Positions 1 through 43,920 of a DNA stretch of 43,920 bases are shown one piece after another. The notes under the pieces were generated by a model that was not told the origin of the DNA, made no database searches, and saw only the letters and a program-made list of their open reading frames with translations. Location of the stretch: contig JACQKT010000014.1 in NCBI GenBank assembly GCA_016204355.1, positions 1 to 43,920 of the forward strand. Reading direction: 5' to 3'. Made by a program: the position numbers and the translations under genes. Position 1 is the stretch's first letter; each line of letters begins with the position of its first letter. This DNA is from Candidatus Liptonbacteria bacterium (lineage in GTDB: Bacteria > Patescibacteriota > Minisyncoccia > UBA6257 > 2-01-FULL-56-20).

Positions 1-40
1 AAGTGGCTACGAAGGCCGAGTCGAAGGGCAAGCAGGACTC
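1..40. repeat. Partial REP-like palindromic element at window edge
   Basis: GAGTCGAAGGGC core resembles the elements at 988-1019 and 7084-7105; truncated by the window start. Confidence 0.4.
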
Positions 41-89
41 GCTCTTTCAATCAAGGGAGCCGCGGCATTTACCCCGCACCACCCCTTTG

Positions 90-161
90 CTCCGGGAGCA
101 GGATTCGAACCTGCGGCATCCTCCTTAACAGGGAGGCGTTCTACCGCTGAACTATCCCGGA
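90..161 (-). tRNA. tRNA-Asn(GTT)
   Basis: Cloverleaf: acceptor TCCGGGA/TCCCGGA, anticodon arm CCTCC-CTGTTAA-GGAGG, T-loop GGTTCGAATCC; no encoded CCA. Confidence 0.97.
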
Positions 162-208
162 ATCGCTTAATGTTTATCAGCTGATTCGAAAAAATCAAAC
201 GAATTACT

Positions 209-901
209 TTATTCTTTTTCTGGTTCTTCGTATTTTGTTATTCTGTCCTTTCCGTTTTCTTTCGATTTATAAAGAGCCCCGTCGGCGCGCTTTATCGCCC
301 GTTCAAGATTTTCTCCGCCCCTGTAATCCGTTACTCCGCCGCTCAAAGTTATTTTTATCGGACCTTCCTTCGTCTGAACATCGAGCGAGACCCGCGGCAT
401 CATTGCCCGCTTGTCGAAAAATTTGTTAACCACGTCCTGCTCGCTTCCCTGGAATGCAACGAGAAATTCCTCTCCTCCCCAGCGTGAAACGATGTCGTAT
501 TTTCTGAACGTATGCTTCAAAAAATCCGCCGTTGCCTTAAGGGCGGCATCTCCTGCTTCGTGCCCGAGTGTGTCGTTTATTTTTTTGAAATCGTCTATGT
601 CGAGCAATAAAAAGCTCATCTCGCGCGCGGGAATTTCTTCGTGCTTTCTCCCGCCTCCCTTTTCGGCCTCGGCGTCCGCCATTAAAAGCTCCATTTCTTC
701 CGTAGCGCCCCGACGATTTAAAATGCCGGTAAGGCCGTCGTACGTACTTAACTGTTCCAAGTGCCTGACTTCATCCTTCAGGCGGGCGATTTCCTCTTTT
801 TGCGATTTATTCTCGGCCCTGAGCCTTTCAAGCTCTTCTTCCGGCGTTTCGGCGGCTGCTCTTTGAAGATTCTCGCCGTTCATTTCCACCAATTTCCCCA
901 T
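209..901 (-). CDS. Diguanylate cyclase (coiled coil + GGDEF domain)
   Basis: DGLTG, DIDDFKKIND..GH..GD, RxxD I-site (RKYD), RWGGEEF; ATG 901 preferred over TTG 928, which lies in a terminator hairpin. Confidence 0.92.
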   Translation of the reverse strand: MGKLVEMNGENLQRAAAETPEEELERLRAENKSQKEEIARLKDEVRHLEQLSTYDGLTGILNRRGATEEMELLMADAEAEKGGGRKHEEIPAREMSFLLLDIDDFKKINDTLGHEAGDAALKATADFLKHTFRKYDIVSRWGGEEFLVAFQGSEQDVVNKFFDKRAMMPRVSLDVQTKEGPIKITLSGGVTDYRGGENLERAIKRADGALYKSKENGKDRITKYEEPEKE

Positions 902-908
902 AATTTCG

Positions 909-914
909 ATTATA
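909..914 (-). promoter_or_regulatory. -10 box TATAAT 7 nt before the GGDEF ATG
   Basis: Minus strand reads TATAAT-CGAAATT-ATG. Confidence 0.6.
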
Positions 915-925
915 CAATAAAAACT

Positions 926-951
926 CAAAAACGCCCGTAAAGGCGTTTTTG
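926..951 (-). terminator. Intrinsic terminator downstream of nrdJ
   Basis: CAAAAACGCC-N6-GGCGTTTTTG inverted repeat with T tract. Confidence 0.75.
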
Positions 952-987
952 TTTCAACGGATTTTATTTATTTACATACAGCGGGAA

Positions 988-1019
988 AATCCGCCCTTCA
1001 ACAAAATTCAGGACGGATT
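988..1019. repeat. Hairpin/REP-like element just past the nrdJ stop
   Basis: Minus strand AATCCGTCCT-N12-AGGGCGGATT. Confidence 0.6.
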
Positions 1020-1026
1020 CGCTTTT

Positions 1027-3528
1027 TTACATACATCTTGAGAACCCGCAGCTTCTGCAGCTCAGGCATCCTTCGCTGACAATAAGATTCGCCCCGCAAT
1101 CCGGGCATCCGGGCATCATGCCGTAATCTGCCAGAGATTTTTTGGAAGCGCTTTCGTCGTGTCCGGAAAGCGCGCTGACCGCGGCCGATTCTTTTCCTTC
1201 TACAACCACCGGTTCACTTTCCTTGTGTTCGACAAGAAGCGGATTGTGATAGCCGTTCGCGCGGACATGTTCCTCAAGAACCTGTCCGATGGCGTCGGGA
1301 AGAGAAAGTATCGTTCCCTTGTCGCTAAGCATAGGCATCGGCCCGCGGATTCCTTTGAGGTTGTCAATTATTTCCTCAAGCTTCACTCCCGCGCGCAGCG
1401 CCACGGAAATCAAACGGCAGATGCCTTCGCTTTGTTCCTGGAAAAATCCGCCGCTTTTTCCGATGATCGCGAACACTTCGAACGGCGCGCCGCTCTCATC
1501 GTTGTTCACCGTCACATAAAGATTTCCGTAACCAGTTTTCATCTTATAAGTCTTGCCGGTGAGAATTTCCGGGCGCCTTCTTGCTCCAAGCCTGTTCTTG
1601 TCCATCGGGAGGTCGGTGTGCGCGGGCTCGGCGGTTTTAGTCTTGCCGCCGAATCCGATCTCGCTCGGAGCTTTGATGTTTTCTCCGGTGCCGATGTTGA
1701 GTATCTGCACTTCGCGGCTGCCGTCGCGGTAGACGGTGCATGCCTTGCACTTCATCTTCCACGCCATCACGAATCCGTTCAAAACATCTTCTTTTGTCGC
1801 GTTGTTCGGGAAGTTGATCGTCTTCGATATCGAGTTGTCGACGTTCTTCTGGAAAGCGGCCTGCATCTTTATGTGCGCTTCGGCGGAAATATCCATCGCG
1901 ACCACGAAAGTCTTTCTCAATTCTTCCGGCAGGTCTTTCAGTCCCTGAATACTGCCTGTCTTTACTATTTCTTCTTTTATCTCTTTTATCTTTTCATCGC
2001 TTAACTTGAGCGAAAAAAAAGCTTTTTCGAAATATTCGTTGAAGTAGTTATACTTTTGCCCGTCTTTGTCCTGTTTGATGAAGGAAAGCGCGAAGTTTGG
2101 TTCGACGCCAGAAGACGCGTCGAGCATCATCGATATCGAGCCGGTGGGAGCGACGGTCGTCAACGCGGCGTTTCTCATTTTTGAAGCCTTTTCCTTCGCA
2201 AAAACGCTCAAATTCCAGTTGGCGAATGCTCCTTTCTCTTTGGCAAGCTCCCGGGACATCTCATGGGCGGAATCCGTTATGGTTTTCATAGTTTTCTCGC
2301 CCAGTTTATAGCCTTCTTCCGAGTCGTATGCCACTCCGAGCTGATAAAGCATGTCGGCAAATCCCATTATCCCGAGACCGATGCGCCTGTTTTTCCTCGC
2401 GAGGTCGGTTACCTGTTTCACCGGGAAGTCGAACATGTCTATGACATTGTCCATGAGGCGGACGGAAACTTTTGTCACGCGGCGGAGGCGGTTCCAGTCC
2501 ATTTTTCCGGTTTTCACGAATTGCGCGAGATTGATGGAACCCAAATTGCAATTGTCGTAGTGGTGCAGGAATTGTTCGCCGCAGGGATTCGAGCAGTCTA
2601 TCGGGCCGAGTCCCGGCAGCGGATTGGTCCTGTTCACTTCGTCTATAAAAACGATACCGGGTTCGCCATTATGCCACGCATACTCGACAAGCTCGTCGAA
2701 AACTTCTTTCACAGTTATATCCAATTCTTCTACGCCTATCACCGAGCCGTTCGGAGCGCGGAGAACTTTGTGAGGTTTAACTTTTTCCCCTTTCCACTCG
2801 CACATCCACTTTTCTTCCGGCTTCTCCACGAGTTTTTTCATGAACTCGTCCGTTGCTTTCACCGAGATGTTGAAGTTTCTTATTTCTCCTTCGATTTTTT
2901 TCGCGCGAATGAAGTCCAAAACGTCAGGATGAGTCACTTCCATCATCGCCATGTTCGCTCCGTGCCTCCCCTGCTGTTTGATCGTGCCGAAAGCCGCGTC
3001 GTAAACTTTCAAAAACGAAACGGGACCGGAAGAAACTCCTCTCGATTTTTTTGTCGGCCACATTGACGGACGCAAATGCGAAAAATCGAAACCGAGTCCC
3101 GAACCGGCCTGTTGAAGAAGCGCGGCGTCTTTCAAAGTTTGGAAAATGCTTTCCATCGAGTCCATCACGGGAAGCACGATGCAGTTCGCGATGAGCGGAG
3201 TCGGCCCGCCTGCATTCGTCAGAGTGCGTCCCGCGGGCGTGTATTCTTTTGTCGAAAGAATTTCCCAAAAATCTTTCTCGACTTTCGATATGAATTTGTC
3301 ATCGTGGCCGTATTTTCTTTCAGCTTCGGAAAGCGCGTGCGCTACGCGATGGAACATGTCTGCCGGAGTTTCCTGTTTTCCGTTTTCATCGGTAACAAGA
3401 TACCGTTTTTTCATCATCCGAAGCGCGTTTTCCGAAAATGAAGAATTGACCTTTTCTTTTTCAGCCTTTGTCATCCAGTCGTGGCCCGAAGCGGTCGATG
3501 TCCGAGAAGTTTTTGCTGTTTTTTTCAT
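1027..3528 (-). CDS. nrdJ: Class II adenosylcobalamin-dependent ribonucleotide reductase with C-terminal TSCPD and Zn-ribbon regions
   Basis: TPAGRTL, ANCIV, NPCGEQ catalytic loop, APTGSIS, SISKTIN, VYRDGSR, C-terminal CPDC..CLSCRSCGFSRC; no ATP cone. Confidence 0.93.
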   Translation of the reverse strand: MKKTAKTSRTSTASGHDWMTKAEKEKVNSSFSENALRMMKKRYLVTDENGKQETPADMFHRVAHALSEAERKYGHDDKFISKVEKDFWEILSTKEYTPAGRTLTNAGGPTPLIANCIVLPVMDSMESIFQTLKDAALLQQAGSGLGFDFSHLRPSMWPTKKSRGVSSGPVSFLKVYDAAFGTIKQQGRHGANMAMMEVTHPDVLDFIRAKKIEGEIRNFNISVKATDEFMKKLVEKPEEKWMCEWKGEKVKPHKVLRAPNGSVIGVEELDITVKEVFDELVEYAWHNGEPGIVFIDEVNRTNPLPGLGPIDCSNPCGEQFLHHYDNCNLGSINLAQFVKTGKMDWNRLRRVTKVSVRLMDNVIDMFDFPVKQVTDLARKNRRIGLGIMGFADMLYQLGVAYDSEEGYKLGEKTMKTITDSAHEMSRELAKEKGAFANWNLSVFAKEKASKMRNAALTTVAPTGSISMMLDASSGVEPNFALSFIKQDKDGQKYNYFNEYFEKAFFSLKLSDEKIKEIKEEIVKTGSIQGLKDLPEELRKTFVVAMDISAEAHIKMQAAFQKNVDNSISKTINFPNNATKEDVLNGFVMAWKMKCKACTVYRDGSREVQILNIGTGENIKAPSEIGFGGKTKTAEPAHTDLPMDKNRLGARRRPEILTGKTYKMKTGYGNLYVTVNNDESGAPFEVFAIIGKSGGFFQEQSEGICRLISVALRAGVKLEEIIDNLKGIRGPMPMLSDKGTILSLPDAIGQVLEEHVRANGYHNPLLVEHKESEPVVVEGKESAAVSALSGHDESASKKSLADYGMMPGCPDCGANLIVSEGCLSCRSCGFSRCM

Positions 3529-3615
3529 TTAACTTTTTTAATCTTCGACTTTTGTTTTTGCCTCAACCTCGCCAAGCTATTTTCCCTCCGAGACTGAAAC
3601 AGCGCAACCGGGGTG

Positions 3616-3624
3616 TTATCCCCA
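3616..3624 (+). promoter_or_regulatory. DnaA-box-like 9-mer upstream of nrdJ
   Basis: TTATCCCCA, one mismatch to TTATCCACA. Confidence 0.3.
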
Positions 3625-3664
3625 AAAAATCATAGAAAGACACTTTTTTGATTTTTTTGCAACT

Positions 3665-3684
3665 CCTGCCCGCAGGCAGGCAGG
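3665..3684. repeat. CCTGCC..GGCAGG palindromic element
   Basis: CCTGCCCGCAGGCAGGCAGG; related copy at 20505-20525. Confidence 0.65.
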
Positions 3685-4020
3685 TTTCTGTTCATCCAGG
3701 CGACTTTTCGTTCGGCCAAAAAATTTTTTTTATGATTTTCGAGGAATTTTTTCATCCGCCCCGAGCTACACCGGTCGGCGGCCGGATAAAATCCCTCCCA
3801 CCGGGTGAAAAAAGGCGCACAAAACACCCCGAAAAACATTTTTATCTTGACCTTTCTTTTTCGGGGTCAAGGCCGACGCTTGTTTTCCCGGCGGGACTCC
3901 TTTTTAGAATCTTCTCGTGGGGCCTCGGTTGTCGGGATGATCTTTTTGTAAATAGAGAAAGACGAGAATAGAATTAGGAGTAATCACACGGCGGCATTGC
4001 GGGAAACTTCCGCCGAAATC

Positions 4021-5550
4021 ATGAAAAAACGGAAAAAGGAAAACCTTTATCCACGCAATAATTCCAATGCTTCGCGCCCCTGCTGTATAGGTTCGAAGCG
4101 CGGTGCATCCACGCTGGCGCTTTTGATATTCGCGGCAGTTTTCACGATAGCTTCGGTATCTTTTGTATCGTTAAAGTTTTCCGGCAAGGATAATTCCGAT
4201 CCCGGGCAAAGCTTCATCGGAAAAACATCGGCCATCATTTTGAAAACTTTCGGCGGGATATTTTCTTCTTCCGGAGAAAAGCCTGCACTTGAAATAGATC
4301 TGACAAATAAATCGGTAGCACAAGAAAAAATTTCTTCTGCTGCAAATGCTTCCCAGACGAAAAACGGAAAAAGTTCCGGTGCAACTTTGCAAAATAATTC
4401 CGCGGCAGAAAATGAAAGTGTCCCGCAGAAAAATTCTTCTGATACTCCTTCGCAGGAGAAAAACGATTCGATGCAATCGCCCGCGCTGGAAATCAAAAAA
4501 GTCTATTCGGCGTGCGATTTTTCCAAATCCGGGAATTCGAGCCGAAAAGTTATCCTCAACGAAATAAATTGGGTCGGAAGCGACACGAGCGCTGGCGACG
4601 AATGGATCGAACTGAAAAATAATTCCGGAAGCGAAATAGATCTCGCCGGGTGGCAGATACTTTCCGGAGACGGAGATATGAAAATAATTCTTGAAGACGG
4701 AAACAAAATTTCTCCGGGAACTTTTTATCTTCTTGAAAGAACCGACGACGATTCCGCTCCGGGAATCGCCGCCGATGCGACATATTCCGGCGCGCTTTCG
4801 AACAGCGGAGAATTTCTCAAAATCTTCGACACCGATTGCAACATTTCCGACGAACTCGACGCGTCGAAAGGATGGCAAGCTGGCAACAGTTCCGAGAGAA
4901 AAACGATGGAGATAAGTTCACTCGATCTCAGCTGGCACACAAGCGCTTCGCCGGGCGGCACGCCGAAAAAAGAAAATTCGATGGCTTTTGTCACGAAAAA
5001 TTTCGAAAGAGATTCGCAATCAACCGGTTCGCAGACAAATTCGAACAACGATTCATCTTCTCAAAACGAACCTTACGGTTCGCAGACGCAAAATCAAACT
5101 TCTACTTCTTCCACCCAATCGCCGGCAAAAATATTAATAAGTGAAATTTTCTATAATCCCGCGGGGTCCGACGCCGGCAAAGAGTTTATCGAGCTTTTCA
5201 ACGCTGGGAGTCAAAACGTCGACCTTTCCGGATGGTCCCTAAAAAACGGCACGAATTCATTGGCCTTAATTGGTTCGAAAAGTGAGGATAAAAAGGCCGT
5301 CGTTCCGGGCGGATACTTCTTAATAGGCCTTAACGGCTATAATTCTGCCCCGTCTGCCGACGTGATACGTTCCACCCCCTTGCCGAACACGACCGCTACG
5401 ATAAATTTATACGACTCGAGCGTCAGCCTGATCGAATCGGTGAGTTACAATAACTCCGTTGCCGAAGGAGAGAGTTACGAACGCGTTTCCTGGGACAGCG
5501 GTGAATTTAAAACAGAACCGAACCCCAATCCGCAGAACTCGGGCCAGTAG
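4021..5550 (+). CDS. Membrane-anchored surface protein with two lamin-tail-like domains
   Basis: N-terminal TM helix; two repeats of I(L)xEI..(D/K)E(W/F)IELxN..(I/V)DLxGW; S/T/N/Q-rich linkers; ATG 4021 preferred over TTG 3997. Confidence 0.8.
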   Translation: MKKRKKENLYPRNNSNASRPCCIGSKRGASTLALLIFAAVFTIASVSFVSLKFSGKDNSDPGQSFIGKTSAIILKTFGGIFSSSGEKPALEIDLTNKSVAQEKISSAANASQTKNGKSSGATLQNNSAAENESVPQKNSSDTPSQEKNDSMQSPALEIKKVYSACDFSKSGNSSRKVILNEINWVGSDTSAGDEWIELKNNSGSEIDLAGWQILSGDGDMKIILEDGNKISPGTFYLLERTDDDSAPGIAADATYSGALSNSGEFLKIFDTDCNISDELDASKGWQAGNSSERKTMEISSLDLSWHTSASPGGTPKKENSMAFVTKNFERDSQSTGSQTNSNNDSSSQNEPYGSQTQNQTSTSSTQSPAKILISEIFYNPAGSDAGKEFIELFNAGSQNVDLSGWSLKNGTNSLALIGSKSEDKKAVVPGGYFLIGLNGYNSAPSADVIRSTPLPNTTATINLYDSSVSLIESVSYNNSVAEGESYERVSWDSGEFKTEPNPNPQNSGQ

Positions 5551-5607
5551 TCCGCAACCGGAAAATTCCCAATTTAATTTCTCCCGCTTTTTTGGGTTAA
5601 CGATTTC

Positions 5608-6180
5608 TCAGTTTCTTTTCTCAACACGCTCAACGTACTCGCCGGTTTCCGTATTCACTCTTACGATATCGCCTGTGTTTATAAAAAGAGGTGCAGAAAT
5701 TTTCGCGCCGGTTTCGAGGGTAACCGATTTTGTTCCTCCTTGCGCGGTATTTCCTTTTATCGAAGGCGGTGCTTCCGTGACTTTCAAATCCATTTTTATC
5801 GGAATATTTATCTTTATTACTTTCCCGTTGAAAGAAACGGAATTGATGACGGTATTTGATTTCAAAAAGTTCGCGGCTTCACCGAGAACTTCTGCGGGAA
5901 GAGAGAATCTGTTTTTCGGATTCCCTTCTTCGTGGAACCAAAACTCTCCGCGATTGGAATAAATAAAAACAGCGGAACTTTTTTCCAATTCGATTTCTTC
6001 CAGCTGATCGCTCGGCTGAAAATTCCTGTCGAGAACTTTTCCCGAAATAAGATTTCTTATTTTCGCCTGAACGACGGCTTTTCTCTGCTGCATGCGCAGA
6101 AAATTGGACTCTAAAACCTCATAGGGCTGATTGTCCATCGAAAAAACAATTCCCTTTTTTAGTTCTGTGTACGAAAGCAT
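5608..6180 (-). CDS. efp: Elongation factor P
   Basis: 190 aa; KGNTAQGGTK, LETG, PLFINTGD..VNTETGEYVER C-terminal signature. Confidence 0.95.
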   Translation of the reverse strand: MLSYTELKKGIVFSMDNQPYEVLESNFLRMQQRKAVVQAKIRNLISGKVLDRNFQPSDQLEEIELEKSSAVFIYSNRGEFWFHEEGNPKNRFSLPAEVLGEAANFLKSNTVINSVSFNGKVIKINIPIKMDLKVTEAPPSIKGNTAQGGTKSVTLETGAKISAPLFINTGDIVRVNTETGEYVERVEKRN

Positions 6181-6290
6181 GCTGATCGGATTTATGATTT
6201 ATGCTGTGAAAAATATTCGATTAATTGAAAACCGAGCACATAAATTCTTCGGAACCGAATTTATATGCTCGGCCAATTGCCGTAAATAAT

Positions 6291-6581
6291 TTAAACGTTT
6301 TCCTCTCTTGCCGGTCTTGGCGCGCGCGTGGAACCTTCCGGTTCTTCTATTTTGAGATTTACGCGGGCGTTGTTTTTGACGCCGACTATTCTCAAAAGAG
6401 AGCGGATGGCTTTTGCTGTCGCGCCCTGGCGGCCGACAACCTGCCCCATGTCCTGAGGATTTACCCTCAAAGAAAGAAGCACCCCCATCTCGTCAACCTT
6501 GCGGTCAACTTTGACGTCTTCGGGGTGATCCACAAGGGCTTTCACCACGTATTCCAGGAATTCCTGATCGTTTTGCGTCAT
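6291..6581 (-). CDS. khpA: KH-domain RNA-binding protein
   Basis: LVDHPEDV, DMGQVVGRQGATAKAIRSLL; directly downstream of rpsP. Confidence 0.9.
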   Translation of the reverse strand: MTQNDQEFLEYVVKALVDHPEDVKVDRKVDEMGVLLSLRVNPQDMGQVVGRQGATAKAIRSLLRIVGVKNNARVNLKIEEPEGSTRAPRPAREENV

Positions 6582-6620
6582 TTGTTCGCTTCTAGGATTC
6601 TTTCATTTCTTTCGACCTTT

Positions 6621-6659
6621 CCAGGTGGTAATCCGCCCGAGAGGCGGATCACTACCTGG
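6621..6659. repeat. Long hairpin between rpsP and khpA
   Basis: CCAGGTGGTAATCCGCC-CGAGA-GGCGGATCACTACCTGG, 17-bp arms with two non-Watson-Crick positions. Confidence 0.7.
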
Positions 6660-6726
6660 TTTCTTTTCCGTATTTAAGAAGGTTTCTGAACCTGAAAAGA
6701 TTACAATTAACAAGATGAATTGTCAA

Positions 6727-7074
6727 TTAATTCGCTGCTGGCTCGGCCGGCGTTTCGGGCGCTTTCCCGGCGGAAACGGACACTGCAGTTTCTTTGCTTT
6801 CCAATTCTTTCTTTTTTATGGATATTTTTATTTTGGGCCCGCTTACGACTCCCTGTTTGACCAAAAGGTTATGAACGGTCGGCGTTGGCTTGGCGCCGAC
6901 GCCGAGCCAGTAACGGATTCTTTCCTGCGCGAAAGTAGCCGTTTTTGTTGACGGGTTGTATGGACCTAAATCTTCAGCCGGAGGACCTCCGAGCTTGGAG
7001 CGCTTTTCGGCGACAACAAGCCGATAACTCGGCTGATGTTTCCTGCCTACGCGTTTTAGTCTGATGACCAGCAT
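6727..7074 (-). CDS. rpsP: 30S ribosomal protein S16
   Basis: MLVIRLKRVGRKHQPSYRLVV, WLGVGAKPT. Confidence 0.97.
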   Translation of the reverse strand: MLVIRLKRVGRKHQPSYRLVVAEKRSKLGGPPAEDLGPYNPSTKTATFAQERIRYWLGVGAKPTPTVHNLLVKQGVVSGPKIKISIKKKELESKETAVSVSAGKAPETPAEPAAN

Positions 7075-7083
7075 TGTTTAAAG

Positions 7084-7105
7084 CCTATTCGACGCTGCTC
7101 AGGAC
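7084..7105. repeat. GTCCTGAG..GTCGAA element in front of rpsP
   Basis: Minus strand GTCCTGAGCAGCGTCGAATAGG, similar to GTCCTGAATTTTGTTGAAGG near 995-1014. Confidence 0.45.
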
Positions 7106-7178
7106 TAATTTGGAACATGCGTCAAATTAGTCAATATAAGATAGCACGCTCTTTTTTATTTTGCAACTTTATTTGTTG

Positions 7179-7196
7179 CGGGTCCGCCTGGATTCG
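7179..7196 (-). pseudogene. 3' fragment of a divergent tRNA-Trp
   Basis: CGAATCCAGGCGGACCCG-CAA versus intact CGAATCGGAGTGGGCCCG-CAA. Confidence 0.6.
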
Positions 7197-7211
7197 TCCC
7201 TCACCTTTTTG

Positions 7212-7283
7212 CGGGCCCACTCCGATTCGAACGGAGAACTTCGGTTTTGGAGACCGACATTTTGCCATTAAAACTATGGACCC
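7212..7283 (-). tRNA. tRNA-Trp(CCA)
   Basis: Acceptor GGGTCCA/TGGGCCC, anticodon arm TCGGT-CTCCAAA-ACCGA, T arm CTCCG-TTCGAAT-CGGAG. Confidence 0.96.
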
Positions 7284-7330
7284 AGTTTTTCAATTTTAAA
7301 AGGTGGGGGATTGAAGTCAATCAATATATC

Positions 7331-7350
7331 GCCATTGAAACTACAGACCT
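7331..7350 (-). pseudogene. 5' fragment of a divergent tRNA-Trp
   Basis: AGGTCTGTAGTTTCAATGGC versus intact GGGTCCATAGTTTTAATGGC (16/20 identical). Confidence 0.6.
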
Positions 7351-7414
7351 GTTAGTTTAAGGATAATATAATCAGCCCCAACCACACAATTGCCAAATTG
7401 CTCAATTGCTATTA

Positions 7415-7594
7415 TCACTTCCCCGTTATCCTTGTTTCCTTGTGAGTCGTTTGCTTGCGGCATTTCTTGCAGTACTTTTTGAGCTCGATTTTCCTTTCAA
7501 CTTTTTTCTTGTTCTTGCGAGTGTAATAGTTGCGGTGGCCACAAACGGAGCACTTCAGCGCTATTAAATTTTCCGAATATTTGGACTTCGCCAT
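7415..7594 (-). CDS. rpmG: 50S ribosomal protein L33, zinc-binding form (absent from ORF track, 59 aa)
   Basis: Hand translation MAKSKYSENLIALKCSVCGHRNYYTRKNKKKVERKIELKKYCKKCRKQTTHKETRITGK; lies between tRNA-Thr and tRNA-Trp. Confidence 0.97.
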   Translation of the reverse strand: MAKSKYSENLIALKCSVCGHRNYYTRKNKKKVERKIELKKYCKKCRKQTTHKETRITGK

Positions 7595-7648
7595 TCGAGT
7601 AAGTGGAAAAAAGTATATCTCAAGGCGATAAATTTTGCAAAATTTTTG

Positions 7649-7719
7649 AGCCCGAGGGGAGAGTCGGACTCCCGTTTACTCCTTACCATGGATTCGTTCT
7701 GCCGTTGAACTACTAGGGC
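7649..7719 (-). tRNA. tRNA-Thr(GGT)
   Basis: GCCCTAG/CTCGGGC acceptor (one mismatch), anticodon loop ATGGTAA, T arm GGGAG-TCCGACT-CTCCC. Confidence 0.85.
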
Positions 7720-8327
7720 TTTTCATTTAGTCCGACCATTATATTCCGTAATTTCGTATTTGAAAAGTAAAGCGTCAAAACGCCATATTTGCTTTTCTTA
7801 CAATAAGTGCCTAATTTCCCGGTTTTGGTAATTGTCGGCTTATAAAATTGGCTTCGCTTTATTCCCAGGTTTTTTGACCAAAAGAACATTGCTTCTTCAA
7901 AATTAATGTCGCTAAATAAATGCAAATGAAATTTAAACATGCTTTTGTCGATTCCATAAAACTTATGCATAAATTCCATAAACTTTTTTATAAGCCGCGG
8001 ATCAGAATTGCCGATTTTCACGGTATTCTTATCCGCCCTGGTCCCTTCGCCCCAATATAGTCCTATCCCCAAGCCGAACAATTTAGCTTCTTCAATATTG
8101 CGCGGAACGCTGAGGCTGAAGGGATCGCCGTCCGGATTATTCAAGGCGTAAATCGCTTCGCTAATACTCCGCTTTGGAATTACGTTTTTCTCAAGCCAAT
8201 AGTTTACTTTGTGCTCCGAGCAACCAAGCAGTTTGGCAATTTGCGCCGAGGACTTCCGTTCCCGCACATACAGTTTCTTTAACAAGTCGCCATCAATGGA
8301 ATTTTTGTCGGTATATTTCTTCATCAC
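7713..8327 (-). CDS. HTH + LAGLIDADG-like protein (GLYWGEG type), stop codon inside tRNA-Thr
   Basis: N-terminal HTH (SAQIAKLLGCSEHKVNYW), GIGLYWGEGT helix, then IGNSDPRLIKKF; AT-rich. Confidence 0.7.
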   Translation of the reverse strand: MMKKYTDKNSIDGDLLKKLYVRERKSSAQIAKLLGCSEHKVNYWLEKNVIPKRSISEAIYALNNPDGDPFSLSVPRNIEEAKLFGLGIGLYWGEGTRADKNTVKIGNSDPRLIKKFMEFMHKFYGIDKSMFKFHLHLFSDINFEEAMFFWSKNLGIKRSQFYKPTITKTGKLGTYCKKSKYGVLTLYFSNTKLRNIMVGLNEKP

Positions 8328-8355
8328 AATTCAATTACAACAATGATACCATATT

Positions 8356-8398
8356 GTTTGGTTGAGTTCAATCTGTGCAAGCAATAGCTCAACCAAAC
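8356..8398. repeat. Hairpin upstream of the LAGLIDADG-like gene
   Basis: GTTTGGTTGAGTT-N17-AGCTCAACCAAAC. Confidence 0.65.
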
Positions 8399-8441
8399 GT
8401 GGATTTTATCAGGTTTTTAAGGTGCGGCGGAGAAGTATTTT

Positions 8442-8852
8442 TCAAGCGCCCGCTTTGAATACGCCTCTGTCGATTAGTTCTTTGAGATACACATCGAGAT
8501 TCGGCAACGATTTCATCTCTTCAAAACTTACCCATCTGAATTCATCGTGCTCCGCAGGATTCAAGTCGGGCATCCCGTCCATCTCTATTATGTAAGTCAG
8601 CCGAACAATGTGCCGTCCGCCGTAGGAAGGGAAAATGTCCTGGGCGGCGATTATTTTTTCCTTGCCGTCGAAATCAAGTCCCGTTTCCTCTCTTATCTCG
8701 CGGATAAGGTTGTCGCGGAGCGGAATGCCCGGCTCTATCCGCCCGCCGGCTATATCCCAAACCCCTTTGGCTTCGCTCCCGGAACGTCGAAGCAAAAGGT
8801 ATTTGCCTTCTTTGTTTCGAATAACGGCCTTGACTCCAACTTGTAAATCCAT
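8442..8852 (-). CDS. NUDIX hydrolase
   Basis: Nudix box GGRIEPG...REIREETGL. Confidence 0.9.
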   Translation of the reverse strand: MDLQVGVKAVIRNKEGKYLLLRRSGSEAKGVWDIAGGRIEPGIPLRDNLIREIREETGLDFDGKEKIIAAQDIFPSYGGRHIVRLTYIIEMDGMPDLNPAEHDEFRWVSFEEMKSLPNLDVYLKELIDRGVFKAGA

Positions 8853-8856
8853 TTTG

Positions 8857-8928
8857 AGCCGGAGGCGAGATTCGAACTCGCGACTTGCTGTTTACAAAAC
8901 AGCTACTCTACCACTGAGTTACTCCGGC
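8857..8928 (-). tRNA. tRNA-Thr(TGT)
   Basis: Acceptor GCCGGAG/CTCCGGC, anticodon arm GCTGT-TTTGTAA-ACAGC, T-loop GTTCGAATC. Confidence 0.97.
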
Positions 8929-8998
8929 AATTGTGCGTTAAACTCTACCAAAAACGAGGTTTGGTGTAAATTGCGGCTGCCGCCGACTTCCTGCTAAA

Positions 8999-11900
8999 AT
9001 GAAGCAGAATTCGATGCCTAAATTTACTCATTTACATACACATTCGCACTATTCCCTTCTTGATGGGCTTTCCAAAATCGACGGGCTCGTAAGCCGCGTA
9101 AAGGAGCTTGGAATGGATTCTCTTGCCGTTACCGACCACGGAACGCTTTACGCCGCAGTTGAGTTTTACAAAAAAGCTAAGGCTGCCGGAATCAAACCGA
9201 TATTGGGTGTCGAAACTTACGTGGCTCCGCGCGACCGCTTTAGCCGCGAGCCGAACGAAAAATATTTCCATCTTACTCTTCTTGCCCGAAACAACACCGG
9301 CTGGAAAAATCTCATAAAACTGATTACCAAAGCCCACCTTGAGGGATTTTATTACAGGCCGCGTGTCGACAAAGATTTGCTGCGCAAATACCACGAAGGG
9401 CTTATAGCGCTTTCAGGATGCTACTCCGGCGAACTCGCGAGGGCGATACTCGACAATAAAGACGCCGAAAAAGTAATCGGAGAATACAAAGAAATTTTCG
9501 GCCCGGAAAATTATTACATCGAAATCGGACATCATCCCAATTTCAATCCCGCATGGCACGAAAAAGTATGGAAGACACTTATCGAATTGAGTAAAAAAAC
9601 CGGAACTCCGCTCGTCGCGACGCAGGACAGTCATTACCTAAGGAAAGAAGACGCCGAATATCACGACATCCTCCTCGCGGTGCAAACCGGAAACAAGCTT
9701 CAGGACGAAGACCGCATGTCCATGAAAGCCGACGATTTCTCAATTACGTCGCCGGAACAGATGGCGGAAATTTTCAAGGAAATCCCCGAAGCGGTCGAGG
9801 AATCGCACAAAATCGCCGAAAAATGCAATGTCGAACTGGAATTGAATAAAATCCTGCTTCCGAACTTCCCTACGCCGAACGGACAAAGCGCGAATGATTA
9901 CATCAAAGAGCTTATCGAACAGAAAATAGGAGAACGCTTCTCGCCAAAAGAACAAACCAAGGAACTCAGGGAGCGTCTTGAATATGAACTCGGCGTTATC
10001 ACCAAAACTGGTTTCGCCGATTATTTCCTCATTGTCCAGGACCTTATTTCATGGGCCAAAATACATGGCATAACCGTCGGACCCGGACGCGGTTCGTCCG
10101 CAGGGAGCCTTGTTTCCTATATCCTCGGCATAACGGACGTCGATCCTCTAAAGTATGAGCTAATCTTCGAGCGTTTTTTGAATCCGGAAAGAATACAGAT
10201 GCCCGATATCGACATTGACTTCGCCGACAAGCGCCGGGACGAAGTACTTGCTTACGCGCGCCAGAAATACGGCGAAGACAGAGTTGCGCAGATAATAACT
10301 TTCGGAACAATGGCCGCGCGGGCGGCGATACGCGACGCCGGACGGGCGATGGGAATCTCCTACGGGTTCTGCGACCAAATCGCGAAGCTCATTCCTTTCA
10401 ATCCTACGCAAGGGATGAAAGAGGGATGGCTTGAAAAATGTCTCGAGAAAGTCGATGACCTGAAAGAGATGTACAAAGAAAACGCGGATGCAAAAAGGCT
10501 GATAGACGCGGCTATGCATCTTGAAGGAGTCGCCAGGCACGCTTCCGTCCACGCCTGCGGCACGGTCATATCGAAAGACTCTTTGACAGAACACGTTCCG
10601 CTCCAGTTCGCGCCACAAGACAAGGACATAGTAATCACGCAGTTCGAAATGCACAGCGTCGAAGACCTAGGGCTTTTGAAAATCGATTTTCTCGGATTGA
10701 AAAACCTCACGATAATAGAGGAAACTATCCGTCTTATAAAAGAGCTTAGGGACGAAGACATAAAAATATCCGAGCTGCCGCTCAACGACAGAAAAACTTT
10801 CGAACTTTTGCAACGCGCGGACACAACAGGTGTTTTCCAGCTCGAAGGCGACGGGATGCGGAGGTATCTGAAAGATCTCGTTCCGACGGAATTCGAGGAT
10901 ATAGTCGCTATGATTTCGCTTTATCGCCCGGGCACCCTCGAGACCGGAATGGTCCCCCGCTACATCGCGCGCAAGCACAAAAAGGAAAAGGTCACGTACC
11001 TCCATCCCAAACTCGAACCGATCCTGAAAAGAACATACGGGATAATGCTTTACCAGGAACAGCTCATGCAGGTCGCGCGGGAACTTGCCGGGTTTACCTT
11101 TTCAGAAGCCGACACTTTGCGAAAAGCCGTTGGAAAGAAAATAAAATCGCTACTTCTCGAGCAGGAAGAAAAAATGGTGAAAGGAATGATAAAAAACGGC
11201 ATCGTCAAATCAATGGCGGAAGAAATATGGAAATGGTTCGAACCGTTCGCGCGTTACGGATTCAACAGAAGCCATGCCGTTTGCTACGCCCTTATCGGCT
11301 ACAGAACCGCTTATCTCAAAGCGCATTATCCGGAAGAATTCATGGCGTCGCTTTTCAATGCCGAAATCAGCGACATCGACCGCATAGCGTTCCTCGTAAA
11401 TGAGGCAAGGCAAAAAGGAATAGAAATACTCACGCCCGATGTAAACAAAAGCTCGGTCAATTTTTCTCCGGAGGGAGACAAAATACGATTCGGGCTTCTC
11501 GCGATAAAAAACGTAGGCGGCGCGATAGTTCGGGCGATAATCGATGAGAGGCTTGGCCGCGGCGAATTCAAGGATTTCGCGGACTTCCTCAACAGGATCC
11601 AACATAAAGACCTGAATAAAAAGTCTCTCGAAAGTCTCATAAAAAGCGGGGCTCTTGATTCGCTCGGCACGGAACGGAAACAGGCGCTGGAAAACCTCGA
11701 CGAGATACTCCACTTCAGCGCTTTGATAAAAAAGGGAAATCAGCAAACCGGACAATCGCTTTTCGGGAATGTCCCTGCGGCCCCGTCATTCAAGTTTTCT
11801 AAGAACGCCGAACCGGCGACTCCGCTCGAAAAACTCGGTTGGGAAAAAGAGCTTCTCGGACTTTATCTCTCCGGTCATCCTCTCAATTCTTATAAAGAAA

Positions 11901-12205
11901 AAATGGGCAAGCTCGGCATTTGTACGATACGGGAGGCATGTTCCAAAGAAAAGAAAAATCAAGTGGTGAAAATCGCCGGAGCCGTGTCGGAAATAAAAAA
12001 GATATTGACGAAAAACGGCCAGCCGATGATTTTCGTGAAAATAGAAGATTTTTCGAAAGAACCTTTGGAGGTTGTCGTGTTTAACGACACACTTTCGAAA
12101 ACCATCGATGTCTGGAAAGAAAACAGCGTGGTCGCGGTGAAAGGAAAAATGTCTTGGCGGAACGGCGAACCGAATATGGTTTGCGAGAAAGCGATTAAGC
12201 TGTGA
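8999..12205 (+). CDS. dnaE: DNA polymerase III alpha subunit
   Basis: PHP domain HLHTHSHYSLLDG/TDHG, GPGRGS, PDIDID, YGFNRSHA, OB fold; start may be ATG 9014. Confidence 0.98.
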   Translation: MKQNSMPKFTHLHTHSHYSLLDGLSKIDGLVSRVKELGMDSLAVTDHGTLYAAVEFYKKAKAAGIKPILGVETYVAPRDRFSREPNEKYFHLTLLARNNTGWKNLIKLITKAHLEGFYYRPRVDKDLLRKYHEGLIALSGCYSGELARAILDNKDAEKVIGEYKEIFGPENYYIEIGHHPNFNPAWHEKVWKTLIELSKKTGTPLVATQDSHYLRKEDAEYHDILLAVQTGNKLQDEDRMSMKADDFSITSPEQMAEIFKEIPEAVEESHKIAEKCNVELELNKILLPNFPTPNGQSANDYIKELIEQKIGERFSPKEQTKELRERLEYELGVITKTGFADYFLIVQDLISWAKIHGITVGPGRGSSAGSLVSYILGITDVDPLKYELIFERFLNPERIQMPDIDIDFADKRRDEVLAYARQKYGEDRVAQIITFGTMAARAAIRDAGRAMGISYGFCDQIAKLIPFNPTQGMKEGWLEKCLEKVDDLKEMYKENADAKRLIDAAMHLEGVARHASVHACGTVISKDSLTEHVPLQFAPQDKDIVITQFEMHSVEDLGLLKIDFLGLKNLTIIEETIRLIKELRDEDIKISELPLNDRKTFELLQRADTTGVFQLEGDGMRRYLKDLVPTEFEDIVAMISLYRPGTLETGMVPRYIARKHKKEKVTYLHPKLEPILKRTYGIMLYQEQLMQVARELAGFTFSEADTLRKAVGKKIKSLLLEQEEKMVKGMIKNGIVKSMAEEIWKWFEPFARYGFNRSHAVCYALIGYRTAYLKAHYPEEFMASLFNAEISDIDRIAFLVNEARQKGIEILTPDVNKSSVNFSPEGDKIRFGLLAIKNVGGAIVRAIIDERLGRGEFKDFADFLNRIQHKDLNKKSLESLIKSGALDSLGTERKQALENLDEILHFSALIKKGNQQTGQSLFGNVPAAPSFKFSKNAEPATPLEKLGWEKELLGLYLSGHPLNSYKEKMGKLGICTIREACSKEKKNQVVKIAGAVSEIKKILTKNGQPMIFVKIEDFSKEPLEVVVFNDTLSKTIDVWKENSVVAVKGKMSWRNGEPNMVCEKAIKL

Positions 12206-12213
12206 ACAACATA

Positions 12214-12249
12214 ATGCGAACGGTGCGAATCGTATGCGAATACCGCGAA
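12214..12249. repeat. Tandem (T/C)GCGAA motif array
   Basis: Four GCGAA units; 12234-12249 matches 28328-28343 at 15/16. Confidence 0.65.
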
Positions 12250-12273
12250 AAGATTTTTTTAAATTCGGAAATG

Positions 12274-12307
12274 AAAATAGTGCTATCACGCGTGATAGCA
12301 CTATTTT
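12274..12307. terminator. Perfect 34-bp palindrome between convergent genes, probable bidirectional terminator
   Basis: AAAATAGTGCTATCACG|CGTGATAGCACTATTTT. Confidence 0.7.
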
Positions 12308-12322
12308 TACATAGGGGGTTAT

Positions 12323-12730
12323 TTAATCTCCATTTAGAATGGAATTGTGGTACTTCCCCGGTTCGTGCGCTGGAATTATTTTTATTTTAAGCGGCCAGTC
12401 GAAATCCTTCAAAGAATTTTCCAGGTCTTCCTTCAATTCGGTCTGGTCATAACCGAGAGCAACAACGTCGGGGCGGAGTTTTTTTACGATTTCCCACGAA
12501 CCGATCTCGACGTCCCCCTCGACGGCTCCGTCGACGCCATCCTGCGTTTCTATGTGCGCGATTCTTTCGGCTATGTTTCTCGCCGGCCCTCTGCCTTTCA
12601 AAATTTCCACCACTTTGTCCGCCGCGACCACGGCCGTAAGATGATCGCCTAATTTCTTCGCTTCGTTCAAAAAATATCTATGTCCGTCATGAACTCCGTC
12701 AAAGACGCCGAAAACGATCACTTTTTTCAT
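12323..12730 (-). CDS. Cytidylyltransferase-family nucleotidyltransferase (RibL/TagD-like)
   Basis: FGVFDGVHDGH (HxGH), PDVVALGYDQ. Confidence 0.8.
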   Translation of the reverse strand: MKKVIVFGVFDGVHDGHRYFLNEAKKLGDHLTAVVAADKVVEILKGRGPARNIAERIAHIETQDGVDGAVEGDVEIGSWEIVKKLRPDVVALGYDQTELKEDLENSLKDFDWPLKIKIIPAHEPGKYHNSILNGD

Positions 12731-12749
12731 ATTGGGAGAATATAACGTT

Positions 12750-14198
12750 CTACGCTTTTGGACGCATCAACGGAAAAATTACTGTCTCTCTGACGGGCTT
12801 ATCCATCAAAACCGCGAAGAGGCGTTCGGAAAGTCCGAAACCGGCTGCCGGAGGCATTCCGTATTCGAGCGCTTCCAAAAAATCTTCGTCGAGGAACTGC
12901 GCTTCTTTGTCCCCCGCCGCGCGCAGTTTCATTTGCTCCTCGAAACGGGCGCGCTGGTCAAGCGGGTCATTCAGTTCCGAGAAGCCGTTACCGAGCTCGG
13001 TGCCGCACGCGATAACCTGGATTCTTTCGACAAGCGCCGGATTTTTTTCCGAACGCTTTGCAAGAGGCGCCACTTCAACAGGTTGGTTTATAAGAAAGCA
13101 GGGCTGAATCAAAGTCGGCCTCACGGTTTTTTTGAAAATTAGATCGATAAGCCGTCCTTTACCCAGATGTTTTTCCGGTCCCAAGCCGAGAGAAACGGCT
13201 TTTTTGAAAAGTTCGTCGCGAGAAGCAGAAATCGGATTGATTTTATTCGCTTTTTCAAAAGCTTTTACATACTCGATCTTCGGCCATTTCTTGGTCCAAT
13301 CGATTGTTTTTCCCTGATGAGAAGTTTTCAGCCCGCCGGTAGTTTTTTTGACGACGGCCTTGTACATCTTTTCGACAAAATCTATCAAGTCGTTGTAATC
13401 GCGGTATGCCCAGTAGAATTCCAACTGCGTGTAATCCTGCAGATGTTCGCGGTCGATTCCTTCATTCCTGAAAACACGGCCGATCTCGAAAACTTTCTCG
13501 TAGCCGGCGACGAGAAGTTTTTTAAGAGGCAGCTCGAGAGAAATGCGGAGATAAAAATCCGTATCGAGAGCGTTATGTCTCGTCTTGAATGGTTCGGCCT
13601 CTGCTCCACCCGGTAAAGCTTCGAGTGCGGGTGTTTCGAGCTCTAAAAATTTTTCTTTCAAAAGAAAATCTCTGAACGACTGCCAAAAAACGCTTTTCTT
13701 CCGAAACATTACTTTCGTTTCCGGATCGAGTATTATGTCTATGTAACGTTTGCGCAGGCGCGTTTCGGTTTCTTCGAGACCGTACCATTGGCTCGGCAAT
13801 GGCCTCAAAGATTTGGCTGCAAACCAGAGTTCCTTTGCCTCGATGCTTTCTTCTCCTTTTTTTGTCTTAAAAACAGTTCCGCCGACCGACAAAAAATCAC
13901 CGCGGTCCAGCGTTTCCTTGAAAAGTTCGAAATTTTTAAGCGCGTCTTTTTTGATGATGGCCTGGATTTTTCCGCTTTCGTCGGTAATGTCCGCAAATAT
14001 AAGGTTTCCTTGGTCGCGTAATCCTGTCACTCTTCCTGCAACACAAATTTTCTTTCCCGCTTTTTCGAGCGCCTTGAATTTATTCCGCGTTTCGCCGATG
14101 GAAATTGTCCTTTTTACGGAAGAAGGGTAGGGATTTACTCCGGCTTTTTTAAGCCGGGAAAGTTTTTTAAGCCGTTCCTGAATTATGTCGTCGAGCAT
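12750..14198 (-). CDS. lysS: Lysine--tRNA ligase (class II)
   Basis: OB fold, LRISLELPLK, FRNEGID, GFSELNDP, YGMPPAAGFG. Confidence 0.97.
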   Translation of the reverse strand: MLDDIIQERLKKLSRLKKAGVNPYPSSVKRTISIGETRNKFKALEKAGKKICVAGRVTGLRDQGNLIFADITDESGKIQAIIKKDALKNFELFKETLDRGDFLSVGGTVFKTKKGEESIEAKELWFAAKSLRPLPSQWYGLEETETRLRKRYIDIILDPETKVMFRKKSVFWQSFRDFLLKEKFLELETPALEALPGGAEAEPFKTRHNALDTDFYLRISLELPLKKLLVAGYEKVFEIGRVFRNEGIDREHLQDYTQLEFYWAYRDYNDLIDFVEKMYKAVVKKTTGGLKTSHQGKTIDWTKKWPKIEYVKAFEKANKINPISASRDELFKKAVSLGLGPEKHLGKGRLIDLIFKKTVRPTLIQPCFLINQPVEVAPLAKRSEKNPALVERIQVIACGTELGNGFSELNDPLDQRARFEEQMKLRAAGDKEAQFLDEDFLEALEYGMPPAAGFGLSERLFAVLMDKPVRETVIFPLMRPKA

Positions 14199-14202
14199 CT
14201 GG

Positions 14203-14667
14203 TTACTCGATTTTCATTATCTGATAGTCCGCTTTTCCTCCGGGCGTTACAACCATGACTTTCTCTCCGACTTTCCTGTCCAAAAACGCCCGCCCTAGTG
14301 GAGATTCATTGGAGATCCTGCCTTCTTCCGGTTTCGCTTCGTTTGATCCGACTATGCGATATGTAAAAACACTGTCGTCTCTTTTCACTGTGACCGTAGA
14401 GCCAATGAACACGCTATCGCTGGCGCTTTTCTTCTCGCTCTTGATTATCGCTGCTTTCTTGATTATGTCATCAAGTTCCGATATGCGTATCTCGACGCGG
14501 CTTTGTTCTTCACGCGCTTCCGTGTATTCCGAATTTTCGGAAAGATCGCCGAATTCTTTTGCCTGTTTAAGCCGGTCGGCGACTTCACGCCTTTTTTCGT
14601 TTTTCAGCGCGTCGAGTTCTTTTTCCAGTTCTTCGAAACGCTCTTTGGTAAGATAGTATTTGTCCAT
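14203..14667 (-). CDS. greA: Transcription elongation factor GreA
   Basis: GDLSENSEY, ISNESPLG; real start MDKYYLT at 14667. Confidence 0.96.
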   Translation of the reverse strand: MDKYYLTKERFEELEKELDALKNEKRREVADRLKQAKEFGDLSENSEYTEAREEQSRVEIRISELDDIIKKAAIIKSEKKSASDSVFIGSTVTVKRDDSVFTYRIVGSNEAKPEEGRISNESPLGRAFLDRKVGEKVMVVTPGGKADYQIMKIE

Positions 14668-14680
14668 AGTTTTTACGGTT

Positions 14681-14756
14681 AATCGCCAATCGCTTATGGC
14701 TAATGGCATATAAAAATTCTGTTTAGGCGATTTGCTATTTGCTATTTGCTATTTGC
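14681..14756. repeat. Two opposed heptamer arrays
   Basis: AATCGCC AATCGCT TATGGCT AATGGCA (14681-14708) and about 3.9 copies of ATTTGCT (14730-14756). Confidence 0.75.
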
Positions 14757-15496
14757 CCGTTATAAGCGTCCATAATTATCCACCAACGGATTTTAACGTT
14801 CTCCGCGAAAGTTTTCAAGTAAGCCGAAAATTTTACGCGGGACTCGGCGTTATTAACCCAGTGCACCGGCATCTCTTTGATGCGGTATCCGAAATGCCTT
14901 GCAAGCGCAAGCGCTTCTATGTCGAACCCCCAGCCGTTTACTTTCGATGCCCCGAATATCCTTTCGGCGGATTCTTCCGTGAACACTTTGAATCCGCACT
15001 GCGTGTCCCAAATTCCCGGAACGTTGACCGCCTGTATTATCAGATTGCTGAGTTTGCCGAGAAGCTGCCTGTAAAAAGGCTGGGGAGGATCGAGCCTGCT
15101 GCCCTTGACAGCGCGCGAGCCTATGACCACGTCGAATTTTTCGTTCCCGTTCCCTCCCTGCAAATAAGGAAGCATTTTGTCGAAATGATCTATAGACGTG
15201 GAATTGTCGGCGTCGGTAAAAAGACGGTATTCGCCCTTTGCCAAGAGCATCCCTTGTTTTACGACTCCCCCCTTGCCCTGATTCGTTCTGTTGTCTATGA
15301 GCTTTAGATTTTTTATTGCGGGCGACATCTTTTCGACAACCCCCGCGGTATTGTCGGTCGAACCGTCATTGACAACCAGAATTTCGTATGAATATTTGAC
15401 GCGGCTCAGGCGTTTATCCATATCGACAAGAGTCAGCGGGAGGCGTTCTTCTTCGTTATAAGCCGGAATTATAATGGACAAAAAAGGTTTGGACAT
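14735..15496 (-). CDS. GT2 polyprenyl-phosphate glycosyltransferase (ALG5/DPM-like)
   Basis: IIPAYNEE, VNDGSTD, NQGKG, FTDAD, DTQCGFK, FDIE. Confidence 0.88.
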   Translation of the reverse strand: MSKPFLSIIIPAYNEEERLPLTLVDMDKRLSRVKYSYEILVVNDGSTDNTAGVVEKMSPAIKNLKLIDNRTNQGKGGVVKQGMLLAKGEYRLFTDADNSTSIDHFDKMLPYLQGGNGNEKFDVVIGSRAVKGSRLDPPQPFYRQLLGKLSNLIIQAVNVPGIWDTQCGFKVFTEESAERIFGASKVNGWGFDIEALALARHFGYRIKEMPVHWVNNAESRVKFSAYLKTFAENVKIRWWIIMDAYNGQIANSK

Positions 15497-15498
15497 TT

Positions 15499-16260
15499 TT
15501 ATATTCTAGTCAAAACTTTCGGCCCGTTTTTCGTTATGGCGAGGGTTTGCTCGAAATGAGCCGAAGCCGAACCGTCGGCGGTGGCAAAGCTGTCGTCATC
15601 CAACTGCTTAATCCTTCCTTTCCCGGCTGCAACCATCGGCTCGATCGCGATTACCATTCCTTCTTTCAGTTCTTCCCCTTCGCCGCGCCTGCCGGAATTA
15701 TAAACGTAGGGATCTTCGTGAAGGTCGCGCCCGACACCGTGCCCGGTCAGGAGGTCTACTACGGAAAATCCTTTTGCTTTCACGCAGTGTTCGATGGCAA
15801 AACCTATGTCGCCCAAAGTCCTGCCGGGACGCGCTTCTTCGATACCCAATTCAAGGGCTTTTTTCGTCGTTTCGATGAGTTCTTTTTTCTTTGCGTCGAT
15901 AGCGCCTACACCCACGGTAACCGCCGCATCTACATAAAATCCTTCGTGCTTCAAACCAAGGTCTATTTTGACGATATCGCCGCTTTTGATGACGTAATCC
16001 GAGGGCACTCCGTGAACTATAACCTCATTCACGGAAACGCATGCGGTCGCCGGATATGCCTTTTTTGCCCCGTGCGGACGGTAATTCAAAAATGCGGGCT
16101 CGCATCCCGCTTCTCTTATCAGGCGGTTGCTTAGCTCGTCTATTTCTTTGGTTTTCATTCCTGCGCGCACACTTTTCGCCGAAGCTTCAAGAACGGACGC
16201 AAGGCGCTTCCCCGCTTCCGCCATTATCTCAATTTCTTCCTCAGTTTTTAAAGTGGACAT
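15499..16260 (-). CDS. map: Type I methionine aminopeptidase
   Basis: VHGVP, KIDLG..D, GHGVG..LHEDP, IAIEPM, SAHFE. Confidence 0.96.
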   Translation of the reverse strand: MSTLKTEEEIEIMAEAGKRLASVLEASAKSVRAGMKTKEIDELSNRLIREAGCEPAFLNYRPHGAKKAYPATACVSVNEVIVHGVPSDYVIKSGDIVKIDLGLKHEGFYVDAAVTVGVGAIDAKKKELIETTKKALELGIEEARPGRTLGDIGFAIEHCVKAKGFSVVDLLTGHGVGRDLHEDPYVYNSGRRGEGEELKEGMVIAIEPMVAAGKGRIKQLDDDSFATADGSASAHFEQTLAITKNGPKVLTRI

Positions 16261-16915
16261 TTATTTTTTGAAAAACTCTGTACGGCGGCGGCGTGCCGTC
16301 GATATTTATTATCTTATAACCGCGCTTTCTCAATTTTTCGAAAACCGGCTTGGTGCGGTTTTTGTATTCCTCCAGACGCACTTTTATGGATGCGGGATTA
16401 TCAAGTGTGCGCCTGTAAAGTTTCCCTCCGCAAACGGGGCAGTATTTAGGATTTTTCGACGGATAGAATTTTGTCAAAAGCGGCGCGCCGCAAAAATTAC
16501 AGACGAAACGTTTCGAATTTCTTTTGATGGATTCCGCAACCGGCACATCGATAAAAAAAACATATATATTGCTTCTTCCGTAAAGTTTTTCAAGAAATGG
16601 AGCAAGCTTTTCGGCCTCGTAAGCCGTCCGCGGAGAACCGCTGAAGACAACTCCCCATCCAGCTTTCGCTATGGAAAGAATCTTCTTTTTTATTTCGCCT
16701 ACTACGAAACTCGGCGTAACCAGGCGCCCCGTGTCGAAATTTTTCTTTTCTTTGATAACTGTTTTTTTTTGCCTGTTGACGGGGTCGTTCAGAATCGATT
16801 CCAGGTGCTTCCCGGTATTGAAATGCATGAGTCCAAGTTTGTTTGCCAAAAAATCGGCCTGCGTGCTTTTGCCGCTGCCCGGAACTCCCATTAAAACAAT
16901 AGCCTTTTTAGTCAT
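16241..16915 (-). CDS. adk: Adenylate kinase with zinc lid
   Basis: GVPGSGKSTQ P-loop, GSPRT, CNFC..CPVC lid; directly upstream of map. Confidence 0.85.
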   Translation of the reverse strand: MTKKAIVLMGVPGSGKSTQADFLANKLGLMHFNTGKHLESILNDPVNRQKKTVIKEKKNFDTGRLVTPSFVVGEIKKKILSIAKAGWGVVFSGSPRTAYEAEKLAPFLEKLYGRSNIYVFFIDVPVAESIKRNSKRFVCNFCGAPLLTKFYPSKNPKYCPVCGGKLYRRTLDNPASIKVRLEEYKNRTKPVFEKLRKRGYKIINIDGTPPPYRVFQKINVHFKN

Positions 16916-17016
16916 CGAGAATGACAACATTATATATCACCAGCCCGGAAATTTACAATCGGCAGCGAGGAGTAAAGTGAAATTTATTTTCATTTTATAC
17001 GAACGAACCGATTGAA

Positions 17017-17041
17017 GCGATGTCGCTACGCTCGACATCGC
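17017..17041 (-). terminator. Hairpin immediately after the copper ATPase stop
   Basis: GCGATGTCG-CTACGCT-CGACATCGC; weak U tract. Confidence 0.5.
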
Positions 17042-19174
17042 CTAAAGTTTTTTTCCGCGCAGAAGCACGGCGTTAACCGCAACTATAACGGTCGAAAGAG
17101 ACATGAGAATCGCGGCCAGCGCCGGCTCTAAAAGAATTCCTTTGAACGCCAGAACCCCGGCCGCGAGCGGAATGGCAATAACGTTGTATCCCGTCGCCCA
17201 AAAAAGATTCTGTATCATTTTTGAGTATGTAAGTTTCGAGAGGCGGATTATTTTCGCTATGTCGCGAGGGTCGTTGCGCACGAGAATTATTCCTGCCGAT
17301 TCGATAGCGACATTCGTACCTGCACCTATCGCTATACCTAAATCCGCCTGCGCGAGCGCGGGAGCGTCATTGACTCCATCTCCGACCATGGCGACTTTTT
17401 GTCCTTTGCCCTGCAAAACTTTTACCTTTTCCGATTTTTCATGCGGCATAACTTTTGCGAAATATTCGTCGAGACCCAGTTCGCCGGCTACCCATTCGGC
17501 TACATCCACGTCGTCCCCAGTAACCATGGCCGTTTTAACCCCTATTTCGCGGAGAGCTTTCACTGCTTCGCGCGACTCGTCGCGTATAACGTCTGCCATG
17601 GCGAGTGCACCAATCGTTTTTCCGCCGACCATAACGACATTTATGGTCTCGCCTTTTTTTGAAAGAGCGTTTACTTTGTCCTTCAGTTCTCCGCCGACAG
17701 CGCCGTGCTCTTCCGCCAGAGCGATGCTGCCGACGATTATTTCTTCGCCGCCAACTTCCGCCCGGACTCCTTTGCCTGGTATTCTTTGGAAATTTTTTAT
17801 TTCGAACATCCCGAGATTCCTTTTTTTCGCTTCATCGAGCATCGCTTTTGCAAGAGGATGTTCAGAGTGAGCGTTTACAGAAGCGGCGTATTTGAGAACG
17901 TCGGCTTCGCCGCCTGTCGTAACGGAAATAACTTGTTCGACGCCGAATTCGCCCTTCGTCAACGTTCCTGTTTTGTCGAAAAGAACCGTATCTATCCCAC
18001 GGGCGGCTTCCAGGGCAAGACGCTGCTTGACCAAAAATCCGTTCCTCGCAGCCTTAGTTGTGGATATTGACGCGACAAGAGGTATGGCGAGACCCAGCGC
18101 GTGTGGACACGCGATCACAAGAACAGCCACCATGCGGTTGATTGCGAACGCCGCATCAGAAACCGCCAGCCAGGAAACGAGCGTTACGCCGCCCGTTACA
18201 ACGGCGATAATCGTAAGATAATACGCGGCTTTGTCGGAAAGTATCTGTAGGCGCGACTTGGAACTTTGCGCCTCGTTCACAAGGCGCATCACGCCCGACA
18301 AAAACGTTTCTTCTCCGATTTTCGTTACCGCAACACGCAAAGAACCGTCGCCGTTAGTCGCGCCGGCGATAACGCCATCTCCGGCTTTTTTCGTTACCGG
18401 CTTGGATTCGCCCGTTACTATGGATTCGTTGACGTCGGACGTCCCTTCTTCCACGATTCCGTCCGCGGGGATTTTTCCTCCGGGCTTTACAAGAACAATG
18501 TCACCTTTTTTGAGTTCCGACAGCGGAACTTTTTCGGTTCTTTCCCCTCTTACCAGCTCAGCCTCGTCTGGAATGAGTTTCGATATTTCTTTCAACGCGC
18601 TTTGTGCGCCGGAAACGGCTCTCATTTCAAGCCAGTGCCCCAGAAGCATGATGGTGATAAGCGTAGACAATTCCCAGAAAAGCGTATCTGTCCCGCCGGC
18701 AAAAATCACCGCGATGCTGTAGAAATATGCAACGGATATTGCAAGTGCGATAAGCGTCATCATGCCCGGAAGTTTCGCTTTCAGCTCGCGGTAGGCGGAA
18801 GCGACGAATATCCATCCCCCGTAGAAAAATATTATCGAGGAAAGAACGGCGGGCAGATATTGGGAACCGGGAAAAACCGGAGCCCTCCAGCCAAGAAGGG
18901 CCTGTGTTATACCCGAATAAACGACGACAGGAATACTCAAAATAAAACTTACCCAAAACTTCGTCCTAAAAATATTCGTTGAATGCCCTTCGTGCTTATT
19001 GAATCCGCCGCGCTTTTTGTGCGCATCATGCGCATCGCCACCCGTCTTTTTTTCTACGACAAGATTCATTCCGCATTCGGGACAAATCCCCGGCTTATCC
19101 CGCTTTATTTCGGGATGCATGGGACATATATAAGCCGGCACTCCTTCCGGCGCGTTTTCGCGATCGTGATTCAT
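17042..19174 (-). CDS. copB: P1B copper-exporting ATPase (CopB-like, CPH motif)
   Basis: CPMHP..CPECGM N-terminal metal domain, His-rich linker, TGES, CPHALG, DKTGT, HP, GDGVND, YN and MSLS. Confidence 0.9.
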   Translation of the reverse strand: MNHDRENAPEGVPAYICPMHPEIKRDKPGICPECGMNLVVEKKTGGDAHDAHKKRGGFNKHEGHSTNIFRTKFWVSFILSIPVVVYSGITQALLGWRAPVFPGSQYLPAVLSSIIFFYGGWIFVASAYRELKAKLPGMMTLIALAISVAYFYSIAVIFAGGTDTLFWELSTLITIMLLGHWLEMRAVSGAQSALKEISKLIPDEAELVRGERTEKVPLSELKKGDIVLVKPGGKIPADGIVEEGTSDVNESIVTGESKPVTKKAGDGVIAGATNGDGSLRVAVTKIGEETFLSGVMRLVNEAQSSKSRLQILSDKAAYYLTIIAVVTGGVTLVSWLAVSDAAFAINRMVAVLVIACPHALGLAIPLVASISTTKAARNGFLVKQRLALEAARGIDTVLFDKTGTLTKGEFGVEQVISVTTGGEADVLKYAASVNAHSEHPLAKAMLDEAKKRNLGMFEIKNFQRIPGKGVRAEVGGEEIIVGSIALAEEHGAVGGELKDKVNALSKKGETINVVMVGGKTIGALAMADVIRDESREAVKALREIGVKTAMVTGDDVDVAEWVAGELGLDEYFAKVMPHEKSEKVKVLQGKGQKVAMVGDGVNDAPALAQADLGIAIGAGTNVAIESAGIILVRNDPRDIAKIIRLSKLTYSKMIQNLFWATGYNVIAIPLAAGVLAFKGILLEPALAAILMSLSTVIVAVNAVLLRGKKL

Positions 19175-19198
19175 ATTTTTACTTTTTATTGCATTCGA

Positions 19199-19456
19199 TT
19201 ACGTGGTCTGCACGAAACGGTTGTGAAGCCAAGCAAAAACATAAGCAGTAACATAAGTAAGGATAAAGACCTCGATTACTCCGTATATGGCTTCAGGAAA
19301 ACTCACGCCAGCATCAAGGTTAACAAGGTGAACCATCCAGCTGAAAAGCGTGAGAGTCAAATCGGGAGCAAGAGCAACCAGTGCCGCGCAAATAGCTGAC
19401 CACACACCCATTACGGATGCTGCTGCCAAGGCGAATTTTGATTTGTTTAATTGCAT
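19199..19456 (-). CDS. Small two-TM membrane protein (DUF5676-like)
   Basis: Two hydrophobic helices with a Cys and WMVH; in the copper cluster. Confidence 0.65.
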   Translation of the reverse strand: MQLNKSKFALAAASVMGVWSAICAALVALAPDLTLTLFSWMVHLVNLDAGVSFPEAIYGVIEVFILTYVTAYVFAWLHNRFVQTT

Positions 19457-19495
19457 TTTTTTAAATATGTTGCCGGCCTTTAAATATTTTACTCT

Positions 19496-20404
19496 TTACA
19501 CTCCGCAGCCTGCGCCATTCGAGCCGTTAACCGGTTCGATTTGCTCGAGTATTTTCTGGAAACCGGAAAAACTCGAAAATTGATATCCGACTATCTGTTT
19601 CGGATCTGCGTTATCCCACTCAATGCCCCTTTTCTCCAAAAGCCTCGCTATCGCAAAATATGTGTCTGGAAACCAATATGAATTTACCTGAAGCGCGATT
19701 TTATACATTTCGTTTTCCGAAACACCCTGCGATGCCATCAATTCCAAAAGTCCCAGCATCGCCATGCCGTGATTGCAGTCGGGAAAATAAACTGAGTTGT
19801 CGCAACAGGGGCGGTAGATATTCTTACTGACGCTCTCCACCATGCGCTGCTGTTCCGGCGTCAATATAACGAACTGGTGGCGACTGTAGTGCGCCATCGC
19901 GCTTCCGCTCGCTATCGTCCAGCCGCCAGTCGACGCAAAATTCGCTGTGCCGCCGTATCTTGGATCCGCCATCGGTCCTTTTTCGAGAATTTCGTTTTTA
20001 TTCCCAAGTCCAGGCGCCCACAAAAGATTCAGCAAAAAATTGGCGTTTTCCGGCGTTATTTTCAGATTTCCGTTATCCGTTCTTTCAAGAAGTTTCTTTT
20101 CGGATGTGCTCAACCCCCCGCGTGCGGTGTAAATCGATTCCAATTTTTCCTTGTCTATGACTCCGGAACTCACGAGTTTTATCCCGAGGTCTCCCCAGCG
20201 CGCCGGTAAAGCAACGCCGTCCGGCGGAAGAACTTTTTCTTGAAGTGAGGCGTAAACGTTCCCGGTATTGTTTTTCTTCCCATCGAGGTTTGTGGAGTAC
20301 GTAAGAGCCCCGCCGATAATCAGGGCGGATACGGTTATGCTGACCGGCAAGAGATATTTTTCTTTCGGTTTTTCTATTTCTCGATTTTCGATTTTTTCTT
20401 CCAT
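19496..20404 (-). CDS. Membrane-anchored Cys/His-motif protein of unknown function
   Basis: N-terminal TM; YRPCCDN..FPDCNHG; C-terminal GAGCGV. Confidence 0.75.
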   Translation of the reverse strand: MEEKIENREIEKPKEKYLLPVSITVSALIIGGALTYSTNLDGKKNNTGNVYASLQEKVLPPDGVALPARWGDLGIKLVSSGVIDKEKLESIYTARGGLSTSEKKLLERTDNGNLKITPENANFLLNLLWAPGLGNKNEILEKGPMADPRYGGTANFASTGGWTIASGSAMAHYSRHQFVILTPEQQRMVESVSKNIYRPCCDNSVYFPDCNHGMAMLGLLELMASQGVSENEMYKIALQVNSYWFPDTYFAIARLLEKRGIEWDNADPKQIVGYQFSSFSGFQKILEQIEPVNGSNGAGCGV

Positions 20405-20420
20405 ATAATTAAGAATAACA

Positions 20421-20813
20421 TCAATCCCGAACTTTCAGAGGACATCCGCTTTCCGAAGACAGCCTATCCAGCCCCTGCTCGCCCTCGAGCTTTCTGCCGT
20501 CCGGCCCGCCTGCCGGCGAGGCAGGGAATGTCCATGTCGGATAACCGTTTATTCCTGCGGCTATGCATTTATCTGGTTCGTCAGGGCATTCTATGTAGGG
20601 AACGAATCTGAAAGAGCTGCCGAAACGGTTTTTTTCATCCTGGCAATGCGGACACCAGTCTGCGCCGTACATAGTTATTCCTTTTGAAGCGAGGCACTTG
20701 GCGAAAGAATCAAGCTGGCTGTATGTCTTTTCTTTTGGATAAAAAACTAATACGGCTGCTATTATTATCGCCGCGATTCCGATGAACGCGATTGCCGATT
20801 GTTTTTTATTCAT
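20421..20813 (-). CDS. Exported thioredoxin/glutaredoxin-like protein (VKOR partner type)
   Basis: TM anchor, MYGADWCPHC, YIEC, INGYPTW. Confidence 0.82.
   Translation of the reverse strand: MNKKQSAIAFIGIAAIIIAAVLVFYPKEKTYSQLDSFAKCLASKGITMYGADWCPHCQDEKNRFGSSFRFVPYIECPDEPDKCIAAGINGYPTWTFPASPAGGPDGRKLEGEQGLDRLSSESGCPLKVRD
20505..20525. repeat. 21-bp palindromic element in frame inside the thioredoxin-like gene
   Basis: Minus strand CCTGCCTCGCCGGCAGGCGGG encodes PASPAGG. Confidence 0.7.
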
Positions 20814-21318
20814 CGCAGCAATCCACCAATTTATCGACTATGTCTTTGTACGTCCACGGTTTTTTGTCCTGAGCCGATTCCGAAACAGCCAGTTCTTTGA
20901 AGCCGGCTGCGTCCAATACTTTCAGCCGCACCGCCCAAAAGAGCGAATATGTTTCGTAGGCGCGCCCGAATATTTCTTCCGCTTCTTTTTTCTTGCCGTC
21001 GGAATGAAGCTTAGTCCCAACCTCGATGAGGCGCATCGTCGTTCCAAGAAGGTGCTTTGAGATGCACCATGTTTCGCCTTCGTTCTTGTCCATCATTTTG
21101 GCGAGAAGCTCTTTTCGTATTCCCCGTATCCGATCCAGGAAATCGAAATACTTTGTCTTGCCGGTTTTCGTTCCGGTAAAAAAGAAATGCTCCTCCAAAC
21201 TTATCAGGTTCATTATTGCCAAGCTCAAATCCTCTTCGGTGGAAAGGTCGACACTGCCCGTTTTTTTCATTTCCTCGACTTTTTTTATGATTGATTCGAA
21301 TTTTTCTTTGTCGCTCAT
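20806..21318 (-). CDS. Cytoplasmic helical hypothetical protein
   Basis: Operonic overlap; LEEHF, WCISKH, C-terminal DCCDE. Confidence 0.75.
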   Translation of the reverse strand: MSDKEKFESIIKKVEEMKKTGSVDLSTEEDLSLAIMNLISLEEHFFFTGTKTGKTKYFDFLDRIRGIRKELLAKMMDKNEGETWCISKHLLGTTMRLIEVGTKLHSDGKKKEAEEIFGRAYETYSLFWAVRLKVLDAAGFKELAVSESAQDKKPWTYKDIVDKLVDCCDE

Positions 21319-21322
21319 GCTT

Positions 21323-22105
21323 TTAGAGAATAAAGATTATTAATCCTAAGGCGACCATCGCTATTCCTGTCCAAAGGCGCATATCCCTGTTTTCCCTGTT
21401 TTTCCATTCTTTTACTTTCTCCAACAAATCCCTGTCGCTGGCGGCGAAGAGTATTACAACCAACGGCAAAACGAAAATCAGGTTGTAAAAGAGAAGGTAA
21501 CCGAACCCTCTGAAATACGTCGCCTGGTCATGCAGAAGCCCCAGCACCATCAGGTACGGACCGCCCGTGCAAGGGAATTCGCATATTCCGACAAGGGCGC
21601 CGAGCAAAAATGCCGTCGGCGCCGAAGCTTTTTCCATAAGTTCGGCGATTTTGCCGTGTACCGTCTGCGGTATGCGCAGCTTGATCGGGAATGTCGGGAA
21701 AAGAACACTGACAACGTTAATAGCTCCGAATAAAAGGAGTAGTGAAGCTCCGACTTTTGCCATGAAGTGGGGTGTATTGAAGAGATGAAGCGTCTGGATG
21801 ATGCCCAAACCTATCAGAAGATAGATCATGAAGATGCCCGCGATATAAGCGGCCCCTATTTTAATGATTCCCGAGCGAGACGCGCCCAGACTGAAGAGAA
21901 ATGCAATCGTTACAAGAAGAATGGAAAAGGCACACGGGTTGATGCTGTCGAGCAATGCCGAAACCGTAACCAAAGGAAGCAGCCAGCTCCCTTCTCCACT
22001 AAGATTCCAAACGATTTTTGCTCCTAAGCTTTGCGAGTTAAGAAGCGCTACTGCGCCGACAAAAATCGTGGCAATCGAGGCAAAAATAATTATTTTTTTT
22101 CTCAT
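21323..22105 (-). CDS. CcdA/DsbD-like transmembrane electron transporter
   Basis: Multi-TM; DSINPCAF and CEFPCTGGPY membrane cysteines. Confidence 0.8.
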   Translation of the reverse strand: MRKKIIIFASIATIFVGAVALLNSQSLGAKIVWNLSGEGSWLLPLVTVSALLDSINPCAFSILLVTIAFLFSLGASRSGIIKIGAAYIAGIFMIYLLIGLGIIQTLHLFNTPHFMAKVGASLLLLFGAINVVSVLFPTFPIKLRIPQTVHGKIAELMEKASAPTAFLLGALVGICEFPCTGGPYLMVLGLLHDQATYFRGFGYLLFYNLIFVLPLVVILFAASDRDLLEKVKEWKNRENRDMRLWTGIAMVALGLIIFIL

Positions 22106-22108
22106 GCT

Positions 22109-22615
22109 TCAAGGAGTAACGTTCGACTTTATTTCGAATTCAAGGTATCCGGAATTCGTTTCGGCGCGGACAACTCTTTGAATCGGGCCGATTCCCGCCG
22201 GACCGTGGGCCGCCGGATCGAATATCACTTCCATTTTCGCTTTTTCCCCGGGTGCCAGCGATTCGCTAATGCCGGCGGCGAAGCCGTGTCCCTGCATGCC
22301 GAAGGGGCCGACGCTTTTGTCGCTTTTTATCAACGTTGCGGAAGTGCACATGCACGAAGTATAGATTCTCCCGATCGTCACGGGCGCTGAACCGATATTT
22401 TCGAACTCGAAGCTGTGCGAAACTTTTCCGTTCGCCATGGAAATCGTTCCGAAATCGAAAGTTTTTTCAGCGGACGCAAAACTTTCGGAAGTATTGTCGG
22501 CATTTTGGCCGCCGGTATCCGCTGATCCGTTGCGCGTACTTGAACCGCCGACGAAGTAAAGAGCGATAATTACAATGACCGTAACCAAAGAATAAATTAT
22601 TGTTGATTTTTTCAT
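22109..22615 (-). CDS. DUF1573-type Ig-like exported protein
   Basis: TM anchor, FDFGTI, YTSCMCT, FDPAAHGP; start MKKSTII at 22615. Confidence 0.75.
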   Translation of the reverse strand: MKKSTIIYSLVTVIVIIALYFVGGSSTRNGSADTGGQNADNTSESFASAEKTFDFGTISMANGKVSHSFEFENIGSAPVTIGRIYTSCMCTSATLIKSDKSVGPFGMQGHGFAAGISESLAPGEKAKMEVIFDPAAHGPAGIGPIQRVVRAETNSGYLEFEIKSNVTP

Positions 22616-22734
22616 TTTTGATTTAACTGGTTTATTTGGCTTGCTTTCCGGTTCGGAAAACAAAAACCGCCTGACACAAAACACGGGTTGCAAAAGACCG
22701 GCGGAATCAAAAGCTTCCGCGCGCAACCCGCGAA

Positions 22735-23118
22735 TCAGACGGCAATATTTTCTCTGAGAACCGCGAACCAATCCAAAAATCTGTGTCTGCGCGGGAAAAC
22801 AGGTTTTTTTAAAGAATCAAACGAACCGCTTTCTGCCGGCAAAAGTCCGGAAATCAAGCCTGGCAAGATTCCCGCGAAAGCAAACAGGAAGAAAAGCGCT
22901 GCGAAAATCAGCGGGATAACTGCGCTTGAAAAGCTTTTCAAAAAGTCGATATGAAACATCGCGACCGCGACAGCATTGTCCGTCATGCAGGAATTTCCGT
23001 AAGCGGAAGAAGCGAGACATCCATGACCCATGCCGAAATATGTATTCATGGCAAGAAAGCCGAAAACGCCCAAAAAGATGAAACTTGCCGCAACCAATAA
23101 TGCAACGTATGTCTTCAT
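22735..23118 (-). CDS. Small membrane protein with His/Cys/Met loop
   Basis: Two hydrophobic segments around MGHGC..NSCM; start ATG 23118. Confidence 0.65.
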   Translation of the reverse strand: MKTYVALLVAASFIFLGVFGFLAMNTYFGMGHGCLASSAYGNSCMTDNAVAVAMFHIDFLKSFSSAVIPLIFAALFFLFAFAGILPGLISGLLPAESGSFDSLKKPVFPRRHRFLDWFAVLRENIAV

Positions 23119-23196
23119 ATTTGCCGTAATGATATCAAAAATCGCCGAGCGCGGCAAATCCACGCACTTTCGAGCCGCCGCCACTTTGTTTCAAAA

Positions 23197-23670
23197 TTAT
23201 CCCGTTTTTTTCGATCTAAAAAACAGAAATGTCGCCGTCAGAAAAAGAAATGTCGAAGAAAAAGCGGAAATCATGCAGTAAAAGCAAATGTATTTTATTA
23301 CGAAAATCTGAAGATAAACGAAATATGCCGACGCAAAAGACCCTACTGGGGAAAAAATAAGCGCCGCTTTGAAAAACTTTTCAGAATGCCCGGAAAGAAA
23401 GAAAACCGACAGCGAAAAAATCGACAAGTAATAAACGGCCCCGATTATGCCGAGCGGTATGCCGAACATAACGGCATATTCGCTTGAGAGAACCTTGTCG
23501 CACCCCTCAACGATGAAACAATTTACAGCAGAGCCATTATAATGCTCTATCGTAAGATATATAGAATCGGCGAGTCCGACGAAACTTAAAAAAATAAAAA
23601 TCCACGCGGCGCGTTTAAACAAGGCTGAATTCCAAAAACCGACATTTTGAGCTTCGGTGGATATAATCAT
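23197..23670 (-). CDS. Vitamin K epoxide reductase (VKOR) family protein
   Basis: C-x5-CDKVLSS loop, four TMs, ICFYCM. Confidence 0.88.
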   Translation of the reverse strand: MIISTEAQNVGFWNSALFKRAAWIFIFLSFVGLADSIYLTIEHYNGSAVNCFIVEGCDKVLSSEYAVMFGIPLGIIGAVYYLSIFSLSVFFLSGHSEKFFKAALIFSPVGSFASAYFVYLQIFVIKYICFYCMISAFSSTFLFLTATFLFFRSKKTG

Positions 23671-23697
23671 TCCGCAGATTGTACTTCATTCAGGAAT

Positions 23698-25332
23698 TTA
23701 ATTCCAGACTACTTTTATTCTGTTAACGTTGGCCGGCAGTTTTATCAGCCAGAAAGGCCAGAGGGAAATTTTCGCATTTGAAAGGTCTGGGAGCCCTATC
23801 ACTTTTGCCCTCGCCTCGCCCAAACCTTTGCCTGCAATTTCGGCTTTGAGCGCATCTTCCGAAACCCGGGGTTCCAGCGTGCCGTCGACAACTACGATAA
23901 AGGTCAATATACCGGAATTCAGATCGGCTTTCACGTTTTTATAATCGATTTTAAGGTCTGTAAACGTTTTCCCCTGATAATCCCGCGACGCAATCGATTC
24001 GAAAAGCGACTTGAGGTGCTCGTCTTTAAAAGCGATTGCCTGAAAAGACGCCTCTCCGAAAACACTGAAGTTGCCGTTTTCATCGGTAGTTTTATTCGCG
24101 TTCAGTTTGGTTATGGCGATGGACGAAGCCCCATCCAAAATATTGAACCCGTCCGGCCTGCCACTCAAAAAACCGCTCTGAAGCGTATCTTTCAGGCTTT
24201 GCTCGGTTTTGCCTTTTGCCAAGGAAATATCCTGATCCGTCGCCACGGCTTTTTCTCCGATAAAACCGCCCGCCGCCGGCTGGGGCATGGTTCCGTAAAA
24301 ACCTTCGTAACGCGGCGTTCCCTTGAATCCAGGAATCGTAAGCTTTTCGAACGGGCCGATGTTGTAATCCGTCCCGGCTTTATCGGCTGTCACAGAAGCT
24401 TCTATGCTAGATGGAGTTATTTTGCCGTCTTTCGTTACTGCGCCAGGAACAACGACTTGCTTATCGAGGCGGAAAATTTTTCCATCGGGCGTTGCGAAAC
24501 GAGTTGTGGCAACGAGCGTCTGTTTTGTCGAACTATAAACGTTGTAAATGAGTATTCTTGCCGTGGCTTTGTCAGATACCTGCGTCCTTCCCGACGCCGG
24601 AAAAATCCGCGTCATATTCTTTTCCTGCCTGAAAATTTCCGCAGGCAGATTATTTTTCGAAGTGTCTACTGTAGAAAATGTTTTGCTCGCGGTTATCGTT
24701 CCTTCATAATGCCATGGGGTTTTTTTGAAGCTTAAAGATACTTCCGCTTTTCCCCAAAAAGCTCCCGCCGCCCAGCCTGCTCCCAGAACGAAAACGCAGA
24801 CCGTCAGGATCAGGGCTGTGGTCTTTTTCATACCGAACCTGAAACGTTTTTTTTCTTTGTGTTCGCGAACCGGAGCTTCTTCTTTTTCCTCCGCAAAGCG
24901 CTTTTTAGCAATCGATTCCTCTCTCGCTTTTTCCCAGAAAGATTCTCCCGGAGTATTTTCTTCGATTTTGAGTTTTTTCGCAGGCTTGGAGTTCTTGCTT
25001 TCGATTTCCGCTTTTTCTTTATCTCCTTTTTTCAAAGGGAGAATATCGGAAATGAAATGGGAAGAATCCTTTTTCTCCTTTTCGGCCGGGGAAAGTTTTG
25101 TCTGGATTCCCGCCTTTTCCGCGGTCTCAAGAATGTCTTTATCCGGAGAATCAACGGATATTTTCTTGCCCGCCGTTTCCGCCTCTCTTTTTATCAATTC
25201 AAAATCGGGAACAGAGCCCTTCAGTTCCGAATTGGCGGAAATAAACAAAACTATTTCTTTTTTCCTGCTTTCCAGTATTTTTTCGACTATTTTCGGAACC
25301 GAATCTTTTTTTGTTATTGATATTTTTTCCAT
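23698..25332 (-). CDS. Single-TM protein with baseplate-J-like extracellular region
   Basis: Charged N-terminus, TM, KATARILIYN..TRFATPDGK..VTADKAGTDYNI..GG. Confidence 0.65.
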   Translation of the reverse strand: MEKISITKKDSVPKIVEKILESRKKEIVLFISANSELKGSVPDFELIKREAETAGKKISVDSPDKDILETAEKAGIQTKLSPAEKEKKDSSHFISDILPLKKGDKEKAEIESKNSKPAKKLKIEENTPGESFWEKAREESIAKKRFAEEKEEAPVREHKEKKRFRFGMKKTTALILTVCVFVLGAGWAAGAFWGKAEVSLSFKKTPWHYEGTITASKTFSTVDTSKNNLPAEIFRQEKNMTRIFPASGRTQVSDKATARILIYNVYSSTKQTLVATTRFATPDGKIFRLDKQVVVPGAVTKDGKITPSSIEASVTADKAGTDYNIGPFEKLTIPGFKGTPRYEGFYGTMPQPAAGGFIGEKAVATDQDISLAKGKTEQSLKDTLQSGFLSGRPDGFNILDGASSIAITKLNANKTTDENGNFSVFGEASFQAIAFKDEHLKSLFESIASRDYQGKTFTDLKIDYKNVKADLNSGILTFIVVVDGTLEPRVSEDALKAEIAGKGLGEARAKVIGLPDLSNAKISLWPFWLIKLPANVNRIKVVWN

Positions 25333-25345
25333 TCCCTTTAAAAAA

Positions 25346-26455
25346 TTACGTAGACGAGCCGAGCCAATTCAGGCGCCGCTTCAGCCAGTCGTTTATCTCG
25401 CTTTCGCTATTATCATAATAGAATTCGAAGAAAGGCGCGAGCTGTTGAAAAACTTCGGAATCCGGCGATGGTTTTCGCATGTCGATCTCGAATCCCGATT
25501 TTTCGATAAAACCGCGAAAAGGCGGCTCGCAAAAAGGATTTTTGCCTATTAAATCAACCCTAATATTGCCGATTACGTAAATTTTGGCGCTGGTTTTAAG
25601 TTTTTTTATCTGCGATAAAAGGTTTTTTACCGCCTTTGAAAAGATTTTTTTGAAATATCTATCGAGAGATACCGAAACTCCTTCGCCCGCATAATATTCA
25701 TAGACATTCGCGGCGGCTTTTGAATTCAGGTCCCAAATTCCTTTTATTTCGTCCGTCAGCGCGTCAACGGACCACCTGATTTCTTTTCTGGCGGTCGCTT
25801 TATCAGGATCCTCTTCCGGATAGTAAAGGTAACTCTTTTGCTTGCAAACCGATAAAAGATCCGCGCGTTTCGAATCAGTTCTGGCTATCGCCGAAGCCTG
25901 CGCCTGCCACTTTTCGGTAAAGAAGAAATCCTTTTTCTTTCTTACGGCTTTCACTCTTTCGAAAGTATCCCGCCCCGCGAAGGTCATTTTTATAACCGCT
26001 CTTATTTCCGCAGGTTTGAATCCCAATGGGTTTATGACCCTGTGCCCATCGATCTCGAATTCAGAAATATTGCTGTCCGCCAAAATGGTGTCGAGTTCAT
26101 CCATCCCAAGCACCAAACTCGCCTCTCGGCGGCAATGATTGAAAATTTTCGCTATTGCCTGCGCCAAAATATTTTCGAGTTCAGTTCTTTCAATCGGCTT
26201 ATTGGAACTTTCCCTTTTCATCGAAAGAGGCACGAATATCTTAAAGGCGAGCTCCGGCTCGCAGGCAACTATGGTTTTATCGGCAAAAACAGGCACGCGC
26301 GAGCGGCCGGAGGAAAGGTCTTTTTCCATATTTTCCCAAACCTTTTCCTTTCTTATTTTTTTCCGATCATCGAGACTTATCAAAAGTCCGCTTATCTTTT
26401 CGGCAGAAACATCGAGCAACAGAAATTTTTCCTTAGTTTTGAAAATTGGCCACAT
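25346..26455 (-). CDS. Divergent FtsA/ASKHA-like protein
   Basis: FLLLDVS start, IDGHRVINPLG motif typical of FtsA subdomain 1C; ATP motifs not recognisable. Confidence 0.55.
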   Translation of the reverse strand: MWPIFKTKEKFLLLDVSAEKISGLLISLDDRKKIRKEKVWENMEKDLSSGRSRVPVFADKTIVACEPELAFKIFVPLSMKRESSNKPIERTELENILAQAIAKIFNHCRREASLVLGMDELDTILADSNISEFEIDGHRVINPLGFKPAEIRAVIKMTFAGRDTFERVKAVRKKKDFFFTEKWQAQASAIARTDSKRADLLSVCKQKSYLYYPEEDPDKATARKEIRWSVDALTDEIKGIWDLNSKAAANVYEYYAGEGVSVSLDRYFKKIFSKAVKNLLSQIKKLKTSAKIYVIGNIRVDLIGKNPFCEPPFRGFIEKSGFEIDMRKPSPDSEVFQQLAPFFEFYYDNSESEINDWLKRRLNWLGSST

Positions 26456-26464
26456 TAATTTGGA

Positions 26465-28300
26465 CTATGGTTCAACTATGCCCCTGATGCGCCTGACTCC
26501 GCTGCCGACCGCCTCTTCCTTTACTATTTTGAATATTCCGATTTCTCCCGTATGCGCAACGTGCGGCCCTCCGCAGAATTCCTTGCTCCAGGCATTCTCC
26601 AGGTTTTTACCTATGAAATAAACATTCACCGGGTCGGGATATTTTTCCTTGAAGAAAAAGAGGGCTCCGGTTTTTTCGGCTTCCGATTTCGGCAAAACCG
26701 ATTTTTGCATCGGTAAGTCTTCTTTTACTTTCTCGTTAACCCTGTTTTCAACGGCTTTTATTTCTTCGGCTGTAAGTTTCCGAGGAAAAGCGAAGTCGAA
26801 CCGCGTGCGCTCAACCGTTATATCTGAACCCATTTGTTTTACCTCGGGGCCCAAAACGTCTCGCAGCGCCTGTTGGAGCATATGCGTCGCCGTGTGAAGG
26901 CGTGTCACTTTTTTCAGCTCTTCCTCGTTCGCGGCTTTGAGTTCACCCGTATCCAAAAGAAGACCGTGCCCGCCGAATTTCTTTTCCTGTCCGGCGCGGG
27001 AGATTTCCTGGTGTTTTTGAAATTCTTTTTCGAAACCTTCCTCGTCGATGTTGACCTTATGCGAACCTTCTTCGGCGAGGTCTTTTATTATGTCGAGAGT
27101 CAGTCCGTAAGTTTGATGGAAATGAAACACATCTTCGCCGGAAATATTTTTTGGTATATGAAATTTGTATGGCTCGCCTCTGTATTCCTGTGCTTTGAAC
27201 TCGGGATATTTTTTAAAGAATTCCTTTAGGCCTGCGTCCATTGTTTTTTGGAAGCGTTGCTGTTCCTCACTAAAAGCCTTGAGAATCTCGGCGTGTTGGC
27301 TATTGAGTTCTTTATAAAAATTGCCGTAGAAATCGATTATCTTGTTTATAAGCTTGGGGAATGCCTCGGGCGAGCCATAAACCTTTTTTGACCTAATAAT
27401 GGCACGACGAATCAGACGCCTTAAAATATAGCCCGCGCCTTTATTGCCCGGACGAACGCCGTCGGCGAGCAAAAAAACGCTCGCGCGCAAATGGTCTGCT
27501 AAAATCCTACCACTTTCCAAAAGTGCACCTTCAGCGGCTAAGAAAAATGGTTTCGCAAACAAATCCGTCTCAAAAATCGTTTTTGTTTTTTGCATACACA
27601 TTGCCAATCTTTCCAATCCCATACCGGTATCCACGCCCTGTATCCTCAACGGTTCGAGTTTTTTCCCGGGAACGCCGGCGTTTAATTCTTCCCGGGAACC
27701 CGGATATAAATACTGGTTGAAAACTATATTCCAAACTTCTATGTCCTGTCCCGCGCCGTTTTTACAGTAAATTTCAGTAGTCGGCCCACACGGACCGGAA
27801 GAACCGGTTGGACCCCAGAATACATCGTCCATTCCCTGCGAACGTACGTCGGATACTCCGAGAGATTTCCAGATTTCTTCCGATTCCGTATCGCGCGGCA
27901 CGCCGATTTCGTCTTTCCCCTCGAAAACCGACACCCACTCGATTTTAAGACTCATTTCTTTCGTTATGAACTCGTGCGCATAGCTAATCGCTTCTTTTTT
28001 GAAATAGCCGCCAAACGAAAAATTGCCGAGCATTTCGAAAAACGTGAGATGTCTTTCGTCGCCTACCTCGTCAATATCGGACGTGCGGAAAGATTTCTGG
28101 CAGGAGGCGGCGCCGATTTTCCCCGGATAATCTTTTGCAAAATCAAGTTCGCCCGTGAAATACTTTTTGAACTGCTGCATTCCGGCCGTGGTCAAGAGAA
28201 CCGACGGGTCGTCCGGTATCAAGGAAGAAGACGGAACGACAGCATGCCTGTTTTTTTCGAAAAACTCCAGAAACTTTTTTCGTATTCCTTCTGATGACAT
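26465..28300 (-). CDS. alaS: Alanine--tRNA ligase, short form lacking the C-Ala domain
   Basis: TTAGMQ, HLTFFEMLGNFSFG, DTGMGLER, editing HTATH..CGGPH; ends GVRRIRG; start ATG 28300. Confidence 0.95.
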   Translation of the reverse strand: MSSEGIRKKFLEFFEKNRHAVVPSSSLIPDDPSVLLTTAGMQQFKKYFTGELDFAKDYPGKIGAASCQKSFRTSDIDEVGDERHLTFFEMLGNFSFGGYFKKEAISYAHEFITKEMSLKIEWVSVFEGKDEIGVPRDTESEEIWKSLGVSDVRSQGMDDVFWGPTGSSGPCGPTTEIYCKNGAGQDIEVWNIVFNQYLYPGSREELNAGVPGKKLEPLRIQGVDTGMGLERLAMCMQKTKTIFETDLFAKPFFLAAEGALLESGRILADHLRASVFLLADGVRPGNKGAGYILRRLIRRAIIRSKKVYGSPEAFPKLINKIIDFYGNFYKELNSQHAEILKAFSEEQQRFQKTMDAGLKEFFKKYPEFKAQEYRGEPYKFHIPKNISGEDVFHFHQTYGLTLDIIKDLAEEGSHKVNIDEEGFEKEFQKHQEISRAGQEKKFGGHGLLLDTGELKAANEEELKKVTRLHTATHMLQQALRDVLGPEVKQMGSDITVERTRFDFAFPRKLTAEEIKAVENRVNEKVKEDLPMQKSVLPKSEAEKTGALFFFKEKYPDPVNVYFIGKNLENAWSKEFCGGPHVAHTGEIGIFKIVKEEAVGSGVRRIRGIVEP

Positions 28301-28327
28301 AAAAATATAACGCAAATCTACGAATGC

Positions 28328-28386
28328 ATGCGAATGCCGCGAATATAAACTATTTGTAAAATTGGCGGAATTTGCGGCATTCGCAT
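28328..28386. repeat. Inverted repeat between rpoD and alaS
   Basis: ATGCGAATGCCGCGAA-N27-TTTGCGGCATTCGCAT. Confidence 0.7.
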
Positions 28387-28390
28387 TACG

Positions 28391-29593
28391 CTACACAAGG
28401 TTCTCGAATCCTTCGAGCGCTTTTGTCTTTCCGTGCTCCCTTATTTTTTCAAGCGCTTTGGCTTCGATTTGTCTTATTCGTTCCCTGGTTACGCCAAAGA
28501 CTTTCCCTACCTCCTCGAGTGTGTGTGTTACTCCGTCCTCCAAGCCGAACCGCATTTTCAAAATTTCCCGTTCGCGTTCGGTCAAGTCGACTATTATTTC
28601 TTTTATAAGGTCGCGTATCAAAGTCTGCGCGGCCTGCTGGACCGGCGTCACGTTCTTTTCGTCCGGAATGAAGTCTGAGAGCGTCGAATCTTCTTCGTCG
28701 CCGACCGGCTGTTCGATTGAAAGGACTTCCTGCGAAATTTTCTGAATCTGCCTTACTTTGTCCACCTCTAAGCCCATTTCCGCGGCAACTTCTTCCGCCA
28801 AAGGATCGCGCCCCAATTCCTGTATCAGCTGGCGCCGCACTTGGGCATACTTGGAAATTGTTTCCACCATATGCACCGGAATTCTTATGGTTCGCGACTG
28901 GTCTGCAAGCGCTCTTGTTATCGCCTGGCGTATCCACCATGTCGCATATGTCGAAAATTTAAATCCTTTGTGATAATCGAATTTTTCCACTGCGCGCGAC
29001 AAACCGATATTGCCTTCCTGAATCAAGTCGAGAAGGGTCAGGTTCGGCGTCCTGTTGGCATAGCGTTTTGCTATCGAAACCACGAGGCGGAGATTCGCTT
29101 TCATTAGTTTCTGCCTCGCTTCTTCGCTCCCTTTGATAATTTTTTTGGCAAGGTCTTTTTCTTCGTCCTTTGTCAAAAGAGGCGTTCGCCCTATTTCTTT
29201 CAGATAAACCTGGACCGCATCCGGCGTTCCGCGCTCGAATTCGAGGGCGTGCTCTAGTTCCGCACTTCCCACCTCCTCTTCTTTCGAAAGATTGATAAGC
29301 CCGCCGGTTTCGATGACTTTTATGTTGGCTTTGTCGAGTCGGTCGTAAATCTCGTCAAGAAGCGAGACTTCTTTTTCTATTTTCGGGAAATAATAAAGTA
29401 TTTCGTTGTCGGTAACGAAACCTCTCGGTTTGCCGCGGTGAATAAGTTCGTTCAGCGCGGATTCATTGATTTTTGAGAGTGCTTTGCCGGCAGCCGGTTT
29501 TTTCCCTTTGGCATGAATTTTGCCTTTTGCAGGCTTGTAGCCAACCCTTCGTTTAGACTTTTTTTGCGCTTTTCTTTTTTTCGCCTTTTTCAT
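28391..29593 (-). CDS. rpoD: Primary sigma-70 factor
   Basis: [41 protein letters not shown]; Lys-rich N-terminal tail. Confidence 0.97.
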
Positions 29594-29719
29594 ATAAATT
29601 TAAAGGGATTCTTGGCGAACCCCTGCACTGCACATTCTTATTAATATACTATTAAATTCACATAAATTTCCAGTTTCCGGCGCATTTGGGCCCGGCAACG
29701 CAACAGCCACAGAATGAGA

Positions 29720-31414
29720 TTACAAGCCCGGGAGATTATCCAGTTCCTGCATTGCCTTATCGACAAGTTTTTGATCGTTGGACTGTTCGGCTTCTTTGAT
29801 TATTGACGTCAACTCACGTCTTCTTTCTTTCAGGTATTCCTTGTAAAGTTCTACCTTCAAAGTTTCGAATTCTTCCGTACTTGCCTCCCTTTGCTGAAAA
29901 ACTATTATGTTGAGCAATTCGTCAATCGCAGGATCGTCCGAGCGCCGCACTCCGTCTTTTAAAAGAGAAAATATTTCGCGGTAATTCCCCGGAAGATTGG
30001 AGAAAATTTCTTCGGTTCCGCCGAAGTCGCCCTTGTGAAGCATCCATGCAAGGCAACGCTGTGAAAGAATTTCCCGTCTGTAAAATTTTTTGACTGCAGC
30101 CGGCTCGGAAATCTCCTCTTGTTCCGCTTTTTTGCCCGTCGGCGTTCCCCTTTCCATTTCCTCGACAAGCGTCAATTCGCCGACGCCGGTTCTCTTAGAA
30201 AGCTCTCTTAGCCAGAACGATTTTAAAACGGGACTTGTTACATTCCTGATTTTTTCGAGTACCGCTTTGAGATTCCGGAAATTTTCCCGGTCGCGGACAT
30301 CGAATTTTCCGCCGGGAAGATATTTTTCGAAATAAAACTCCGCCGCAGGCTTGGCGTTTCCTATGATTTTCAAAAAATATTCTTTGTCTGAAAAAGCGGC
30401 GTCCGCCGGATCCTTGTAATCGTGAAATACGGCTACCTTGACGCCGAAATCGGCGGCTTCGGCAAGATCAATGGCCCGCTCTCCCGCCTCCCTCCCCGCC
30501 TCGTCATTGTCGAAACTGACGACTAACTGGTCTGTCAGCCGCCGAAGAAGGCGGAGATGGTCGCCGGTCAGCGCCGTTCCCGAACTCGCGACAACGTTTT
30601 TTAATCCTGCCTGCCAGCTCATCAAAAAATCCATCTGCCCTTCAACCAAAAAAGCGAGTTTGGCGTCGCGGATGAAATTTTTGCTTTTCCAAAATCCGTA
30701 AAGAATCTTAGACTTGCTGAATATCGGCGTTTCAGGACTGTTGACATATTTGCCCGACTTACCGTCATCGAACTGGGGCAGTATCCTCCCCGTAAAACCT
30801 ATTACCTTGCCGAGGTGATTATGTATCGGGAACATTATGCGTCCGCGGAAACGGTCGAACTGCAAACCGCGCTCGGTTTTGAAAGAAAGCCCCGCCCTTA
30901 AAATATCGTCCGGGTGAAAACCGGAATTGATGAGATGCAAAACAAGCGTTTCCGAACCGGATGGAGCGAGTCCTATTTCGAATTCCTTTATCGTTTCTAG
31001 GGTCAATCCCCGCCCCGAAACGTACTCCTTGGCGGATTTCGAGTTTTCGAGTTCCCTTTTGAAAAACTCTTTTGCTTTTTCGTTGATGTCGTAAAGAAGG
31101 CCTATGTGTTTGTACTCCGCAGGGCTTACGCGTCTGAGTTCCACCCCGGCTTTCTCAGCGAGTACTTTCAATGCCTCGCCGAATTCAATATTTTCGTAGC
31201 GCATCAGGAAGGCGAAGATGTCCCCGCCTATGTTGCAGCCGAAACAATGCCAAGTCTGCCGCTCGGGCGAAACCATGAATGAAGGGGTTTTTTCCCTGTG
31301 AAAAGGGCAAAGCGCCTTGAAGTTCTTACCCGCCGGTTGAAGCTGGAGATAACCCTTCAAAAAATCGGCTATGTCGAGACGCTCTTTTATTGTTTCGACA
31401 GGAGTGCTTGCCAT
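29720..31414 (-). CDS. dnaG: DNA primase
   Basis: CPFH..CFGC zinc domain, KYVNSPET, VEGQMD, FDNDEAG, KDPAD. Confidence 0.97.
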   Translation of the reverse strand: MASTPVETIKERLDIADFLKGYLQLQPAGKNFKALCPFHREKTPSFMVSPERQTWHCFGCNIGGDIFAFLMRYENIEFGEALKVLAEKAGVELRRVSPAEYKHIGLLYDINEKAKEFFKRELENSKSAKEYVSGRGLTLETIKEFEIGLAPSGSETLVLHLINSGFHPDDILRAGLSFKTERGLQFDRFRGRIMFPIHNHLGKVIGFTGRILPQFDDGKSGKYVNSPETPIFSKSKILYGFWKSKNFIRDAKLAFLVEGQMDFLMSWQAGLKNVVASSGTALTGDHLRLLRRLTDQLVVSFDNDEAGREAGERAIDLAEAADFGVKVAVFHDYKDPADAAFSDKEYFLKIIGNAKPAAEFYFEKYLPGGKFDVRDRENFRNLKAVLEKIRNVTSPVLKSFWLRELSKRTGVGELTLVEEMERGTPTGKKAEQEEISEPAAVKKFYRREILSQRCLAWMLHKGDFGGTEEIFSNLPGNYREIFSLLKDGVRRSDDPAIDELLNIIVFQQREASTEEFETLKVELYKEYLKERRRELTSIIKEAEQSNDQKLVDKAMQELDNLPGL

Positions 31415-31506
31415 TGGTGAAATTCTAAATTAAAACAATGCTCTCATGCAAATGTTTCCAAAAACGCAGTTTTGGGCTAAAATATGAAAATAAAATAACC
31501 ACTAAT

Positions 31507-32202
31507 ATGCTAAAGGTTACAAATCTTTCGGTTTCTCTGGACGGTGAAGCCATATTCGAGAACATAAATTTTGAGATAAAAAAAGGAGAAAACCTGGCGA
31601 TAATAGGGCCGAACGGCTCCGGCAAAACCGTGCTATTGAAAACATTGCTCGGCTTTTTTCCGTATGAAGGGGAAATAAAATGGGCTGAAAACGCCAGAAT
31701 CGGCTACGTTCCCCAAAAAATAGAGGCCGACCGCCACTTGCCGATTGACTTGGAAAATCTCATAAACGCCAAAGCTGCCGTTTTGGGTCTTGAAAAGTCC
31801 GGCGTAAAGACGGTAATAGAATCCGCCAAAATAACGGAAAAAATTTTGAAAACGCCGATAGGTCATCTTTCCGGAGGGCAATTCCAGCGGGCGCTTATAG
31901 CCTTCGCTCTTCTCGGAAGACCGACCATCATGCTCTTAGATGAACCGACGGCAAGCATAGACCAGCTCGGCGAAGAACAAATTTACGAACTTATCAACGA
32001 ACTTCAGGAAAAATACGGCATAACGATAATCCTCGTTTCTCATGACCTTAGCGTAGTTTATAGATATGCAACGAAAGTGCTTTGTCTTAACAAAACAGGA
32101 ATCTGCTTCGGTCCCCCGGAATCGGCCTTAACCCCGGAAGTTTTCAAAAAATTGTACGGCGAGAAACACAAATACGTTCACCACCACGAAAGTCATGCTT
32201 AA
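31507..32202 (+). CDS. Zn/Mn ABC transporter ATPase (ZnuC-like)
   Basis: GPNGSGKT, GYVPQK, LSGGQ, LLDEP, SHD, His-rich tail; start MLKV at 31507. Confidence 0.9.
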   Translation: MLKVTNLSVSLDGEAIFENINFEIKKGENLAIIGPNGSGKTVLLKTLLGFFPYEGEIKWAENARIGYVPQKIEADRHLPIDLENLINAKAAVLGLEKSGVKTVIESAKITEKILKTPIGHLSGGQFQRALIAFALLGRPTIMLLDEPTASIDQLGEEQIYELINELQEKYGITIILVSHDLSVVYRYATKVLCLNKTGICFGPPESALTPEVFKKLYGEKHKYVHHHESHA

Positions 32203-32962
32203 TGAAACCTATTCGATAGTTTTAGCAATTTTTGCGGCCAGCGCGGCCGGGCTCGTGGGCGCTTTCGCTCTTATGAAAAAAACAGTCCTTGCCGGCGATG
32301 TCATGTCCCATGTGGCCATCCCGGGTATAGGTTTGGCTTTTATATGGCAGACCAATCCGCTCATCGGCGGGGCGTTAACGCTTTTTCTGGGTGCGTTCGT
32401 AATCTCGCGCCTTGAACACAGAACAACGCTTTCCTCGGAAGCGGCGATAGGCGTAATCTTCGCAGCTTCTGTTGCTCTCGGCGCGCTGCTTATAAACTCC
32501 GAAGAAGAGCTGATAGACGCCCTTTTCGGCGGATTCGGAAAATTGTCGCGGGGCGAATTTATATTCGGAATCGTTTCAAGCATTCTTATAGTCGCCGCAC
32601 TATGGGTTTTGAGAAACAAGCTGATAATCAGTCTTTTCTCCAAAGACCTGGCGGCATCAATCGGGATTAATGTGAGGGTTTTGAATTTTTTGTTTCTCCT
32701 CCTTTTTTCTTTGGCAATACTTTTGGGTCTGCGGTTTTTGGGCGCGCTTCTTGCTGGAGCGCTTATAATAGTTCCCGCTTCCGCGGCAAGGCAGTTGTCT
32801 CACAGCTTGGGACTGTTTCTGGCCCTCTCGATGTTCCTCTCGATTCTCTCGATAGTTCTCGGGTTTGTAATTTCGTCCGCTTACGGACTCGACCTTGGAC
32901 CGACAATTGTTGTGGTGGCATCGGCCATTTTTGCCTTCAGCCTGCTGAAAAAGAAGAATTAG
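32195..32962 (+). CDS. Zn/Mn ABC transporter permease (ZnuB-like)
   Basis: GDVMSHVAIPG, LFG, GALL..ALIIVPA. Confidence 0.88.
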   Translation: MLNETYSIVLAIFAASAAGLVGAFALMKKTVLAGDVMSHVAIPGIGLAFIWQTNPLIGGALTLFLGAFVISRLEHRTTLSSEAAIGVIFAASVALGALLINSEEELIDALFGGFGKLSRGEFIFGIVSSILIVAALWVLRNKLIISLFSKDLAASIGINVRVLNFLFLLLFSLAILLGLRFLGALLAGALIIVPASAARQLSHSLGLFLALSMFLSILSIVLGFVISSAYGLDLGPTIVVVASAIFAFSLLKKKN

Positions 32963-33030
32963 CGCACAATTAAAGTCGACATTTGGTATAATTTCACCAA
33001 GAAAAATCTTGGAAGCTGTTTGTTGCGCAA

Positions 33031-34989
33031 ATGCAAAATTTTTCGAGAAATAATTTTTTCACCGCCCCCGTTTTTGTTCTCGCTCTTATTTTGGCCGTTT
33101 CTTTGTCCCTTATGCTTTGGGCGTCTTCGGGCGATTCGGCAATAATGGACGAACTGGCGCATATCCCCGCGGGCTACGGATACGTCAACAATCTCGATTA
33201 TCGCTTGAATCCCGAACACCCTCCTTTGGTAAAGGCGTTGTCGGCTATTCCTCTCGTTTTTTCAGATTTGAATTTTCCGACAACCCAAAACTCCTGGAAG
33301 AATGAAGTTAACGGCCAATGGACGATGGGAACGTCCTTTCTATACGAATCCGGCAATGACGCGGATTACATATTGCGTTCTGCCAGAATTGCTCCGATAT
33401 TCCTGACTTTGATATTGATAATTCTGATTTATGTCTGGTCTGCCAAACTCCTCGGAAACTGGTGGGGGCTTTTGTCGGCTTTCATGTTCGGATTATCACC
33501 GACAATTCTTGCGCACGGCCATTATGTAACAACGGACATCGGTGCGGCTTTCGGAATTGCTCTTTCGACGTATTTTTTTATAAAATTTTTGTTTTCTCCG
33601 TCGCTTTGGCGTCTTTTTGCCGCGGGGCTAGCCTTCGGAGCGGCACAACTAATGAAATTCTCGGCAGCTCTTCTTATCCCCTACCTGGCCGTTGTCATGC
33701 TGTTCTTTTTCGTCTATATGGTTTGCAAAGACTGGGAAAAAACCGCCGCCGGGGCGAGACTGAAAAGATTTTCGTTGCGCGCTTTCCGGTATTTCAAATC
33801 ACTGATAATTATTTTTGTCGTAGGATATATAGTTATAGTTTATCCGGCGTATTTCATCTTCACGTTAAATTATCCCGCCGAAAAACAGGCGTCGGACACG
33901 GAATTCATACTGACGTCGTTCGCGGGCGGCCCCACTCCGGCGGGCGAAATTTGCAGTCCGGCGAGATGTCTTGCGGACCTGGACATTTGGATGTCAAGAA
34001 ATTGGATAACAAGGCCGTTCGCGGAATATCTTTTGGGCCTTTTGATGGTGATACAACGCTCAGATGGAGGAAATACGAATTATTTTATGGGCGAGGTTTC
34101 TTCAGCGGGTTCTCCGGCTTATTTCCCGACGGTTTATCTACTTAAAGAAACGATTCCGGCGTTGATAATAATTTTTACCGGATTCCTTCTCGCCGCAATT
34201 TCGGCATTAAAAAAGTTTTTTGGGGGGATCAGAAATGCCATCAAATATTTTTTTACGGACTATATCGGCTCGAACTTCGCCGAATTTTCGATGTTTGTTT
34301 TTGTTCTTTTTTACTGGTTATACAGCGTTAAAAGCCCGCTTAACATTGGCGTCCGCCATCTCATACCTACCTTCCCTTTCATTTACATACTGGCCGCGAG
34401 CGCCTGGAAAAGATGGCTCTATTCCGGCCTCGCCCTGGAACTGAAACCTTTATCCGAGAGAATTGTTTCCTCAGTTAAATCAATCGGCCCGCTTTTTCTA
34501 AAATTTTCTTTCCTTATGGTGCTTCTTTTCTGGGTGGCTCTTGAAACTGCCGGCAATGCTCCCTATTTTCTTTCGTATTTCAACGAAGCAGGAGGTGGCA
34601 CCGTCGGGGGGTACAGGTTCGTAACGGATTCGAATTACGATTGGGGACAAGACCTTCTTCGCCTGCAAAAATTCGTAGACAGGCATCCGGAAATCGACAA
34701 AATAGCCATCGATTATTTCGGAGGAGGAAATCCCAAATATTATTTGGGCAACAAGGAAGTCGACTGGAGTTCTTCGAAAGGAAACCCTGCAACTCAAAGC
34801 ATGCATTGGCTTGCAGTTTCGGTTAACACCCTACAGGGAGCCATACAGCCCTTGGCGCCCGGACAAACCAGAAATTCCGCAGATGAATACGGTTGGCTTA
34901 ACTCGATAAGGGCCCGCGAACCGGGGCTTGGAGGTTTACCTCTGCCGAATTTCAGGGCAGGAACTTCGATATTCGTATACAAACTTTAA
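33031..34989 (+). CDS. GT-C membrane glycosyltransferase (ArnT/PMT-like)
   Basis: MDELAH, NPEHPPLVK, TTD, multiple TMs, DSNYDWGQD. Confidence 0.85.
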   Translation: MQNFSRNNFFTAPVFVLALILAVSLSLMLWASSGDSAIMDELAHIPAGYGYVNNLDYRLNPEHPPLVKALSAIPLVFSDLNFPTTQNSWKNEVNGQWTMGTSFLYESGNDADYILRSARIAPIFLTLILIILIYVWSAKLLGNWWGLLSAFMFGLSPTILAHGHYVTTDIGAAFGIALSTYFFIKFLFSPSLWRLFAAGLAFGAAQLMKFSAALLIPYLAVVMLFFFVYMVCKDWEKTAAGARLKRFSLRAFRYFKSLIIIFVVGYIVIVYPAYFIFTLNYPAEKQASDTEFILTSFAGGPTPAGEICSPARCLADLDIWMSRNWITRPFAEYLLGLLMVIQRSDGGNTNYFMGEVSSAGSPAYFPTVYLLKETIPALIIIFTGFLLAAISALKKFFGGIRNAIKYFFTDYIGSNFAEFSMFVFVLFYWLYSVKSPLNIGVRHLIPTFPFIYILAASAWKRWLYSGLALELKPLSERIVSSVKSIGPLFLKFSFLMVLLFWVALETAGNAPYFLSYFNEAGGGTVGGYRFVTDSNYDWGQDLLRLQKFVDRHPEIDKIAIDYFGGGNPKYYLGNKEVDWSSSKGNPATQSMHWLAVSVNTLQGAIQPLAPGQTRNSADEYGWLNSIRAREPGLGGLPLPNFRAGTSIFVYKL

Positions 34990-35020
34990 TTTCAATTATT
35001 ATTTATATAGATTCAGAATT

Positions 35021-35062
35021 AAAGAGAAACCCCCTGTTTTTTGTTGCAGGGGGTTTCTCTTT
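35021..35062. terminator. Bidirectional intrinsic terminator
   Basis: Perfect 16-bp arms AAAGAGAAACCCCCTG / CAGGGGGTTTCTCTTT. Confidence 0.85.
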
Positions 35063-35210
35063 TCCCTTTCGGGGCGGTTCTGCCTGGGCAAGGTTGATCC
35101 CTTATTGGTTAAATTTTTTCCCCTCAACCGCAATCCGGAGATAACGGCGCTTTTGGAGTAAATTTGTTTTTTTATTAAATGGAATCCCTTGTCTTTAAAG
35201 TGAACCTGCC
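35021..35210 (-). ncRNA. Candidate rod-shaped structured RNA (6S RNA-like)
   Basis: Nested helices GGTTC/GAACC, CAAGG/CCTTG, GATTCC/GGGATC, A-rich bubble, AAATTT/AAATTT, apical CCG/CGG; upstream promoter and downstream terminator. Confidence 0.55.
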
Positions 35211-35212
35211 TA

Positions 35213-35242
35213 ATTATGGTTACATTTATCTGAAAAAATCAA
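35213..35242 (-). promoter_or_regulatory. Sigma70-type promoter for the candidate ncRNA
   Basis: TTGATT-N18-CATAAT. Confidence 0.5.
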
Positions 35243-35317
35243 CAGAAATCAGTGTATTTCGGGTTGATAACTCTATGAATACCTGTTGAGAAATATGTGG
35301 AAAGAGAGGTTTCCCTT

Positions 35318-35860
35318 TCATGAATGCATATTTTTTTGTTCTCTGACTTTTCCGTAGTACCCCGATAGAACCCAATGCACAAGGAGAGCGCTTACAATGC
35401 CGATTGCGGCGCCTGCCACTATATCAAGAGGCCAGTGCACTCCGACAAAAATCCTCGCTAGACCGATTATCAAAGAAAGAATAAAGTACCATATTCCCCA
35501 TCGGCGATTCCATATGTAAATAATCAAAGATAAAGCGAAAAAAAGAGCTGCGTGACCGGAAGGCATGGAACTTCCGCTCTCGGAGATCAAAGCTTGGAAG
35601 CTCAGTGTTTCAAGCGGCCTTGGCGAGTAATAAAAAAAATTGATTATTTCTGTTATAAGACCCCTGCTCAAAATTACGGCGATCGCCGCTTCGCTGGAAA
35701 AGAAAAGTTTTAACCGCCATCCCGGCTGCAGAATAACAAGCCAAATAAATGCCGCGTACAAAAAATAAGGCAGGTATTTGGCGGCAAAAATGCCCACTAC
35801 ATCCAAAAAAAAGCCGCGCCCGCTGAGTCCGTGAATAAAATTGAAAATCAGAGAATCCAT
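35318..35860 (-). CDS. PAP2 phosphatase (undecaprenyl-diphosphatase BcrC-like)
   Basis: RP, SMPSGHA, ARIFVGVHWPLD. Confidence 0.9.
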   Translation of the reverse strand: MDSLIFNFIHGLSGRGFFLDVVGIFAAKYLPYFLYAAFIWLVILQPGWRLKLFFSSEAAIAVILSRGLITEIINFFYYSPRPLETLSFQALISESGSSMPSGHAALFFALSLIIYIWNRRWGIWYFILSLIIGLARIFVGVHWPLDIVAGAAIGIVSALLVHWVLSGYYGKVREQKNMHS

Positions 35861-35884
35861 CCTTCAGTCCCCGAAAGCCCTTAA

Positions 35885-36088
35885 TTATTTCCTGGAGAAA
35901 GCCAATAAACCCAAAAACCTTGCTCGTTTTATGGCTTCAGCCAGTTTTCTCTGGTGCTTGGCGCACACACCGGTGTGCCGGGGGTCTATTATTTTTGCCT
36001 GGCTGGAAATGAACTTCTTAAGAAGATCTGTTTCCTTATAATCGATCTCCTTCATATTCTGCGAACAAAAAAAACATTGTTGAGGCAT
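35885..36088 (-). CDS. rpsR: 30S ribosomal protein S18, zinc-binding form
   Basis: [22 protein letters not shown]. Confidence 0.96.
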
Positions 36089-36131
36089 GATTTTTAATAT
36101 TGTTTGTTGATTGATAAAACTGATTTATTTG

Positions 36132-36596
36132 TCAGAAAGGCAGGTCTTCGGCTTTTATTTCTTCGTTGTCGTCTATATTTATCACCGGTATATCGTTTTC
36201 CTGTTTGCCGACCGTAGAACGCCCTTCCCGAGTTTCTTTTGGTGGGAAATTGCCGTCTGCGGGACGCGCCGGACGTGGACCGAGCTGCATGCGCTCGCAA
36301 ATGATTTCCGTTGTTTTTCTGGCTTGCCCCTGTTTGTCTTGCCATGAACGCGTTTGAATTCTTCCTTCTATCAAAACTACGCTTCCTTTCGTAAGAAATT
36401 GGCTCGCCACTTCCGCCTGCCTTCCCCAGACTACGACATTGTGGAATTCCGTTTCTTCCTTTCTGCTGCCGCTTTTATCGTTCCAAACACGGTTTGTCGC
36501 GACGCTGAAACTGGTAACCGACTGCCCTCCGGGGGTAGTGCGCAATTGAGGATCCGCCGTCAGCCTGCCCAAAATGAAAATTTTATTTAGATTCAT
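36132..36596 (-). CDS. ssb: Single-stranded DNA-binding protein
   Basis: MNLNK..GRLTADP, EGRIQTRSW, C-terminal DLPF. Confidence 0.97.
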   Translation of the reverse strand: MNLNKIFILGRLTADPQLRTTPGGQSVTSFSVATNRVWNDKSGSRKEETEFHNVVVWGRQAEVASQFLTKGSVVLIEGRIQTRSWQDKQGQARKTTEIICERMQLGPRPARPADGNFPPKETREGRSTVGKQENDIPVINIDDNEEIKAEDLPF

Positions 36597-36597
36597 C

Positions 36598-36662
36598 CCG
36601 TTAGAGATAGGATAAGCTTAAAAAGCGCATCCCTGATGTTATAGTTAAACTTCTTTTAACGG
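36598..36662. repeat. Short element with terminal inverted repeats abutting the ssb start
   Basis: CCGTTAGAGA ... TCTTTTAACGG. Confidence 0.5.
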
Positions 36663-36698
36663 CCTTGTGTGATTGCTCGACAAACATTGCGGGATTCA

Positions 36699-37112
36699 TT
36701 ATTGAAGAATTTCTTTAAGCTGCTTTTCAAGAGCTTCGTTGCTGAGATGCGAAGGCTGTTTTTTTTCAATGGTCGGAGCGACTGAGGGTTTTCTTCTAGC
36801 GGGGTACTGATGTTTTTCCTTCGATTTCATCAACGGCGGAGTGATGATAAGAAATCTCAAGACAATCGGCTGAACGCGCAATTGTTTCTCCAAACCTGCC
36901 ATTTCGGACGGTAAAATGTTGAAGTGGAAATAACCAAAAAAGGCTTCTTCCCTCTTTTCAATGGGATAAGCGAGAGGAATTCTTAAAAGCGGGCTTTCGA
37001 AAATAATTTCTCCGCCGGCACGTTTCAGCGATTCGCCCATCCGTTTAGCGCCCTCTTCGTCGGCCGACACGAAAGAAATTTCGTAGGGTTTTTTATCGTT
37101 AAATTCTTCCAT
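36699..37112 (-). CDS. rpsF: 30S ribosomal protein S6
   Basis: YEI, LAYPI, VLRFLI; rpsF-ssb-rpsR synteny. Confidence 0.9.
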   Translation of the reverse strand: MEEFNDKKPYEISFVSADEEGAKRMGESLKRAGGEIIFESPLLRIPLAYPIEKREEAFFGYFHFNILPSEMAGLEKQLRVQPIVLRFLIITPPLMKSKEKHQYPARRKPSVAPTIEKKQPSHLSNEALEKQLKEILQ

Positions 37113-37150
37113 TTATAGCAATAAAAGAGTAGTTTATTTTCGTATTATCG

Positions 37151-40100
37151 TCAATTTCCGGCAGCTTCTTTATTCTGTTCCGTCTTTTGCGACGACAGCG
37201 GAGACACTCCTTCAGCATAAGTTCTTTCTTCTTTTTCTCTCTTTCCCCCGGTGGGTACAAGCCGGCCGATTATCACGTTTTCTTTCAATCCGCGGAGTGA
37301 ATCGACACGTCCTTCAAGAGAAGCCTGGACCAGTACGCGCGCCGTATCCTGGAAAGAAGCTGCGGAAAGGAAACTTTCCGTGGAAAGAGCGACTCTCGTA
37401 ATACCCAAAAGAAGCTGCTGCGCTCTGGCCGGCTGTTTGCCTTTTCGTTTCAACTCCCTGTTAATTTCAAGGAACTTTGATTTGTCTATGACTTCTCCGA
37501 CAACCAATTCCTGCGCATCGCCGGTTTCTTTAATTCTGAGCCTTGAAAACATTTGTCTTACCATGACCTCTATATGCTTGTTGTTTATCGAAGCTCCTTC
37601 CGCTGAATATATTTTTTGGACTTCGTTGATTATATAGCGAACCACTTCTTTGCTACCTTTGTACTCAAGGAGTTCCTGAAGATCGATATGCCCTTCGGAA
37701 AGCTGTTGTCCGGCGACGACATCATCACCGACCTCAACGAAAAGAAGCGCGGCTCTCGGTACGGAATACTCCATCGTTTTTTTGTTCGCTTTCTTTTTCT
37801 TTGTTTCCCTCTTTTCTTTGACCCCGATGGTTATTATTTTAAGGGCTCCTTTTTGTTCTATTTTTTCGACTTTCCCGTCCGCAGACGACAGAATCGCCTT
37901 ACCTTTCGGAGGGCGCGCCTCAAAAAGTTCTTCTACGCGTGGCAAGCCATGTGTGATATCTAAACCCGCCACGCCTCCGACGTGGAAAGTTCTCAATGTG
38001 AGCTGCGTTCCAGGTTCTCCTATCGACTGCGCCGCGATTATTCCCACTGCTTCGCCCGTCTTTATGGGTTCGTTCTTGCTCAAATCGAGCCCGTAACAGC
38101 GGCGGCAAAAACCGTAAAGCGTTTTACATGAAATCGGCGAGCGGATTTTCACGGATTCAATTTTAGATTCCTGAATAAGTGCCGCGTCGCTTTTTTCTAT
38201 TATATTGCCTGCGCGCACAATTATTTTTTTTCCGGATTTAATATCCTCGGCTGCGGTCCTTGAGAAAAGAAGTGTTTCAACGGACTGGCCGATGTCTTTA
38301 GCGTCTTTCAAAAAGACTTCTATGCCTTCAGTGGTGCGGCAATCGTCATCTTTTATGGTAAGTTCCTGTGAAACATCTACAAGCCTTCTTGTTAGGTATC
38401 CTGCCTGAGCAGTTTTCAGAGCCGTGTCGGTCATTCCTTTCCTGGCGCCTCTCGTGGAAATGAAATATTCAAGGACGCTGAATCCTTCCTTAAAGGATGA
38501 CTTTATCGGCAGCTCCAAAGTTTCGCCCTGCGGGTTTTGAACCAATCCTTTCATTCCCATCATCTGAATAGGCTGGGCCCACGACCCTCTGGAGCCGGAA
38601 TCTATGATTTGATGTATCGGATTTCCTTTCTCGAAAGTCGATGTAACATATTTGGTTACTTCTGTTTTGGCGTTTTCCCAAACGCTTATAACCCTTGCCT
38701 TTCTTTCGGCATCAGTCAGAAGGCCTTGTATGTATTGCTCGCGAATGACGGCTATCTGGTCCTCGGCATTTTTGATAATGCCCTTCTTTTCTTTCGGAAT
38801 CACCAAGTCGGCCATAGCCCATGTTATTCCGGAGCGGGTAGCCATTTTGAAACCGAGATCTTTAACTCTTACGAGAATTTCCGTCGCTTTTTCCAAGCCG
38901 AGATGAACAACGAGCGATTCGATAAATTTGGAAAGTTTACGCTTATTGAATGTATCTTTCGCTTTGAAATTTTCCGGTACTTCTCCCAGAATGCCGTTGA
39001 AAATAGCCCTCCCTAAAGTGGTTTTTTCGCTGCCCATTCTGATCGGAGCATGGAGAGAAACAAACCCGTTTTCATAAGCAATAAGGCCTTCTTCGAGACT
39101 TTCAAAAGCCTTGTCCTTGCCCTTGCCATTTTCGTCGATTCTCGTTAGGTAGTATATTCCCAAAACAACGTCGTTGGTCGGCAATGCCACAAGGTCGCCC
39201 GTGGCGGGTTTCAGAATATTGTGATTGGCGGACATAATCTCGGCGGCTTCCTTTTGAGCCTGATCCGAAAGCGGCAAATGGACGGCCATCTGGTCTCCGT
39301 CGAAATCCGCGTTGAAAGCCACGCAAACAAGCGGCGGTATTTGTATGGCAAGCCCTTCTATAAGAAGCGGTTTGAACGCCTGTATTCCGAGACGGTGCAA
39401 TGTCGGCGCGCGATTCAAAAGAACCCTGCGGTCTTTGATTATTTCTTCGAGTATTGCGTAGATTTCGTCTCCGGCCTGCTCGATAAGCCGATTTGCGTTC
39501 CTTATAGTGTGAGCCATTCCCCTCTTAATTATTTCATGGATGACAAACGGCCGGAAGAGCTCGAGAGCCATTTTTTTCGGCAGACCGCATTCGTCCAAAT
39601 CGAGATTCGGCCCGACGACGATTACGGAACGTCCGGAGTAATCGACACGTTTTCCGAGAAGATTTTGCCTGAACCTTCCCTGTTTCCCCTTCAACATGTC
39701 GGCGAGAGAACGCAGCGGTCTTCTTTGTGCGGACATTTGCTGCGTGCCGAATCTCGTCGAATTGTCTATCAGTGCGTCAACCGACTCCTGAAGCATTCTT
39801 TTTTCATTTTTGATTATCACCTCCGGAGCTTTTATTTCCATGAGCCGCTTCAACCTGTTGTTTCTGTTTATAACGCGGCGATAAAGATCATTAAGGTCCG
39901 AAGTCGCATATCTTCCTCCATCCAGCGCCACCATAGGGCGGAGATCCGGAGGCAGAACAGGCAAGGCCGTGAGAATCAGCCACTCTGGGCGGATTCCGTT
40001 TTTGAACATGGAACGGAAAAGTTTCAACCTTCTCAGGGCTTTGTTCTCCGCCGGTCCGGATTGTTTTGGAGAACCGGTTTCTTTTTCCATTTTTTGGATC

Positions 40101-43100
40101 TCGCTCTTGAGATCCATTTTTTCGAGAATCTTTCTTATCGCTTCCGCGCCGCTGGCAGCAATAAAAACGTTCCCGAACCTTCTGCTCAGTCTGAAATATT
40201 CCGATTCGCTGAGAACGAGTCCCGGCCTGAGATTGAGAAGGGTCGATTTTATCTGACTGGCCGCGTATTCCAGCTCATCGGAGGCTTTCTTGACGACTTT
40301 TTTGGTGTTTCCGGTTCTGACTGTTTTTATTTTTCCTTTAAGTTCACGCTCGATTTCCTCCAGTGCCGCTTTTCGGTTTCCTTCGTCAACCTCAGTGACA
40401 ACGTAATCGACGTAATAAATGACGCGCTCGAGTTTCGAAGAAGGAACGTCGAGCATCAGGCTTAGTCTTGAAGGTATGGCTTTGAAAAACCATATATGCG
40501 CAACCGGTGCCGCCAAATTTATATGCCCGAGCCTTTCGCGTCTCACGGAAGCCCTGGTTACTTCTACGCCGCATCTGTCGCAAACAACGCCCTTATATCT
40601 TATTCTTCTGTATTTGCCGCAATAACATTCGTAATCCTTGACCGGACCGAATATGCGCTCCGAAAAAAGACCGTCTTTCTCCGGGCGCTGAGTCCGATAG
40701 TTTATCGTTTCGGGTTTTATCACTTCTCCGTGTGACCACTTGTTTACTATGTCCTCGGGCGAAGCGGGACTTATTTTCAGCGCCTTGAAATCATCTCTGT
40801 GGCTCGCCTCGGATTCATAAATGGGCTCGATATTCATTGAAAGAGCTTTCAGTTCGCTTACAAGGACATTGAACGTAGCAGGAATGTTTGGTTCCTTTAT
40901 CTGTTCGCCGCGTATTATAGACTCGTAAGCAGCCGAACGCCCCATGACGTCGTCGGATTTGATGGTCAGCATTTCCTGCAAAACATGGCGCGCGCCGTAG
41001 CCTTCCAACGCCCAGACTTCCATCTCTCCGAATCTTTGTCCTCCGAATTGAGCTTTTCCTCCGAGCGGTTGCTGGGTAATCAGCGAGTAAGGGCCTATCG
41101 AACGCATATGCACTTTGTCTTCAACAAGGTGATTGAGTTTCATCATGTAAATTGTTCCTACAGTAACCTTTTGGTCGAAAGACTCTCCCGTTTGCCCGTT
41201 GTAAAGAACCATTTTCCCGTCCTCGGGCAAATTGGCTTTTTTGAGTTCCGCCCTTATTTCCTCTTCGTTGGCCGAATCCAGTCCCGGAGTAACGGCGCGA
41301 TAGCCCTGCTCGGAGGCGGCCCAGCCGAGGTGCGTTTCCAAAATTTGTCCGAGATTCATACGCGAAACCACGCCCAAAGGATTCAAAATTATGTCCACGG
41401 GCGTTCCGTCTTCGAGATAAGGCATATCCTCAACCGGCCTCACCTGCGAAATCACGCCTTTGTTCCCATGCCGTCCCGCCAGCTTGTCGCCAGCCTGGAC
41501 TTTCCTGAGATGCGCTACCTCGACCTGAATTCGTTTGATAACTCCTACCTCCAATTTGTCTCCTTGGTCACGGGAAAATATTTTTACGCCGACAACGCGG
41601 CCGCGTTTGCCGTGAGGCATTGTGAGCGAAGTATCTTTAACGTCGCGAGCTTTTTCTCCGAAAATCGCGCGGAGTAATCTTTCTTCGGCGGTCAGCTCCG
41701 TTTCTCCTTTCGGAGATATCTTGCCCACGAGAATGTCTCCGGCTTTAACTTCGGCGCCCATACGCACTATTCCTTCCTCATCCAAGTTTTTCAGTTTTTC
41801 TTCTGCTACGTTAGGAAGGTCCGGCGTTGTTATTTCCGGACCGAGTTTGGTGTCACGGACGTCGCAATAAAAATCTTCAATATGTATGGAAGTAAAAAGA
41901 TCGTCGCGAGCAACGCGTTCTGATATTATTATCGCGTCTTCGAAGTTCGCGCCTTCCCATGACATGAAGGCAACTTTCAGATTTTGTCCGAGAGCAAGAA
42001 TTCCGTCTTCCGTCGACGGCCCGTCTATCAAAACTTCTCCTTTTTTAACCGCCTGCCCTTGCGAAACAAGAGGTTTTTGGGAAATGCACGTATATTGGTT
42101 AGAACGCTTGAATTTCGTAAGAGTGTGGACTTTCTTTTCTTTGCCGTATTGCACGGTAACCGAACCGGCGTCAACCGCCACTATTTTCCCGTCTGCTTCC
42201 GCGCGCACAACGTATCCGGAATCGCCGGCGGATTTTTCTTCCTGTCCGGTCATCACGTGCGGTGCCTTCGGCTTTATAGAGGGAACGGCCTGCCTTTGCA
42301 TATTCGAGCCCATCAGCGCGCGGGAGGCGTCCGTGTGCTGCAAAAACGGGATAAGCGAGGCGGCTATACTTACGAATTGATGTGGAGAAACTTCTATCAA
42401 GTCAATCTCTTCGGCAGGATAAGTTCCAACCTCTCCGCTGAATCTCGCTTCCAAAACGTCGCCGGAAAGTCTGTCTCCTTCCGTGCGCGGAACAGCCGAG
42501 TGAACTATCTTGTGTTTTTCCTCTTCAAGCGCGTCCAGCCAGACTATTTCATGGGTAACTTTTCCGTTTTTCACTTTGGCATAAGGCGTCACCAAAAACC
42601 CGAAATCGTTCACACGCGCGAATCCGGAAAGATAGTTTATCAAACCGATGTTGGTCCCTTCCGGAGTAAGTATCGGGCATATTCTCCCATAATACGAATG
42701 ATGAACGTCACGGACTTCGAAGCTTGCATGTTCTCTCCTTAGTCCTCCCGGACCGAGGGCGGAAAGGCGTCTCTTGTGCTCGAGTTCGGCCAAAGGATTC
42801 ACCTGGTCCATGAATTGCGAAAGCTGCGAAGAAGCGAAGAATTCCTTAACTACCGCGTTGATGGGACGGAAGTTTATAAGCTGGGCGGGAGTAAGAGAAT
42901 CCTTGTCGAGAGTGGACATTCTGTCCTGGATAATTCTTCTCAGGCGGGCCAAGCCGACGCGAAGACGTCCCTGGAGGAGCTCTCCGACAGACTTGAGCCG
43001 CCGATTGCCGAGATGGTCTATATCGTCGGGCTTTGCCGCTGGATCGTTGTTCAATTTTATAATTTCCCTGACGATGGAGATAAGATCATCAAGCTTAAGA

Positions 43101-43920
43101 AGGCGTTCTTCCTCTTTTTTCTTGTTAACTACCGCAAGCCGCTGGTTGAGCTTGAATCTCCCTACCGGCGAAAGGTCGTAACGTTCGAAGCGCTGAAATA
43201 TGGAATCCACAAGGTTCTTTGCCGTAGCAGGCGTTGCGGGATCTCCCGGCCTCAAACGGCGGTATATTTCGACATAAGATTCGTCGATGTTCTTGGCGAC
43301 ATCTTTTTTCAGAGTGGCGTCCATGTACCGGATGGAACCTTTGTCTATGTCCTGGAATCTCGACTTCAATTCTTCTTCCGACGCTCCGAAAACTCTCAAA
43401 AGGTCCGTCACCGGAACTTTCCTGTTCCTGTCTATTTTTACACCTATCACTCCGTCGGGATCGGTTTCGAACTCGAGCCACGCTCCGCGGTTCGGTATGA
43501 CTTTGGCTCCGAACAACTGGCGGTCGTGCCAAACCGACGAAGTAAAATAAACACCCGACGATCTTATCAATTGCGAAACAACAACTCTTTCAACACCGTT
43601 TATTATAAAAGTTCCTCTGTCGGTCATGGCGGGAAAATCGCCGAAATATATTTCTTGCGAATTGGGCTGTCCCGCTTTCTTGTTTTCTAGCCTTACTTTT
43701 ATATAAAGAGGTATTTCGTATGTTCCGTCTTTATAAATGACTGTTGCTTCGTCGGCTTTCGGTTTTTCAAAACGAAAATCCTCGAAATAAAGTTCGAGTT
43801 CTTTTCCGGTGTGATCGCGTATCGGAGAAACCTCTTCGAGAAGTTCCCGCATCCCCTCCTTCAAAAACCACTGATATGATTTTATTTGTATTTCATTAAG
43901 ATCTGAAGGAACTCCTATCG
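37151..43920 (-). CDS. rpoBC: Fused RNA polymerase beta-beta' subunit, 5' end outside the window
   Basis: One frame holds beta motifs ([21 protein letters not shown]) then beta' motifs ([24 protein letters not shown]); frame stays open upstream of 43864 to the edge (..[17 protein letters not shown]). Confidence 0.96.

Follow-up and report, generated by a model that had tools for sequence, protein, structure and literature searches.

The window, the whole stretch of 43,920 nucleotides analysed here, belongs to a genome of 694 kb (G000; 90% complete) with matches in groundwater runs, and the feature under study lies on its contig C24. Along the minus strand, tRNA-Thr(TGT) is followed by a Nudix gene, an uncharacterised ORF, tRNA-Thr(GGT), rpmG, the feature and rpsP. 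The upstream neighbour rpmG (L33; 7415..7594, minus strand; Pfam Ribosomal_L33) defines the orthologous locus, and in relatives a tRNA-Trp also lies after it; the downstream neighbour is rpsP (S16; 6727..7074, minus strand; Pfam Ribosomal_S16). An ORF of 204 aa (7713-8327, minus strand) has an N-terminal HTH and a stop codon within tRNA-Thr(GGT). Its homologues are found near the tRNA-Thr/Trp locus in several relatives, are absent from others and belong to no named family; that it might be a nuclease is a guess. It was rejected as the mobilising enzyme, having weak HTH matches only, no Atlas family and no repeat of the kind described below around it.

The feature consists of an intact tRNA-Trp between two inverted-repeat arms, nested between two parts of another tRNA-Trp, and the five pieces of this arrangement reported in the preliminary description were all recovered on the minus strand at unchanged positions. 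The inner gene, a tRNA-Trp(CCA) whose CCA end is not encoded (7212..7283, minus strand), was called at 7283-7212 by both ARAGORN and Rfam (57 bits), in agreement with that description, and is the sole tRNA-Trp among the 48 tRNA calls of the assembly (90% complete). It is preceded by an A-rich spacer of 14 nt which forms its leader (7284..7297, minus strand); in other tRNA cassettes the spacers measure 0-58 nt. The left arm is TCCCCCACCTTTT (7298..7310, minus strand) and the right arm AAAAGGTGAGGGA (7197..7209, minus strand), and they are complementary at 12 of 13 positions, as had been noted. An equally good 13-nt inverted repeat arose in 1 of 3000 shuffles of the 47-nt flanks, and a comparable one was present at two of the 86 tRNA-Trp loci tested, the present one and L088, the latter having been found via the arm itself. 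The cassette thus delimited (7310-7197) is 114 bp long and contains no ORF. With 10 nt added on each side, the arms fold at -1.5 and -3.2 kcal/mol; an arm does not pair with itself, and the two arms pair together. Minus-strand RNA of the feature forms nested stems (z -2.5). The arms are 13 bp here, compared with 17-22 bp on most members of the family described below. A search for the 13-bp repeat, which the preliminary description had proposed, returned no other exact copy of an arm in the window's genome, but the arm proved to be the terminus of a wider family. Derivation of the arm from the tRNA's own T stem was considered and dropped, because GIY-YIG elements and elements between genes bear the same terminus.

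The outer fragments are the remains of a former resident tRNA-Trp. In a genome of the same genus (G001), one intact tRNA-Trp lies directly behind rpmG, and the alignment of the rpmG-tRNA-Trp loci of relatives identifies this orthologue as the empty site. The 5' relic (7331..7350, minus strand) covers positions 1-20, that is the 5' strand of the acceptor stem and the D arm, and matches G001 at 19/20 positions and the nested gene at 16/20. The 3' relic (7179..7196, minus strand) runs from the T-loop C to the discriminator base and matches them at 17/18 and 13/18. Across both fragments (38 positions; 87 tRNA-Trp rows compared) there are two differences from G001, nine from the nested gene and at least 12 from each of the other 85 rows, so that the fragments do correspond to the tRNA-Trp of a relative. 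The 5' fragment had been described as ending at 7331; instead, a decayed continuation (positions 21-37, to the anticodon loop; 7311..7330, minus strand) extends to 7311, where it abuts the left arm. This continuation shares 11 of 17 identities with positions 21-37 of G001 and has a 3-nt insertion, and 29 of 5000 shuffles were equally good. The left junction therefore falls in the anticodon loop, and the right arm directly precedes the T-loop C; the old gene has lost the 17 nt of its positions 38-54, without any duplication. The outer acceptor stem retains five Watson-Crick pairs, one G-T and one A-C mismatch, and both changes relative to G001 weaken it. The G-C at pair 7, which had been read as compensatory, is also present in G001 and is the ancestral state, not one selected in the relic.

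The nested gene is 57/72 identical to that of G001, and its best match (60/72) is a gene of another genus (G110); its differences include paired changes in the acceptor and T stems. As a functional gene cannot drift further from its ancestor than its own pseudogene does, and given these paired stem changes, we infer that the nested tRNA-Trp is a foreign allele imported from elsewhere. The four tRNA-Trp genes seen in the genus are 58-79% identical to each other. The decay of the relic is uneven, with 2/38 differences at the ends and 6/17 in the middle (Fisher p 0.008, G001 having been chosen for its matching ends), a pattern for which neutral decay starting from the allele of G001 is not a good explanation.

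An assembly chimera, which the preliminary description had named as a way in which it could fail, was not borne out by metagenome data. A single gap-free contig bridges the locus in each of two runs, across 6700-7720 with five differing letters in X1 and across 6700-7697 with one in X2; both runs come from one study, and possibly from the source sample itself. Neither an excised form, a circular form nor an empty allele in the same population was seen among the contigs of these runs. No RNA dataset is listed as containing the stretch, a fact without bearing on its expression.

The arrangement recurs at tRNA loci of other genomes. In another Patescibacteria genome (L088/L093) the same arms enclose a different inner allele within different outer halves, and the junctions are those of the window, on the left after position 37 and on the right at the T-loop C; the right junction was preselected by the search pattern, the left one was free. 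There, an undecayed equivalent of the 5' relic continuation ends at the same position as in the window. Identical junctions in two genomes could stem from one old event spread by recombination. The same right arm stands before a T-loop 3' relic in G053, L088/L093, L092 and L063, and a variant of it in G004. The loci of G053 and G004 were found via the tRNA and not via the arm, and the arm or its variant nevertheless precedes the same T-loop position; the tRNA-Trp locus of G053 is a three-level nest. In genome G881 the arm is present at three tRNA loci, as a full nest at Thr, as a left arm with a 5' relic at Val and as a right arm with a 3' relic at Trp.

In a survey of tRNA-Trp loci of the family, a flanking relic within two mismatches of some allele was found at 9 of 78 loci and none at the remaining 69, a count from which two duplicates, two arm-found loci and five genomes of other families are left out. 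In each of four controls, 0 of 87 rows had such a relic. Among the 101 loci of the survey, 14 lacked an ARAGORN tRNA-Trp (chance matches or contig ends), and four contig-end matches were left out. Interrupted relics, as in G004 and G011, are missed by the count of nine. Within the window's own genome, four more of the 44 tRNA genes scanned are nested in fragments of the same tRNA with a related inverted repeat around them, all on the minus strand: tRNA-Ala(CGC) at C3:3978-4049, tRNA-Gly(CCC) at C3:10340-10413, tRNA-Pro(GGG) at C6:11243-11314 and tRNA-Glu(CTC) at C26:13771-13846. Some of these nests are split again by other palindromes. Elsewhere in this genome a 'Ser(TGA)' call (C10:1804-1889) has an unrelated perfect 12-bp repeat on either side, and there is an Ile(TAT) call (C20:2620-2692) of a kind unusual among bacteria.

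At two further loci, L039 (G061) and L014 (G011), a foreign tRNA-Trp immediately follows the anticodon arm of an older copy and no inverted repeat is present, so that nested genes arise in more than one way. Two genomes have a second, very different tRNA-Trp gene behind a similar protein-coding context, at L120 (G049) and L153 (G014).

In 401 genomes of the order, a sample that does not include G053, the right arm followed by CGA was found in the window only, and the left-end pattern in 401 genomes of the phylum gave three other matches, none at a tRNA. Scans of sequence collections for the right junction returned stretches from metagenomes (19), genomes (33) and viruses (4), the majority of them chance or terminator-like; those related to tRNA-Trp were L061, L081, L088, L093, L092 and L063 only, and L103, L091 and L104 are hairpins without a tRNA. 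Two paired-arm scans of viral contigs gave 0 and 0 matches. Rfam called tRNAs only in 12 related loci.

Of 125 genomes of the family, 46 contain the terminus AARGGTGRGGGAY, with 182 matches in all compared with 19 for the reversed control, and three genomes are particularly rich in it (40, 27 and 24 matches). It brackets GIY-YIG-only elements of about 295 bp, non-coding elements of about 130 bp, and tRNA genes. Among the 150 matches listed of the 182, inward-facing pairs comprised four with a GIY-YIG gene (292-301 bp), the pair of the present locus and 44 others. All 44 were retrieved; 40 were without a tRNA and four carried one (Val, Ala, Ala, Pro), and among the matches listed each of these four tRNAs lies inside fragments of the same tRNA. 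Of the 40 tRNA-less pairs among the matches listed, 39 measure 92-150 bp and one 360 bp, and many sit at a stop-start junction; 35 read AT at both ends and some have longer repeats there, the search pattern having permitted only T or C at the end position behind this reading. AT at both ends was seen in only one of seven tRNA cassettes. The loss of target sequence at these cassettes amounts to 5 nt for Val, 5 nt for each of the two Ala, 11 nt for Thr and 17 nt for each of the two Trp, with Pro, itself nested, left out, and no target duplication was found at the window locus or at five other tRNA cassettes. The arms of L248 lie directly against either end of the tRNA, and the repeat of L249 and of L258 runs into a copy of the tRNA's first bases. 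Between paired termini (four pairs, among the matches listed) GIY-YIG genes were the only coding cargo found, and no inward pair 0.4-3 kb apart, the size of an insertion sequence, was present among the 150 matches listed of 182; diverged ends would escape both observations.

The family also includes empty hairpins (L103, L287). That of L103 (1486-1512, minus strand; 27 bp) has the same ends and flanking triplets as the window and lies in frame in a gene which we take to be holB-like; other hairpin copies are intergenic (L091, L104). In a spirochaete genome (L190; G884, C5:221544-221598), a 55-bp hairpin with the same terminus was observed in the 5' region of an apparent 23S rRNA. At L204/L279 (G138, C37:21352-21773) a GIY-YIG element of the family has a non-coding family member inserted into its right end.

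In G053, the same arm is found on both sides of an 86-residue ORF, L192:487-744, located between two housekeeping genes and matching Pfam GIY-YIG at 57 bits. The encoded protein has Tyr, Gly, Arg, His and Glu where catalytic residues are expected, at positions that we presume to correspond to those of I-TevI. Its nearest solved chains are UPF0213 and SLX1, and no NCBIfam model passes. Homologues were found in 59 of the 125 genomes of the family. Among the best 30 homologue loci, ranked by similarity to one of the terminus carriers, six have this terminus, all of them among the nine most similar, and about ten have related termini; related but different termini tightly bracket other GIY-YIG homologues. 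Four of the best 30 (L210, L217, L225, L228) are nests of nuclease and tRNA together behind a 5' relic. On a tree of the nucleases, the six with this terminus require one change, compared with a mean of 5.6 for shuffled labels, and the branch uniting them has a support of 75/75 (68% of bootstraps). As a DNA query against 301 genomes of the class, the G053 element gave one weak match. The window's genome, which is 90% complete, holds no nuclease with exactly this terminus; it does have an intact GIY-YIG frame of 90 codons (GTG start) enclosed by a perfect related 19-bp inverted repeat (C3:44448-44738) and a frameshifted homologue (C27:14004-14194). At L212, L214 and L215, GIY-YIG elements with related termini lie near the 5' end of an apparent RNA gene, presumably RNase P RNA by its motifs; Rfam made no such call in L212.

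The preliminary description had offered two readings, that a cassette bounded by inverted repeats replaced the centre of the resident tRNA-Trp, or that the fragments are scars of repeated integration. The former is upheld by the empty site in the same genus, the recurrence of the junctions with other alleles and the membership of the arms in a mobile family; the latter is not supported, as a duplicated att core is lacking, 17 nt are lost and both ends of the old gene are displaced. Beyond the anatomy, the empty site, the differing allele of the cargo, the shared termini and the cognate nesting, which are directly visible, the 114-bp cassette is probably a non-autonomous, tRNA-carrying member of a mini-element family whose mobilisation by a small GIY-YIG nuclease is predicted. 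It is also fairly probable, as read from sequence, that the GIY-YIG protein acts in trans by cutting the paired ends and the target, with host repair completing the insertion. The nuclease would be made from a full element elsewhere, and would cut the target as well as the paired termini or the DNA next to them. Host repair would then join the ends with little or no homology, leaving a short duplication where the target is a gene start and a short deletion where it is a tRNA gene. The cassette would reach the tRNA gene that matches its cargo either through guidance of pairing by the cargo, or because only such insertions leave a working gene, or both, and the relics would then be neutral debris. 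All four unselected cassettes were cognate, though landings at gene starts should be tolerated, which suggests that cargo guidance as well as survival bias lies behind the cognate nesting; four cases are few.

The variable junctions fit a nuclease with repair better than a transposase with a fixed duplication, and this bears on the possibility of a conventional MITE moved in trans by an unseen transposase (DDE or HUH type), with the GIY-YIG gene a mere passenger like the tRNA. The AT at both ends of most tRNA-less pairs would be compatible with a 2-bp target duplication (within a pattern that allowed only T or C), and the sizes of 92-150 bp with a high copy number in few genomes are typical of MITEs. 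We nevertheless regard this origin as unlikely, as the matches listed contain no pair of insertion-sequence size, GIY-YIG is the only conserved coding cargo and is tightly bracketed by related termini in other homologues too, and the tRNA sites lose 5 to 17 nt with no duplication and rarely read AT at both ends. Less likely again is a two-step history, in which an empty element broke the resident gene in a cell with a spare copy and the tRNA gene recombined in later. Two genomes (G019, G020) do have a palindrome in the anticodon loop of the relic with the intact gene outside it, the nested tRNA of G061 has no repeat at all, and empty hairpins of the terminus exist; yet two rare events would be required at each of seven loci, and the abutting arms of L248 and the repeats of L249 and L258 that enter a copy of the tRNA start are as would be seen for a cassette that moved ready-made.

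A role of the outer fragments and arms at the RNA level, as a split or intron-containing tRNA or a processing stem, would suit the nested stems of the minus-strand RNA and the better preservation of the relic ends than of the middle. It is highly improbable, however, given that the joined outer halves are without the 3' anticodon strand, the variable loop and the 5' T strand and have a changed anticodon, that both changes relative to G001 weaken the outer acceptor stem, and that most family tRNA-Trp loci show no relic at two mismatches or fewer. tRNA genes attract misjoins in metagenome assemblies, but a chimera, or a locally triplicated tRNA-Trp that decayed and has an inverted repeat by chance, is close to negligible when the fragments are much closer to another allele than to the inner gene, the repeat is a terminus known within the family and single contigs bridge the locus in two runs. 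Scars of tyrosine-integrase islands at the T loop and anticodon loop, later deleted, are very unlikely and largely refuted. Both junctions do lie in loops named as crossover subsites in the available text of PMC4383910, and at L063 the right arm and 3' relic stand at the end of an island-like stretch. According to the same text, though, integration restores the gene with the help of the gene's 5' part and leaves a single fragment behind, whereas at the present locus both ends of the intact gene are foreign and the two halves of the old one are displaced, there is no repeated core and 17 nt are lost; the same termini are moreover found at gene starts and on GIY-YIG elements.

In the literature searched, which comprised main texts largely from outside subscription journals, neither nested tRNA cassettes nor the present elements were found to be described; the available part of PMC10714607 deals with archaeal split tRNAs and CPR rRNA introns only. 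One shared terminus links three kinds of sequence, the mini-elements with a nuclease only, the derivatives that resemble MITEs and the tRNA genes that lie within dead copies of such genes. The nuclease-mobilised cassette favoured here offers a candidate pair of enzyme and substrate, a protein of 86 residues and a repeat of 13-20 bp, for mobility without a known recombinase, and a possible route for the horizontal replacement of single-copy essential tRNA genes. More tentatively, the sequences may point to a class of Patescibacteria elements without a transposase or integrase, about 300 bp long with one GIY-YIG nuclease and short inverted repeats, whose derivatives might pick up entire tRNA genes and, by means of them, locate and replace the essential gene that matches; tRNA alleles would then be traded between genera and old genes would pile up as nested shells. 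If true, a very small nuclease that places cargo at a matching gene would be of interest as a tool.

Free-standing homing endonucleases such as SegB of phage T4 are GIY-YIG nucleases associated with tRNA genes which spread linked DNA by cutting and repair, and the association with tRNA genes is a likeness to the present family. Homing copies a region between long homologous flanks, and is not known to involve terminal repeats or non-autonomous derivatives at many unrelated sites. The cassette contains no nuclease ORF, and GIY-YIG genes and tRNAs are nested together at L210, L217, L225 and L228. Bacterial MITEs have short terminal inverted repeats, are about 130 bp long and non-coding, occur in copy bursts in single genomes and have a longer coding partner with the same ends. 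The terminus family is likewise multicopy and non-coding with short terminal inverted repeats, but the coding partner found at the loci covered is a nuclease of 84-90 residues instead of a transposase, some members carry tRNA genes, and the junctions vary from duplications of 2-6 bp to deletions of 5-17 bp, with no duplication of fixed length. A split or intron-containing tRNA would not be formed here, as the joined halves lack positions 38-54 and the anticodon is altered.

The Ssn family (Chenal et al. 2025, PMC11893778) consists of GIY-YIG single-strand nucleases with NTS/SRM hairpins, and the NTS-ssnA-NTS arrangement has been raised as a mobile element. It resembles the present elements in that a small GIY-YIG gene of a single domain lies tightly between two sets of repeats, and SsnA is a precedent for a small GIY-YIG protein that cuts beside a DNA stem or flanking repeat. 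Each SRM is its own hairpin, however, whereas each arm here supplies one half of a long-range repeat and forms no fold of its own. The degenerate SRM motif had 0 matches in the window at 7100-7420 and in eight related loci, and the available main text of PMC11893778 has no mention of 'tRNA' or 'Patescibacteria'. CGTC-tagged REPs (Di Nocera et al. 2013, PMC3733652) are described in the accessible text as having an unpaired CGTC, an 8-9 bp stem starting A-T, a 4-5 nt loop and a CCA tail. There is a likeness in that the right end starts CGTC on the plus strand and that empty members are short hairpins, one of them in frame in a gene (L103), but the stem start is not A-T, there is neither a CCA tail nor a 4-5 nt loop, and most members of the family end in AT.

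Genomic islands that target tRNA genes (Islander, PMC4383910), as far as the available text describes them, also split a tRNA gene whose function is kept, with a displaced fragment marking the end of the element. The cassette differs in having no integrase, in measuring 114 bp where islands measure 2-200 kb, in carrying a whole gene instead of a fragment, and in leaving two relics and a target deletion where islands leave a repeated core. Neither a tyrosine integrase gene nor a restored gene with a single fragment and an att core was found. By analogy, the cassette is like a MITE in its probable working and like a tRNA-restoring island in its outcome.

Follow-up and report, generated by a model that had tools for sequence, protein, structure and literature searches.

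6S RNAs fold into rods of ~200 nt that open into a central bubble. They bind the housekeeping RNA polymerase holoenzyme and serve it as template for short product RNAs, copying starting on the 5' strand of the bubble and continuing into the stem next to it; their apical arm contains a '-35'-like region and their 3' bubble a '-10'-like one (PMC8876501). A truncated B. subtilis 6S-1 RNA without the '-35' arm completes the 6S cycle in vitro with ~10-fold weaker binding, and because this truncated form still completes the cycle, short arms are compatible with 6S function (PMC8876501). The 6S-1 variants 6S78 and 6S82cp (Ganapathy et al. 2022, PMC8876501), which have no '-35'-like region but still bind polymerase (about 10-fold more weakly) and template product RNA in vitro, combine a bubble with short arms, as do the two types of RNA described below (types A and B); the variants were engineered, whereas the RNAs reported here are natural and their arms are conserved by covariation. 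Two diverged 6S-type RNAs can also share one genome, as in B. subtilis, where 6S-2 (bsrB) stands beside 6S-1. The bubble and its surroundings differ in sequence between the two B. subtilis copies, as they do between types A and B, and in B. subtilis these sequences determine how efficiently product RNA is made (PMC3753640, PMC3923129). More narrowly, the sequence around the bubble start site decides how well each of the two 6S paralogues is copied (PMC3753640). The pair reported here differs from that of B. subtilis in that one paralogue lacks the conserved core, the promoter classes differ, and the duplication is independent. Standard models call both B. subtilis 6S RNAs, and they miss Ms1 RNA of mycobacteria, a 6S-like rod of ~300 nt that binds core polymerase. 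Ms1 and type A are alike in being 6S-shaped and missed by standard 6S models, a likeness that may extend to the targeting of a different RNA polymerase form; we know of no sequence kinship between the two.

We describe an RNA of this general design on the minus strand of the window (the whole stretch of DNA analysed, 43,920 nt). The host group consists of ultra-small bacteria without an annotated 6S RNA, and a search of one literature collection found no paper linking 6S RNA with the candidate phyla radiation, Patescibacteria, Saccharibacteria or Parcubacteria. Like 6S RNA (SsrS; RF00013), the window's RNA is rod-shaped: one stem closes it, a large A/U-rich bubble opens its centre, and another stem forms its apex; it also has its own sigma-70-type promoter, and its size is similar if the terminator is retained. 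It differs from 6S RNA in lacking the GGGAG/CACCCACCUGG core, in its much shorter apical arm, and in having no hairpin in the 3' bubble. The reading we prefer, with moderate confidence, is that the window's RNA (type A) is a second, diverged 6S-like RNA, a paralogue of the lineage's 6S RNA (type B), comparable to 6S-2 of B. subtilis.

Locus, promoter and fold of the window's RNA

The RNA occupies the minus strand of a 328-bp intergenic gap between two convergent genes. The flanking genes and the predicted elements of the RNA are as follows.

33031-34989, plus strand: PMT_2-type glycosyltransferase gene, 652 aa
35318-35860, minus strand: PAP2 phosphatase gene, 180 aa
35237..35242, minus strand: -35-like hexamer TTGATT
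35213..35218, minus strand: -10-like hexamer CATAAT, spacer to the -35 of 18 nt
near G35206, minus strand: predicted transcription start, placed by its spacing from the promoter
35076..35206, minus strand: conserved rod, ~131 nt, supported by fold, by matches to models R1, R2 and R3, and by covariation
35202-35206 with 35076-35080, minus strand: helix P1
35187-35191 with 35089-35093, minus strand: helix P2
35181-35186 with 35096-35101, minus strand: helix P3
35166..35180, minus strand: 5' strand of the central bubble (AUUUAAUAAAAAAAC) in the fold, presumed template region
35102..35110, minus strand: 3' strand of the central bubble (AACCAAUAA) in the fold
35155-35158 (CUCC) with 35120-35123 (GGGG), minus strand: helix P4
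35149-35154 (AAAAGC) opposite 35124-35126 (UGA), minus strand: conserved internal loop flanking the apical hairpin
35127..35148, minus strand: apical hairpin of nine pairs with one U-U mismatch and a UCCG loop
35064..35073, minus strand: small CCC-GAAA-GGG hairpin between rod and terminator, present in the fold
35023..35060, minus strand: terminator hairpin of 14-16 bp, common to the convergent glycosyltransferase gene

A transcript that begins at the predicted start and ends with the terminator would measure ~186 nt, of which the rod (35206-35076) accounts for ~131 nt. By its fold, the terminator hairpin (35060-35023) could terminate transcription arriving from both directions. This hairpin, given as 16 bp in the preliminary description, and the CCC-GAAA-GGG hairpin that precedes it are both found in the computed fold; the smaller of the two is not conserved in the closest homologue. 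The promoter attributed to the RNA is present on the minus strand as claimed, with TTGATT (35242-35237) and CATAAT (35218-35213) separated by 18 nt, but the match taken alone is at chance level (one site, against 1.2 +/- 0.9 in the shuffled 900-nt region); it gains weight because homologues keep the -35/-10 pair at an equal distance. The region had also been said to contain no credible open reading frame. Frames of 44, 77 and 36 aa do overlap it, but they are broken by 1- and 7-nt indels relative to the closest homologue. Upstream of the PAP2 gene, three frames of 67, 154 and 137 aa (35885-37112, minus strand) look like a cluster that we take to be S18, SSB and S6.

The lower part of the rod was largely borne out by folding. 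The helices GGUUC/GAACC, CAAGG/CCUUG and GAUUCC/GGGAUC are all in the minimum-energy fold, as are the A-rich bubble of 15 nt opposite 9 nt and the AAAUUU/AAAUUU helix, although the latter is not kept in the closest homologue. The apical part had been drawn as CAA/UUG and GCG/UGC stacks; covariation instead favours pairing of GCCGU-AUC with GAU-UGCGGU around a UCCG loop, with AAAAGC/UGA as a conserved internal loop. G-U pairs had been taken to favour the minus strand, but they do not single it out: the plus strand folds at -29.0 kcal/mol and the minus strand at -28.6, and the count of G-U/U-G versus A-C/C-A cells among type A rows (55 vs 39) gives weak strand support. A comparison of folding energy with shuffled sequence, named in the preliminary description as a refuting condition, went against the rod of the window's copy when taken alone: the rod without its terminator (35075-35207) folds at -28.6 kcal/mol with a z-score of -1.06, and 32 of 200 shuffles fold as well. 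The plus-strand rod has a z-score of -0.20, and the z-score of -3.9 of the longer region is due to the terminator hairpin. The window sequence by itself would not carry the claim of an RNA gene; since the rod alone folds no better than shuffled sequence, the case rests on conservation and covariation.

Homologues and covariation of the rod

A BLASTN search of the 331-nt region against 60 relatives returned short, chance-level matches only (best E 5.9e-4 over 35 nt) and missed even the syntenic homologue, which was first found via synteny after this null result. The PAP2/glycosyltransferase pair is kept in all four congeners. In one of them (G003), the two genes are separated by a 294-bp gap holding a clear homologue that is 78% identical to the window's RNA, with flanking proteins 58-63% identical; relative to the window's copy, this homologue shows compensatory changes in the apical stem, and its promoter boxes are conserved. 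The gap in the other three congeners measures 46-131 bp and holds no homologue, nor was a type A copy found elsewhere in their genomes. Given this absence in three of four congeners, type A is dispensable.

Covariance models of growing depth extended the RNA family. Model R1, built from two sequences, matched in 6 of 125 genomes of the organism's own family within the Parcubacteria/Paceibacteria (the family genomes below); model R2, from six sequences, in 49 of 125 (E<=1); and model R3, from 17 sequences, in 72 of 125 (E<=0.01), corresponding to 50 of 87 high-quality genomes and 35 of 48 genera. Apart from nearby tRNAs, no known Rfam family reached its gathering score at the matched loci.

The modelled helices are maintained by substitutions on both sides. 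Among 17 type A rows, the paired fraction of cells is 86.9%, compared with 65.0% in shuffled alignments, a level that none of 500 shuffles reached; two-sided changes occurred in 25 of 29 pairs, and the covariation score was 0.562 against at most 0.133 with slid partners. With all 87 rows, the paired fraction was 89.6% against 59.7% when shuffled, all 29 pairs changed, and the score was 0.651 against at most 0.111; since these alignments were fitted to the model structure, their pair counts are biased towards that structure. RNAalifold, run unaided, recovers the apical domain only, so that the apical hairpin, in which 8 of 9 pairs of type A show two-sided changes, was obtained independently of the model. 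A MAFFT alignment of six rods had misaligned 3' halves and was unusable for structure. Conservation and covariation, which the preliminary description had named as a further check, thus came out in favour of an RNA, the rod being found in 72 of 125 family genomes with compensatory changes in 29 of 29 modelled pairs. The evidence of its relatives marks the locus as the gene of a genuine and conserved small RNA of rod shape with a promoter of its own.

Two paralogous types and their relation to 6S RNA

A rough tree of the 87 matches divides them into two clades, type A and type B, and the sequence motifs agree with this division. By our classification type A, which includes the window's RNA, comprises 27-31 loci in 27-29 of the 125 genomes, and type B is widespread; both types occur together in 13 genomes, the window's included. 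The window's genome holds a single type A copy. In genus g69 (L055/L144/L140, L147/L134), each genome holds two type A-like copies and, at the sensitivity used, no type B.

The two types are preceded by promoters of different classes. Type A has a TTGAC -35 element in 13 of 17 loci at an equal distance from the rod, with TTGNTT in two more, one of them the window's, followed after 17-18 nt by a weak, A-rich -10 (AAAATA, GATAAT and similar). Type B has the promoter TGnTATAAT, with a near-consensus TAYAMT -10 in all 14 loci examined, 11 of which also carry the TG extension. In a crude scan without shuffle control, a hairpin plus U-run turned up no more than 130 nt beyond the rod at 16 of 17 type A loci and at all 13 type B loci.

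In type A the rod is still closed by a stem and still has its A/U-rich central bubble, a RAYAGC/UGA internal loop and an apical arm, albeit a short one; missing is the GGGAG/CACCCACC core, which type B has in common with RF00013. The core of type B consists of UCGGAUCAAAYAA, GGGAGGGC, a hairpin and UUGAGCCCACCCACCUGG, together with a small hairpin in the 3' bubble; where type B has CACCCACCUGG and this small hairpin, the 3' bubble of type A is A/U-rich, and -10 motif matches there are indistinguishable from chance. Common to both types are UUC(C/G)-GAUCAA, a CCGUGG-like loop and a UG-AG loop motif. In the 5' bubble, homologues read UUC(C/G)-GAUCAA-(N)YAA, from which the window's copy has diverged to UUCC-AUUUAAUAA, losing the GAUCAA that most relatives keep. 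Models built from type A alone detect type B copies with per-genome E-values of 1e-5 to 1e-7. Conversely, a sequence-only profile of type B, with promoter flanks removed, landed at the expected position, on the correct strand, at 5 of 17 type A loci with E<0.01; relaxing the cut-off to E<=0.25 brought the count to 10 of 17, with the window's copy at only E 0.22. This test is not fully independent, since the type B rows had been picked by the type A model. Because the order of motifs and helices is shared, common descent of types A and B is the simplest reading.

The divergence of the window's copy might also be that of a decaying, non-functional relic of an otherwise real family. In addition to a rod that folds no better than shuffles, GAUCAA has eroded to AUUUAA, a 7-nt gap separates this copy from its closest homologue, the apical stem contains a U-U mismatch, the -35 reads TTGATT and not TTGACT, and type A has been lost from three of four congeners. 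We nevertheless regard decay as improbable, as the RNA remains 78% identical to its homologue against only 58-63% for the flanking proteins, its promoter boxes have been kept, changes in the apical stem are compensatory, and 22 of 29 consensus pairs are standard in the window's copy, against a type A median of 23.

Membership in the 6S family was examined by score and by architecture. Rfam's 6S model, RF00013, gave no match on window positions 34900-35400 even at E<=10, and none in the whole of the window's genome at the same threshold, and a further 15 type A loci were without a match at E<=1; no genome among the 125 of the family exceeds the RF00013 gathering threshold of 46.4 bits. Within the window region, Rfam as a whole gave 21 matches at E<=10, all of them sub-threshold and located on or around the terminator hairpin. 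By contrast with type A, type B draws sub-threshold RF00013 scores of 26.7, 20.5 and 18.6 bits in three family genomes, and of 16.1 bits in a further copy, spanning model positions 38-149. In these alignments GGGAG and CACCCACCUGG of type B fall on the same motifs of RF00013, such that the type B core GGGAG...CACCCACCUGG corresponds to the core of the Rfam 6S consensus. Type A is therefore not a member of RF00013 by score; its architecture is that of a 6S RNA, with a closing stem, central bubble and apical stem, all conserved, and an apical arm of ~13-19 pairs that is shorter than in the RF00013 consensus. Any sequence kinship to recognised 6S RNA is indirect and runs by way of type B, which is matched by type A models and in turn aligns with the RF00013 core at 16-27 bits, below threshold.

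The copy scoring 16.1 bits is that of the window's own genome. It lies on another contig (L087:2865-3012, plus strand) beside a 437-aa gene, at the syntenic site that type B also occupies in three congeners, and was missed by the whole-genome searches with RF00013 and with our models. It has the promoter TGCTACAAT, the core GGGAGGGC...GCCCACCCACCUGG and a fold z-score of -3.05, and its sole meaningful Rfam match is 6S (E 0.23, model positions 42-145). This type B copy is a more canonical 6S candidate than the window's RNA. The preliminary description had suggested a divergent 6S RNA or a new class of CPR non-coding RNA. The part that stands is a conserved, covarying rod outside Rfam whose sister type aligns to the RF00013 core; as the organism's best 6S candidate, the window's RNA gives way to the copy on L087.

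Beyond the family, 38 of 151 genomes in a sample of the order match R3 (E<=0.001), with one copy each outside the family. The best nine of the 33 out-of-family matches were inspected; all nine are type B-like, and none of them matches RF00013 at E<=1. The exact type B pattern occurs at 43 places in the species collection, of which 42 carry the labels Patescibacteria, Paceibacterota, Parcubacteria, Liptonbacteria, Minisyncoccia or Saccharibacteria, or plain 'bacterium', and one is in a cyanobacterial assembly. As far as sampled, the type A/B duplication is confined to one Parcubacteria family.

Another rod-shaped RNA to be weighed was the signal recognition particle (SRP) RNA (4.5S), for which the models RF00169 and RF01854 find no candidate in the window's genome or in four relatives, leaving a vacancy that the window's RNA could in principle fill. 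The protein partners are themselves scarce: Ffh and FtsY domains were not found in the window's genome, searches for the Ffh M domain succeeded in 1 of 41 family genomes, and those for the SRP54 GTPase in 0 of 5 near-complete relatives and 3 of 151 order genomes, with a strong Ffh/FtsY pair in only one of the latter. Furthermore, the apical loop of the window's RNA is YGNG/UNCG-like and not GNRA, the form found in SRP RNA. With no SRP RNA match, and with SRP protein domains absent here and from nearly all relatives, we rejected this identity, whose probability we consider close to nil. The scarcity of Ffh and SRP54 agrees with the statement of Nelson and Stegen (2015, PMC4508563) that Parcubacteria lack ffh and ffs.

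Genomic contexts, proposed mechanism and implications

Sufficient context was available for 25 type A loci. In 10 of these (L048, L049, L055, L060, L070, L132, L133, L135, L137, L140), uvrB lies directly upstream on the same strand, with uvrA next in five and lexA next in one. PAP2 lies upstream in three, namely the window's genome (G000), G003 and G084, which group together in the tree. The remaining loci follow unrelated genes and often face a convergent gene. Because its contexts vary, type A appears as a stand-alone gene and not as a UTR, and the positionally conserved promoter, the hairpins that follow and the varied neighbours together make it improbable that type A belongs to a UTR or leader, or that it is a repeat element.

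An element acting in cis, such as the 3' UTR or terminator region of PAP2 or a selfish palindromic repeat, would involve no RNA gene at all. Its appeal lies in the placement of the locus between convergent genes and its ending in a shared terminator, and in a patchy distribution that includes clean absence from the syntenic gap of three congeners. We consider it very improbable: the window's genome has one type A copy and no inverted partner, a strand-specific promoter is kept at a constant distance in homologues, the conserved unpaired motifs lack symmetry, and type A follows many different genes. Moreover, clades of the tree keep their own synteny, as in the PAP2-linked G000, G003 and G084, which fits vertical descent. 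A cassette-end or repeat reading was likewise rejected, the element being single-copy.

The linkage to uvrB may reflect ancestral synteny or a link to DNA repair. Type A could be a real small RNA derived from 6S RNA but re-used, no longer binding polymerase and acting instead on another protein or by base pairing, perhaps in DNA repair. Loss of the GGGAG/CACCCACC core shared by type B and RF00013, a promoter class unlike that of type B, and the presence of uvrB directly upstream in 10 of 25 loci (followed by uvrA in five and lexA in one) would all be consistent with such re-use, for which the conserved unpaired UUCC-GAUCAA and AAAGC/UGA could serve as protein-binding sites. However, type A retains the overall 6S architecture and the bubble motif of type B, the uvrB linkage may be mere ancestral synteny given that 15 of 25 loci, the window's included, have unrelated neighbours, and no LexA-box-like palindrome was seen by eye in type A promoters. 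We hold re-use to be possible but doubtful.

On the preferred reading, that of a 6S paralogue, type B would be the lineage's divergent 6S RNA, from which type A would have arisen by duplication, losing the GGGAG/CACCCACC core and gaining a -35-dependent promoter. What the comparisons above establish directly is the gene family, how it folds, how its promoter and terminator are arranged, and that it is related to type B; by analogy with 6S RNA we propose the following. Type A would dock in the RNA polymerase holoenzyme as a mimic of an open promoter, and could come off again once the polymerase, copying the 5' strand of the bubble, has advanced into the P3/P2 stem. UUC(C/G)-GAU at the 5' edge of the bubble, which reads UUCC-AUU in the window's copy, is a candidate region for the start of product RNAs. 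Both types would thus be short-armed 6S RNAs, and their different promoter classes may cause type A to be made under other conditions than type B, as is the case for the two 6S RNAs of B. subtilis.

In a more particular version, type A, having shed its core and standing ancestrally between uvrB and uvrA, would be a specialised polymerase regulator tied to DNA damage or outgrowth. We consider this unlikely; were it true, type A could target another form of polymerase than type B and would give a minimal cell a second and separate means of sequestering polymerase. The genomes of the family measure ~0.7 Mb, and in them type B has an extended -10 promoter and type A a -35-dependent one.

With regard to the transcription machinery of this organism, three sigma-70-family genes were observed in the genome, with frames of 402, 202 and 173 aa. 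The primary-type sigma of 402 aa is in the window (about 28889-29107, minus strand), and the two small ones are on two other contigs. Also in the window, an uninterrupted frame of at least 2255 aa (37151-43918, minus strand) runs from rpoB into rpoC, giving a fused beta-beta' subunit, which could bear on the docking of any 6S-like RNA.

Taken together, the family is well supported, and a function as a 6S-like polymerase regulator is plausible. The models built here provide a handle on a lineage-wide, short 6S-like RNA that Rfam calls in none of the 125 family genomes, and they bring to light a diverged paralogue in organisms whose regulators are very few. Should polymerase be the target of both RNAs, these tiny genomes would devote two genes to global transcription control, and their naturally short arms would offer a test of what a 6S RNA really requires. 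If type A acts otherwise, it would offer an example of a 6S RNA that has been re-used.

Follow-up and report, generated by a model that had tools for sequence, protein, structure and literature searches.

Fusion of the RNA polymerase beta and beta' subunits in a family of CPR bacteria, with evidence of repeated fusions in one order

Background

Whether bacterial RNA polymerase needs its two large subunits as separate chains is a long-standing question, to which the answers so far are one engineered Escherichia coli construct and two natural lineages. In Helicobacter and Wolinella, rpoB and rpoC are described as fused, with a single polypeptide of about 2900 aa as the product (Gupta 2006, PMC1557499, citing Zakharova et al. 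1999); the occurrence of fused rpoB/rpoC in Helicobacteraceae and Wolbachia is stated in PMC7483510 (citing Lane & Darst 2010); and an engineered beta-beta' fusion in E. coli is said to be functional (preprint 10.1101/2021.11.05.467461). The same question is raised by a contig of a Candidatus Liptonbacteria bacterium that we analysed over its whole length of 43,920 nt (hereafter, the window) and in which both subunits appear to be encoded in one frame. Here we ask whether this is a genuine gene fusion, how far it extends among the relatives of the source organism, how many times such fusions arose, and what a single-chain polymerase could mean for these bacteria.

A single reading frame for beta and beta'

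The minus strand of the window contains an open frame of 2255 codons that ends with a stop at 37151-37153 and is open at its 5' end (Table 1). Taking an internal TTG of this same frame, at 43864, as the start yields a product of 2237 aa; a preliminary description of this DNA, according to which beta and beta' form one polypeptide-coding ORF of more than 2237 aa, is thus borne out, with 2255 codons without a stop. Because the window is the whole contig, the beta N-terminus of the fused gene is cut off by the contig end: residue 1 of the window protein aligns with residue 16 of the closest full-length relatives, so that approximately 15 residues are absent. The source genome comprises 693,568 bases in 28 contigs (90.4% complete, 0.02% contamination), and a TIGR02386 profile search of this 90% complete genome yielded only one rpoC match, namely the fused gene.

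Both halves are complete in the single frame, a full beta being followed by a full beta' without a stop or frameshift. By Pfam, the fused protein has Rpb2 domains 1-7 in its residues 7-1032 and Rpb1 domains 1-5 in residues 1043-2176. Among the NCBIfam models, the beta models NF001616 (1481.1 bits against a cut-off of 896) and TIGR02013 (1460.7 against 801.15) are passed, as is the beta' model TIGR02386, with 1516-1519 bits against a cut-off of 963.5 and profile positions 2-1141 of 1147 covered. The first residues of the beta' module are those of the conserved F-x-A-L-K-I-x-x-A-S-P motif; split relatives have this motif within 1-4 residues of the start Met. Among the best 60 structure chains, no solved structure covers both the beta and the beta' halves.

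Table 1. Coordinates in the window of the fused gene, its parts and the Logan contigs that bridge the junction
Feature	Position	Strand	Evidence or remark
Fused rpoB-rpoC (rpoBC) frame, 2255 codons + stop, 5' end cut	37151..43918	-	ORF, translation, Pfam, relatives
beta module, residues 1-1031; Rpb2 domains 1, 2, 3, 45, 6, 7	40826..43918	-	Pfam; NF001616, TIGR02013
12-codon linker, residues 1032-1043; no stop, no in-frame start	40790..40825	-	translation, family alignment, contigs of 4 runs
beta' module, residues 1044-2255; Rpb1 domains 1-5	37154..40789	-	Pfam; TIGR02386; F-x-A-L-K-I-x-x-A-S-P motif
X1 record 2	40610-40976		junction-bridging Logan contig; X1 may be source sample
X2 record 10	40610-40979		junction-bridging Logan contig
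X3 record 18	40743-40893		junction-bridging Logan contig
X4 record 23	40633-41020		junction-bridging Logan contig

Conservation of the fusion in the family

We searched the other genomes of the same GTDB family (denoted f1) with residues 880-1200 of the window protein as the query. The first search matched 22 of 24 genomes, each as a single stop-free alignment across the junction, and a sample of the order added 8 further genomes of the family, all fused, bringing the count to 30 fused among 32 relatives. The remaining two are uninformative: in one (G008) no rpoC was found, and in the other (G017) a contig end leaves no more of rpoC than its C-terminal part. With the same frame present in every informative relative, chance is not at issue.

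The pattern is the same in a collection of 5.8 billion proteins, where each of the 120 best-matching clusters aligns with 100% of the 161-residue junction region, at 79-93% identity; 106 of these clusters are 2240-2307 aa long and the rest are incomplete in length. The clusters derive from NCBI, JGI, ENA and Logan assemblies and are labelled as Patescibacteria group, Candidatus Paceibacterota, Candidatus Liptonbacteria or Minisyncoccia, and the proteins carry names no more specific than 'subunit beta'', 'subunit beta' or 'hypothetical protein'. Of the named genome records, the closest, Candidatus Paceibacterota bacterium (L014), encodes a fused protein with 80% identity. The search of genome contigs for this locus used universal motifs and mostly retrieved distant phyla, with the best 80 loci skewed to in-frame rpoB/rpoC pairs; the only truly fused genes among these 80 were those of L014 and of a Helicobacter (L054).

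The suggestion in the preliminary description that the fusion might be a clade marker is supported by these results, in that all 30 informative family genomes and all 120 best clusters are fused. Close relatives that are all split, which the description named as an outcome that would refute the fusion, are not what was found. It is therefore very likely that the rpoBC fusion is genuine and vertically inherited in the family.

Distribution of fused genes beyond the family

In the order sample, 236 of the 251 genomes (the source genome included) were matched. Among the matches listed, single stop-free alignments were obtained for 15 f1 genomes, again with the source genome, for all five genomes of family f30 (one genus), for the one genome of f8 and for one (G066) of the 14 matched genomes of f15; long-linker fusions may sit among the 291 lower-scoring matches beyond those listed. 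Fusions were counted only from single stop-free alignments or from inspected loci. Locus inspection confirmed the fusion in G066, G053 (f30) and G031 (f8), and all 17 inspected loci that had given two matches or had been flagged for stops turned out to be split, with the stops in the unaligned spacer. The many additional fusions suggested by open-frame lengths above 2200 aa where two matches were obtained were rejected, this measure being one that reads through stops. In at least 11 matches of the order sample, all from split relatives, a single stop is all that separates rpoB from rpoC within one frame.

In one genome of family f24 (G197), an f1-like fused contig occurs in addition to the split copy of the genome itself; this contig is probably mis-binned.

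The class sample (401 genomes, including the source genome) gave 31 single alignments that were stop-free only in two f1 genomes and contained 1-4 in-frame stops in the other 29. In the phylum sample, of the same size and also including the source genome, there were six single alignments, and the only stop-free one was that of the source genome. Thus, no short-linker fusion was found outside the order in either sample of 401 genomes, at a threshold (E <= 1e-90) that long-linker fusions would escape.

An exhaustive HMMER search with the junction region against 1.84 billion representatives revealed, among the best 150 matches, 11 further proteins longer than 2100 aa. All 11 match the rpoB and rpoC models and fall under the cut-offs of both available models of fused RpoBC; the alignment crosses the junction in nine and is confined to a beta' stretch in the other two (P0169 and P0182). 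The junction runs on without a break and without an internal Met start in P0138, P0141, P0164, P0169 and P0188, as well as in the fragment P0136. Several short library fragments are probably artefacts, since they carry a translated spacer together with the native Met start of beta'. Taken at the level of protein sequences, these matches hint that rpoBC fusions may be commoner in metagenomes than the literature states. A partial protein from the same search, P0166, looks Wolbachia-type.

Independent origins of the fusion

To place the fusions relative to the split genes, a tree was built from the concatenated beta and beta' sequences with the linker left out (41 sequences, 2230 columns; IQ-TREE quick search, LG+G4, SH-aLRT support); G030 and Helicobacter were not included, and two genomes of other orders served to root it. 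The eight f1 sequences form a clade (support 100) whose sister is the split family f11 (98). The f8 and f30 sequences together form a second fused clade (100), which is the sister group of f15 (96), and within f15 the fused G066 branches first, followed by three split genomes. At least three changes between the fused and split states are required by this topology.

We conclude that rpoB and rpoC fused separately at least twice in this order, and probably three times, once each in f1, f8+f30 and a single genus of f15. The alternative is a single ancient fusion in the order that was lost repeatedly by re-insertion of a stop. The tree needs only three changes, and this count is blind to gains versus losses; one gain and one loss would be possible where f8+f30 joins f15 (support 96); and in many split relatives the two genes share a frame that a single stop interrupts (the 11 cases above), so that either direction is one mutation away. 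Against such a history, forcing the 12 fused sequences into one clade costs 325.7 lnL units and is rejected by the AU test (p-AU 6.5e-05), f1 is placed among split families with the split f11 as its sister, and the linkers are 12 residues long in f1, approximately 8 in f8, 18-22 in f30 and 26 in G066, with no similarity between the lineages. A single ancient fusion accordingly appears distinctly unlikely, and separate fusions are the preferred reading.

Comparison with known fused polymerases

The RpoBC of Helicobacter and Wolinella (NF007172, PRK09603) resembles the window protein in being encoded as one ORF, with beta N-terminal and beta' C-terminal, and in being inherited at the level of a clade. 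The two differ in size, the Helicobacter protein having about 2890 aa and, in H. muridarum, some 30 residues between the aligned blocks compared to about 2270 aa and a 12-residue gap in the type represented by the window, and in their affinities, the window protein being from a different phylum with sister lineages that are split. The window protein scores 2180.6 bits with NF007172 and does not reach its cut-off of 5372, which the H. muridarum protein, used as a control, passes with 5496 bits.

The similarity to the Wolbachia-type RpoBC consists in a fused beta-beta' in a bacterium with a reduced genome and, in the present case putatively, a host-associated life. The host dependence proposed in the preliminary description would fit the small genome (694 kb at 90% completeness). 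The corresponding model, which we take to be NF011417 (PRK14844), has 2839 positions and represents an unrelated lineage, and the window protein, with 2023.2 bits, remains far under its cut-off of 4632. The failure to reach either cut-off and the split sister family support the earlier proposal that the fusion in the window is independent of the cases in Helicobacteraceae and Wolbachia.

Within the order, the fused proteins of f8 (G031), f30 (G053, G103 and three more) and the f15 genus (G066) share with those of f1 the small, Paceibacteria-type beta and beta' (2220-2284 aa in total) and short in-frame linkers, and they too are under both fused-type cut-offs (2195-2269 bits); they differ from f1 in their unrelated linkers of other lengths and in their separate positions in the tree. 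The engineered E. coli fusion indicates that a tethered beta-beta' can work, but is an artificial construct, as opposed to the natural, family-wide fusion with a conserved linker described here.

We found no report of an rpoBC fusion in CPR bacteria in the literature, and in a 2026 review of the phylum (PMC13293708) the terms 'RNA polymerase' and 'rpoB' appear nowhere in the text. The fusion is thus a further case of the kind known from Helicobacter and Wolbachia that, in CPR bacteria, is apparently unreported in print. What is new here is the conserved linker of fixed length, the evidence of repeated fusions in one order and the hint of a wider spread in metagenomes.

The junction and its conserved linker

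In translation, the junction reads: beta C-terminus ..[16 protein letters not shown], linker [12 protein letters not shown], beta' N-terminus [14 protein letters not shown].., and the 12 linker residues map exactly onto the 36 nt listed in Table 1. There is no in-frame ATG, GTG or TTG between residues 1029 and 1065, no Shine-Dalgarno-like motif upstream of the flanking in-frame candidates M1028 and V1066, and no remnant Met start or spacer-like sequence within the linker. Translation and the start-codon check hence confirm the initial observation of a 12-residue junction at 40790-40825 without a stop, spacer or fresh start.

The consensus of the linker in the family is P-[LIV]-Y-[ED]-S-E-x-x-R-[KR]-D-[DN]-F, where F is the first residue of beta'. 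Among the 120 sequences of the best clusters (query included), at least 118 have a linker of the same length as the query, and the P is conserved in 112, the Y in 113, R/H in 119, and D/E as well as the following F in all 120, a degree of conservation that is somewhat overstated given that these sequences are the best matches to a region containing the linker. More distant members of the family (G244 and G007) have altered linkers of 11-14 residues. Judged from these alignments, purifying selection evidently acts on the linker.

In the split relatives, beta carries a variable tail of 4-50 residues that is mostly acidic and lysine-rich, and the motif close to the start of beta' has the form F-x-A-[IL]-K-[IL]. 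In the sister family f11, an 11-residue beta tail is followed by a stop, a 20 nt spacer and a beta' that starts with MQ-F-D-A-L-K-I. The length of the f1 linker is approximately that of the beta tail alone, which points to a deletion of the stop, spacer and start; the f1 fusion would then have arisen by such a deletion rather than by a simple stop-to-sense change.

The absence of in-frame starts also bears on the possibility that the gene is fused and yet two subunits are made, whether through proteolysis at the linker or through initiation inside the gene. The conserved elements of the linker (P-[LIV]-Y ... R-[KR]-D) might conceivably serve as a recognition site, but nothing that we observed implies a dedicated protease, the other fused lineages of the order have unrelated linkers, and residues 1029-1065 contain no in-frame ATG, GTG or TTG bearing a Shine-Dalgarno-like motif. 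The production of two subunits from this gene therefore seems very unlikely, and the chain presumably stays uncleaved as one polypeptide.

Finally, the notion that a lost stop codon or an indel falsely merged two genes, for which one could cite the origin of the record as a metagenome-assembled contig and the resemblance of some fragmentary 'fused' library proteins to spacer read-through with the native Met-start peptide of beta' (e.g. P0129 and P0131), is effectively refuted by the identical continuous frame in 30 of 30 informative family genomes, by the 120 of 120 best clusters from four data sources that span the junction, by the lack of a remnant start or spacer in the linker, and by sequencing data. 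The latter are Logan contigs from four runs, on as many samples of one groundwater study, which cover 40790-40825 with 0 other letters and 0 gaps; coming from a single study and, in one case, possibly from the source sample, they are partly independent of the assembly. The stop or indel at the junction that the preliminary description named as the observation that would overturn the fusion is not seen in any of the four runs. An odd joint between 40684 and 40956 appears in one X1 contig only, with a 21-letter side, and is taken as noise from other organisms at a conserved motif.

Functional implications

The fused gene, then, would be the only gene of the cell for either subunit and would be translated into one chain of about 2270 residues (about 250 kDa), in which the linker stands in for the variable acidic beta tail, the stop codon and short spacer, and the Met with which beta' would start. 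In the assembled RNA polymerase, the C-terminus of beta adjoins the N-terminus of beta', so that a short tether should be tolerated, and the fused chain can be predicted to form, together with two alpha subunits, a core of the usual crab-claw fold. The reading of the chain as functional draws on this adjacency of the subunit ends in known structures and on the functional synthetic fusion in E. coli.

The likely effect of the fusion would be strict 1:1 synthesis of the two subunits and an intramolecular beta-beta' assembly step. The benefit of both is probably small or nearly neutral: many split relatives are one stop away from a fusion, as the 11 single-stop cases of the order sample and the 29 alignments with 1-4 stops of the class sample illustrate, yet fusions are fixed in only a few clades, which fits a nearly neutral or weakly selected change.

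We also considered the loss of the omega subunit as a correlate of the fusion. Omega (PF01192) is above the cut-off in none of the 41 genomes, be they fused or split; all 14 controls (14 of 14) were positive. Since this absence is common to the fused and split lineages, it does not discriminate between them, and the idea that the tether compensates for the loss of omega is neither supported nor excluded. A more far-reaching proposal, which we regard as tentative and rather doubtful, is that rpoB-rpoC fusion, far from being a rare accident of Helicobacteraceae and Wolbachia, is a recurrent, selectable state that originated at least two to three times in one omega-less order of Paceibacteria and is present in at least half a dozen further metagenome lineages, the tether having become, in f1, a conserved structural element of fixed length; in its boldest form, the tether would assume the role of omega in the assembly of beta'.

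The annotation of such proteins as only 'beta' or only 'beta-prime' can distort marker-gene pipelines that expect two genes. For the family itself, the fusion provides a clean marker of the rare-genomic-change type. Moreover, expression and structural studies of transcription in CPR bacteria could make use of the single-chain core of this family of ultra-small bacteria, which is natural and compact, at about 2270 residues with a conserved 12-residue tether and without detectable omega.

Genomic context of rpoBC and in-frame split genes in relatives

In model bacteria, rpsL-rpsG usually come next after rpoC. This pair is absent downstream of the fused rpoBC gene in the window, where genes for ribosomal protein S6, SSB and a PAP2 phosphatase are found.

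Genes around rpoBC in the window, and rpoB/rpoC loci of individual relatives (genome:contig:positions)
Feature	Location	Strand	Remark
Ribosomal protein S6	36699-37112	-	PF01250; downstream of rpoBC
SSB	36132-36596	-	PF00436; downstream of rpoBC
PAP2 phosphatase	35318-35860	-	Downstream of rpoBC
PMT-family glycosyltransferase	33031-34989	+	Opposite strand to rpoBC
L130	G030:C7:2800-11100		Family f7
First rpoBC locus of G197	G197:C3:32582-33541		Bin of family f24
Second rpoBC locus of G197	G197:C11:10645-11652		Bin of family f24

In many Paceibacteria, rpoB and rpoC are split but share the same frame, with a single stop codon and 1-30 nt between them; the junction is TAA, 3 nt and ATG in one relative (G215), and 1 nt lies between the two genes in another (G054). 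Among the matches listed for the order sample (251 genomes), 11 were in frame with a single stop, and 29 matches in the class sample (401 genomes, E <= 1e-90) contained 1-4 in-frame stops. Such in-frame split genomes are one substitution away from an rpoB-rpoC fusion.

Spurious signatures of fusion

The open-frame length reported by the genome search exceeds 2200 aa even where in-frame stops located outside the aligned stretches part rpoB from rpoC. We therefore rejected the reading of such lengths as fusions: all 17 loci fetched because of a frame of this length or a stop flag proved to be split, so that open-frame length alone must not be taken as evidence of fusion. Some short, fragmentary "fused" proteins in the representative library, such as P0129 and P0131, include the intergenic spacer in translated form and, after it, the peptide with which native beta' starts (at its Met). 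These fragments are likely not real fusions, but products of sequencing errors or of gene prediction under the wrong code.

The G197 bin, from another family of the same order (f24), contains two rpoBC loci, one of which is split, as typical of that family. The other is fused and resembles those of the window's own family (80% identity to the query, with a frame of 1974 aa cut by the contig end), and probably belongs to a mis-binned contig.

UGA codons in a Paceibacteria family

We examined rpoB/rpoC loci from six genomes in five genera of family f7, which belongs to the window's order (L130 from G030, and L137-L141 from G190, G060, G085, G229 and G107). TGA is the sole interruption of the rpoB/rpoC frames in all six genomes: G030 has 4 and 9 such codons, respectively, and the other five have 6-10 in rpoC. 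In G030, 10 of the 13 TGA codons align with tryptophans kept in 13-14 of 14 relatives; four of the other genomes have 31 TGA codons, of which 15 are opposite tryptophans of the window's beta'. These comparisons point to UGA being read as tryptophan in this family. In passages from a review of the phylum published in 2026 (PMC13293708), the sole reassignment given is UGA to glycine, confined to Gracilibacteria/JAEDAM01.

Omega subunit and further candidate fusions

Of 41 genomes from the order (the window's genome and 40 relatives), none had a match to the omega subunit (PF01192) above the Pfam cut-off, while all 14 control genomes did; the RNA polymerase of the whole order may lack a recognisable omega.

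Among the best 150 matches to the junction region, eleven more proteins of 2153-2836 aa (P0138, P0141, P0161, P0164, P0168, P0169, P0182, P0184, P0188, P0203 and P0242) match both rpoB and rpoC within a single chain, and in nine of these, the alignment spans the junction itself. All eleven fail the Helicobacter-type (NF007172) and Wolbachia-type (NF011417) NCBIfam cut-offs. Examined as protein sequences, they may include read-through artefacts; rpoB-rpoC fusions may be more widely spread than the two textbook lineages.
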